Part shown: positions 1-64,000 of the stretch, one piece after another
Position numbering within the stretch: the stretch's first letter is position 1
Layout of the letters: each line of letters starts with the position of its first letter
Assembly (NCBI GenBank): GCA_964016885.1
Contig: OZ024740.1
Span: 184,946,001 to 185,010,000 of the forward strand
Source: Eledone cirrhosa
Taxonomy: Eukaryota
DNA: 64,000 bases
Reading direction: 5' to 3'
Program-made: the position numbers and the translations under genes
Notes under the pieces: model-generated
What the model saw: the letters and a program-made list of their open reading frames with translations, nothing else
What the model was told of the DNA's origin: nothing
Database searches by the model: none

Positions 1-1006
1 ATCCTCCCACCCCCCTCTCTCTCTCTTAATGTCCTGTAACACATGAAACAATATTACCAAGATATTTTTGAAAAGTACAAAACAGCACTACAACTGCATT
101 ACATTAAAAATAAATGTTGTTACTTTAATGTATTGAAAATGTTTACAATGATCTGTCTACTAGTAAATGCACTACAAACATTTGAAGTAAGAAATCCTTT
201 TTCAAGACGTTTTCTCCTAAATCCTTAAATCATTTCAGGAGAATGAAAGTTAATCAATGATAAAATATCCAGTTTTCCCAACTTTTATCGAAGAAGTTAA
301 AATAGTAGACACTCAAGTAAATAAACTTGCATAGAAACAGTGATATCAATTCTATGGTGATTAAATATATTAGATTGAAGAATGGTGGAATTGCTACATA
401 ATGTCTTTTATTTAAAATTTCTAATAATTAAGCTAGAAACAAGAGAACCATTCTTTCATTTGGATTCATTGTAATTTTGTTAAAGAATTCATTGAATATA
501 TTCAACATAATATTTGTAATGATTTTCTTCTTCATTTGTCTTATAGTCTTACATTCCAAAGACTTTAACTAAATGCGTTTTCTAATTTTGCCATACACAG
601 TGCTAACTTTTTATTTATTTATATGTTTTGTCTGTCTTATTACATTTTCATATCTTCAAATAGAACTGATATAACCAATACAATATACTAAAAAGAAGTC
701 TTTAATTCTAGCTTATTGCAGATTCTATTAAATGGAAGTTTATGTAGATTGTATCATGAATGTTGTTGTTTAGCCCAAGGTCAAGTTTTACTGAGCAGAC
801 TGAATATCATGTACATTTTAGAGATGATCACCTCATTTTTTACAGGATGTTCAATGGGTAAAAATGTTTAATGAGGAAATATGATCTTAATTTGTATTTC
901 AGCTGTAAGACTGCTCAACATATTTAGAATGCATCTCACTAGCTCTTCCTATGATTTTTTTCTTAAAAACAACAGGTACCCCATACGCTGAATGTTCACT
1001 TCTTAA

Positions 1007-1560
1007 TCATCATCATCATTTAACATCCATTTCCCATGCTAACATGGATTAGATGAATTGCCCTGATGTTGTGAAACATGTCATATCAGGTGACAATGTT
1101 TTGCTCAAAGAACTGTTACTGGCTTGGTTTTTACAGCTGGATGCCCTTCCTAATATCAACTACTTTTACAATGTGGGCTAAGTGTTTTTTATCATGGCAC
1201 CAAAACGTCCCACTGAGAGGTTGGTCTGGATGCTTTTTGTCAAATCACCAACACGACCATTTTACAGAATGAACTGAGTGCTTTTTGTTATGTCACCAAC
1301 ATGATCATTTTACAGGATGGATTGGGTAATTTTTATCATGGCACCAGCACGACCAACTTAAAGTTTGGATTGGGTGCTAATTATCATGACACCAAAACAA
1401 CCAACTGACAGGTGGGACTGGGTGTTATTTGTCAAGTCACCATCATGACTATTTTACTGGTTGGACTGGTTACTTTTTTGTGTCACCAACATGAACACTT
1501 TATAGGGTGTACTTGGTGCTTTTTATTCTATCAACAATACTACCAACTTGCAGTATAGAC
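1007..1560 (-). mobile_element. Retroposon 3' module ((ATG)n tail, ...CCCATGCTA...GGAAGGGCATCCAGC) with about 8 degenerate ~48-bp tandem units
   Basis: (CAT)n at 1007-1020, CCCATGCTAAC, GCTGGATGCCCTTCCTAA, then repeated units resembling CACCAACACGACCACTTTACAG..TGGACTGGGTGCTTTTT at 1163-1560. The same module recurs at 21400-21622, 27850-28195, 45023-45297 and 46646-46897. Confidence 0.75.
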
Positions 1561-2245
1561 ATTACATTTAATAACTCACAAACATTTGTCATTGTTTAGA
1601 CTGAAGTAAATACTTATAAATCAGACATGATAAAAATGATACCAGCTCTCCTTCCAGGCATAGCTTATCTATGACTGTTTAAAAATTCTCTGCTCCACTT
1701 TACTAGTTCACTGTATTGAATTCTATACAGGCATGACAAAAGTATACAACACAATGTATTGCATAACATTATCAGTCAACAATTCAATATCAGTATCATT
1801 AACATTGACACTAAGGAAAATAAGTCTAGTATTAAAAGTGTCAATAAGGATCAAGAAGTTTTCAACTTAAAAGCAAATACCCTTGGAATCCAGCAATTCC
1901 CCTACCCCCACAATTACATTATTCAGTATATACCCTCTTCTTTTCGATGTTAGGTCATGATTGAAGATGATTTAGCTTTTGTTTTTAGCAGTTCAACTAA
2001 TTGCATAGAGGCCGCTTTGTTGGTTCAGAGATTAAATAGTTTGGTACAAAGCTGATCTATGTCACCAGCCATTCATGCTACCACTTTTATAATTTTCTTC
2101 TAGTGGATTGACACTGCATATTTATTTTCCCCCAAGCTACAGTAGAGGGTGGTGTTGGTATATTGGTTGTTTGGATTATTTTCACAAAAATTGTCTTCCA
2201 TTATTCTAATAATGTCACTTTTCTTGAACTGGCTTTCATTATTTC

Positions 2246-2428
2246 GTGGATTGGCAGTATCGGTAGAGGGTCGGATGCCATGCTTTGACGCATAGAGTTA
2301 CGGCCTTTGCCATTCTGAGTTCAAATCGAGGTTAACTTTGCCTTCCATCCTTACAGGGTCGATAAAATAAAGTACCAGTAATACACTGGGATAATTGCTG
2401 GCCTTGTGCCAAAAGTAGAAACAATTAT
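2246..2428 (+). mobile_element. tRNA-derived Nin-domain-type SINE, subfamily A
   Basis: A-box TGGCAGTATCGG, B-box GAGTTCAAATC, central GCCTTCCATCCTTACAGGGTCGATAAAATAAAGTACCAG, tail GGCCTTGTGCCAAAAGTAGAAACAATTATT. More than 10 related copies in the window. Confidence 0.85.
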
Positions 2429-2447
2429 TTCTTCTAAGCAAAGCAAA

Positions 2448-2627
2448 ATAATTGTTTCTACTTTAGGCACAAGGCCAGCAATTATCCAGTGCATTACTGG
2501 TACTTTATTTTATCGACCCCGTAAGGATGAAAGACAAAGTCAACCTCGGCGGGATTTGAACTCAGATCGTAAAGGGACGTAACTATGCTGGAAAGCATGG
2601 CGTCCGACCCTCTACCGATACTGCCAA
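2448..2627 (-). mobile_element. Nin-domain-type SINE, subfamily B, with target-site duplication
   Basis: Near-identical to 10211-10384, 12861-13045 and 46336-46510. Direct repeat AAGCAAAATAAT at ~2441 and ~2626. Confidence 0.88.
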
Positions 2628-3624
2628 GCAAAATAATACTTTGTAAATAAATTGGATTTGCTCTTTTCATAATTTTTTTCTGATATTTCATTTAATAAAA
2701 TTGTACTTTCTGTTTTAATATTTAAATGTGTTACGAGAAACTCATAAAACAAAGACATAAATCTAAAAATGCTTTGATAAGAAAGATGCTGTATTTCTGA
2801 AACATCTGGAAATAAATTTGAGTTAATTTGAGATAAAACAAAAAGACATTGAAGAGCATAGAAAAATATATGCAACAGTTAAATATATAATATAATATAA
2901 TATATATTAGAACAGTAATGAAAACAGATCTCTTGAGAAGTTCTATGTAAATTCCTGCTGAGAAGAACAAAAATATTTAAATGTTTACTTTAACTGTCAG
3001 GAAACATGAGCTCTTCTCAAATCCATCATGTTCTACACTTTATAAAGTACTTAGTTTTTCAAAAGATACTTTCCAGTGGTTACAGAACCAGACGACAAAA
3101 ACAGAATATAAGAAAAGACAAAGAATTTATTTATAAAAGCAAAGCAAATTGCCATGCTAAGATATATAGATATATTTTTGTATCTTACATGAAAGCTATT
3201 TCTGTAAATGTTGACAGAATTTAGACAGCTGACAGTTACATTTTGAGATCTGCTACAGATATTGATAGAAAGAATGGCATTGGTTTGGGAAGTTGAAATC
3301 ATAAAGTTTTTAGTTCATCTTCTATGAGTTTACCTTGTCCATGTATATTTTCTGTTCAAGCAATTAAGGAATATGAATGTTGTTACAAAAATAAATGAAT
3401 AAAATGCAAACATAGAAATTTATGCTTTTATTCATGTTTTCTCACTATTTCTAGTTTGTTTTGTTATCTCTCTTGATGTTTCCTTTCACTCTTTCTTGAT
3501 AATGTTCACATGTATGCACAGTTAAATATGTATGTGCATATATATATATATATGTCCAACCCATGCAAGCATAGAAATGGATGTAAAAAGATAATGATGA
3601 CACACACACATGCATGCATGTATG

Positions 3625-3655
<31 letters not shown>

Positions 3656-4496
3656 TAATTCTGGCAATATTACACAAATATGACCCTCCCCAAGTATAAC
3701 AATATATATATATATATATATGTAAATATCTTTAAGTCGTTTGGAAGCCTCGACAATGCAAATGGGTAAATCTCCGGGTAACAAGATCCGGTGGTGGATA
3801 TATATGATATATATGATATACATGAGAGAGGGGTGGTGGTGGAGAATTTACAGTATGATATTCCTGTTCTTGTTCTCATAATCATCATCACCATATATTT
3901 CATCATGTTTGTCAACATTACTACATACTATTCCATTATCGCATAGATTTATCTGTTTGTAGTCTTTGTCAATATAGTATATGAGTCAGTTGTATGAAAT
4001 CATCTCATCTATCTCCTCTTCCTCATTCTAATCATCATCATCATCATACACTTTTCCATGGTGGCATAGATTGATCTGTTCTTCAACTTTGTCAATACAG
4101 TATAGCAGTCAGTTTGTATAAAAGGTATTTACACTAGTGAAATCATCTCATTCATCATCACTACACTGATTGTTATGTAAGTGTTCTCAGTTTCTTGAAA
4201 CTAATTTACCAAAGGAAACGTAACACTTGATAAATTATACAGACCTCTGGCACCTGAACTTTTAGTATTATCTCATGTTGGAAACTATTTAGTGCTAACT
4301 GATCTAAGATTTCAAACTATTAGTACTATTTTTTAATGGGAGAAAGAACAGCATCTATGGCACTTTTTCAGGTTTTGCAAGATTGGTAGGGCGGTGCTGA
4401 CTTGGGAGAGAGAGAGTGAGTTGTCTTTAAACGAGAGAACTCTCCTAAAAGTTTGCAACAGAATAAAATATGTTAACAACACCCAAAAGCTAAGGA

Positions 4497-4995
4497 TTAA
4501 CCCTTTTGATACTAACTGCCTCTGGTTCTACATAGAATAAATGTTTGTTTTAAAGTGTTCATGTTTAAATATAAACCTTCTAGTATTATCTTTTGTAAGA
4601 AGATTTGCTTATGTTATGTTCTAAACACCAACATAATGAGAAAATAGTTGTTTTATTACTAAATTGCTTTAAATTTCTTTGTCTTCATCTTCTTCTTCTC
4701 CCACTTATTCCTGGGATGGTTGGTTGTGGAGGCAGGGTCCCCACGCACGTCTTCCAGCTGTCTCCAATTTATCTGGCTGGATCCCCAAGCAAGCCTGGCT
4801 GAGTTCGTGGATGTGATCCAACCATCTTGCTTAGGGTCTACCCATGGATCTCCTGCGGGCTGGTTTTGCCCATAAAAATATGTCCAGCGATTATTTCCTG
4901 AAACATTCTAACCACATGCTCGTAGTATTGGAGCTGTGATCTTTCAATTCTTAAAATTAATTGAAAACCATAAGCAGTATATTTAACTATAAACA
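4497..4995. mobile_element. piggyBac-type (TTAA-CCCTTTTG) MITE remnant interrupted by an RTE fragment
   Basis: Starts TTAACCCTTTTGATACTAAC. Body resembles 41790-42002 and 44420-44748 in reverse orientation. Confidence 0.5.
4683..4950 (-). pseudogene. Degenerate RTE-type LINE ORF2 3' end with (AAG)n tail
   Basis: Translates RIERSQLQYYEHVVRM (cf. RTE C-terminal R.RWYGHV.RM). Homologous to 19432-19660. Confidence 0.65.
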
Positions 4996-6611
4996 TCATA
5001 AGAAAAAGGAAAACTCTACATCCCAAAGTCATTTGAAGAATTGAGTACTAGTGATTGAATTGAATTTATTAATAATATTATCATATTTTCACTCTATACC
5101 TTTACTGTGCAACTGATCCCAGCTCTGTGTAACTTTGTTAGAGACAACATTTTGTTTGTGTGTTCTCACTTATATTTTTACAGACATTATACATACAACA
5201 TATTAATTTCACTATTATCACATGTGTTATTGAAGGCAATTAGAGGCTAACAGTCCTTGAGCCATGTTTTGGTTATTTAAGTGAACATATGACTGTCTCA
5301 CTTTCCCTTAACTGTCAATAACAGCTAGGGCTAAACAGTCTCATCTCTCTCTCTAGCAATTAGTTCTGTGTCTTAGCCTTGGTGGAATAGTTTCTACCAG
5401 ATACATAATCTATTTGGTTTCCTTTAACTCTGCAGGGCAAAGTAACTAATTGACATATGTATGTACATTCTTACAAATACTTTTATGTCAACTCTGCCTT
5501 CAATGTTGTTGTAAATTAAGATCTATTATATTTCTTTCCGAGATCTGTTGAATTTTAATCAGTATTTTCAATCCATGTGCTATGTAACTGATTTTGCATT
5601 ATTTAACCCAGATGATCAGAAGACGAATAATTTTCTATTGGTATATAGGAAGTATATGGAAAAATTAAATATAAATAATTATTGTTGCCATCTCTATAAA
5701 GAATCTTTAATCTCTTACATATTGAAGGTCCTCTTTGTAATATACTTGCAGTGCCAAGTAGTTATTCTCTATGTTGTGTATCTGTACAGGTCCTGAGGTT
5801 TAGGCTATGTTTTTGTCTGAAACTTTTTTTAAATCACTCTCAAGACATGGGTTTGTTTCCCTTTTCACTCCCTATATTCTGGATCCCTTAACATCTAGAA
5901 AATTTCTTTCTTTTTTGTTAAGTCTTCTACTGGGACTGATACTTCAAATAGGGGGAATTTCTTCTGGCCAATTAATGACAATATCTGCTCAATTAGATTT
6001 GTTCTCCATGAATGTGTTGATATATACCAGAGTAAGTGGCTTTGCTATTCTCTGAGATTTTTATTTGAAAATATAGTTATATAATTACTTTTCTGTTGGT
6101 ATTTCATATTGCTGGCAACTTTAACATTGTATTATTATTATTCACATACTTAGTTCAAATCCCACTGAGGTCAAATTTGCTTTTCATGCTTCCAGGGTCA
6201 TCATCATCTATGTAACAGTTTTATGCAAGTTTCTACTGCACTACCTGATGCACCACTATTTTATTGAGGTGTGTGCAGCACTGTTGTAGAATTATAATTT
6301 GCCACATAGTGAGATTTGTCACACCGTTACTGGTAGATGCAGTGATTTAGCTGCTGCATACTTTATGTACAATTTGAGATATGTATTTGAATAGTAACTG
6401 TCCTTCATACATGATATGTCAGGTGTATTATTTGTTTTTATGTTGGATGGTGTCTGTATATATTATATGCTGTGTTGAGTTGTTCAGGTTGTGTTACATT
6501 ATTGAGTGAAAATTGTGTAAGATGTGAGTTGTTGATGTCAAAGTATCAAGTATCAATTATGTAAGAGCAAGAGTTATGTGAGTTTTTATTTTATTGGGAG
6601 GTTATTGTATA

Positions 6612-6725
6612 TGAGTGGGGCTTAATGGTTAGAGAGTTGGATTCACAATCGTGAGGTATCGAGTTCAATTCCCTGACTGGGTGATCTGTTATATCCTTGA
6701 GCAAGACACATTATTTCACATTGCC
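6612..6725 (+). mobile_element. tRNA-head CORE SINE 5' fragment
   Basis: GGCTTAATGGTTAGAG...GAGTTCAATTCC...CCTTGAGCAAGACACATTATTTCACATTGC. Confidence 0.7.
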
Positions 6726-7440
6726 CCTTCTGTCAGGAATTGTGACAGGTAGATAGTATCAGCAATGGAAAGACCAATAAAAACAGAGTTTCCTTGGTCA
6801 GATTTAATGAATTCTGCCTCCACTCAGTAATTGTATGATGTCTGGTATCATGTCAATCATTTAAAAAAGGAATTGTATAGGATATGTATTGTTTAGGGAG
6901 TGTACTGTGATAATTATTTGAATATGTTTTGAGTAAGATCTGAGCTAAACCCAGCAGGGATATTTTTAGAGCTATGGGAAATGTTGTAATCTCTGGTATG
7001 GTTTACATGTTTTTGTTAATGCTCTTCTTTATCTTCATTCAAATATAATTATATGTGAGCCATGATAAAATGCACTGAGTACACTCTGTAGAATATGCCA
7101 TCCCTTGGCCTATCAGAGAAATCTGTAACTCTAGTTAATGTTGGGTCAAAGTCCAATTCAGGAATTTCTGGCCTAAAAGGAATTGAGTAGATATCATGAT
7201 CCACAATAGTTGCAGTTAGGAATATTACTTTTATCTGTTAACAAAGGGGATCTATCTGATGATAATAACAGTGAGGACTCGCGTTGCTGATGGTCATAAC
7301 CCTTGTTCATGCCTTCATGCCTTCATATAAGGCTTTTATATCTTTTCTGCCAGCAGCATTTTGAGGCTCGGCTGCTTTTGAAGACGACCACTTATCTTGT
7401 ATTTTTTTCAAGGTCCATTGAAGAGTTTGTTTACGGTCAT

Positions 7441-7698
7441 ATCATCATCATCATCATTTTACATCCGCTTTTCCCTGCTTGCAAGGGTGGGACAGTAACT
7501 GATTCTGGCTTGATTTCTACAGTTGGATGCCCTTACTAACACCAACCTCATTTACAGCTACTGCTGGGTGCTTTTTTGCCGTGGCATCGCCACGACCACT
7601 TTGCAGTGGAATGATATGGACCCCAGTCCCTATCATCTCATTTCTACAGCTGAGTAAACTGGAGCAATGTGAAATAAAGTGTCTTCTTCAAGGAAACA
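7441..7698 (-). mobile_element. CORE SINE, 5'-truncated (same family as 30326-30675 and 32762-33091)
   Basis: Closely matches 32762-33020; (CAT)n tail at 7441-7457. Confidence 0.85.
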
Positions 7699-7860
7699 TA
7701 TATAAATATATGCCATGGCAGAATAGTTTGATATTTAGAATAGATATAGAATAGTCCTGCATGTAAAAGGTGATTAAATGTTCTGATTTCAGGAAAGGCA
7801 CCCAGCTTTAAAACATTGTATTATATCAACTTGTCCAAACCATGGAAAAGTGAAGATAAT

Positions 7861-8048
7861 AGTTGTTTCTACTTTTGGCACAAGGACAGCAATTACCCAG
7901 TACATTACCGGTACTTTATTTTATCGACCCCGTAAGGATGAAAGGCAAAGTTAACCTTGGCAGGATTTGAACTCAGAATGGCAAGGGCCGTAACTCTATG
8001 CGTCTGAGCATGGCGTCCGACTCTCTACCAATACTGCCAATCCACTGC
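7861..8048 (-). mobile_element. Nin-domain-type SINE, subfamily A
   Basis: Reverse complement of the 2246 copy, with the diagnostic CTCAGAATGGCAAGGGCCGTAACTCTATGC. Confidence 0.85.
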
Positions 8049-8587
8049 CCTTGTGGAGATAATAGTGATGATGATAATGATCAAGTACCACCCATGAGAG
8101 AAAAAAGAGATTCTATAATGGGAATTAAACTTGTCATCTACCTAGTACTGGTGGCCCTATTACCAATTACAGTGTCATCTGAATGAATTTGACTGTAGAA
8201 ATAACAATTACAAATGTTTTTTTTTACTTGAGAAGTTTGTCAAACAGCCTCCTTCCTCACCCCATGAGAATTGCAGACAATTTACCAGCTACTTAAAAAC
8301 TAGTTCCTTCTCATATCCCATGAGAATTCCAGGCAATTTAACAGCTACTTAGCTTCACATGCTAAATTGTCCGAAATTCCCAAGAGACAGGAGAAAAGAC
8401 TGAATTGTCAAACTTATCCAGTAAAAAGATGTTTATATTTCTTATTTCCACATTAAAATTTGTTCAGAAGTCGCTTTGTGTAAGTATTGTGTTGCAAATG
8501 TTCAACTCCCTTGGTAGGATCTGCTCTTATTTCTGTTTTAAACTGCACTCATAGATCTCTTTTGAGATGTATGTATGCAAATATAAT

Positions 8588-8622
<35 letters not shown>

Positions 8623-9744
8623 CATCATCATTGGACATTTGTTTTTCTTGCTATCAAGTGTTGGACAGGTTCTTACAAACCAAGTGAATACTGCATCTTG
8701 CTTACATAAGTAGCTAAATTGTATAGAGTGTGGTGAGTACATTTTATCATTGAAACAGCACAAGAAAAGTTGTCATGTCTTTGATGCAAATGAAGAATCT
8801 TTTCGGCATTTTGTTTGATCAATTTTTTATGACTAGCTGCCTTTCTTATTACTAACTGCTATTCTGGGTGTACTGAATGTGTTTTATCATGTCACACCAA
8901 CATCGAAAATGTTGTTGTGCCCTTGTCATCTCTATTGTGAGATTCAGCTTCCATGCTGACAGGGTTGTATGTGTTTATACATGTATAATAAACATCATCA
9001 TCATCATCCTCACCCTTTTTGCATCTGTTTTTCCATGCTTGCCTGTGTTCCACAGGCTTATCATCTCTTGTTTGTGATTTATAGTATTTGATCAACAAGA
9101 TCCCAGACCTCATTCCCTTACTAAGTGGGGTGGAACTTGTGAAATCAAACTGAGGAAACAATGTTTCCATTTTGTCTTTCTATTACTGATGCTATCTACC
9201 AGTCGTAACTCTTCTGTGAGATTTAGTGTTTTGATATCCATTTTCACCATTTTTGCCCAGGTTTTCATTTGTTTTCATATATGTAGTTTCCCTCCACTGA
9301 GAACTCCAAGCCCATACCAGCGATATAATTTCTTTGAAAATATGTACCTGCTTATTCCAGCCAATTTTACAGATTCTGGTGGTGACCACTACAGAGGCAG
9401 GAAAGATGAAGTTGGTTTGATCACATTTGTTGTGCATTTCTCTTTGATGAGTGGAGCGAATAGTTAGTTGTGGAACAGTGTGAAAAATTAGAGAAAATCC
9501 CTATTATATTAATTACCTTATTGGTGTGGTTTTATTTACTATGACAACTAACATTTGCAAAAAGCTGGTATTTGTCTTTGATTCTCATTATATCGTTTTT
9601 TTTTTTTTGTGGCATATGGCATTTTTAGGGCATTTTTAACTCCGTGAAACCCATTCCTCTCCAGGTCTGAACATAGTGGATTTGTTTCAGAGAAGGATAG
9701 AAATTGAGAGAGGGGAAATGAGAAACAGTTATAGAGGATGAATT

Positions 9745-9890
9745 AACCCCAGTACTGGACTAATACCTTTTTTATCAACCCCGAAAGGATGAAAGGTAAC
9801 GTTGAACTTGACAGGTTTTGAACTCAGACAGCCTGATTGAATACTGCATAGCCTTCTCTCTGATATTCTAATGACTCTGCCAATTCATCA
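9745..9890 (-). mobile_element. Old Nin-domain-type SINE
   Basis: TTTATCAACCCCGAAAGGATGAAAGG...TTTGAACTCAG...CTGCCAATTC. Confidence 0.6.
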
Positions 9891-10210
9891 TCTTTTTCAA
9901 CACATGGTCTCAGATCAAATCAATGGCCAAACATTTATGCTTCTGAAAGGATACTAAATTCATTGCAATACAAATTATTCACTAGTAAAAAAAAGGCTGT
10001 ATAATACACATGGAAATATTTTGTGAAACACTCAAAATGCTATTAGGTGGTGACAAATGATATATCTTTCATTGGCATGTAGAGATATATCCATCTACTA
10101 TACTCTTTAAGGGGATCTTTGGCTGTTGAAAATATTTGTGTGACACTATCTCAAATACAAGAACATAATATTGCACCATCCTAGGTCAAGTTTTGGGATT
10201 GAATTAATCA

Positions 10211-10384
10211 AATAATTGTTTCTACTTTAGGCACAAGGCCAGCAATTTCCCAGTACTTTATTTTATCGACCCCCGTAAGGATGAAAGGCAAAGTCAACCT
10301 CGGCGGGATTTGAACTCAGATCGTTAAGGGACGTAACTATGCTGGAAAGCATGGCGTCCGGCCCTCTACCGATACTGCCAATCC
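10211..10384 (-). mobile_element. Nin-domain-type SINE, subfamily B (small internal deletion in the CCAGTGCATTACTGG mini-hairpin)
   Basis: Near-identical to 2448-2627 apart from the deletion at ~10252. Confidence 0.88.
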
Positions 10385-11445
10385 AAATAAAATAATACTA
10401 TGTATCAGGGAGCTTATTGTATCTTGACTACATCATTTAGTGTGTCCCCTTTTTTAAATATGGTAGGGTGTGATTTGAGAGAGATTTGAATGCTATTTCT
10501 AACATGTCAAGCAACTACATATATGATCTCTTAGTGGTTTGGTGTTTATACAATTAAAATAGTGGTGAAAGAGACAATTAAATGATTAGAATAATTTTGG
10601 TTGCGATAAATAACTATAATTTGGACTGTAAAAAGAACTCATAATAAATACATTATATATCCCACCAATAATTTCTAGCCACAGCATTAAAATATTAAAT
10701 TTTTAAATAAAAAAAATGCAAAATTTCTGACCTGATCCATTCCTTTATATGTTAAAACATATCAAATAAATTGGATGTGTTGATAAATTAATGCATTTCA
10801 TAGAAATCCTGAGAAATGGGGTTTTTATATACATATATGTTTTTATTTACGTAATATGACGGATAAACAAAATTTCAAATTCAATGATGTCTGCAAAATA
10901 ATACATCAACTAAATTTACTTTAACATGTAATTTCTTTTAAAGTATGTTTGTGTTGAAAATCCAGATAATGAAAAAAAGAAATGCCATTTGAAAATGAAA
11001 AAAAAAAAATTATAGAATATTTTTTTCCATTTTGTATATTTGTCTTGCATACATTTAATGCAACCTAAATATATTTCATGGCAACAATAATATTAAAATA
11101 GAAAGAAAAGCTTAATATGTATGATGTAATATAATGGAAAAATATTTATTTTATATGGAGGTTAAATTTTAAGTCTAATTTAGTTAGGAATATGCTTCTG
11201 ATTGATGAATTCAGGACAAATTCAGTATTTAAGCATTTTCTAAAAATATATATTTTAAAGATACCTCAAGGTTTGTTACAGCTATAGTTTTAACCTTTTG
11301 AAAAGTTGATCTTATTTTAAGCTACTGAAAAATAATCAGCAAAAGAAAACTGTTTTGAGAAATGAACTTCCAAGTTTAAAAATAAAACATAATACATAAG
11401 TCTATGCACATTTGATAGAATTTATATTTTTAAATTATATGTATT

Positions 11446-11477
<32 letters not shown>

Positions 11478-11822
11478 TATATATGTATGTGTGTGTTGTA
11501 AGAATTGCCTCATACATGGATATGTCAGTCTGACCTTTCTGTATAACCACATTCGATATTTTAAAGTTGCTTCTATTTTTAACTCGCCACCATCTTTTTA
11601 TTTCAATTTGAAAAGAAAGACACTATTCATTATATTTACATTATATTACATTGTATTGTTATTCTTCTATTAATATGAAAGTGAAGAACTTTGATTTTTA
11701 AAATTAACTCATGTCAATTTCCTTTCTTTTTATAATTTCAAGCTGGACAGGAATATGTTAATATTGATGTTATTCATATCAATTGTGCAGAGGTTTTGGC
11801 AGTGACTCCCAACTTTCTCATC

Positions 11823-11889
11823 ATAAAATAAAGTACCACTAATGCACTGGTTAATTGCTGGCCTTGTGCCTAAAGTAGAAACAATTATT
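11823..11889 (+). mobile_element. Nin-type SINE 3' fragment
   Basis: AAAATAAAGTACCACTAATGCACTGG...GGCCTTGTGCCTAAAGTAGAAACAATTATT. Confidence 0.75.
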
Positions 11890-12464
11890 AAATCAATTTT
11901 TCCATGGAATCCTGGCTTTCAATATGTATTTCAACTCAACAAACCTACATACCTCCAGTAGTCCTTTTTCAGACACCAAGGGCTCCACAGACCACAAGCT
12001 GTGAATTGTTAGGTTATATTATAAAGGACAAAGTTCTGGATTCTTTTTTTACCACTTAATTAGGAAAGGAATTGCAGCTACTATGACCCTTTATTTTTTC
12101 TATATCACTGAGATTGGTGGGGGGAAAGGAGGATATTATACAAACCAAAGACATAGCTTAAATATTTGCAACAGAATGAATTCCACTAAAGGTGTCCAAT
12201 GACCGGCAGTGGTGAAGTCTAACATTCATGAACTCAGATCATGAAAAGCCAAAATTATAGTGCAAGGCATCTTGTCCAGTGGTCTAGCAATTCAATCCCT
12301 CCACTACTCTGGATCATCCAGGGCATTCTTATTCCTGATGGAGGAATCCCTCTCTGATTGACCTCCACCACTTTCTGTTTGGTTTTGCTCATGTCTGGGG
12401 TGTAGCCATGCTCACCATGCTTGACCAGTTATGGGTTGATAAGGTTATATAACCCATAGTTGGG

Positions 12465-12633
12465 GTGCATGGCTGTTGACTCTGAGGAGTTCAACCACCC
12501 TTTTAACAGCTCTTGTTTTTTGTGCTGCTGGGGCTCCACTTATCTTCCTCACCAGACAAAGGTCTGGTGGGGTAGCCAGTTTAGTTGCCAACCATACAAC
12601 CATGAGGCAGGTTGTACTGGGTTACATGGTACT
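12465..12633 (-). mobile_element. Degenerate RTE 5'-UTR segment, homologous to 59962-60130
   Basis: Reverse complement CATGTAACCCAGTACAACC...ACTGGCTACCCCACCAGA..TCTGGTGAGG...AGAGTCAACAGC aligns by eye with CATGTATCCCAGTACAACC...ACTGGCAACCCCACCAAG..TTGGTGAGG...AGAGTCAATAGC. Confidence 0.7.
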
Positions 12634-12728
12634 ATTGTAAGCAGAAAACTGACACTATACTTTGGATTATAGTACCGAAATATTGGAAAAATATTTTTAT
12701 TTTTGATGGACACAGCATGGCTGAATGC

Positions 12729-13108
12729 TTAACCCTTTAGCATTTAAACCAGCTGTATCCTGCCAGAATTCTCTCAACTCTTTCTGTTCAAACTGTCCAT
12801 AACCGGCCACTCATACTGACATTAAGGTATTGTTCTCAAAATAAATAATATAGATTCTATATAATTGTTTCTACTTTAGGCACAAGGCCAGCAATTACCC
12901 AGTGCATTACTGGTACTTTATTTTATCGACCCCGTAAGGATGAAAGGCAAAGTCAACCTCGGCGGGATTTGAACTCAGATCGTAAAGGGTCGTAACTATG
13001 CTGGAAAGCATGGCGTCCGACCCTCTACTGATACTGCCAATCCACTTAAAGACTTTACTGCAAAAATACAATAGTAAATATAGAGTAATGTAAATGCAAA
13101 AGGGTTAA
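12729..13108. mobile_element. piggyBac-type non-autonomous element (TTAA TSD, 14-bp TIR) carrying a nested SINE
   Basis: TTAA|CCCTTTAGCATTTA ... TAAATGCAAAAGGG|TTAA. It is inserted in the TTAA of an older SINE head (GGCTGAATGCTTAA...GAAGTTT). Confidence 0.75.
12861..13045 (-). mobile_element. Nin-domain-type SINE, subfamily B, full length
   Basis: Near-identical to 2448-2627. Confidence 0.88.
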
Positions 13109-14085
13109 GAAGTTTCCCTCAAAGTTACAAATTTGGGGGTTTGATCCTATTATTTGACATCTTGATCATATTTGATATAGCCTCATGGTAATTGAAGCCT
13201 TGTGAGTGAAATTAGGTAGATAGTAAACATAAAGATGATGTACCTATAATTTAAAGGGCCAGTCTCTCAGATTTATATTAAGGCTGTAAGAGTTGAGAAT
13301 TACTCATCCTCTCACATATTAATTTAACAAGCAGGCTATTTGATTGAACTAACGGTTGGAAAAGTTATTGTTGAAAGTAAAGGAGCTTCATTTCTTAAAT
13401 ATCACTACTTTACTGTTATTTCAAATCTCATGCTAAAAGCAGCATTCTTCAGAGAGATATGTATAGGGCGAGTGAGAGGGATCAGAAGGTGGTATCCAAT
13501 AGAGATAGTGTGTAGATGTGTGGGTATGTGTGTAAGAAATAAGGAGAAAATGACTAAAAAACAAAATTCTGCATACATTATGTATGTGTGTATGTATGCA
13601 CATATGTACGTACATATATATGTACGTATTTATGTACATGCCTATGTTTGTATTAGTTTCCCTTTTGCATATTGTCAGAAAATTAGTTTCCTCATTCGAA
13701 TCTGAGTGAAACATTTCTACATTTATAGATTCACTAATTCCTGCTGAAATTTACGATGAATATACTTTCATAGAATAACGTTAAAAGGAAAGACTGATTT
13801 CCCTGTAGATGCTTATTTCTACTCACACATAAACACACACACATTTATATTTATTAATTATAGATATATGATATGTATTTGTATGAATATATATATATAT
13901 GCATATATATATGTATGTATGTAATATGCATGTATGATATGTGTATGATATATACATATGATATGTATCCTCATCACCGATTATCGTCTATCTTCCACGC
14001 TAGCATGGGTTAAACGATATATATGTATATGTATGCATATATATATATATATATATGATATATATGATATATATATATATATATA

Positions 14086-14123
<38 letters not shown>

Positions 14124-14217
14124 AGGCACATGGCTTAGTGGTTAGAGCATTGTTTTTTTGGGGGGGTGGTGTTTTGATAGAGATGCCTACTGACTATAGT
14201 AGGTTTTTACTTTGTAT

Positions 14218-15453
14218 TTAGGTAAGGCGGGTCTTCTCTATTACTGAGTACCGCCAAAGGTCTCGGTCCAGTGACATTGTCTTGGAGAGGTGTAAGTGTG
14301 TGAGGTCGGAGTTTATCAGCTCGTCCCAGGTTTTTCTGGGTCTGCCTACTCCGTGGCTACCGTCTATCTTTATTGCCCTGCACTTTGATATACAGCTGTC
14401 GTCTTTCATGCGCATCACGTGACCGTACCAACGTAGCCTTCTCTCGAGTAAACAACATCTGATCCCTCTTATTTCTAATTTTTTCCTTAGTTCGTTTATG
14501 CTTTGCTGTTCACGTATATTACTATTGCACATCCAGCGGAGCATGCAAGCTTCGTTCCTCTCTAGTCTGCGTATATCCTCTGCACACAATGCCCAGGTCT
14601 CACTGCCATGCAGCATTGCTGTTCGTATGCAGGCATCGTATAACCTGCCTTTCATTTTTAGGGAGAACCCTCTAGCGTCTAATAGTGGTATAAGCTCTCT
14701 GAACTTTTTCCATCCAGTTCTAACTCTAGCTACTGTACTTTCAGAGCACCCTCCCCCACTGCTGATTTTGTCACCCAGGTAACGGAAGCTGTCCACTATT
14801 TCTATAGAACCCTCTGCGCAGTTGAAGGAGCTAGTATTTTGTGGGCACTTGCTGCTACTTATTGCACCAGAGCACCGGCCACATGTAAAATCTATGTTCT
14901 TAGTTAGCTTACCTGTGATCCCACTACATCTTTTATGCACCCATACTTTGCATTTGGGACATAAAATGGAGTTTCTACCTACGCCTTTCCTACACACTGA
15001 GCATGGCCATTTCCCAGATGGGACTGCCGCCTTATTTTCTTTCCTACAAACTAGAACTTTAGTCTTAGCCAGGTTAATTTTAAGGCCTTTTGATTCTAGG
15101 CCGTGCTTCCATGTTTGGAATTTCTTCTCTAGTTCGGTTATTGATTCAGCTATGAGCGTTAGATCATCTGCGTATAGGAGTTCCCATGGGCAGCCGGTCT
15201 TGAACTCCTCTGTTATAGCCTGAAGGGCAATAATAAATAGTAGGGGGCTAAGAACAGAGCCCTGATGGACACCAACTTTTACGCTAAACTCTTCACTATA
15301 TTCGTTGTTAATTCTAACCTTACTGACTGTTTCTTTATACATGGCTTGTATAGCTCTCACAAGCCATTCGTCAACACCTAGTTTTCTAAGAGACCACCAG
15401 ATAATGGAACGGGGGACTCTGTCGAAGGCTTTCTCCAAGTCGACGAAAGCTAA

Positions 15454-15456
<3 letters not shown>
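14218..15456 (-). mobile_element. 5'-truncated RTE-group LINE ORF2 (RT, thumb, C-terminus) with an in-frame PHD-type zinc finger; open frame
   Basis: Motifs LAFVDLEKAFDRVP, GVHQGSVLSPLLF, LLYADD, FRYLG, LHGSETW, RRLRWYGHVMRM, GRPRKTW. Homology starts at 15456 directly against (TA)n. The N-terminal ~50 aa of the listed ORF come from microsatellite and Helitron sequence. Confidence 0.93.
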
Positions 15457-15477
<21 letters not shown>

Positions 15478-15488
<11 letters not shown>

Positions 15489-16374
15489 TGAGATGCCTGT
15501 CTGTGTGTGTGTGAGTTTGAATCTCTAAAACTCGAGAACCACCCAACCGACTGTTTTTAAAATTTATGCATGTATTACTTATGTTTCTGAGCAAAACAAA
15601 TTTCAAATTTTCAATGCCTTAGGGACCGCATTTGACGATTTAGCGATCTCTCTCTATAATTCTTAGTCTTTCTCTTTTTAGATAGATACATACATATAAC
15701 GTGGCACCCTTAAAATATTTGTCTGTATGTCTGGCTGTCTGCATTACGTCACTTCCCTGAGGATGTCTGTCTGTGTGTTTGAATCCCTAAAACTCGAGAA
15801 GTACCCAACCGAATTTTTTCAAACTTTACATGTGTAATACTTATGTTTCAGGGAGTGATATGCACATAAAATTCAATATTTTGTCTCCTAGGGCCCGCAT
15901 TAGGTGAAAAACTGCGTTTTTTTTTAGCTTTTTAAGGTTTTTTTTTAGGCGTTACGTCAGACCGATTTCCTTGAAATTATAACTATGTATTAGTCAGTCT
16001 CTTGTTCATACTGTGAGCAAAGAAAATCCAACTTTTTTATGGCCTAGGGCCCGCATTAGGTGAAAAACTTAATTTTTTCAGCTTTTTATGGCTTTTTGGA
16101 GGCGTTATGCCTAGCCGATTTTCCCGAAATTTCAAAGCATATTATGCACATAAAAAAAAAATTCATTTTCTTGATCCCCTAGGGCCTGCATTACCTGAAA
16201 ACTTGCATTTTTCCTGCTTCATCGAGGAAAATCTTAAAGATTATCCAGCCATCAGATTATTCAGTTTATTTTCTTTACATATTGTCCAGGCATGCAGTTT
16301 TTCCACGATTAGGTCTGTTGGCGGCCCGCATTCCAAAATACCTTATCCCGTGCAACACCGGGTACCACTGCTAG
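15478..16374 (+). mobile_element. Non-autonomous Helitron
   Basis: 3' end has hairpin CCCGTGCAACACCGGG (16347-16362), then CTAG (16371-16374) followed by T. The 5' end merges with (TA)n. Internal repeats: AAAACTCGAGAA..CCCAACCGA x2 and CCTAGGGCCCGCATTA x3. Confidence 0.75.
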
Positions 16375-16398
16375 TGATATATATTTATGTGTTATGTG

Positions 16399-16436
<38 letters not shown>

Positions 16437-17452
16437 TATGTGTGTGTATATCTTTATTCTGAATCTATGTTCATAGATACTCATGTTGCACACTGAGATG
16501 GAATTGTATTTTCTATATTTGTTTCACTAACCATTCATCTATTTTAAGTCATTTCATCATCAATCAGATAACCAACCAGACTAATTGCATGAATGTATCT
16601 AAGAATTACATAACTTTCTCTTCTCTGTAGTAGATTCATTTTTGTTTTGTTTGTTCTGGAAACTAAATGGCTGTGTGAATATAGTTTATTGAATTACCAG
16701 CTCATTATTGTTGAGTTCAAACCTATTGCAAGTTATTATTGTTTCTGCTGTTGTTTTAGATGTTATTGCCATGTTAGTTTCTTATTTGTTCCTTTTCTTA
16801 CTATTCTATTTCTTGCTGTTGACTTAGATCTATCCAAGGATGTGGCAAAAAATAGTTGCTCAAGATCAGGTTGGAAAGTCAAACCTGGAACCTCATCATT
16901 ATGAACTGCTTTGACACGCCTGCATCCACACATACATACATCTATATATACATTTCCTTCTTACCACCTACACACAAAAACAAAAACATCAAGTTCTCAT
17001 GATACATTGAATATGTACATCCCAAAATTCACTTTTCCAGAGAAGAGAAAATAATGCTAATATAACCAGATTAGTAATGAGTAAAAATATCTGAGTTGAT
17101 ACAGTATTCGATTAAAAGCTGATGGCTATGTGATTAAATTTACTTCAGGCTGGTATTTCACTGTATTGCTCTGCTACAGACACACTGGGCAATTAATTGC
17201 TAATGTGTATACACTTTAGATATGTACCTGGCTACCAAGAAAATCTACCACATTTTCTATGGCAAGGTTAGTAGAGCTAATTAGTCATGTTCACTGCTAA
17301 CCATAGCAACTTAGTAAGAAATCAATATAACCACATTACAATGAAATATTCTGTGAACATTTCATGTAACCACTATAGTGATTACATATTAATTTCTTCA
17401 GTGAATTACGGATAAGTTGATATACTTATATATTATGTTAAAGTATATTCCA

Positions 17453-17672
17453 AGCCATGAGGCTCATTGGGCCAGAATTTATCATAGATTCATTGGCATT
17501 TAGGCAACGGAGGGTGCAAGACTTTCCCTTGGATAAGGCGTCAGTCCATCACAGACTTATTACTTTCACCTGCCCAGCTGTTTCTGGTACTACATTTAAG
17601 CTGTGTTTACTGGAACATCATCAAGGGAAATGATTTGCCCAAGAACACAACACATCACACACTCCAAGAATT
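17453..17672 (-). mobile_element. Degenerate CORE+V-domain SINE
   Basis: CCCTTGGATAAGGCGTCAGTCCATCACAG (V-like) and TTGCCCAAGAACACAACA (CORE-like). Related to 23462, 29235 and 52436. Confidence 0.6.
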
Positions 17673-19431
17673 GCATGCATATATATACATCATCATTTTA
17701 TGTCCATCTGTCTATGTTGGCCTTGGTTGGATTGGTTGTTACAAAGTCAGTAATTAATCATAGCTACTGGTCTCCCTCACCTCCACAGATTAAACTGTTT
17801 AATATCTTAGGCCAAATGGAATGTATTGAGTATCTTCTATGACAGGATGCTCTTCTTAATGTCACCATTTTACAGAGTGTACTAAATACATTTTATCATA
17901 GAATTGACACTAGTGAATTTGATATTTCCTTGACTTAACTGAAGGGTTGAATATGTATATGCACCTGTGTGTGCTTGTATGTCATTGTGTGTGTGTATTT
18001 ATGTTGTGTGGTGCTAAACGCTATGTGAACAAGACAAAGAAAAGAAAATACTTAACATAGAATGTAGAATTATTTATACTTTATCATTTTGATGCTGAAG
18101 ACTTCACTAATCCTTACTTTAATTTTCTCAACCCTCTGATAATCCAAAGATTGAAAACAATGTCCACTAGGTATACTTTTACAGCTAAATTGGCCAAACT
18201 ATTAGGAGATTGATGTATTTACAAAGTACACAGTTTTAAAGCTGATAATTATCAAATCGTTATTCAAAATTGCATAAACTTGGCTTACCCATATCTCCAT
18301 CAGAAGGATACAATCAATTATTTTCCTAATATTTTCATTAACATAATTTGATATCAGGGGTAAAAATAATAATTTAAATATTTTTTAATGAATAAATTTG
18401 AAATAATTAATGTAATAAAAGAAATTAAAACTTGAATTTATAAAACAAATTTGAATTTCGAATATTTATTTTTAGGTTTAATGTTTTAGTGGAGTTGTTC
18501 TGAGTAAATCTGGGTCAACTCTGTCTGAATAAATCTATAATCATAGTGATTGCTGATAATATAAATTGCCAAAATATTGTTGCTGTTTTTTTAGCCATAG
18601 GCATACCCTGATCAAGCATAACTATCTTGAAGGCAATCAAGTTAATACTACCCTGTCCATTTTTAGACTCGCATTGCCTGTTTAATTTTATTTATATAAT
18701 TTTTACGTTTGTAGGATATGCTTAAATTGAAATTTAGCTGTTTTTGTTTTTCTAACAAATTAAGCACTTATGTAAATTTGCATGTATCTCATTTATGTTA
18801 TGGAGCATGCTATGCAAAGATGTAAAGGTAAAATATATTAGAGCAGTATAGATGAAATGATGTCTAATTTTCTGTGTATTTTAAAATTATGACAAATTTA
18901 TTGAAAGCTTTTTAATTCCAACAGAGATCAAAGATTTTCTGTGGCAATGTTAGTAGTCTTTGAAATATAACAAGGTACATTTGTTAGAGCATCAGATAGA
19001 AAACTTTGCAATATTTGTTCTCAGTCTCAGTTTTGATCAAATTGCATACAGATCAGCTTTGCCATTCATTATTTCAGGACCAGTAAATAAAGTAACTGTC
19101 CTGTACTGGGGTCGATTTTTCATCCTCTATTTCTCACACTCTCTTTCTCTCTAAACTGTACTTGAAATTCAAAGATCCAGTCTTGTCACATTGTATCACA
19201 CTAATTTGGTCTGATAATTGTCTTAATGATACATATGTGTATCTGGAATACTAAGTTGCTTCCATGTTAATTTGTGGTGTGGGATCTCACTTGGAACCCC
19301 ATCAAAGGGTCTTTGGAGTCATGTTACTCAATAGAGGGTGTAGCTCAGAGATCAGAAAGACACTGCAGGTAGATCCTTGACTTCACTGAATTGAGAGATC
19401 ACAGCTTCAATATTATGAGCATGGGGTAAGA

Positions 19432-19660
19432 ATCTTTCAGGAAAGATTCGCTGGACAGATTTTATCGGCAAAACCAGCTAGCAGGAGATCCAGGAGTAGA
19501 CTCTGAGCAAGATCGCTGCATAACATCCGAGAGCTTGGCTGATCTCAATTGGGGATGCATCCAGATTAATTGGAAACATTTGCTTCTGACAGGAACCACT
19601 GGAATGGGTGTTTGAGGACTCTACCCCATTACTCTCACAGGAATAAGTAGGCAAAGAAGA
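19432..19660 (+). pseudogene. Degenerate RTE 3' end (same family as 4683-4950)
   Basis: CGCTGGACA...GGCAAAACCAGC..GCAGGAGATCCA..GTAGAC...CAGGAATAAGT..AAGAAGAAG. Confidence 0.6.
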
Positions 19661-19769
19661 AGGATTTCAGTTGATCAAACAATTGAATCTTCATTGGGGA
19701 TACTGACCGAAGACCCCTTATTGGTCATTGAGATTTTTGTATTCTCATATTGATGGGAAATACAGATAC

Positions 19770-19955
19770 TATTGAATAAAACGCTGGAAAAGATGCTTTG
19801 CAGTACAGAGTTCCGGCCCTTTAACTTCTGATTTGAAATCTTGCTATTCATCCATATGAGGTCAATAAAAGAAAGTACTAGTAATGCAATGGGGTCGAAT
19901 TAATTCACTTTCCCTTCTCTAAATTTGTTGGCCTTGTTGCTAAATCAGAAACCAT
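19770..19955 (+). mobile_element. Old Nin-type SINE
   Basis: TTCATCCATATGAGGTCAATAAAAGAAAGTACTAG...GGCCTTGTTGCTAAATCAGAAACC. Confidence 0.6.
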
Positions 19956-20389
19956 TGTATCTAATAAATATATAAACAATTAAAACAATTCATTATTTCC
20001 CTCACTGATTCTTCAAGTATTCATCCTATGTATATTTGAATATCTTTTTGGAATATTTCGCTATTTATGTAATCACTTCAACATTTTCTGCATTTCATTA
20101 ATAACTTAATATTATATTTTTAATGTAGTATATTTATATTTATCTCTTTAATATTTTGTAAATTAACAAGGAATTGTTAAGATGAATGAAGAAATTCAAC
20201 ATGAATGATGCTTTAAATATGAAATATTTAATGAAGAGTCTTAAATTATTCAATTTTTCAATGCAGTTATTTCTATCTCCATTTTTACTGTATTTAACAA
20301 AGTTATATAAGCTCCAGTTGCAGTTAATATGTATGGTTGCATGTGTGTATGCATAATTATATATATATATACATATATATATAATTATG

Positions 20390-20441
<52 letters not shown>

Positions 20442-20477
20442 ATGTGTGAGTCATGATGTATACACACACATATATAC

Positions 20478-20581
20478 ATAAACATTTGAAAAGGAAGATG
20501 AAAATGACAAAAATGAAAGTAAATATATATATATATTTACTTTCATTTTTGTCATTTTCATCTCCCTTTTCAAATGTTTAT
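20478..20581. repeat. Palindrome (~52-bp arms) centred on (TA)n
   Basis: ATAAACATTTGAAAAGGAAGATGAAAATGACAAAAATGAAAGTAAAT... and its reverse complement, one mismatch. Confidence 0.95.
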
Positions 20582-21050
20582 CTTTCAAAATGATATGATG
20601 TCAAAGAACCAGTCATGAAGAACAAATCCTTTTTACTGAACTAATTAAAATATTTGGTCATCTGTAAGCTTCTTGTATTGATTAAATATCCCATATATTT
20701 CAATACACTGTTAAGATTATTTAAGAATAACCTCTTTTTATCTTCAGTAGAAATCCTCTTGAAATACTTTAGTTGCATTTTTCAGCAAAGATTTTCTGAG
20801 GATAATATCTGAATAAATTTAAGAAAGTGGAAAAGGGCGCATGGGTCCATTTAGGTATGTGGTGATGAATCGAGTGATGTATGCAGAAAATTCTACATTA
20901 ATTGAAATTTGACTCATATTTGGAGACAGAAACACAAATATAACAGCAACATTTTATTAATAAAATATTGTCAATATAATTTACTTAATGAATATATATT
21001 CATTATATCAATTATATGAGACTAAGCATAAGAGGTCTCAAATGTTGTGT

Positions 21051-21622
21051 TCTAGAGAGGAGATTGTGTTCGTATGGATATGTGATGCATATGAAGGACG
21101 ACAGCTGTATCAAAGAGTGCAGCGCAATGAAAATTGATGGAAGCTACGGAGTGGGTAGAGCAAGGAAAGCCTAGGACGAGGTGATAAAAACTGACCTTGC
21201 TCACCTACATACACCTCTCTAAGACAATGAAACTAGATCGAGACCTTTGGCACCATGCAAATGTACAGAAGACCCAACTGCCATTGCATACAAATCTACA
21301 GTCAGTAGGCCCCTCTTAACACAATTTACACCCCACCCTCACACCATACCCCATCCTCCCTCCCCCATTCTGTCCGTTGTGTTGATGACACAACAGTTCA
21401 CACTATAAGGTGGTTGTGTAGGAGACACAGTAAAAAGGCTCCCAGTCCACACTATAATTGTGGTTGGTGTTAGGAAGGGCATCCAACGGTAAAAAAACCT
21501 GCCAGAGATGCTTCTGTGCAAGCGAGACATGGTCTCCCGACCATTCCTGCATCAAATGGAACAAAACCGTCTAACCCATGCTAGCCCGGAAGATGGACGT
21601 TAAACGATGATGATGATGATGA
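21051..21622 (+). mobile_element. 3' end (ORF2 C-terminus, 3' UTR, (ATG)n tail) of the PHD-RT LINE family, degenerate
   Basis: LERRLCSYGYVMHMKDDSCIKECSAMKIDGSYGVGRARK matches the C-terminus of the 14218 ORF. Ends CCCATGCTAGCCCGGAAGATGGACGTTAAACGATGATG. Confidence 0.85.
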
Positions 21623-23461
21623 TAAATTGTATTGACAAAAACTATGCAGATATATACAGTGCCAAAAAGAAAAATATTTTGGGTAATAAAGAAAAAATGG
21701 ATGGCTGTAGACCTATGTAATCAATGACATACAACAACAGGGATATTGGAGAAAGCCAACACAGCATGCTGTGGGTGATAGTGACACTACATTGATAGAA
21801 AAAAAGAAGCACACTCACTGTACATTGTTAACCATACTGAGAAAAAAGGGGAGATAATTTCAAGAAATTAAAAATTAATTTCAATGAAAATTTAGGTTTT
21901 TTTTTGTTTTTGTTAACAGCATGGTGACTGCTACACACATGCTTCCATCTTATTAGACATCATCAGGTAGGCTTAGTTTTCAATAGCCTGCTAAATCAGT
22001 GGACATAGACTTTTACAAGAAGAAAAAAAATAACAAGCATTTTGGGGCAGTAACTATATGCATAATTATTCAAATTGAACTTAGGAAAACAACAAAATTG
22101 GGCTATGGCCATGAATTTGCATATTTGAAATATTTGCTCATGCACAAATGATATATAGTGAAAATGAAACTGAAATTTGTCTCTTAGTTCGTGAAAGAAA
22201 GCCAAAAAAAAAAAGAAGCAGTGAGCAATTGTTAGCAACCCTCAAAAGTGGGGAGATAATTTCAAAAATTAATTAAAGTGAAAAACATTTCATCCTTACG
22301 GTGTAGGCTGTAGAATCTCATAGTGAAAAGAATATGAGTAGAAAATGGGTGTTCAATGGGGTTCAATAAAACTTACTAAACATCTGAAAAAATTAATAAT
22401 CTTTGAAAGACTGAAATATTTTAAATTAGCATATTTGATTTACTATTAGAAAAAACAGATTTTTCTTTATTTTTATTATTTTTGTTTTCATTAAACGAAA
22501 AGTAAAGCACATTTTTTTTTTTTTATTAATGACATCCGGTATGATAGAGATTGGTAGGTAAGGTAAATGTTTTTTTGCAAAAGCGAAAAGTCAACAAAAA
22601 GTATATAGGTGGATGGGGACATAATATGGAAAAAGCTTAGAATTTAAAGAGTTGAGGGTAAAAAACGTTTGCACGTGCTATTTCATGAGCAACTTTAGTT
22701 AGTGAAAATGATTCAGAAAACCAGGTATACCAAAGTTTATTGCTTATAATTAGAGTGTAATTAGCAAGTGCAAAATGAATGAAAGATTACAGTATAATTA
22801 CAGTTTAATGATAGACCAGTATATAATTAGTAATTAAGCAATAATTGAACAACTTGGTTGAAATATTGGTGATGATATAACATCCAAAATTCAAAAGCAC
22901 CTTTATCTATCCACCACCAAGGAAATACATTCATAAGAACCTCACCCAGTAACCTTCTTGCTATCCAGAGACACCTTGCTGCATAAAATCTAATCTATAT
23001 TTTGCATGTTCGCAGGAATTATGTCGGTGTGTGTGCATAAATTGTTCCAATTTTTATAGTTCTAAGTCAGAAAACAAGAAGTTAAAGCCACAAACCTTTA
23101 TGCCTATAAATGAAAGAGTATCTGTGCTCACTCAAGTCGCACCCAAATGTTTTGAAAGTGAAAAGAACATATTAAAAAATGAAATCCAGGTAATAAATAT
23201 TATATACTTTAAAGTAATAGAATGTTTGTGTCTAGACTGCTTTCAATCAGAAGTGCATTGATGTCAGGTGCTTTAGTGAAGACAATATACAATATACTAA
23301 ACTTCAATTTGATATAACCGTAAGACGAGAAAGCACTTGTTAATAACAATGCTTGCATTGCTTGGCTGCATATTTATCTATTCTACTAAGATGACATCTA
23401 CATAGAGAAAAATGATATTCACAGACAGGTCTAAGTCTAAAGTCTATCTCAAGCCCAAAGT

Positions 23462-23710
23462 CTACCCAGGCTGGTGCATATTCTGGTTTCCATGACATTA
23501 AGCAACTGAGAGTACAAGACTCTCCCTTAGACATGACACTGGTTCATTGCAAAGTTAAACCCTCAGATACTGCTGGCACTAATTTTCAGCTGAGTATACT
23601 GGAGCAACAGGAAATGAAGTATTTTGTTCAAGAACACAATATGCAACCCAGTCCTGGAATCAAACCCACAACATTATGATTGTAAGTCTAACACACTTGC
23701 CACTAGGCCA
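23462..23710 (-). mobile_element. CORE+V-domain SINE
   Basis: CAGCTGAGTATACTGGAGCAAC..TTGTTCAAGAACACAA..GGAATCAAACCC..CCACTAGGCCA (reverse-complement tRNA head). Confidence 0.7.
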
Positions 23711-26700
23711 TTCATCTTAACCATAGACAAGGCTTGGGTTCTATTTTTTTTTAAAGAGAGGACATTCCATTGTCTTTTCCCCTTAGGATAACTTGAATTC
23801 AGTGTTTTTAATTTTTTAATGCTTCCACAGCTTTCATTAATCAACTATCTTTATGCTTAAGCAACAACTATATAAACAGGAGACATAGGCAAAGTATGGA
23901 CCCTAAATTTTTATGATGGAATATGATATTTGCCCTTAAGTGCAAATCCAAAACCACTCATTAAGTATGTGATATTTCTACCAGCTCTGAAAAATGCCAT
24001 GAGCAATTATTTTTCCTCTGATGAAGCCATATAAAAATAAGCAGTATTGGGCAAGTTAATATCAAAAAGAATAATGACTTCTTTGAAGATTGAAAAGGTG
24101 ATGTTGGAATAAAGTAGGTATGAGGAAGCCCGAATCTTCACATTTGCTAGATTAGATCTCAGAATAGTATGATAGCAGTGTAACTATTATAAAACATGCC
24201 ATGTTTATTTACTCTTTATAGCTTTGGTTGCTTTTATGAATTAGTTGTTTTTTGTTATTTTTTGTTATTTTCTGCAAAGATAATTACCTAATATACTGGA
24301 TATGATTGAATGTGTGCATGAGTGTATCACTACCAGTATGTGTGTTGCATAGAATTTAAATCCATAAAGGTACAGAGAAGATTATTCCAGCTGCATAACA
24401 TTCAATAACTCATGCAAGTCTTTTTCCCTTATCAAAGTACTGATATGAATGGTGATATTTTGTTTTCTTGTCAGTGCCTATCTGTGTGTATATATAAAAT
24501 CTAATATATATATACGATTCTCATATATATATATATATATATATAAATTACACATATGCACATACATAGAATAATATACAGACAGAAGAGAAAACAGAAA
24601 GTCGGTATTCATATCTATGCTTTGATAAAAGAGAAAGTTATCTGTAAGAATTATGTGTGTGTGTGTTACAGATTACATCTTTCCACTATTATCCCTGTTT
24701 AGAAATCACACATGTAATTCTTAAATAAATATCATTTTTTCTATTGTTATGTTATATGTCCAAAAGGGAGGATTTCAATCACATAAAAAAGATTAAGAGG
24801 AAAAAATAATACAAAAAAGAGCAATATATGTAGAAAAATAATCTCTGGATGTTTGGTTTATAGTATTGTATTAAATGGATTCCAAACAGAAAAAAAACCT
24901 TGAATGCTACAGGGAGAAGATATTATTTGTAATTATTGACTATGTGGTAAGGTGTGTAGATTAATATCTGTGCTTATTTGCACAATGTAATATGGTGAAA
25001 AGAAACTGAAATATAACAACTTGAGCTTTGGGAGTATAAGATCAAGAAAGCATTAATGGTAAATTTTCCTTTTTTTTCTTTCTATTTTGTTAATTACATA
25101 CATCTCAGATTGGATTTGGATTATGAAAACAGCATTATTAAATTTGTTAGCATCATATATATTTCTGAGAATTTGCATTCTTATAGGTGTTTTAGTTTGA
25201 CGTATCAGTAGGTGTTTTCTACACTTTGATGGGTAAGGTTTTATATAATTGTTTAATCCTCAGAAAACAGTAATGAAATTTACAATAAACATCATTTTAC
25301 AATTTTGTTCATCAGCATTTTATAATTACAAAATCCTGTAACATTTAGCTTATTAATTTATTCCTTTCAATTCATTCTTATTTATTGATAACTTTTTTCT
25401 TGCACAGAAATTCATGTGACCTCTAAAACGATAGTTTCCCTATGAATTTTAATTAATATATTCTTTATAACATTTCCGAAAACTAAATTGTCAGGGGGAA
25501 ATGTTGTTGTAATGGCCATAATTACTATTTCTTAAATACAACATTGATTTCAGTATTTTTTTCTGCAAGAATGCTGAACCATGTTGTGGCATAATGATTT
25601 GAGAATTCTGAGTCTCTGCTATTTTCACAATTGTAAGCCAGTTATTAATAATGCTGTTCAGGAATGGTTTTACATTATGGCATGGTAATGATAGGAATAT
25701 TATTCAGAAGTTGTACAGTGGGTATTAACAATAACATTACATAGTAGTGAAACAGACTCTATTTTTATCATTTACAATGTCTTTTTAATAACCTTGTCTT
25801 TCTGAGGAAAAAAAAAGAAATGAAGTAACTTGAGTAAGTCTATAAATGCATAATGAATATATTAGAGATGTAACTAGATGGGAAATACATTTCCTATGCA
25901 TCAACATTCTTATTCTGACTGAATATACCATTATACATAAACAAACATGAAACAATGAAAAATGATAAGGATGTTCAACAAATATTTTTTGTTACTATTT
26001 ATGTATTAGTTATACCTAACCAAGTAACATAAAATTGTCTTGAACATACTGTATTATAGTTTATATTATGATATTTCTGACTTATTCATTGGCAATAACA
26101 TTGAATAGTTTGTGCAATTATATTCATGCAAAAAAAATATTTATGAATATAAAACAAAGTGAGAACAAAACAAGAACTCATTTACAAATAGAAATATTCA
26201 CATTAATAACAAAATGTGTCAGTAATTTAATTTTTGAAGCTTTTTTATTCTTCAAAATTAGAAATATTTTTTTTCCTTTTCTCCAATAATTTTAAAAATT
26301 CAAAGGTAATCTTTTGGTAAAACATAATTACTATTTTAATCTTTAGAACCCTTTTTGTAATTCATCTTTTCCCTAATATGTTTTGTTTATATTCTTGACA
26401 GTGTTGTCAGAGCCTTGAACAAATTGCCTTAATATATTTGATATGCCTATCTGAGCCTTGGGTTCAAATCGTTAAAATAAAGTATGAGTCCAGGATTGTT
26501 GATAGAATTGCTAGATTTGGGTGGACAGTATTTGTTTAAGCTCTTTGTATTGTATGCTGGGGGATAAGCTTAATCGGTTGCCTGGTTTAACACCACTATC
26601 TGGCACCTGGCTACCTTTAGCAGACTTCACAATTGCAAATATTCAGACCAGGCTTCAGATTTTAGGATAAATGTCCTGTTTCTTTTCACCAGTCTTGGAG

Positions 26701-26959
26701 ACCCCTGAAAAAAATAATGGATCATAAGGATAGCATTTCCCTTCATAAATGGTGATAAAAATGAATTTTCTAAAGAAATAAATTAAGCAATTAAGCAAAT
26801 GTTATTCAATTTTTATTTTTATAGTATTTAGCTTTATTAAATCATCTACCATATAACATGTAGGGAAAGTATAGTTGCTTGAAAAAAAAAATGTTCCATG
26901 TTTTCACAGAGCACTGGCATATATATATATCATTATCATCATCTAGGCCACAAAGTGTT

Positions 26960-27112
26960 TCGAGTAACATTACTCCAAAGATCTTTCAGAAGAATCCCAT
27001 TTTGACAGCTGCTATTCGAGATGATATTCTTTTGGTCATTACCCAAGATTCATGACCACAGGGAAGAGTTGGCATGAATGCCAAATTGAAGATATCAAGT
27101 TTGGATTTCATG
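26960..27112 (-). pseudogene. RTE ORF2 thumb-region fragment
   Basis: KLDIFNLAFMPTLPCGHESWVMTKRISSRIAAVKMGFF (cf. P.L.YG.E.W.......RI.A.EM.FLR). Confidence 0.65.
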
Positions 27113-27514
27113 CCTATCTCCCTTATGTAAGAAGGGAGAGAGGCATGAACAAAATTATTATGCATCAATAAAAATATAATTGAAATCAAAATGTTAAAAA
27201 AATTATAATTTATTTCAAAAACATAACACCAGTTGTGTAGTTCTCTGTTCAGAAGTAGAATACAGCAGGAATAAAGCAACCTGATCTTATGATTACTTGG
27301 TCAATAATCTAACAACATCAACTTTGCATACATTTATAATATTCTTTATATAACTTTCTTCTAATATTTTATTTACTTCTGTCATTAGACTGTGGCCATG
27401 CTAGGGCATTGCCTTATATATGTTATTTTAATATTTTCGTAGATATTGATTTCTATTGGAGTCACCCCCAAAAGCACTCAGCCCGAAAAGGAAAGTGATC
27501 GCTTTAGTGCTGCT

Positions 27515-28195
27515 TTGAAAAGCACCCAGTCCAAACTGTAAATGTGGTTGGTGTTAGGAAGGGCATTGAGTCATAGAAACTGAACCATAAGCAATTCTGT
27601 ATGAGGATGACAGGGCCATTTGATCTATGGGACAACATGTCTAACCCATGTGAGCATGGAAAAATGTACTTGAAATAGTGATGATGATGATTCTACAGCC
27701 AACTTGTTCAACTTTGTAACTTTATGGGAAGAAAAATATAGTCAAGGACTTAGGTGCTTATTTCAATCCTTCAAATGGCTTGCCGAACACACAAGTTGAA
27801 ACCGCTTGGTGCCATGCTGAGGATTTTACCCCCCCCTCTCTCTCTCACCCTGGAGCCATGACAAAAGAACCCAGTCCACACTATAAGTGGTCATGTAGGT
27901 GTCAAGACAAAAGTGCCCAGTTGACTCTGTAAATTGGTTGTGTAGGTGTCATGACAAAAAGCACCCAGCTCACACTGTAGAGTGGTCGTTTAGGTGTCAC
28001 AACAAAAAACATTCAGAGCACACTGTGAATGTGGTAAGAGTTAGAAAGGGCATCCAGCCATAGAAACCAAGCCAACGTCAGCTCTGTGTGAGCGAAACAT
28101 AATCCTCCAATCCGATCTCTCACACAGGGTCAGCCTGTCCTACCCATGCTAGTGTGGGAAATGGACATTAAACAATGATGATAATGATGATGATA
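27515..28195 (+). mobile_element. Two tandem retroposon 3' modules ((ATG)n-tailed); the second has ~4 tandem 48-bp units
   Basis: TGGTTGGTGTTAGGAAGGGCAT...CCCATG..GCATGGAAAA..GATGATG at 27515-27690, again at 27850-28195. Confidence 0.7.
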
Positions 28196-29234
28196 TATAA
28201 ACACATGCATATATCAATAACAATAACATCACAGAATGTCATTTAAGCCATTAATAGAAACTGGTTACATTTAAATAAGTTTTTCATGTCACAAAATTTG
28301 TTGCACCCTTTGTGAGCTTTTCAATGACACAGTTCCGCATACCATATATATCTGCATATATGTTGACAGTTACCAAGGCATGAGTTAGCCTACCATTAAC
28401 CATCCCTCGTGCTGGCAATATACTGTACACTTCAGGATTTAAGGTTCATATTTTATTCTTAGATTATAAGATAGCCACCTAATAGGGGGAAATGATGTGA
28501 TTTTTCAAGGGTAAAGGATAATTTTATATGCTTTCATATACAATATTTTATTACCACTAGATAAATGAAAGAAACGTTGATCATGGTTGTATTGTAACTC
28601 AAACCACATATGAACAAAATTGATTCTTTGAGTTTCATGGCTCTACATATTCTGCCAGACTAATTCTATTCCAGCTTTTACACCACTGATTAATATATGT
28701 AACTAAAATAAAGATATTTCAGGAAAAGTATATAGAACGATGTTATCTCAAACAATAGTCAAATTAATTGGAATGTCTAATTAATATAAATGATATAAAT
28801 CCAATTTTCAAATTAGAAAAATTAAAATAATTTTGAAATAATATAAAATAGTAGTTATTAAATTGTAGTCTAAGCCAATAAGCTAATATCAGAAAGACAA
28901 GAAATTGAAAATGAAGAATTATATCTTAGATATATTTTAAAATAAAAGAATATATAGAGAACAGAAACATCAATACTTTTGAATTTCATTTAAAATTTAA
29001 TTTTCATAACTTTGTTAATTATAAGGTGATTATGAAAATTTAACAAAATCACAAGTTGTGGCTTAAATTCATGGAAGATGCAATGTCTAAAAATAATGAA
29101 GCTTTTAAATATTTCACTTTATGTAAGTAGTATCTCAAAAATATGGTAATCTTGCAGACAGTAAAGAATTCAAATTAATTTTCAATTTTTGGGAGAAAAT
29201 AATTACGTTAATAATATAGTCTTAAGCTAAAAGG

Positions 29235-29452
29235 TTCGTTAGGCTGGTGCTTATCCCAGTTTTATGGCGTGAAGCGACTGAGAGTACTAGATTCCCTCCT
29301 GGACAGGACACCAGTCAATCACAGGGTTAAACTTCCAGTTATTGCTGGTTCTAATTTTCAGCTGAGTATACTAGAGCAACATGATATGAAACCCAGCCTA
29401 GGAATTTAACCCCGCGACATTATGATCATAAGTCCAACACCCATCCCACTAT
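29235..29452 (-). mobile_element. CORE+V-domain SINE
   Basis: CCCTCCTGGACAGGACACCAGTCAATCACAGGG (reverse-complement V domain) and CAGCTGAGTATACTAGAGCAAC. Confidence 0.7.
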
Positions 29453-30044
29453 GCGACATTATATTATTTTATGAACCATCGAGTGATTTATTTGCAAATA
29501 AATCCCACAAGAGTTTCATACCCTTGCCTTTCTGACATCATAAAGCATAGATGGCTGACATTAGCCAGGCTTGTGAAATATCACAATGAACAGAATTCTT
29601 TTTCAGGAATGCTGATGTGGGAGACCAACTATCACACTGAAGGATATTCTTGAATATGACACTAGGCTAGAGGCAGAGGAAATTCAGAGGTCAATACTGG
29701 TCAAGTTGAGCTGGGGGATGAAATTCATCATGGCACCTATATTGGATGTGTAGATTATTTTATCATTTATATAGTCATAAACCAAACTAAAATAGTAAAG
29801 TATCAACATCATCATTTCATCATCTGGCTTTTCATGTTAGCAGAGATTGGACAGGGAATTTAAGGCAGTATTTCACAGATAGATGCTCATTTTTTAGATG
29901 CCGCATTGGGCATGTAAGAGTATGGCATACTTATTCTAAAATTTAGAATAAATGCAGATATCGAGATAACAATGTTTTGTTAAAATATAATCAAAGATGA
30001 AAGTACAGCCACAACAATCCTTTTCAATTATTTCTGAGTATGGT

Positions 30045-30257
30045 AGGAGATGGATTTTGATATACTCAGATATAAATGGAACCCACAGGGAAGCAGATGG
30101 AGAGGGCGAGCCAAAATGAACTGGCGCCAGACAGTTGAGAGGGACCTGCGATCGACAAACAGACAATGGTGGGACGCTGTGCAACTGGCTGCTGACCGAA
30201 CGTGGTGGAACACTATGATTGCCATATGCGTCGCAAGATGCGGGAGATTCTAAGTTT
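30045..30257 (+). pseudogene. RTE LINE ORF2 C-terminal fragment (third family)
   Basis: WNPQGSRWRGRAKMNWRQTVERDL...WDAVQLAADRTWW, typical of the RTE C-terminus; ends at (TA)n. Confidence 0.8.
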
Positions 30258-30258
30258 G

Positions 30259-30325
<67 letters not shown>

Positions 30326-30328
<3 letters not shown>

Positions 30329-30675
30329 AGGCACATGGCTTAGTGGTTAGAGCATTGGCTTTGCAATCGAAAGGTTGTGACTTCAATTATCAGACCGGGT
30401 GATGTGTTGTTTCCTTGAGCAAGACACTTTATTTCACATTGCTCCAGTTTACTCAGCTGTAGAAATGAGATGATAGGGACTGGAGTCCATATCACATAAC
30501 CACTGCAAAGTGGTTGTGGGGGTGCCACAACAAAAAAGCACCCAGCACTCACTGTAAATGAGGTTGGTGTTAGGAAGGGCATCCAGCTGTAGAAATCAAG
30601 GCAGCATCAGTTCCCGTCCCACCCTTGCAAGCAGGGAAAAAGCGGACGTAAAATGAAATGATGATGATGATGATG
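30326..30675 (+). mobile_element. Full-length tRNA-head CORE SINE inserted in (TA)n
   Basis: A-box TGGCTTAGTGG, degenerate B-box GACTTCAATT, CORE-like CCTTGAGCAAGACACTTTATTTCACATTGCTCCAGTTTACTCAGCTGTAGAAATGAG, (ATG)n tail. Confidence 0.88.
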
Positions 30676-30707
30676 TGTATATATATATATATATATATAT
30701 GTGTATA

Positions 30708-30756
<49 letters not shown>

Positions 30757-30759
30757 ATA

Positions 30760-31452
<693 letters not shown>

Positions 31453-31472
31453 AATATATATATATATGTGTA

Positions 31473-31506
<34 letters not shown>

Positions 31507-31594
31507 TATATATATATGTGTGTATATATATATGTGTATATATATGTGTATATATATATATGTATATATATATGTGTATATATATATGTATATA

Positions 31595-31635
<41 letters not shown>

Positions 31636-31854
31636 ATATATGTGTATATATGTGTATATATATATATATATGTGTATATATATATATGTGTATATATATA
31701 TATGTGTATATATATATATGTGTATATATATATATATATGTGTATATATATATGTGTATATATATATATATATGTGTATATATATATATATGTGTATATA
31801 TATATGTGTATATATATATATATATATGTGTATATATATATATATATATATGTG

Positions 31855-31927
<73 letters not shown>

Positions 31928-32075
31928 GTGTATATATATATATTATATATATATATAAATATATATATATTATATATATAAATATATATATATTATATAT
32001 GTATATATTATATATATATATAAATATATATATATTATATATGTATATATTATATATGTATATATATATTTATAC
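31453..32075. repeat. (TA)n/(TATG)n compound microsatellite
   Basis: Visible directly in the sequence. Confidence 0.97.
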
Positions 32076-32678
32076 TTAAAATACAATATGTTGAAAAGGT
32101 AACTCACTAGAGAGAGATATACAGTGCGCTATCAATAAAACAGGGAAAAAAACCACCAGTGTTTGGAATATATAACACTTCTCTGAGTGGCTTTGGGCTG
32201 CCCTTTCTAGCAGTTAGTCCCTCAGAGGCCACTGGTTCACTGCTCTTAAACACGCTGTGACTTCTCTCTCCCACTTGTAGCTGGACAGTCACTTTTAAAA
32301 TTCTCTTAGTGTTGTCTGAAATGTATAGCCTTACACACGCTGATGAACCGAGGCTAACCCATTTCTTTCAACAAATTACTGGTGAAACATATCTTTGGAT
32401 TAGTATCTTTGGATTTGTACGTGTGTTATATAGTTATAGAGGTATTTATTTACACTTTAATTTATATTTTTAATTATCGTGTCTATAGTCTGCCTTTCAT
32501 AGGTTATATATTCCATACATTGGTGGTTTTTTCCGTTTTATTGATAGCGCACTGTATATCTCTCTCTGGAGTGTTACTTTTTCAACTTATTGTATTTTAA
32601 AGAGCTCAGGATTTCTTCTACTTTGAGCACATTATTTACAGGGAATAGCGAGTGCCAATGCCTCCGTTAATTTATCGT
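32076..32678 (+). mobile_element. Penelope-like pLTR / retrozyme-type insert with inverted partial duplication, in (TA)n
   Basis: 32076-32176 is the reverse complement of 32503-32600. Internal hammerhead; unpaired tail 32601-32678; (TA)n on both sides. Confidence 0.7.
32333..32426 (+). ncRNA. Type I hammerhead ribozyme motif
   Basis: Stem I ACACACG/CGTGTGT; core CTGATGA (32340-46); stem II ACC(G)AG...CTGGT; GAAA (32384-87); stem III ACATATC...GATTTGT; cleavage triplet GTA (32417-19). Confidence 0.78.
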
Positions 32679-32761
32679 GATATATATATGTATATATATA
32701 AATATGTATATGTATATATATGTATATATGTATATATATATATATATATACATATGTATAT

Positions 32762-33091
32762 ATCATCATCATTTCATTTTACTTCCACTTTTCCCTGCTT
32801 GCAAGGGTGGGACAGGAACTGATTCTGGCTTGATTTCTACAGCTGGGTGCCCTTCCTAACACCAACCTCATTTACAGTGAGTGCTGGGTGCTTTTTTGCC
32901 GTGGCACCTCCATGACCACTTTGCAGTGGAATCATAGGGACCCCAGTCCCTATCATCTCATTTCTACAGCTGAGTAAACTGGAGCAATGTGAAATAAAGT
33001 GCTTTGCTCAAGGAAACAGCACATCACCCGGTCTGAGAATTGAACTCACAACCTTTCGATTGCAAGGCGAATGCTCTAACCACTAAGCCAT
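32762..33091 (-). mobile_element. Near full-length tRNA-head CORE SINE
   Basis: Reverse complement TGGCTTAGTGGTTAGAGC...GAGTTCAATTCTC; matches 30326-30675. Confidence 0.88.
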
Positions 33092-33231
33092 ATATATATG
33101 TATGTATGTATAAATGTATATATGTATATATATTCATATATGTATTTATATACCTGTTTTTCTATGCACAGAATCGGCAAATAGCAGCTAAAAATTTTCA
33201 GCATGTAAATATACATAAATATATATGTAAA

Positions 33232-33386
33232 CGTGGTTGGTTTTAGGAAGGGCATCCAGCCGTAGAAACCTGCCAGACCGTCCTATATGAGCAAGACAAC
33301 CAATCTTGCGTCAAGTTGGACAATTCCCGTCTAACCTCATGCTAGCGTGGAAGATAGACGTTAAACGATGATGAAGATGATGATGA
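33232..33386 (+). mobile_element. (ATG)n-tailed retroposon 3' module
   Basis: TGGTTGGTTTTAGGAAGGGCATCCAGCCGTAGAAAC...CATGCTAGCGTGGAAGATAGACGTTAAACGATGATG. Confidence 0.8.
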
Positions 33387-33481
33387 TATATATATATATA
33401 TATATTTACAAATGCACTCATATTATATACACACATCGTTTCATGCATGTATATATATATATATGTATATGTATATATATA

Positions 33482-33538
<57 letters not shown>

Positions 33539-33544
<6 letters not shown>

Positions 33545-33860
33545 AGATCAAAAGATGGTTAAAAGAGTTCCAAGTATTTTATTATGCGCATTTCAAAAAC
33601 AAATATCATCATGGGATGATATCTGCGTTCTCATCAGATAAAATAGGGAGACATGATATGAAGCTTAAAAAACATTTGTGAATAGTGAAGATTTAAATCA
33701 ACATATGAAAAATAAATTAAGATTGATGTATGAGATTGTGAAAAAGTGAGGGTGGGGGGTGGGGGTTCGATTGCAGATATCATCCCATGATGATATTTGT
33801 TTTTGAAATGCTCATAATAAAATACTTGAAACTCTTTTAACCATCTTTTTATCTCATATT
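33539..33860 (-). mobile_element. Penelope-like pLTR / retrozyme-type insert with ~88-bp inverted duplication, in (TA)n
   Basis: 33539-33626 is the reverse complement of 33773-33860. Minus-strand hammerhead; pyrimidine-rich leader on the minus strand. Confidence 0.72.
33575..33645 (-). ncRNA. Type I hammerhead ribozyme motif with palindromic stem III
   Basis: Minus strand reads TATTTTAT-CTGATGA-GAAC GCAGATATCATC ccat GATGATATTTGT TTTT-GAAA-TGCGCA-TA-ATAAAATA: 8-bp stem I, 12-bp inner stem II, AUA cleavage triplet. Confidence 0.82.
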
Positions 33861-33881
33861 ATTTATATATATATTTTTATA

Positions 33882-33911
<30 letters not shown>

Positions 33912-33914
<3 letters not shown>

Positions 33915-34108
33915 GGAATGAGTAGGACCCCGACGGCTGAGCTCAAGCCATTTCGACGGCTAATTCTGGACTCCAGAAGTAGCCGTCGAAACGGCTTGAG
34001 CTCAGCCGTCGGGGTCCTATTCGTTCCTATTACCCACTCTACTACCCTAAGTATTGAGTACTTTGGTGCGTTATGGTCCACCTGGTTCCTTACCACATTT
34101 CGTTCGTT
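33912..34108 (+). mobile_element. GC-rich fold-back insert in (TA)n: 59-bp-arm palindrome with a hammerhead-like motif (variant core) plus tail
   Basis: Arms 33912-33970 and 33972-34030, 4 mismatches. GGACTC-CAGAAGTA-GCCGTC-GAAA-CGGCT..AGCCG-TC-GGGGTCC. Tail to 34108. Confidence 0.65.
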
Positions 34109-34237
34109 ATATATATATATGTGAATATAAATGTATTTATATATATATATATGTATATATATATATTTATATATATGTGGATATATATATATATATACAC
34201 TTACACATGTATATATTTAAATGTATTCATATATATA

Positions 34238-34287
<50 letters not shown>

Positions 34288-34826
34288 ATAATTATATATA
34301 TATATGTATATAAATGTATTTATATATGTATATATAGTTTGTATTTTGATTTTTTTTCTACAATAGTCTTTATATTGGGAAATATTTACTCACAATCGAG
34401 AAAATAAATAAAATAAATAAAAGATATAACAAAACATATGCACAAAAAATAGACAGAATCATAGGAATTAAAAGTAAAGAAAACCAAATGGAATATCTAC
34501 GAATTTGAAAATTATATCTTTACTATATCTCAAAGAATCGAGAAAATGAAATTACCCATTTATTTTAGAAATGAATTACTCAAGACTATATATGCATATT
34601 TTTTTAAAACTAAATAAAATATATCCGTGTCTGTCATATCCATAAAAATACGTATGTAATATTGAAAAGAAAATGTTTTTAAATCATAATGCAAATAATA
34701 ATAATGTTAATAACAACAAAACTTGAAAATAGGCATTGAACAAAAACAAATGTTCCCAAAAAGATTACAAAACTATTTTTCCAACAGAAGAATCTGTTGA
34801 AGTTTTTATTTTTATTATTATTATTG

Positions 34827-34851
34827 TTGTGCCAAAAGTAGAAACAATTAT
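34827..34851 (+). mobile_element. Extreme 3' stub of the Nin-type SINE in an (ATT)n tract
   Basis: TTGTGCCAAAAGTAGAAACAATTATT, identical to the SINE tail. Confidence 0.7.
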
Positions 34852-35160
34852 TATTATTATTATTTTTTTTTTTTTTTACATGTAGTGTATGTTTGAAAAT
34901 AAATGAATTGATAAATTCATTTTATTTAGATCTAAGGAACAATTTTTAGATAAACTAGTGTCTTTGTTTAATGGTATATTTATAACTACAACTTCCTATT
35001 GTACATGGAAAGAATTTTACCCACTACTCTCTCCCTCCATCTCTCTCTCACTCACTCTCATTTGCTATCGTTATGTATCAGTATGTGTGGTGCGTTTATG
35101 CGCATATGTAAGTAAATATATATAAATGATCTCTTTTGTAAACCAAATTTGAAAAGAAAA

Positions 35161-35234
35161 ATATTTACAAATATATAACATAATACATATATATGAATAT
35201 ATATATATGTATTATGTTATATATTTGTAAATAT
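35161..35234. repeat. Perfect 34-bp-arm palindrome centred on a short TA tract
   Basis: ATATTTACAAATATATAACATAATACATATATAT and its reverse complement. Confidence 0.9.
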
Positions 35235-35511
35235 ATATATATAGGAAGGGGTGCATGCATCAGTATATTTGCAGAAGAATATTATCTATTTTAACATTCT
35301 CTTTTTGAAAAGACTTCATTAAAATTCATATTCAAACCATACATGCTCTTTCAAATCACAATATGTGGAAGGAAATCTTAGAATCTAGTAATGAATGTGA
35401 AATAAAGAATTTGTCAATGGTTGATGAAAGATGAGATAAAATACAGAAATGTAACTACAAACCACAATGGTTCTAATACAATGTTATATATTCATAGATT
35501 CTTATTCCTGC

Positions 35512-35545
<34 letters not shown>

Positions 35546-36184
35546 TCATTTGTGCATGCATATATACATGCATGCATACATCCAAATATGTGTACATATA
35601 TGCATATATATATATAAAATTAGGTTCCAGAGGGATGAGGGGGGGGGGGGGGGCTAACCACAATTCAAAAAGGTACTCAGTACATTGACGATTTCATAAA
35701 AATGAAACCGTTCTAGTACTGTAGAAGTCGTGTGTGTGTGTATATATATATATATATATTTTACCACTACCTGATATTTGGGTGCTTTTAGTGGAAATAC
35801 CAATGCTACAAATCGTCAATTTGAGGAGGATAACTCAATTGTGAGTCACTTGGCTTTCTCTTACTCTAACTCAGGAGGCATGGATTCTTCCATTACCAGT
35901 GCAAGTTGAGAAATCTTAAAACCAGTCAAGGACACTTCCTTCCCAATTCTGATACCCCCCCCCCCCCCCCAAAAGAGATTAGTAACTTGTATGTCGTTTT
36001 TCATTTGTTTTGCTGTAAGCTAAGTAAAGCATGATGATTATTTATGAATGAGAAACAGCAGTTGCTTGGAGAGCTTGGCTGTCTGGTAATTATTTGGGGT
36101 TTATGCCTCCCAGCTTCATTCCACAGTAATACTATATATATATATATATAGACAGACAAATAGATAGATGTACATGTATGCATC

Positions 36185-36247
<63 letters not shown>

Positions 36248-36734
36248 AAGAGAGAGAGACTTTGGCATATTGAATATCTGATGTTTGCAAGCATCCTGGT
36301 GAATTTTTAAGGAAAGTTCTCATCCTCTACCTGACAATCATCATCATCCCCAGTTGTGTGTGGCAGAAATACTGTTGCTATCTTCTAAATGCCTCAAGGC
36401 TTTTAGATTTCGCTGTTTATAAGCAGATTCCAAGCTCTTGCATGTTTTGTTTTCTCTTTTATCATTCCAGAGTTGATAATATAATTATGATTCAAAATAA
36501 TGATGAGTTGGTACACATATATATAAGGGAATGACTGGAAAGGTTCGTTAGAATATGAGATAGATTACTTTGTGGTATTCAGTCCATGCTCTCTGAGTTC
36601 AAATCACCCTCAGCCATTCAACTTAGTCTTTTATCCTTTTGAGATCAATAGAATAAGTACCGTTTCAATACTTGGGTAGATTCTGACTTTCTCTCTCTCC
36701 CTCTCTCTCTCTCCCTCTCTCTCTCCATCTCCCC

Positions 36735-36769
<35 letters not shown>

Positions 36770-37286
36770 CTTTCTCTGTAAAGTGATTGGCTCTGCCAAG
36801 TTAAAGTACCTGAGTCACACTACAATAAAACATTACCCCTACCACTCCAGCAAGAGTTCCATACATACATGCACATATCCAATTGATGTTGCCTGATCTG
36901 AGAATCAGTATGTAAAGAAAAACATCCTCAAGGCCACTGGATCTCACAGATTTCATTCTATTACCTTTAAATATTGGTCTCTAGACCTCTACAAATATAT
37001 ATATTAAAATATTTGGAAACAATCTACAGTTTGTTCCTTCAAAAAGAAGATTGGCCATTTTTTACCAACAGACTAACTCACTCACATCAAACATCTCAGA
37101 GCTGATGAAGACAACTAATAACACACTTGAATATCTTTATTCTTATTGGTCAACACTATATATTTTTATAAAGAAATATCTACTGAAGATTTACTCTCCT
37201 ATGTTAATTACTTGTTATTGCAATCTCGTTCTTCTCAAGAAAGCTGTTGTTTTTTTGTTTGTTAAATAATTATTCAGGAGAGAATA

Positions 37287-38925
37287 TCTATCTATCTATC
37301 TATCTAAGGCGGGTAAAATTCCCGAGATCCATGGACGAGTTCTCTCCAGCGGTCTCTGTCCCTCATTATCGCTGCCATATCCTGCATCTCCAACAGACCA
37401 GTGTCTGTCCTTAGGGCATCAACATATGTTAACCTTGGTCTTCCTCTTCTAGTGTGTCCATGTAGGGGCTCCCAAAGGAGCACTGAGTGCAATGTCAACT
37501 CTGGATGTCGGTGAGCATGTCCAGCCAACCTCAGTCTCCTCTGTGTCACTTTTGAGCTGACTTTTGGGATGCTCCCATACAGCTCTGAGTTTTTCATCCT
37601 CAGTGTATACTGATTAATGTTCAGAGCCATCCTCAGCATTCTCGTGTAGCACCCATCCACCATCTGAGTGAGTCTCTTGGTCAGTGTCCAAGTCTCAGAC
37701 CCATACAGCAGCACAGACTCTACTACAGCAATGAAGAGGCTGATTTTCAGGTCTCTACGAAGGTCCGACTTCCACACCGATCTCAAGCTGTGACACACCG
37801 CCCAGGCCTTGCTCTTCCTCCCAACCACATCATCTTCCGTATTCCCAATCTTTGCTCCCAAATACAGGAAGTCCTCAACCAATTCCAGCGGCTTCCCGCC
37901 TACATTAGTGATCCCCTCTGGCTTCTCAACATTCTCCACCAGATATTTTGTTTTAGTCTCATTCATTCTCAGCCCCACACTCATCGACACAGTCTCAACC
38001 TCCCGCATCAAATCCTCTGCCTCCTTCACTGTATTTGTCACCAAAACTATGTCGTCGGCAAATTCAGCATCCGATACCTTTTTCGCCCCAACTCTCCTGC
38101 TCTGAGCCGGTGCTACAGTAAAGCCAGTGTCCTGGTATTTCTCCAGTGCAAGGCGCATACAATAGTCCACTACGATGATAAAAAGGTAGGGAGCCAATGT
38201 ATCTCCCTGGAGCACTCCAGCCAGTATCTCAAAGAACTCTGTCATCCCATCAGGTGTAATGACTTGGGCTTTGGTGTTGGTGTAGAGCAGTGATATCAGG
38301 TCCACTATCCTCTTGGGGATTCCATAAGCCTGTAAGATCTTCATCAGGCAGTAACGGTCCACAGAATCAAAGGCCTTCCTAAAGTCAATGAAAACCATGA
38401 CCGCAGGAAGGCACTTTGCTCTAGCTCCCTCTAATATCCTCCTCAGCATCAGGATGTGACTGGTGGTTGATCTACCCTCTCTGAAACCGTTCTGGTTGTC
38501 CCTGAGCTTCTTCTCCATCTCAGGCTGGATCCTGTTAAGAATCATCCTGTTGAGGGTCTTTGCCACAAGTGACGTCAGTGAGATCCCCCGGTAGTTGTTG
38601 GTGTTAGAGAGATCTCCCTTCTTTGGCACTGGGACGATGTTACTGATCCTCCACTGATTCGGGGCAACTCCTTTCTCCAGTGCCCCGTTACAGAACCCCA
38701 GGATGATATCATCAAAATCACACCTCTTCATCACCTCTGATGCCACTCCATCCTCTCCATGAGCCTTGCCCTCCTTGATCTTCTTCTTGGCCCTCTGAAG
38801 CTCCTCTCTGGTGAAGGGCTCTGTCTCAACATCCAGTTCCTCAAACAGCCGCCTGATCTCCCCACTGCTCTGGGCTGTGGAGGGTGGCTCTCCTAGTAGG
38901 GTCCTAAAATGGTCTAGCCATTTAG
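37287..38925 (-). mobile_element. Young 5'-truncated RTE-group LINE (RT ORF open from ~38870 to 37304), (TAGA)n tail, 11-bp TSD
   Basis: Motifs [93 protein letters not shown] at 37276-37286 and 38926-38936. One frameshift near 38870 (WLDHFRTLLGEPP is in another frame). Confidence 0.95.
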
Positions 38926-40439
38926 AGGAGAGAATAAGTGACGATTAAAAACTCTTTTTGTGGCTTCTATGTGTGTTGGGCAAACAGAAGGAAATTATTC
39001 TCAGACTGGAAACCAGATCCAAATGTTTGCAACAACTGTAGTCTGTAATCTACTAAATACATCCAAGGGTTTGTGAGGGTTTTTAAATCCCTTTTGTATG
39101 CATTAAGTCTACCAAACAAGATGTATATATATTGTCTAATATCATAAATAGACTTGTTGTGGAATTAGAATTATGACAATTGTAAGAAATTCTAAACTAT
39201 GGCCACTTTGATACTTGTGCTGCTATGAACTAGAGGATTATCCTCAAAATTTACTTTTCGACATGACTATGAATTGAATTTATACACTTATTATAGAATG
39301 TTGAGGGGGAAGAGTTTCAAATGAAAATACACAATTGTAAGTCCATTCGATGAAAAAGATAAATTAAAGAGAATAGAATTAAGAACAACACAAATTCTCT
39401 ATAGATTGGAATTCTTATTTACCAATTCAACACTGCAAACATAGGAGGTAATAAAAGAGCCTAACATGGTAATTTGCCTTGTTAAAAATAGGTGTTAAAT
39501 CCCCTTAAATCACAAAATCATATGTCAATGCCTTAAAAAATAAAGATGTGTATAAGTGAGGGATATGCGCACCATTTCTCTTAGAAACAAAGTCTCTTGA
39601 GATAAATTAGGTTGCAGGCCCTCCCCTGCCATCAGAAATACAGTGATGCTATGATAGGTTAAATAGAAACCTATAACTAAATTAGTGCTAAAAATAAATA
39701 AATAAGTATATAAATAAATCAGTGGCAAACGAAATGTTCAAAATATATACAGCAGCAGAAGTGGATATTTTAAGGTGATAGCAGAAAAGTCAGTGTAAAG
39801 GATGATGATCATGGTGGTGATGGTGATTCATGGGACGATGAAAATGTTAATAGTGATAGTGGTGATGATCATGGTGATGATGGTATTGGGTGATAATGAA
39901 GGGGTCTGTGTGTATGTCAAGGGAGGAGCTGAGGGCTGTCTGCACATAAGTTACATACTGATTTACTGTATGATCAATGTCATTTGTCTGTAAGTAGGTG
40001 AATGTGTGTGCATTTCTGTATGGAATATAAAAGATAACAAACAGTGCCGACGGTATATAATTTTGATGTATAACTTGTGTATCAGGATATTAAGTGTCAG
40101 ATACAGAAAGTGACACTTCACAGTCTCTCACCTCTTACTCCTTAATAAATCTATTATAAATATAGTGGAGATTGGTGTATTTGAGACTTAGTCTTAATAT
40201 AGTTATCACATTAGGGTTTCTAATAATGATTTCTTTATTATTGCCACTAGCATGACCACATGGGGTTTTAATAATGATGAGATAATTCGATGTGAAATTT
40301 ACCATGTGCTCAAAGATTTATCATGTGATTTATATATTGATAATTCATTTTTCTTTGCAATTTTGAAAGGAACCATAATGCTTCAGCAACACTGTTATAT
40401 TTGTGTGTTTTGTATTATTCTTTTTATTATTATTATTAT

Positions 40440-40651
40440 GGTGGTGGATTGGAAGTATCTCTAGAGCATCAGACACCATACTTTGCAACATAGAGTTACG
40501 TCCCTTTAGTCTGAGTTCAAATCCCACCAAACTAGGTTTGACTTTCATCCTTACAGGGTCGATAAAATAAAGCACCAGTAATGCACTGAGGTCGATTTAA
40601 TCAATTTTCCCCTCCACCAAAATTGCTAGCCTTGTGCCTATATTAGAAATC

Positions 40652-40656
<5 letters not shown>
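40440..40656 (+). mobile_element. Nin-domain-type SINE (longer, older variant)
   Basis: GGTGGATTGG..., B-box GAGTTCAAATCC, CTTTCATCCTTACAGGGTCGATAAAATAAAG, tail GCCTTGTGCC. Confidence 0.8.
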
Positions 40657-40689
<33 letters not shown>

Positions 40690-41789
40690 GGTAAGGGTCC
40701 AATTAAATTCCATAAATCAATTAAAGATGTTTATCATTTTTTTTTCAATTTACAAGGAAATTCATATTTAACATATTAGATATATGTATATATTTATACA
40801 CTTTGATGCAGTCTTGGTTACACACTCTGTATTTATACAGATATAACTTATATATATATATATATATATGGAACAACGTGTTGTGCTTAATGCAAAAATA
40901 GTATTGTTTGTTACAACCCCACCTCCCACATACATATGCACACCTTCTTTGTTCAAAACATTATTTATTCATATCTTTCAGTAATATCTTGCAGCAAGCA
41001 AGTGAGCAAGTTCTGAAACAGTAGAAACAAGTTTGAAGTGTGTGCATAAAAGAATAGCGACTTATTAAATAAATAAATATGTTATTGGACAGATATATAT
41101 CTTCAATCAGAACAAATATAATATTACTTTCTCAATGCAGGCAACAATTGCATTACTAACTCTACCCAGGAAGTATGTTTTTGGAATTTTTAATATATCT
41201 AAATGTTCAAATATTATTAATTTTTACAGTAGTTTTTGAAATATTCATGGGTTATGTAATGGCTTTCTTGATAAAAACCTGTTTAAATATGGTCCTGGTG
41301 AGCAACAATATTTTCAGATTGTTAAAGAATGTATTAAGCTTTAGTTTGTTTTATTTTATTATTCTTTTTGTGTGTTTTGTTTTATTGTTTTGGAGGTAGT
41401 GGGTTATTTTATGCAAAGAAGATTTCTCTCAGAGCGAAATTATATAAAGAAATAATTTTCTTGTTTTCATGAATTGGTAAAATATTGTTGAAAAGTCTTC
41501 AGGTTGTTTGCTGCAGAATATGAATAGCATATGCTGAACATCTAACACATGGTTCAATTGAAAACACAATCATATGTTTTGATAGAAGTTTCCCTGGTTA
41601 TGGCATTTGTAGGTTTCAAATAAAAGTTAAGTTTTACATAACATAGAATCTTGTTTTTCTGTACAATGGGAAGAAGAAAGAGAAAATGACTTAGCAGTGT
41701 TGTCAGAACATAAGCAGTATTTATTCCAGTTCTGTAACTTGAGTGAGCCTAAATAGAGTTATAAGAAATAAATCACATCTCTATTGAAA

Positions 41790-42002
41790 TATTCCATTCC
41801 ATCTGGAATTAGAAAGGACTTGCTGAAATAGATAATGTTTTGAATGATTAATTTAGTAATTGGATCATATCTTAATAAAGAGTTCTTAAATAAAATTTTG
41901 ATCGAAGGTTTTAATTTAAAGTGAACATTTTTAAAATGAGAAGATTTACAATAAATAACCAGAGGCAGTCTTAGCTGAGCAGGTTGATATTGAAGGCATT
42001 AA
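41790..42002. mobile_element. Degenerate TTAA-type MITE
   Basis: Resembles 44420-44748 and the reverse complement of 4497-4670 (AACCAGAGGCAG...AGGTTGATATTGAAGGCATTAA). Confidence 0.45.
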
Positions 42003-42577
42003 TCAGGACTGTGCTGAGATTAAACAATGGCAGCAAGAACAACAGTAGCAGAACAATGACAGAAACTACTGAATTCAATTAAATTGTAGTTAGCTGTAGT
42101 ATAGGACATTGGGCGTTTAAATATCTGAGAGGTCACAGAGGTTAAAATTTCCTACTTGTAATCCTCCTTTTAGATTTTATTTCTAAATCCAAACCACTTA
42201 TTCATTTTATTTTTCTTGTAAAAATCATTAAAAAAGAGGATAATTTTGCACATTTAACACTTCAGCTTCATAGAATCCAGTTGCTACAGAAAATAGCCTA
42301 CAGAATGAAGTAATATGAGGAGAGAAGGAAACAACATTATAGGCTGATTGTATGGAAAAAAGGCTTAAGAAGGATATAATAATAATTTTCTTGTTAAAAT
42401 AAATCATATTTTATCACTTTCACCTGCAGCGAAACTTGACTTAAAATTTATTTATGCAGCATTATTGAATTTCGATTTTAAGTGGACGACCAATGAGGAA
42501 AAAGAGGCGTTATAAATACAGTATGCATCTGTTTGTAAGCATATCTTACAAATACAGGAATGTGTAAATGAATGAAA

Positions 42578-42612
<35 letters not shown>

Positions 42613-42806
42613 TTATATATATATATACGGGTGTGTATGTAAGTGATATAAATGCATGTGTAGATGTATGCATGCATGTATGAGTGCATATATGCATGTC
42701 AATGTATGTTTGTTTATTTGTATGCATCCAGGAATGCATGCATGTATAATTTGTTTTTAAAACGAAAATGTGCACGCACACACATACATGTGCATGCATG
42801 CATGTG

Positions 42807-42853
<47 letters not shown>

Positions 42854-44419
42854 GGATATGAAATTTCAAATTTTAAGCAAAAGAACCTTTAACATTTTAA
42901 ATAATTAATAGCTTTACATAGATATTTTTTCCTTCTCTTTCATGTGTTTCTTAAAACAAAACCATTAACATCACCTTCCATGCCATTAATTCTTAAACAG
43001 TAAACAAATATTTTAACATCAGCAAAGCATTGAATCAGTTATGCATTCCACACATACATATTTGCACACACATCATTTATGAAAATTATATATATATATT
43101 CATATATATATATATATTTGTATATATATATATACTAATATATATACACATAAATACACATATATATGCGTGTATATATACGCATATATATTTATTTGTA
43201 TATATACATGCATATATATATGTATTTGTGTATATATATTTATATATACATATATATATGTGCATATATATATGCATATATTTATATATATATATATTTA
43301 TTTGTGTGGGGGTGTTTGTGTATACATTAGTGTCATAATCATTTAATGTCTGTTTCTCCTATATATACATATGAGTCTGTGTGAATTTCCTTTTGAGTAT
43401 CTGTTTGTTATGTATCAGAATGTATATGCTGTTCACAGAAAAAATATTTTAAAATTTATATCTCTTTTGTGAATATATATGGAAATAATTGTTCACAAAA
43501 ATCCATAACCTTAGTCATCAACTCTTCTTACTCAAATTAGTTGTCAAAAGATTTTCAATTTACACTCTACTCTCTTACATATGTCAGGTCACATCAAATA
43601 CTGTATTTTTAGTTATCGTTTGTTTGCGTCTGTATTTCCATTCCTTACTCTACTTCACATTGGGCCATCTTAAGCCAGTAGCATATAATTTCTATTATTA
43701 TGAGAATATGTTGCTTTCCCCTTAAACAAACTTTCTCAATTTCTGTAGAAATTTACATGAATTGATTCCTACACTTCTCACAGCATAATATAGATGAGAG
43801 AGAGAAGAAACCTCAAAGTTATTAGGACAGTTGTTCTCAACAGGATTTGAATGCAGAATCCATTCATCCAAAATAAAACTGCAATGTATTCTGTCCTACT
43901 TTCTAATGACTGCCAATGTGCTATCTTACAACTCCTAAAATATTATGCTTGCAAGAAAAAAATACTTGAAGAATACAGCTAGATAGCCTTTGATCAGTCT
44001 ACTCAGCAGGAGTTGATTTGGAGCAGAAGTCTCTTTGTTTTTCCACAGTATTGTTTATCTATGGCTACAATAAATAATGTTTTCTTACATATCAAATTTG
44101 AAGATATGTTATTCTTTTGTTAATTTCAGCCACCAGTTAAAGACTTACTCATCAGTAGCACTGGGGCTATTTAAAAGAAAATAAACACATGTTTAGGGCA
44201 TCAAGAGAAAGGGGGACTATTTTATTCAAAGGAAATTTATTTGTGGTTTCTTCAGATTTTTGGCAGAATTTATGTGAGGCATCATAACCTTCAAAGTACC
44301 TAGGTCATCGAAAGGACTTAATCTAACTTTGCATCCATGTTTATAGAAGAATAAGTAGATTCTTGAAAAGAAGGTATATTTTGATTGAGAATGTAAAATG
44401 TTAATAAAGGGGCAGAATT

Positions 44420-44748
44420 TTAACACTTTTGTGACCATATTTATAATGAAATATTTTCTCTTTTAATAAATTAATGCAGAATGTTGAAGGGTTTAATCAA
44501 ATGATTAATTATTTCATTCCTAATATAATTGTTTCTACTTTTGGCACAAGGCCAACAAAAAAACCCAGTGTATTACTGGTACTTTATTTTATCGACCCCC
44601 CCCCCCCCCCCCCAATATAACTTAACATATGGTTCTTGTATAATATCATGATGGAAGATATACATTTATATAGGAATTGTTTGAAATGGATGGTTTTCTT
44701 TCACTGAACCAGAGCTGGTTTTAACCAGGTTGGTTGCAAAAGGGTTAA
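44420..44748. mobile_element. piggyBac-type MITE (TTAA TSD) with a nested SINE stub
   Basis: TTAA|CACTTTTGTGACCA ... TGGTTGCAAAAGGG|TTAA. Confidence 0.6.
44529..44613 (-). mobile_element. 5'-truncated Nin-type SINE ending in an 18-nt C run, TSD AATATAA
   Basis: TSD at 44522-44528 and 44614-44620. SINE sequence stops at ATCGACCCC and extends into C18. Confidence 0.8.
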
Positions 44749-45022
44749 TAAAGTATTATTATAAGTTGTCATTGTTTAGTTGCTGATTCATCAGACATAT
44801 GATCAGAGGCATTCCAAAAATGACTTTACTGTCTTTTTGTATATCTACCACTAAAATTACCAATATATCAGTTTGCATATTTTTAAAAGCAGTAAAATAT
44901 TAATCAAGGGAAATGTGGCTGTTATTATTGGCATGTATACTATATAGAAGCTTCCATTCCGGTTGATCTTTACATGATGAATAAATAAAGTAGAAAATCT
45001 CTATTGAAGATTCTAGTTTCAA

Positions 45023-45297
45023 GATCATCATCATCATTATCATCATCATCACTTAACGTCCATTTTCCGTGCTAGCATGGGTTAGATGGATTGTCCCATT
45101 AGAGGCAAGTTGGGTCAGGTGATTGTGTCTTGCTCATATAGAACTGTTTCTGGCTAGGTTTCTATGGCTGGATTCACTTGCTAACGCCAACCACATTTAC
45201 AATGTGTGCTGGGACTTTTTGTCATGACTCCTACATGACCACTTTACAGTGTGGGTGGAGTGCTTTTTGTCGTGACACATACACACCACTTTACAGA
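45023..45297 (-). mobile_element. (ATG)n-tailed retroposon 3' module with 2-3 tandem 48-bp units
   Basis: (CAT)n TTAACGTCCATTTTCCGTGCTAGCATGGGTTAGA...CCACTTTACAG. Confidence 0.75.
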
Positions 45298-45743
45298 TGC
45301 TAAAATAAAACCTTAAAGAGCTTAATAAATCCTTACACATGGTATTAATGAACATTTCTCTCTCTCTCTCAGACACAGATGGACAGAGAGATGACAGACA
45401 TATAGAGAGAATCTTATTGGGTGATTCTTGTAATTCATTGTTTTACTGTCCACATTTTCAAGCTGGCGTGGGTTGGGTGGAGCCATTAGAGGCAGTGTTA
45501 TATAGTTAAATTCCCTTATTGATGCCAACACTTTTAGGGCCCTCCTATGACATGTAGATGAACATTGTACATATTCTAAAAACTGACAGACACATATATA
45601 TATATTGGAGATTAAATTGTAACACAGTTGCGTCTTCAATATAACACTTTTTAAAGAAAAGCTGCTATATGTACATTCACAGACACACATGAAAACAAAA
45701 AATAAATGTATTTTTCTTTTATATTTATTCCTTATCATCTTCC

Positions 45744-45774
<31 letters not shown>

Positions 45775-45965
45775 AATGAATCTACTTATTTAGATTCTGA
45801 GCTTGCAGCTATCATAAATTAATTAATGCAAGAATCTGCCATAAACATACATCAACATCTGTATTGCATTTGTAGAGTTTTACAGCAATATATCCTAATT
45901 TCTCTCATTCTCTCATTCTCTCTCTCTCTCTCTATCTATCTCTCTTTCTCTATCTCTATCTCTTT

Positions 45966-46026
<61 letters not shown>

Positions 46027-46335
46027 GTATGAATGTGCAAGATATTTAGAATTGATGTATCACACCATAACACTAGAATCAGATATAATCCATCAATTTT
46101 GTTATTCTGCCTACCTCGCTAAATTTACCATTATATCTTGTAAAAGAATGAACATCTGTTATTAATGTCTGAACTGGTTTGCAAATTTGAAAACAAAATG
46201 TGTATTTAATTCACACATGAGAATTTCTCTGGCTAATGCCTGAAAATCATTCCTAAAAAATAAACAAATCTACAGAAAAATTAGACAAAAAAATATTTGT
46301 GTAAAAGAAATTTAGAAAATTAATTGAAATAAGTA

Positions 46336-46510
46336 TAATTGTTTCTTCTTTTTGGCACAAGGCCAGCAATACCTAGTACATTACTGGTACTTTATTTTAT
46401 CAGCCCCGTAAGGATGAAAGGCAAAGTTGACCTCGGTGGGATTTGAACTCAGATTGTAAAGGGACGTAACTACGCTGGAAAGCATGTCCGACCCTCTACC
46501 TATACTGCCA
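46336..46510 (-). mobile_element. Nin-domain-type SINE, subfamily B, 12-bp TSD
   Basis: TSD AATAAGTATAAT at 46328-46339 and 46510-46521. Confidence 0.88.
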
Positions 46511-46645
46511 ATAAGTATAATAAACTGTGGTCACCATTCATAATTGAGTATGACTTGGGAGAGGCATGAAACATACTTTCACTAATATTTTTAGTTGCCC
46601 ATATAGTTGCAACTAAATGCTGACACTTTCATAGCCTTCCAACTC

Positions 46646-47117
46646 TTCATCATCATCATCACCATTTTATGTCCAATCTTCCACGTTAGCATGGGTTAGA
46701 CGGGTTGTCCTGTTGTGGGCAATGCCAGGTCAAGTGACCATGTCTTGCTCATACAGAACTGATTTTGGCTCCTCCTTACACTAACCTCATTTACAGTGAG
46801 TACTGGGTGCTTTTTTACCATGGTGCCTACACGACCACTTTACAGTGTGAGCTGGGTGCTTTTTTGTCGTGACACCTACACAACCACTTTACAGTGTGGG
46901 GGGGGGGGGCATATTGTCTATATGCTTCAGCTTGTACCCGTGGGAAGTCGGGTCTTCTGTATTATTGTGTAATGCCAGATGTCTCGGTCCTGTGTCATCA
47001 CCTTTAAGAGGTGCAATTGGGCAAGGTCAGCTGTTATCACCTCATCCCAGGTCTTCTTGGGTTCTCCCCACTCCAAGGCTTCCATCGACTTTTAGTGCTC
47101 TGCAACTTTTTATCCAG
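46646..47117 (-). mobile_element. 3' end of the PHD-RT LINE family with 3' UTR and (ATG)n tail
   Basis: Reverse complement translates WIKSCRALKVDGSLGVGR../KKTWDEVITADLAQLHLLKVMTQDRDIWHYTIIQKTRL, matching the end of the 14218 ORF. Confidence 0.82.
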
Positions 47118-47260
47118 GAGAATATCCAGGATGTGACTGCTAAAAAGAAAGAGCTGCACCAGCACATGGATGATACATTTTTTCATCAATTCTAATAAGA
47201 TGAAAGGCAAAGAAGATCTTAGCAGGATTTGAACACAGAACACGAAGAGCATGAACAAAT

Positions 47261-47464
47261 ATTTGTTTCTGATTTAGGCACAAGCCCCAAAATTTTGAAG
47301 GATGGGATGGGAAATATTTTATCCCAGTGCTTTATTTTATCAACCCCACAGGATGAAAAGCAAAACGAACCTCAATGCGATTTGAACTCAGAATGTAAAG
47401 GGACATAACTAAATGTCACAAAGCATGTTGACTGACGCTTAACTGATACTGTCAATCCACCACC
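47261..47464 (-). mobile_element. Nin-type SINE inserted into an older Nin-type SINE (47170-47500)
   Basis: TGTTTCTGATTTAGGCACAAG...TTTGAACTCAGAATG...CAATCCAC, flanked by GAACAAAT direct repeats. Confidence 0.65.
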
Positions 47465-48235
47465 CTGGAACAAATGTTGCTATGCATTCTTAACTGACCT
47501 CCAGCAAATCGGTCAAAGATAGCAGGTAATCAGAAACTGGTAGATTCAGTTATAGCATATTTCAGTCAGAGAATTTATGTTGCTTCATTTCATTTTTGTG
47601 AAGCTTTTAACATTTTTGAGCCTTTGAGGGAGCTTTCACCTCATTGCTAGACTTGCTGAAAAGAACAGCCAAATCCTTCAAACCATATGCTACTGTCTTA
47701 TAAAAAAAAAAACAAGTTGAATGAGGTTTTGAGTTCCCTGCAAATGAGATGATAGGATAGTCACAGCTGGAATGATTTTATCAAAGGTTTTCTTGGTCAA
47801 CTTAGTTGACTTGGAGTCAAGCAACAGCAACTTTAATTTTCATGCGCCAATAGAAGTGACTTCACATGGCCCCTTGTCCTGCTACATATAACAGCCATGT
47901 CTACTTCAAACCTCACCCTTCCATTTTAAATAAAGGTTATGTTGGATAATATGGCCCTGGGATTTCTATTTGAAAATAGGACAATAAACGAGTACGATAT
48001 GATTTGTGGGTTTTAACTAATATATCTAGCAGGGTGAATGATCACATAGACTTACTTTTTGGCTTGCTCACATGTAGTCACTAATTTTGCTAGAAATACC
48101 AGCCAAATTTCATTTAAATTATCATGCATCTTAAAAAGGAAAATCATGTTGGATAGATGTGTGCATCCCTAAGAAACAAAGTAAGCATTGCTCACCAATA
48201 AAAATTATCATCTATTTAATTATCTAACCTTTTAA

Positions 48236-48390
48236 GGCAGAGAATTGTCAGTCATTAGAACATCGGATAGTATTTTGTGGCATTCGTTCCGGTTCTCTAC
48301 AGTTTGTGTTAAAATCCTGCTGATGTCAACTTTGCCTTTCATCATTTCAAGGTCTATAAAGAAAAGTATCAGTCTAGTACTGGAGTTAAT
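48236..48390 (+). mobile_element. Old Nin-type SINE
   Basis: GGCAGAGAATTGTCAG...GTCAACTTTGCCTTTCATC...AAGTATCAG. Confidence 0.55.
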
Positions 48391-51147
48391 TCTTCTTCCA
48401 TATCTCTTTCTCACTTTCTATCCTTCTCTTAAAGAAATTTGCTGTCTTCAGGCCTGAGAGGGATAGGCTTTGCCAGGTTTAAAAATCCTAAGAAATGACA
48501 TATGTCAATATAGTATACCTGCAACTCCATCAGGAGTTACAGGACCATACCTAACATTTTGCTGTATCAAAGTTTTATAGATTCATTACAAAAGTACTTG
48601 AATAATGCCATTAACATTTTGGATTGATACAATAATAAATACCCCACACTGAATGCAAGATGAGATGGTCACTGCTGGAGCACATTTCATCCTATGTCTT
48701 CTCCATCATAGCTGTTCTGGTGAGTTTAAACCTCAACAACAAATACTTTATAATATATAACGTAAATTTCCTTTCTCTGAGTGAGAGAGAGACAGATAGA
48801 CAGACATTGTTGAGAATGGTAATGGCATTGTTTTCTTGTGCCAAAACATTTTCTTTTGATGCATAAAAATGCTATCATATTATAGTTTAAGAGATATTAA
48901 CTTTGAAATATACTGCTTATTATTTCTAAAAGAAAATACCTGTTATTAAGTTTAAGAAGAAAAAAAAGTAAATATATCCAGAAGGGAGAGAAGAGATTTT
49001 ATAAATCAAATAAAATGTGTATGAATATTCATTATATGAAACTAAATAAAAACAGTTCAGATTAATACCTGTATGATAATTTCTTTTTATATGAGTGAGG
49101 CTGAATCTCTGGTAATAGCTATGAATATTCATCAGTGCAAGCTATACTGTAAATAATTGGAAAATCTCTCAGCTGTAACGTCATCATTTTTAGTTGACAT
49201 ATAGCATACATTTAATGCCTGTACTGTAGTGAGGTAGTAAGTACCAAGAAAGTGAAGGATTTAATCCATCAGCAAGGTTAATACCACCATCAACTGATTC
49301 TAGGATATCTTTAACACGATTCTACTCTATTGCAACCATTTGAGGGGAAGTCTCTAGTTTAAGGATAACACCCTTTCACTCGTATTACTGGCCCTATTAA
49401 ATGGCATTACTCTTCATCCTTTGATAAAGCCACAAGAAAAAAAAAAGGTTTTTTATGATGTTGTTTGAATCTCTAGTTGAGTAATTTCAGATAACATGAT
49501 CCTCATACTATTGGAACATTCAAAATTCTCCAGCATTTCCAGTTGTGCATATTTCTGTGGTTTACTCTTTGATTCCTTGGAAGAATTTGAATTTATGACA
49601 GCATGATAACAAGATGTTTGTCAATTTTACTGTGCTGTCAATGCTTACAGTGTTAAATAGGCATACCTTAGTTGACTGAGTAATTTGAGGATTATATGTC
49701 TTGAATATAGACTCAAAATGGTGCAGGTGATAGGATAAAGATCTCTGGCCATTAAACTGGGTTTCTTTATATATTATTTCCTCATTGATAGATGTCCTCC
49801 ATGCTTATATAGGAAATCTATATTTATTAAGTATACAATAGAAAGCCTAATATCAGATATGATGTGAATTAGCTATAAAATGATTTAAAATATTTTCTCT
49901 TTGTAAATATGTAATCTATTGTGTTTTATAGTCAAGAGATCAGAATATACAAAGGACATGAGAAAATTAAAAAATTTGATTGTTGGTAATATCCAGTAAC
50001 CAGAAATTAGTCTTACTGAAGTGAAGTTGAAATAAGATAGATCTGGATTAGCCTAAGAGTGATGGATTTAGTAAGAAGAATGACTAAAGTGAAAGAAAAA
50101 CAAAGAACGAAAATGTTTCATAGCTATTCCAATTCAAAGCAGTCTGATATGATGAATGTAAGTTATAAAAGATAATGATGTTTTTATTCATCTGAAAAAT
50201 TAGTTTTATTATCTGAAAGAATGAATGAAGATAGAAAATGTGGATTCTTCTCTGATAATTGGTGTACTTTCCAGCATGGCTATTGAACTCCTCTTCAATG
50301 GCATTATGTCACAGTTGGGTTAGTTCAGACCATCCTTTCAATTTTTCTCTGTTCTAAACTGCATATCTTTGAACATTCTGGGATTTTAGCCAAAGAAATG
50401 GACATTACATTTATGCCTGTCAGCTTAAGTGTGCAGAGTAGATAAACAACGTTTTCATTTTATAGAACAGGAAACAATAGCCTTTCTCTTCATACTGAAC
50501 ATTATCCACTTCATAGACTATTTCTTTCAACTCAGTCTCTGAGCTGTGTAAGCAAATTAAGGCTTTTTAACCTACCATTCCTCATGTCATAATTTTCTCT
50601 ATCCCTCCTAGCTTATAGGCAACAGACATTCAGATCTTAAATTTATTACACCTCTTTGTGCTTCAATGCAAGCAAACCCTATTTGTTCTTACATAATAAA
50701 AGGAATAAGTTATGTTTCTTTTCTTGCAAGTGTCAGCAAAGTTTTCTATTGCGTTGACAAATATTCTCTTTTCTATCACCTTCTTTTACATGTTGACTAT
50801 TCTCTTTCTTGTAACATTTCTTTTCCTTTTTCCTTGAATAATATATCAAATATGTCAACAATGCTTACTGATCTTAACTATTTTTCTAAGCACCATTCAG
50901 TATGTTACCTTGTTGGTTATTATCAAACAGACTCAAATAAACATTTATATGTGTTATCAGGTTACTTTGTCACCACATTCTAATATATTTAGAATTTACA
51001 AAGAAATGAAAACCACAAATACTTGCTGTGCTTCACATTTTTATTCAAATCAAATTTCCTTCAACCAAGCTTTAATGAAAAATGCAAGCAAAATAACAAA
51101 CTAAATAATATAATTTTTCGATTACCTTTTTTAAAAAAGAAACTCAT

Positions 51148-51285
51148 TGCTGTGTGGTTAAAAGGTTTCTTACTCAGCTACTTGGATTTGGTTTCAGTCC
51201 TACTGTATGGCCACTTCTACAATAGTTACAACTCTACCAAAGTCTTGTGAGTGATATTTGGTTAAATGAATCTGTAGAAGTATGT
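51148..51285 (+). mobile_element. Old tRNA-derived SINE (GCTGTGTGGTTAA head; CTTGTGAGTG..TTTGGT 3' part)
   Basis: Same family as the interrupted copy at 12708-12732 / 13109-13230. Confidence 0.55.
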
Positions 51286-51363
51286 TTTCTGTATATATTT
51301 TGTTTATATACAAGCATGTTGCTTATATATATTTGTGTGTGTATGTCATCTATATATAAGTAT

Positions 51364-52080
51364 ATCATCATCATCATCGTCAATTTTACATCTGCTTTTC
51401 CATGCTTGCATGGGTTGGATGTGTTACTTCATCATCTCTTCTGTGAGTTTCAGTGATTTGATTCAGCTCTCACTACCTCTACTGCAGCTTCTTTCCACTG
51501 GAACTTCTTCTCCCAGTTATCATCATCCATGTGCATCACATGTTCATACCAATGATATCTTCTCTTCTGCACATAGCCTCAAATTCCTCTTCAACCCAGC
51601 TTCTCCCTCAACTCGTCCAAGCTCTGCCTTTCTCTCACATTTACATTGCACATCTAACAAAGCATGGCTGCTTCATTTCTCTCCAGTCTACACATGTCTT
51701 CTGCAGCCACAGCCCATGTTTCACTACCGTGCAGCATTGCATTTTGCACTCAAGCATCATAAAGTCATCCTTTTGTATGTAGGGAGAAACCTTTTTTAGT
51801 CAACAGTGGGAGTAGTTCTTTACAGATTTTCCATCCTATCCTTATTCTAGCTATTATGCACTCAGCACATTCCTCCACTAATAATTAAGTCACCTAGGTA
51901 GAAGCTCTTCACCACTTCTATAGACCTTTCTTGTGACTGGAAAAGGTTTATTATATCACTGATGCTTTTCCCCTCAATTACCCATGTGCACCTTCTAAAT
52001 ACGTCTTCCTTTCCCATTAGTTGACCGATTATCCCACTCCATCTCTTGTGTAACCCAAGAATTACATTGTGTACATCGTA
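51364..52080 (-). pseudogene. Degenerate copy of the PHD-RT LINE family
   Basis: Reverse complement gives LHKRWSGIIGQL (PHD remnant)...SIEVVKSFYLGDLIISGG...ARIRIGWK..ELLPLL..KGFSL...AMLHGSETWAV. (CAT)n tail at 51364. Confidence 0.8.
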
Positions 52081-52435
52081 TGTACATCCTTTTCTTAAGG
52101 TATGTGAATGGATTTGTATCTCTCTGTCTGAAACTGACACTACTTTAAACACATGCTATATTTTGTTTATGTCATACAACCGGAAATTTCAATAATTAGA
52201 TATCATTTAAAAATGAGTACTAGGTTAGATATGTATGTAAATTTTTAGTATGAGTGCAGTCCAATCACTGGAAGCAGTAAAATAATAAGATCGTTTTTTT
52301 TTAAGAGTAAAAGAAGAAGGATCAAAATAATTTTCATATGCTTTCCTGCCTTATATGAAAAATGAATGGATAAAACAAACAAACCTATTATCCAGAGAAA
52401 AATAGATATATCAATCACTATTGTGAGAGTAAGGG

Positions 52436-52696
52436 GATATGTGGGATAGTGGTAAAGGCGTTGGACTCATGATCTTAATATTGTGGGTTCAATTCTTGGA
52501 CAGAGTTGAGTGTTGTGTTCTTGAGCAAAACACTTCATTGTATACTTAGCTGAATATGAGTACCAGCAGCAAGAGCTGGGGGTTTTAACTCTGTGAGGGA
52601 CTGGCATCTTGTCCAGGGGGTATCGTGTACTCTGTTGCTTAATGCCATGGAACCAGGATAGGACCAGCCTGATGAGACTCTGGGTTCGAGACAGGC
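52436..52696 (+). mobile_element. CORE+V-domain SINE
   Basis: TAGTGGTAAAGGCG...GGGTTCAATTC (A/B boxes), TGTGTTCTTGAGCAAAACACTT, GGACTGGCATCTTGTCCAGGGG. Confidence 0.75.
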
Positions 52697-52726
52697 ATTT
52701 TATTTAGGTTTTGTGGGTTCTTCATT

Positions 52727-52776
52727 TACAAGATTAAGAGATGTTGATCTAGAGATCAACATCTCTCAATCTTGTA
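52727..52776. repeat. 24-bp-arm hairpin
   Basis: TACAAGATTAAGAGATGTTGATCT-AG-AGATCAACATCTCTCAATCTTGTA (1 mismatch). Confidence 0.9.
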
Positions 52777-53593
52777 TGAAAAATCGACATGAAAATTCCA
52801 ACTTGCCTATTTGCAATGCACACACACCTAAAGTATGATTGATACTAAAAAGAAAAAATTAATGATGGAAAACTTCCATAACACACTCGATTACAAATAA
52901 AATAATATATTAAGGTTCAATATATTTTCTTGGTAAACAGTACTGTATTTTGACCAACATTATGCTGTAGGTACTTTGTAAAAAAAGAAAACATTAAGCT
53001 ACTGACTTTTATGATAGAAGTAAGAATTTATTTCAAACAAACATTATCATTTTATTGGAATGATTACATACTGAAGGCTATTTGGTTTTCTGATACATAA
53101 GGAATCATCAATGATTTATCTTGTATTGACAGCAAAACTAAATAAAGAATTGTGTTATGCTTTTAACTGTATAAGATATATGTTCATAGTTACTTTCAAT
53201 TGATGCCAAGATGTAGTGTTAAGTGTCACTCTCACCTATCACATAGTTTATTTTATTATGACATCTTACTATATCAGACACATATAGACACCAGTAACAT
53301 GAGAGATTAAGTCAATATTTATAGGATTCAAATTATCATATATGAAGTCTGAAAGTCTGATAGATGTGGGCTACATTTGTTACTTGGCTATTTTAAAAAA
53401 TATTTTGGGGTGAAATAGTAGAAACATTCAATAATTGATGGGAAAATAATGTTACAGTTTTACAAAGGATTTATTTCTATATGATTTTTATCCTTGAACT
53501 TTTAATAACTTTCAATATTCAATTAGAAAAAAAAAAAGATTAAACAAATTTTAAGTAATAGCAGCCTTATGTTAGTAGTGAAAATGACATTAA

Positions 53594-53783
53594 ATAATTG
53601 TTTATACTTTTGGCACAAGGCCAGCAATTACCCAGTACATTACTGGTACTTTATTTTATTGACCCCGTAAGGATGAAAAGTAAAGTTGACCTCAGCGGGA
53701 TTTGAACTCAGAATAGAAAGGGCCGTAACTCTATGCATCAAAGCATGACGTCCGACCCTCTACCGACACTGCCAATCCACCGC
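53594..53783 (-). mobile_element. Nin-domain-type SINE, subfamily A
   Basis: Diagnostic CTCAGAATAGAAAGGGCCGTAACTCTATGC. Confidence 0.85.
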
Positions 53784-54631
53784 TAATGATAGTAATATCT
53801 AACATATATATATATATGCCTGCCTGCTTGTCTATTTATTTATTTATTTATCTGTCTGTTTTTCTACTTGTCTACCTAATCCTTATTTTTATGTCGACTT
53901 TTTCATGTTGGCATGGGCTTGATAGGACTTTTGTGACACTGTTTTAGAGCTGGATACCCATTCTGACACCAAACTTTTTAGTAATTTCGTATGACATGCA
54001 GGAACATGCTGTACTTATTTAAACTGACGCACTCAGCTATAATATATATATGTATATAAATAAACACTTGATGATAATGGTGAAATTACATTATGTATAT
54101 AAAGCACTTCATAAATAAAATGATCCTTCTCTACCTCTCTCACTCTCCTGCATCTATTTCTAATGGCAGTATTGAATAATTAAACCTAGTGACTTGATTG
54201 TGTTTGTGATCTCAGATCAGAATGAAAAAATAAACACATTTCTCAAAAAACACTTCATTTTGGGTACTTCATGTTAACTAAAATAATCCTTTGATACAGA
54301 ATGAAAGAAAATACTGTTTAACCTTTATTCAACTGAAAATAAGAAAATACTTTGTGTATGAATGAACTTTTTCTTCATTTTCTTCATTCAGAAGTATCTT
54401 TATATTCATTGTTTACAAATACTTCATTCAATTCTTCTTGGCATTCTGTTCCTCAACAAAGTTACTATCTCAGATTGTGTATGGATCATTGCTGTTATGT
54501 ACAGGCTTGATGTTTTTAGCTTTAAGAAAATGATTCTCTAAAAAAGAAACCTCACAAACCAAGACATTCAGTCTCACCTATCCCCTAATCAATAAATGCA
54601 ACCTTACATAGGCACACACATAACTCACTCA

Positions 54632-54692
<61 letters not shown>

Positions 54693-54857
54693 CACACACC
54701 TATGTGTCTGTGTGTGCATATGTATATATATGAGGATATATATATATATACTCATATATATACAAGCAAGCGTGGAAGATGGACGTTAAACGATGATGAT
54801 GATGATATATATATATATATATATAGAAGTGGTTACGCAAAAGTTAGTTCACCATAC

Positions 54858-54895
54858 CGAGAACAATTGTTTCACCTTAGCGGATCCTCAGCTCG
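54858..54895 (-). ncRNA. Minimal type I hammerhead motif (left arm)
   Basis: CGAG-CTGAGGA-T CC GCTAA GG T-GAAA-CAATTG-TT-CTCG. Confidence 0.7.
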
Positions 54896-54910
54896 TAATT
54901 ATTAGGATTA

Positions 54911-54948
54911 CGAGCTGAGGATCTGCTAAGGTGAAACAATTGTTTTCG
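54911..54948 (+). ncRNA. Minimal type I hammerhead motif (right arm)
   Basis: CGAG-CTGAGGA-T CT GCTAA GG T-GAAA-CAATTG-TT-TTCG; both differences from the left arm are compatible with G-U pairs. Confidence 0.65.
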
Positions 54949-55660
54949 GTATGGTGAACGAACTGTTGTCTAACCACTTCTAACTAACTCGTCCCATGGA
55001 CTGAGTGCTCTACCACTACAGATATTACCTTCCAGTGTTCTACCACTATATATATATATATATATAATGTTCCTTTACATATACTTACAGATGCAATTAT
55101 AAATAAATAAAACAAGACAAGACAAAACGAAAAGAAACATATATAGGTACACATATGCATAGGTACTAAACATGAAAGAAAGAATTAGGGATAAATATAA
55201 TCTATGTATTAGTTATACTTTTATACATTTTTTTCCACCTACTTTGAAAAGCAATGTTTAGAATATCCTTGATGATCAAGGAGAAAGATATCTTGGTAAT
55301 CTTGGTAAGTAAAAGAGCAAGATATTCCCAAAGAGAAAAAATAAAAATAAAATGATATTCACTGCAGAAATCTCCAGACGCAGTTTACGGTAATTGTTCA
55401 GTAAATTTAATATATTAATATCAGAGATGAAGAAAAATCAAGAATATTTTTCCGAAACTAGCCATTAAGTTACCATTGAATTCTTTATTTTATTTTTGTT
55501 CTTGTTGTTGTGGTTTGCTTTTTCATTCATTCTTTATTTCTTTACTTATTTATTCCAATTACCACTATTTTCGTTAGAATTGACTTGATGTAATTTTTTT
55601 CTATATAGTAGTTTTCTTTTTAATATATATATGGATATATATATATATATGCACACAGAT

Positions 55661-55693
<33 letters not shown>

Positions 55694-55727
55694 CACACAT
55701 ATATATATATAAACAAATTCAAAAACG

Positions 55728-59952
<4,225 letters not shown>

Positions 59953-60548
59953 AGCTGGTGCTACTGGTAACATGTATCCCAGTACAACCAGTCCCATGGT
60001 CGGGTCGTTGGCGACTACACTGGCAACCCCACCAAGGTTTCTTGGTGAGGAGGGTGACTCTGGACATCCTGCAGGACTAAAAACAAAACCTGTCAAAAGG
60101 CAAAGGGTCTCTTAAGAGTCAATAGCTATCCAAAATCACCAGGAGAGATGACCCCTTAGCCTTTGTCAAGACAGAATTCTAGGAGAAGGAAAACTCTGAT
60201 ATAACACCTGCAACCCTGATGGTATCCAATGATGTTGACTTGTTCTTCTTTTTGGTAAATATCATCGTGGTTAAGAGAGTGGGACTGGCTTTGTGCAGTG
60301 CCTTTGCTCACTATAAAAGCTTCACGGCACAGGCATTGCTTTATATCTGGAGATCTCTGCACTTGTCGTCACATGGTAGCATGGGCCCATCACTATGTGT
60401 CAATAATTGTAACAGGTGTAGTGTTTGGACCAGAGTTTTTAAGTCGCTGGCTGGACTAAAATGTCACACTCGTTCAGCGCATTGGTAGGGGTTCTCCTAC
60501 ATGGATATAAAGTAGTGGCCGTACTCGAAAACGAGTTGGCAGCCACCA
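59953..60548 (+). mobile_element. Internally deleted (bipartite) non-autonomous RTE/BovB-like element in (TA)n
   Basis: Hairpin-rich 5' part with the RTE 5'-UTR-type motif CTAGGAGAAGGAAAACTCTGA. The 3' part encodes a C2H2-like remnant [22 protein letters not shown]. Short 3' stem CTCG-AAAA-CGAG. Confidence 0.65.
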
Positions 60549-60573
60549 TATATATATATATATGTATGTATGC

Positions 60574-60631
<58 letters not shown>

Positions 60632-60737
60632 TTATATATATGTATATATATATGTATATATGTATGTATCTATGTATGTATATATGTATGTATGTATGTA
60701 TATATATATGTATGTATATATGTATGTATGTATATAT

Positions 60738-61505
60738 ACACCTCTGCTAAGATTCGGGTCCCTGTGAAAATTTTCTCGCGCCACTCCTGGCCTGACTGTG
60801 GTCTGACATTAATATCGACCTTTCTTCCTCTTTCTTTCTATCTTCCTTCTTGTAGCCATCAACCCTTACTTTTCTACTTCTCACTTCTCTTCCTTCTCTT
60901 CTCCCCTCTTCCTGTCTTCCTCCTGCAGACTTATCTTCCTTCCCCCTCTTGCTTGCCTATATCTGACCGGTAGTAGTTGCGTTTCCTCTTTTAGCTGACA
61001 TTAACCCTGGCTTCTCTTCTTCTTTCTTCCCCCTTCTTCTCTCTCCTTCCTTTCTTTCTTTCTTTTACCGTGCGTCATGAGATTGACGCTAACTTATGTT
61101 CCCATCCCTTTCTGTTTTCGTTTATCTGACTGGTAGTAGCATACTATACACTTTAGCCACGTCACTCCAGGGCGACCGGCTGAGGTTGAAGGAACAGAAT
61201 AGCGGTCGCCCGCGGGTCCTCGATTTTCCGCCCCATGGATTTCATCTATTACATTCACGTATAATATTTCGAATACCTGATGATATCACCGGATTCATAC
61301 GGAACCCGGTCATTGAAATGATCATAGTATAATAAACCTTTCAAGGATTTACACAAATCCAGCCTCCTGTCATTTCATTCTAATATTTAACTTTGTAATA
61401 GCACCACCAACTACAAAAACAAAGACGGTTGAACTGCCTTACGTTGAGTACGATTGACCATACGGAATAGACCAGCTCTATACAGTGGTGAACATCAAAC
61501 CTGAA
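60738..61505 (+). mobile_element. Penelope-like pLTR / retrozyme-type insert in (TA)n
   Basis: Non-coding; long pyrimidine-rich leader (60820-61070); hammerhead at 61273-61330; (TA)n-type flanks. Confidence 0.62.
61273..61330 (+). ncRNA. Type I hammerhead ribozyme motif with palindromic stem III
   Basis: ATAC-CTGATGA-TATCACCGG..CCGGTCATT-GAAA-TGATCA-TA-GTAT. Confidence 0.72.
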
Positions 61506-61522
61506 TATATATAAATATATAT

Positions 61523-61616
<94 letters not shown>

Positions 61617-61662
61617 GCACATGTATATATATATATATACACATATATATATATATATATAT

Positions 61663-61703
<41 letters not shown>

Positions 61704-61730
61704 TATATATAAATGTATATATACTCATAT

Positions 61731-62098
61731 GATGGTGGATGGGTGCTACACGAGAATGCTGAGGATGGCTCTGAACATTAATCAGTATACACTGAGGATG
61801 AAAAACTCAGAGCTGTATGGGAGCATCCCAAGAGTCAGCTCAACTGTGACACAGAGGAGACTGAGGTTGGCTGGACATGCTCATCGACATCCAGAGTTGA
61901 CATTGCACTCAGTGCTCCTTTGGGAGCCCCTACATGGACACACTAGAAGAGGAAGACCAAGGTTAACATATGTTGATGCCCTAAGGACAGACACTGGTCT
62001 GTTGGAGATGCAGGATATGGCAGCGATAATGAGGGACAGAGACCGCTGGAGAGAACTCGTCCATGGATCTCGGGAATTTTACCCGCCTTAGATAGATA
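61731..62098 (+). mobile_element. 5'-truncated copy of the (TAGA)n-tailed RTE
   Basis: [19 protein letters not shown]...HGSREFYPP*, near-identical to the end of the 37304 ORF; TAGATAGATA tail. Confidence 0.92.
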
Positions 62099-62119
62099 TA
62101 TATATATATATATACACAC

Positions 62120-62180
<61 letters not shown>

Positions 62181-62239
62181 TATATATATATATACACACA
62201 TATATATATATATATATATACTCATATATATATATACTC

Positions 62240-62300
<61 letters not shown>

Positions 62301-62332
62301 TATATATATATACACATATATATATATATACA

Positions 62333-62398
<66 letters not shown>

Positions 62399-62503
62399 CA
62401 CATATATATATATATATATACACACATATATATATATATACTCATACTCATATACACATATATATATATATACTCATATACACATATGACCCTCCCCAAG
62501 TAT

Positions 62504-62556
<53 letters not shown>

Positions 62557-62558
62557 TA

Positions 62559-62600
<42 letters not shown>

Positions 62601-62813
62601 TATATATATACTCATATACACATATATATATATACACATATATATATATATATATACACATATATATATATATACTCATATACACATATATATATATATA
62701 CTCATATACATATATATATATATATACTCATATATATATACATATATATATATATATACTCATATATATATACACATATATATATATACTCATATATATA
62801 TATATATATATAT
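62099..62813. repeat. (TA)n/(CATA)n compound microsatellite
   Basis: Visible directly in the sequence. Confidence 0.96.
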
Positions 62814-63092
62814 CTGTGTGTGTTTATGCATGTCTAGTTGTTCAATTATGCTATTTTCTTCATAGTACTCAGTATACTTCTGAATCTCTTTGTGTAATCT
62901 ATTAAGCAATTTCTTTCATTCCTTCCTTGATTCTTTCCTTCCTTCCTTCCTTCCTTCTTTAGGAAAAGGGAAGCTATTGTTCTTTTCTGTTATTTCTAGG
63001 CAATGTATATATAGTTCATGGCTATATGAATATCTACTTGTGTGTATACACAGACAGCCACACATCCTTTATATATAAATATATATATATAT

Positions 63093-63137
<45 letters not shown>

Positions 63138-63228
63138 CAATAAATTCCTTTCAACTAAACTGTATCCATTCAAATCTTTCTCTCTCTCTATATATATACA
63201 TACATACATACATACAATACACTATATA

Positions 63229-63292
<64 letters not shown>

Positions 63293-63744
63293 CATACATA
63301 CAATACACTATATATGTATGTGTGTGTGTATATATATATTTATATATATATATTCATACATACACGCACTCAAACATGCACCACCTATATATATGCAGGC
63401 AGAAAATGCCATATAAATTCTTTATCATGTACTTATTTATTCTCCTGATGTAGGTAATGGTAATACTAAAATAAATTGGACCTCTTTTCATGGCAACTAT
63501 CAGCTTTGCTTGATATCTGAAGCTAGTAGATACTGCACTACACTGTACTGCACTTTGATAAAGTCTTTCAATTCATTAACCTCTTCTATCTGCTCTTCTT
63601 CTTACTCTTATAAATCTCTCTTTCTCTCTCTTCACCTTCGAGTTAATATATTACTGTTGTCTGTTGACATTTTCAACCATGTTTCTTCTATTGTTTTTGC
63701 CATTCTACCTGACTCGCTGACTTACTCTTCTCCTTCAGTATGAT

Positions 63745-63760
63745 TTATATATATATATAG

Positions 63761-63832
<72 letters not shown>

Positions 63833-63859
63833 ATATATATATATATATAGTAATATATG

Positions 63860-63910
<51 letters not shown>

Positions 63911-63923
63911 GTATATATATATG

Positions 63924-63992
<69 letters not shown>

Positions 63993-64000
63993 GTATATAT
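63745..64000. repeat. (TA)n microsatellite running off the window end
   Basis: Visible directly in the sequence. Confidence 0.96.

Follow-up and report, generated by a model that had tools for sequence, protein, structure and literature searches.

The stretch of DNA analysed here (the window, 64 kb) is AT-rich, microsatellite-rich animal DNA with repeats that look cephalopod-like, and on its minus strand it carries the 3′ part of a LINE open reading frame (ORF) whose reverse transcriptase (RT) contains an inserted PHD finger (Table 1). Pfam RVT_1 covers residues 2–135 of the 411-residue protein, and the PHD follows at residues 151–194. The 5′ part of the element is missing and a (TA)n run stands in its place: base 15453 is where alignments of full-length relatives begin (with residue 686 or 651 of the relative), and an upstream LINE piece, either endonuclease or N-terminal RT, was found nowhere in the window. 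Because these parts are absent, the window copy cannot be active alone. At motif 7, FCYLG is present in 116 of 121 aligned proteins and the window copy reads FRYLG; its arginine is encoded at 14782–14784 (minus strand), at a position where the cysteine is a family trait adjoining the insert.

Table 1. Features of the PHD-bearing LINE and of related elements in the window.
Feature	Position	Strand	Remarks
RTE-type LINE ORF, 3′ part, 411 codons open	14221..15453	-	RT onward from FVDLEKAFD motif, PHD insert, motif 7, thumb, C-terminal region
Stop codon of the PHD-bearing LINE ORF	14218-14220	-	
YADD catalytic motif, intact	15163..15174	-	
RT motif 6 (GLKINLAKTK)	15058..15087	-	
N-terminal tether of PHD finger	15016..15048	-	sequence variable, length near-fixed
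C4HC3 PHD finger with aromatic-Pro cap	14872..15009	-	
Cage positions W149, V158, S162, W171	within 14872..15009	-	
Basic residues K148, K156, K174, R175, K182, R193	within 14872..15009	-	
W171, putative counterpart of Pygo1 cage tryptophan W366	14941..14943	-	alignment to Pygo2 and PMC2726290
C-terminal tether of PHD finger	14830..14871	-	variable
RT motif 7 (FRYLG)	14773..14787	-	
Short 3′ UTR and C-rich tail of the PHD-bearing LINE	14153..14217	-	
Decayed, 5′-truncated sister-family element	51365..52086	-	second half of PHD, (GAT)n tail
Short 3′ fragment of related element	21007..21280	+	PHD region gone
Short 3′ fragment of related element	46930..47119	-	PHD region gone

A sequence-only reading of this DNA had claimed a complete C4HC3 finger with the spacing x2-x10-x2-x4-x2-x14-x2, and this is exactly what the translation contains, the zinc ligands being C151 (15001–15003), C154, C165, C168, H173, C176, C191, and C194 (14872–14874) on the minus strand. 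The Pfam comparison that it had proposed agrees, with PF00628 (PHD) matching residues 151–194 over profile positions 1–47 of 47 at 34 bits for a 64-aa piece and 26.6 bits for the whole protein (cut-off, 24 bits). An aromatic residue two positions before the last cysteine pair is described as a PHD signature (PMC9640981); here it is F189, and F or Y occupies this position in all 121 aligned proteins. No other C4HC3 pattern occurs when the window is translated in all six frames. C1-domain and RING readings of the segment were rejected, their Pfam scores lying under the cut-off and covering only part of the segment. The placement of the finger was likewise described correctly: it is inserted in the RT between GLKINLAKTK and FRYLG, with 90 residues after KTK, and the linker of another RT-bearing ORF in the window (the 37304 ORF), put earlier at about 25 aa, measures 25 residues after KTK. 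As a comparator the 37304 ORF is remote, with an end branch of 2.41 and no more than 35% identity to any tree row, so that closer PHD-less sisters make the proper comparison.

In an AlphaFold model of the whole protein, the finger has pLDDT values of 84–95 and comprises a beta-hairpin (162–164/171–173) and a helix (174–177), with values of 76–78 for the N-terminal tether and 62 for the C-terminal tether. Similar values were obtained for the finger (86–94) in the model of P0122, a full-length relative of 1,102 aa encoded by a single ORF. The modelled RT part matches L1 ORF2p (Z 13.2, rmsd 3.8, 328 aligned) and R2 (Z 12.9, rmsd 4.4, 299 aligned). Among the matches listed in whole-protein fold searches, only RTs, endonucleases, and polymerases were present, as is to be expected where large domains take up such a list. 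In these models, a check that had been suggested from the sequence, the finger folds with high predicted confidence as what appears to be an independent unit on two flexible linkers, and the predicted RT fold is undisturbed.

The initial proposal had made its case depend on conservation of the Cys and His residues across family copies, and these proved near-invariant: seven ligands are kept in 121 of 121 aligned proteins and the eighth in 120. Several non-ligand residues are conserved to a similar degree among the same proteins, including P150 (121), W171 (120), N161 (120), V158 (116), and S or A at position 162 (119), and W171 is also kept in 120 of 120 long proteins. In its mean top-residue frequency among these 120 long proteins (0.67), the finger is close to the RT, whose core and thumb reach 0.73 and 0.66, respectively; the two linkers have values of 0.32–0.34. 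The tethers reach 0.37 (N-terminal) and 0.38 (C-terminal) among the 121 aligned proteins, and the offset from YADD to the first Cys is 57 residues in 220 of 241 proteins. Both the ligands and the cage positions discussed below are near-invariant across proteins that are only ~50% identical.

The finger had been regarded as a family trait, and it is in fact a lineage trait that extends far beyond the source genome. A protein search gave 2,819 matches, and 118 of the 120 listed fit the C4HC3 pattern, the two misses being a one-residue deletion in one protein and a Cys-to-Ser change in the other; among the 813 longer matches, all 120 listed fit it. In many of these longer matches a single ORF of ~1,040–1,120 residues combines endonuclease, RT, and PHD; some relatives match PF27108 (PHD_Pygo). 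The host range rests on five named animal matches, in Hydractinia symbiolongicarpus (a cnidarian, three matches) and Branchiostoma belcheri (a lancelet, two matches), and on a few Atlas taxa, the nearest Atlas clusters being eukaryotic RVT_1 plus PHD clusters with few taxa recorded. Two protein matches labelled as bacterial MAG probably reflect host contamination. When the Atlas was searched for a donor with the finger as the sole query, all matches were short PHD clusters without names.

Since the homologue lists were ranked with a finger-containing query, two less circular tests were run. An RT-only search of 1.84 billion representatives listed 150 matches, of which 27 carry the finger, 25 have a short linker, 63 end before the insert site, and 35 are frameshifted or unscorable. 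RT peptides recovered 79 metagenome loci; 49 of them span the insert site, comprising 45 with the finger, two short-linker sisters, and two decayed copies. When the PHD-less sister P0353 was used as query, 120 proteins were listed and none of the 113 scorable ones had a finger. The linker is 26–32 residues long in the 107 sisters measured among the P0353 matches listed, and in a profile alignment P0353 is collinear with the PHD family except for the insert.

An RT phylogeny had been proposed to delimit the clade, and in trees built with the insert columns removed the PHD-bearing RTs form one branch. FastTree analysis of 102 dereplicated rows placed all finger-bearing rows on one branch with a support of 98; P0257 carries a finger of variant spacing. 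For IQ-TREE (LG+G4, 453 columns), 52 rows were selected (28 of 61 with the finger and 24 of 41 without), and the long-branch 37304 protein was left out. The 28 PHD-bearing RTs make up one side of a branch at 100/100, and a larger group, also at 100/100, encloses these 28 rows together with 13 PHD-less rows. The chosen outgroup does not form one side of any IQ-TREE branch, so the root is approximate. The finger was probably gained once, in the ancestor of the clade, because L1, R2, and all the sisters are without it.

Sequencing data also bear on the locus. From run X1, 26,817 contigs were placed on the stretch 14000–15700, and summed contig depth, which is not copy number, is 1.0–1.9 million over the element and 1.2–1.4 million over the finger. 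Depth falls to zero in two bins below 14114, and loose contig ends lie at 14169. These depths show a high-copy family of which the finger, its own depth lying within the range of the element, is an integral part. At least one fifth of the sampled words of the element are present in 16 coded organisms from 15 studies (runs X1–X19, range 21–88%), a sharing compatible with related species, mixed samples, or horizontal transfer; none of the holders listed is an RNA data set. Run X5 contains a 317-base piece that spans most of the finger with five letters different, and runs X5 and X12 contain shallow, near-identical pieces of the element.

The element is an RTE-type LINE, a label that rests on architecture and RT motifs, the trees having no curated RTE reference. 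Relatives such as P0122 have a single long ORF (~1,050 aa) with an APE endonuclease and an RT, the 3′ UTR is short, and simple-repeat tails of (GTT)n, (GT)n, or (GAT)n occur in many of the 29 related loci listed; this architecture and the simple-repeat tail fit the definition of the RTE clade (PMC1291365). Other RTE-clade LINEs, including RTE-1 of C. elegans, SR3, RTE-BovB of RepeatMasker, and catfish and insect relatives, likewise encode both the APE endonuclease and the RT in one long ORF, have a short 3′ UTR ending in simple repeats, and are dispersed as 5′-truncated copies. Unlike them, the PHD clade has ~65 extra residues, with the PHD, between motifs 6 and 7, and the three closest copies within the window have C-rich rather than AT-rich tails. 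A GC-rich, self-complementary-looking motif is shared by the 3′ UTRs of the related loci L002, L005, L011, L013, L052, L055, L066, L070, L077, and others; it stands just after the ORF and before the (GTT)n or (GT)n tail and is a candidate recognition hairpin.

The decayed copy at ~52050, cited earlier as a second member of the family, keeps HKRWSG as described, with a C-x2-C pair just upstream in another frame. It is not a copy of the same family: with a DNA identity of ~67% (over 417 bases) to the PHD-bearing LINE and a tail that is (GAT)n instead of C-rich, it belongs to a sister family of the same clade.

Among solved structures, the best single-stretch PHD match of the finger is Pygo2. In Pygo1 the cavity for K4me2 is formed by W366, Y341, D352, V350, and A356 (PMC2726290), and alignment to Pygo2 sets W149, V158, S162, and W171 on four of these five positions. 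Of 256 pattern-selected fingers, 237 keep all four (aromatic, Val, small, and Trp), as do 90 of the 98 that are left once those more than 60% alike are removed; by this alignment the best-kept non-ligand residues lie on the cage side. Methyl-K4 readers are described as cage-bearing PHDs and readers of unmodified H3 as lacking a cage (PMC10124903). The Pygo acids are largely absent: of the 256 fingers, 8 have an acid near the position of D352 and 5 have one at that of E360; mutation of E360 in Pygo1 is reported to have abolished H3K4me3 binding (PMC2726290). The finger is in addition basic: its net charge ranges from +1 to +12 (median +7), none of the 256 being at or below zero, and the net charge per residue is 0.155, compared with 0.035 elsewhere in the protein, the finger being the higher in 237 of 238 proteins. 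K or R occupies position 174 in 83% and position 175 in 93% of the 256 fingers. The binding site of H3 readers is typically mainly negative (PMC9640981; PMC10124903), and the basic PHD of VIN3 is reported to show no H3 binding and weak polyanion binding (PMC9640981).

With respect to the RT, the insert falls between motifs 6 and 7 (residue 134 of the query aligns to R2Bm residue 666), as does the 6a segment of R2, a correspondence of position for which no homology is claimed. The 6a segment of R2Bm (672–677) reads upstream target DNA and is required for nicking (PMC10499050), and that of vertebrate R2 also wedges into target DNA (PMC12180492). The equivalent loop of L1 is at about 745–760, and the available parts of the L1 structure papers PMC7617806 and PMC12503042 hold nothing on this loop touching target DNA. 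Because its position matches 6a, the finger occupies a slot that faces the target in one non-LTR element, and the same slot may face target DNA in an APE-type protein. R2 is an RLE-type element with site-specific insertion, and its 6a is a short loop by which it reads a particular rDNA sequence. The elements described here are dispersed and of the APE type, and their insert is a zinc finger of 44 residues on linkers, with a predicted DNA contact. The 6a-like position and the kept cage residues lend indirect support to a possible role of the finger at the integration target. Tight targeting of promoters or particular sites is not apparent: the 64-kb window holds four clade members, yet none of the 110 other ORFs tested (chosen among the 145 longest frames out of 211 that passed filtering) matches Pfam, and the 29 related loci listed have diverse 3′ flanks, a picture that later selection blurs.

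From the aligned cage, the charge, and the position of the insert, our preferred reading, to which we give slightly less than an even chance, is that the finger may be a tether that keeps the enzyme on target chromatin through DNA and a methylated lysine, most likely H3K4. The finger would have been captured once in the clade ancestor and then exposed on flexible linkers to the target-DNA side, by analogy with R2 6a. Its basic surface would bind nucleosomal DNA, its conserved half-cage would bind a methylated lysine on the H3 tail, most likely H3K4, and this two-point grip would raise the rate of, or bias, target-primed reverse transcription; the PZP module of BRPF1 provides a precedent for two-point binding of H3 plus DNA (PMC10124903). 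More tentatively, and with considerable doubt, a single capture of a Pygo-like methyl-lysine reader at the 6a position might have founded an RTE clade, reaching from cnidarians to chordates, whose polymerase reads histone methylation during integration. Such an enzyme would be a non-LTR RT with a built-in histone reader, and the 6/7 loop would then have been put to use for target recognition a second time, independently.

The finger may instead bind nucleic acid only, either target DNA, as a bulky counterpart of 6a, or the 3′ UTR RNA of the element itself, with its aromatics stacking on bases. We hold this to be possible, if doubtful, and it ranks close behind the chromatin tether; nucleic-acid binding stays nearly as likely because the finger is basic and without the canonical H3-reader acids. 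The strong conserved positive charge, the missing Pygo-type acids, the position of the insert at that of a DNA-reading loop, and the precedent of VIN3 are all in line with it, and no C-terminal CCHC knuckle was found by pattern in the 120 longer proteins listed, so another nucleic-acid grip could help. PHD-less sisters are nevertheless widespread without a finger, and the aromatic residue at 149, V158, the small residue at 162, and W171 match a methyl-lysine cage by position, which base stacking would not obviously need. A less probable suggestion is that the finger is a protein–protein or structural module, contacting a non-histone host factor or another part of the protein of the element itself, with no direct part in site choice; against it stands the location, by alignment, of the best-kept non-ligand residues on the cage side. 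We consider such a module unlikely. The Pygo and MLL1 fingers are reported to bind non-histone partners through the aromatic residue before the last cysteine pair (PMC9640981), which is F or Y in all 256 fingers, and a near-fixed linker length fits docking on a defined surface; the linkers are, however, variable in sequence and modelled with lower confidence, as for a mobile tether.

There is very little room left for the view that the insert is a functionless chance passenger that was merely tolerated, or an assembly artefact, a reading already largely refuted. The window copy is indeed truncated and inactive alone, and the insert occupies a surface loop whose length can vary, as R2 6a illustrates. 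Against a passenger stand the near-invariant ligands and cage in proteins ~50% identical and the presence of the finger in 45 of the 49 site-spanning loci, the rest being two sisters and two decayed copies; the artefact is countered by a depth over the finger in run X1 that does not leave the range of the remaining element.

PHD fingers in LINEs are known from CR1 and L2 elements, where they belong to ORF1 or, in single-ORF elements, to the N-terminus and where a targeting role has been proposed (PMC4120745). Those fingers are likewise encoded by a LINE, but one of the Jockey group, and they are not part of the RT, whereas the clade described here has its PHD inside the RT palm of an RTE-type protein; the structure of ORF2 has been called highly constrained (PMC4120745). 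What appears to be new is a conserved PHD inside an RTE-type RT. The literature searched consisted of titles and the starts of abstracts, with Repbase, Dfam, subscription journals, and supplements outside the search, and within it we found no description of a PHD inside an RTE RT; the available parts of PMC11203168, PMC9115989, PMC3849965, PMC9004415, PMC10294476, PMC13708176, and PMC12503042 contain no passage on one either. RTE-2_OV of octopus carries a C2H2 finger, not a PHD (PMC9115989). Many public proteins already bear the Pfam tags RVT_1 and PHD, and that some database already annotates this architecture is, in our judgement, a real possibility, though one appreciably below even.

The Pygopus PHD, a reader of H3K4me2, shares with the LINE finger the aromatic-Pro-Cys start and four of the five cage positions. 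The LINE finger differs in being without the D352 and E360 acids, in a loop two residues shorter, and in having no long loop-2 helix for BCL9, and over the 35–38 aligned residues a hand count gives +8 for the LINE finger versus −4 for Pygo2. Chromodomains of chromoviral integrases target integration. They and the RAG2 PHD, which prefers K4me3 (PMC2726290), likewise couple a chromatin reader to a recombination or integration enzyme. In those DDE enzymes the reader is a separate subunit or a terminal domain and its binding has been demonstrated, whereas the LINE finger is embedded in a polymerase and is a putative reader.

The finger bears on how dispersed LINEs engage chromatin: it sits in the one protein that carries out integration. 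A survey of 2014 was aware of no LINE PHD that had been studied functionally by then (PMC4120745). The intact full-length relatives and the close natural PHD-less controls allow a direct swap experiment. Together with R2 6a, the insert suggests that the loop between motifs 6 and 7 may be a slot that accepts target-binding modules and leaves the polymerase unharmed. This idea matters for RNA-only gene-insertion tools based on RTE and R2, such tools having already been built on proteins of both (PMC13708176).

Other repeats surround the element. Its 3′ tail adjoins the first 32 bases of a SINE-like repeat (14121–14152), which are 100% identical to a copy at 30326–30620; the remainder of the repeat was not found across the LINE. 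At the truncated 5′ end, after the (TA)n run, lies a separate repeat (15455–16400) with internal duplicated units and a CTAGT end, which we take to be Helitron-like. The 37304 ORF (37304–38944, minus strand) is a 546-codon open frame of a second, distant RT-bearing LINE family, near-identical short copies of which, at 30973–31323 and 61834–62058, are embedded in (TA)-rich microsatellites. At ~55500–60000, a compound (TA/TG) microsatellite of more than 4 kb yields long spurious open frames.
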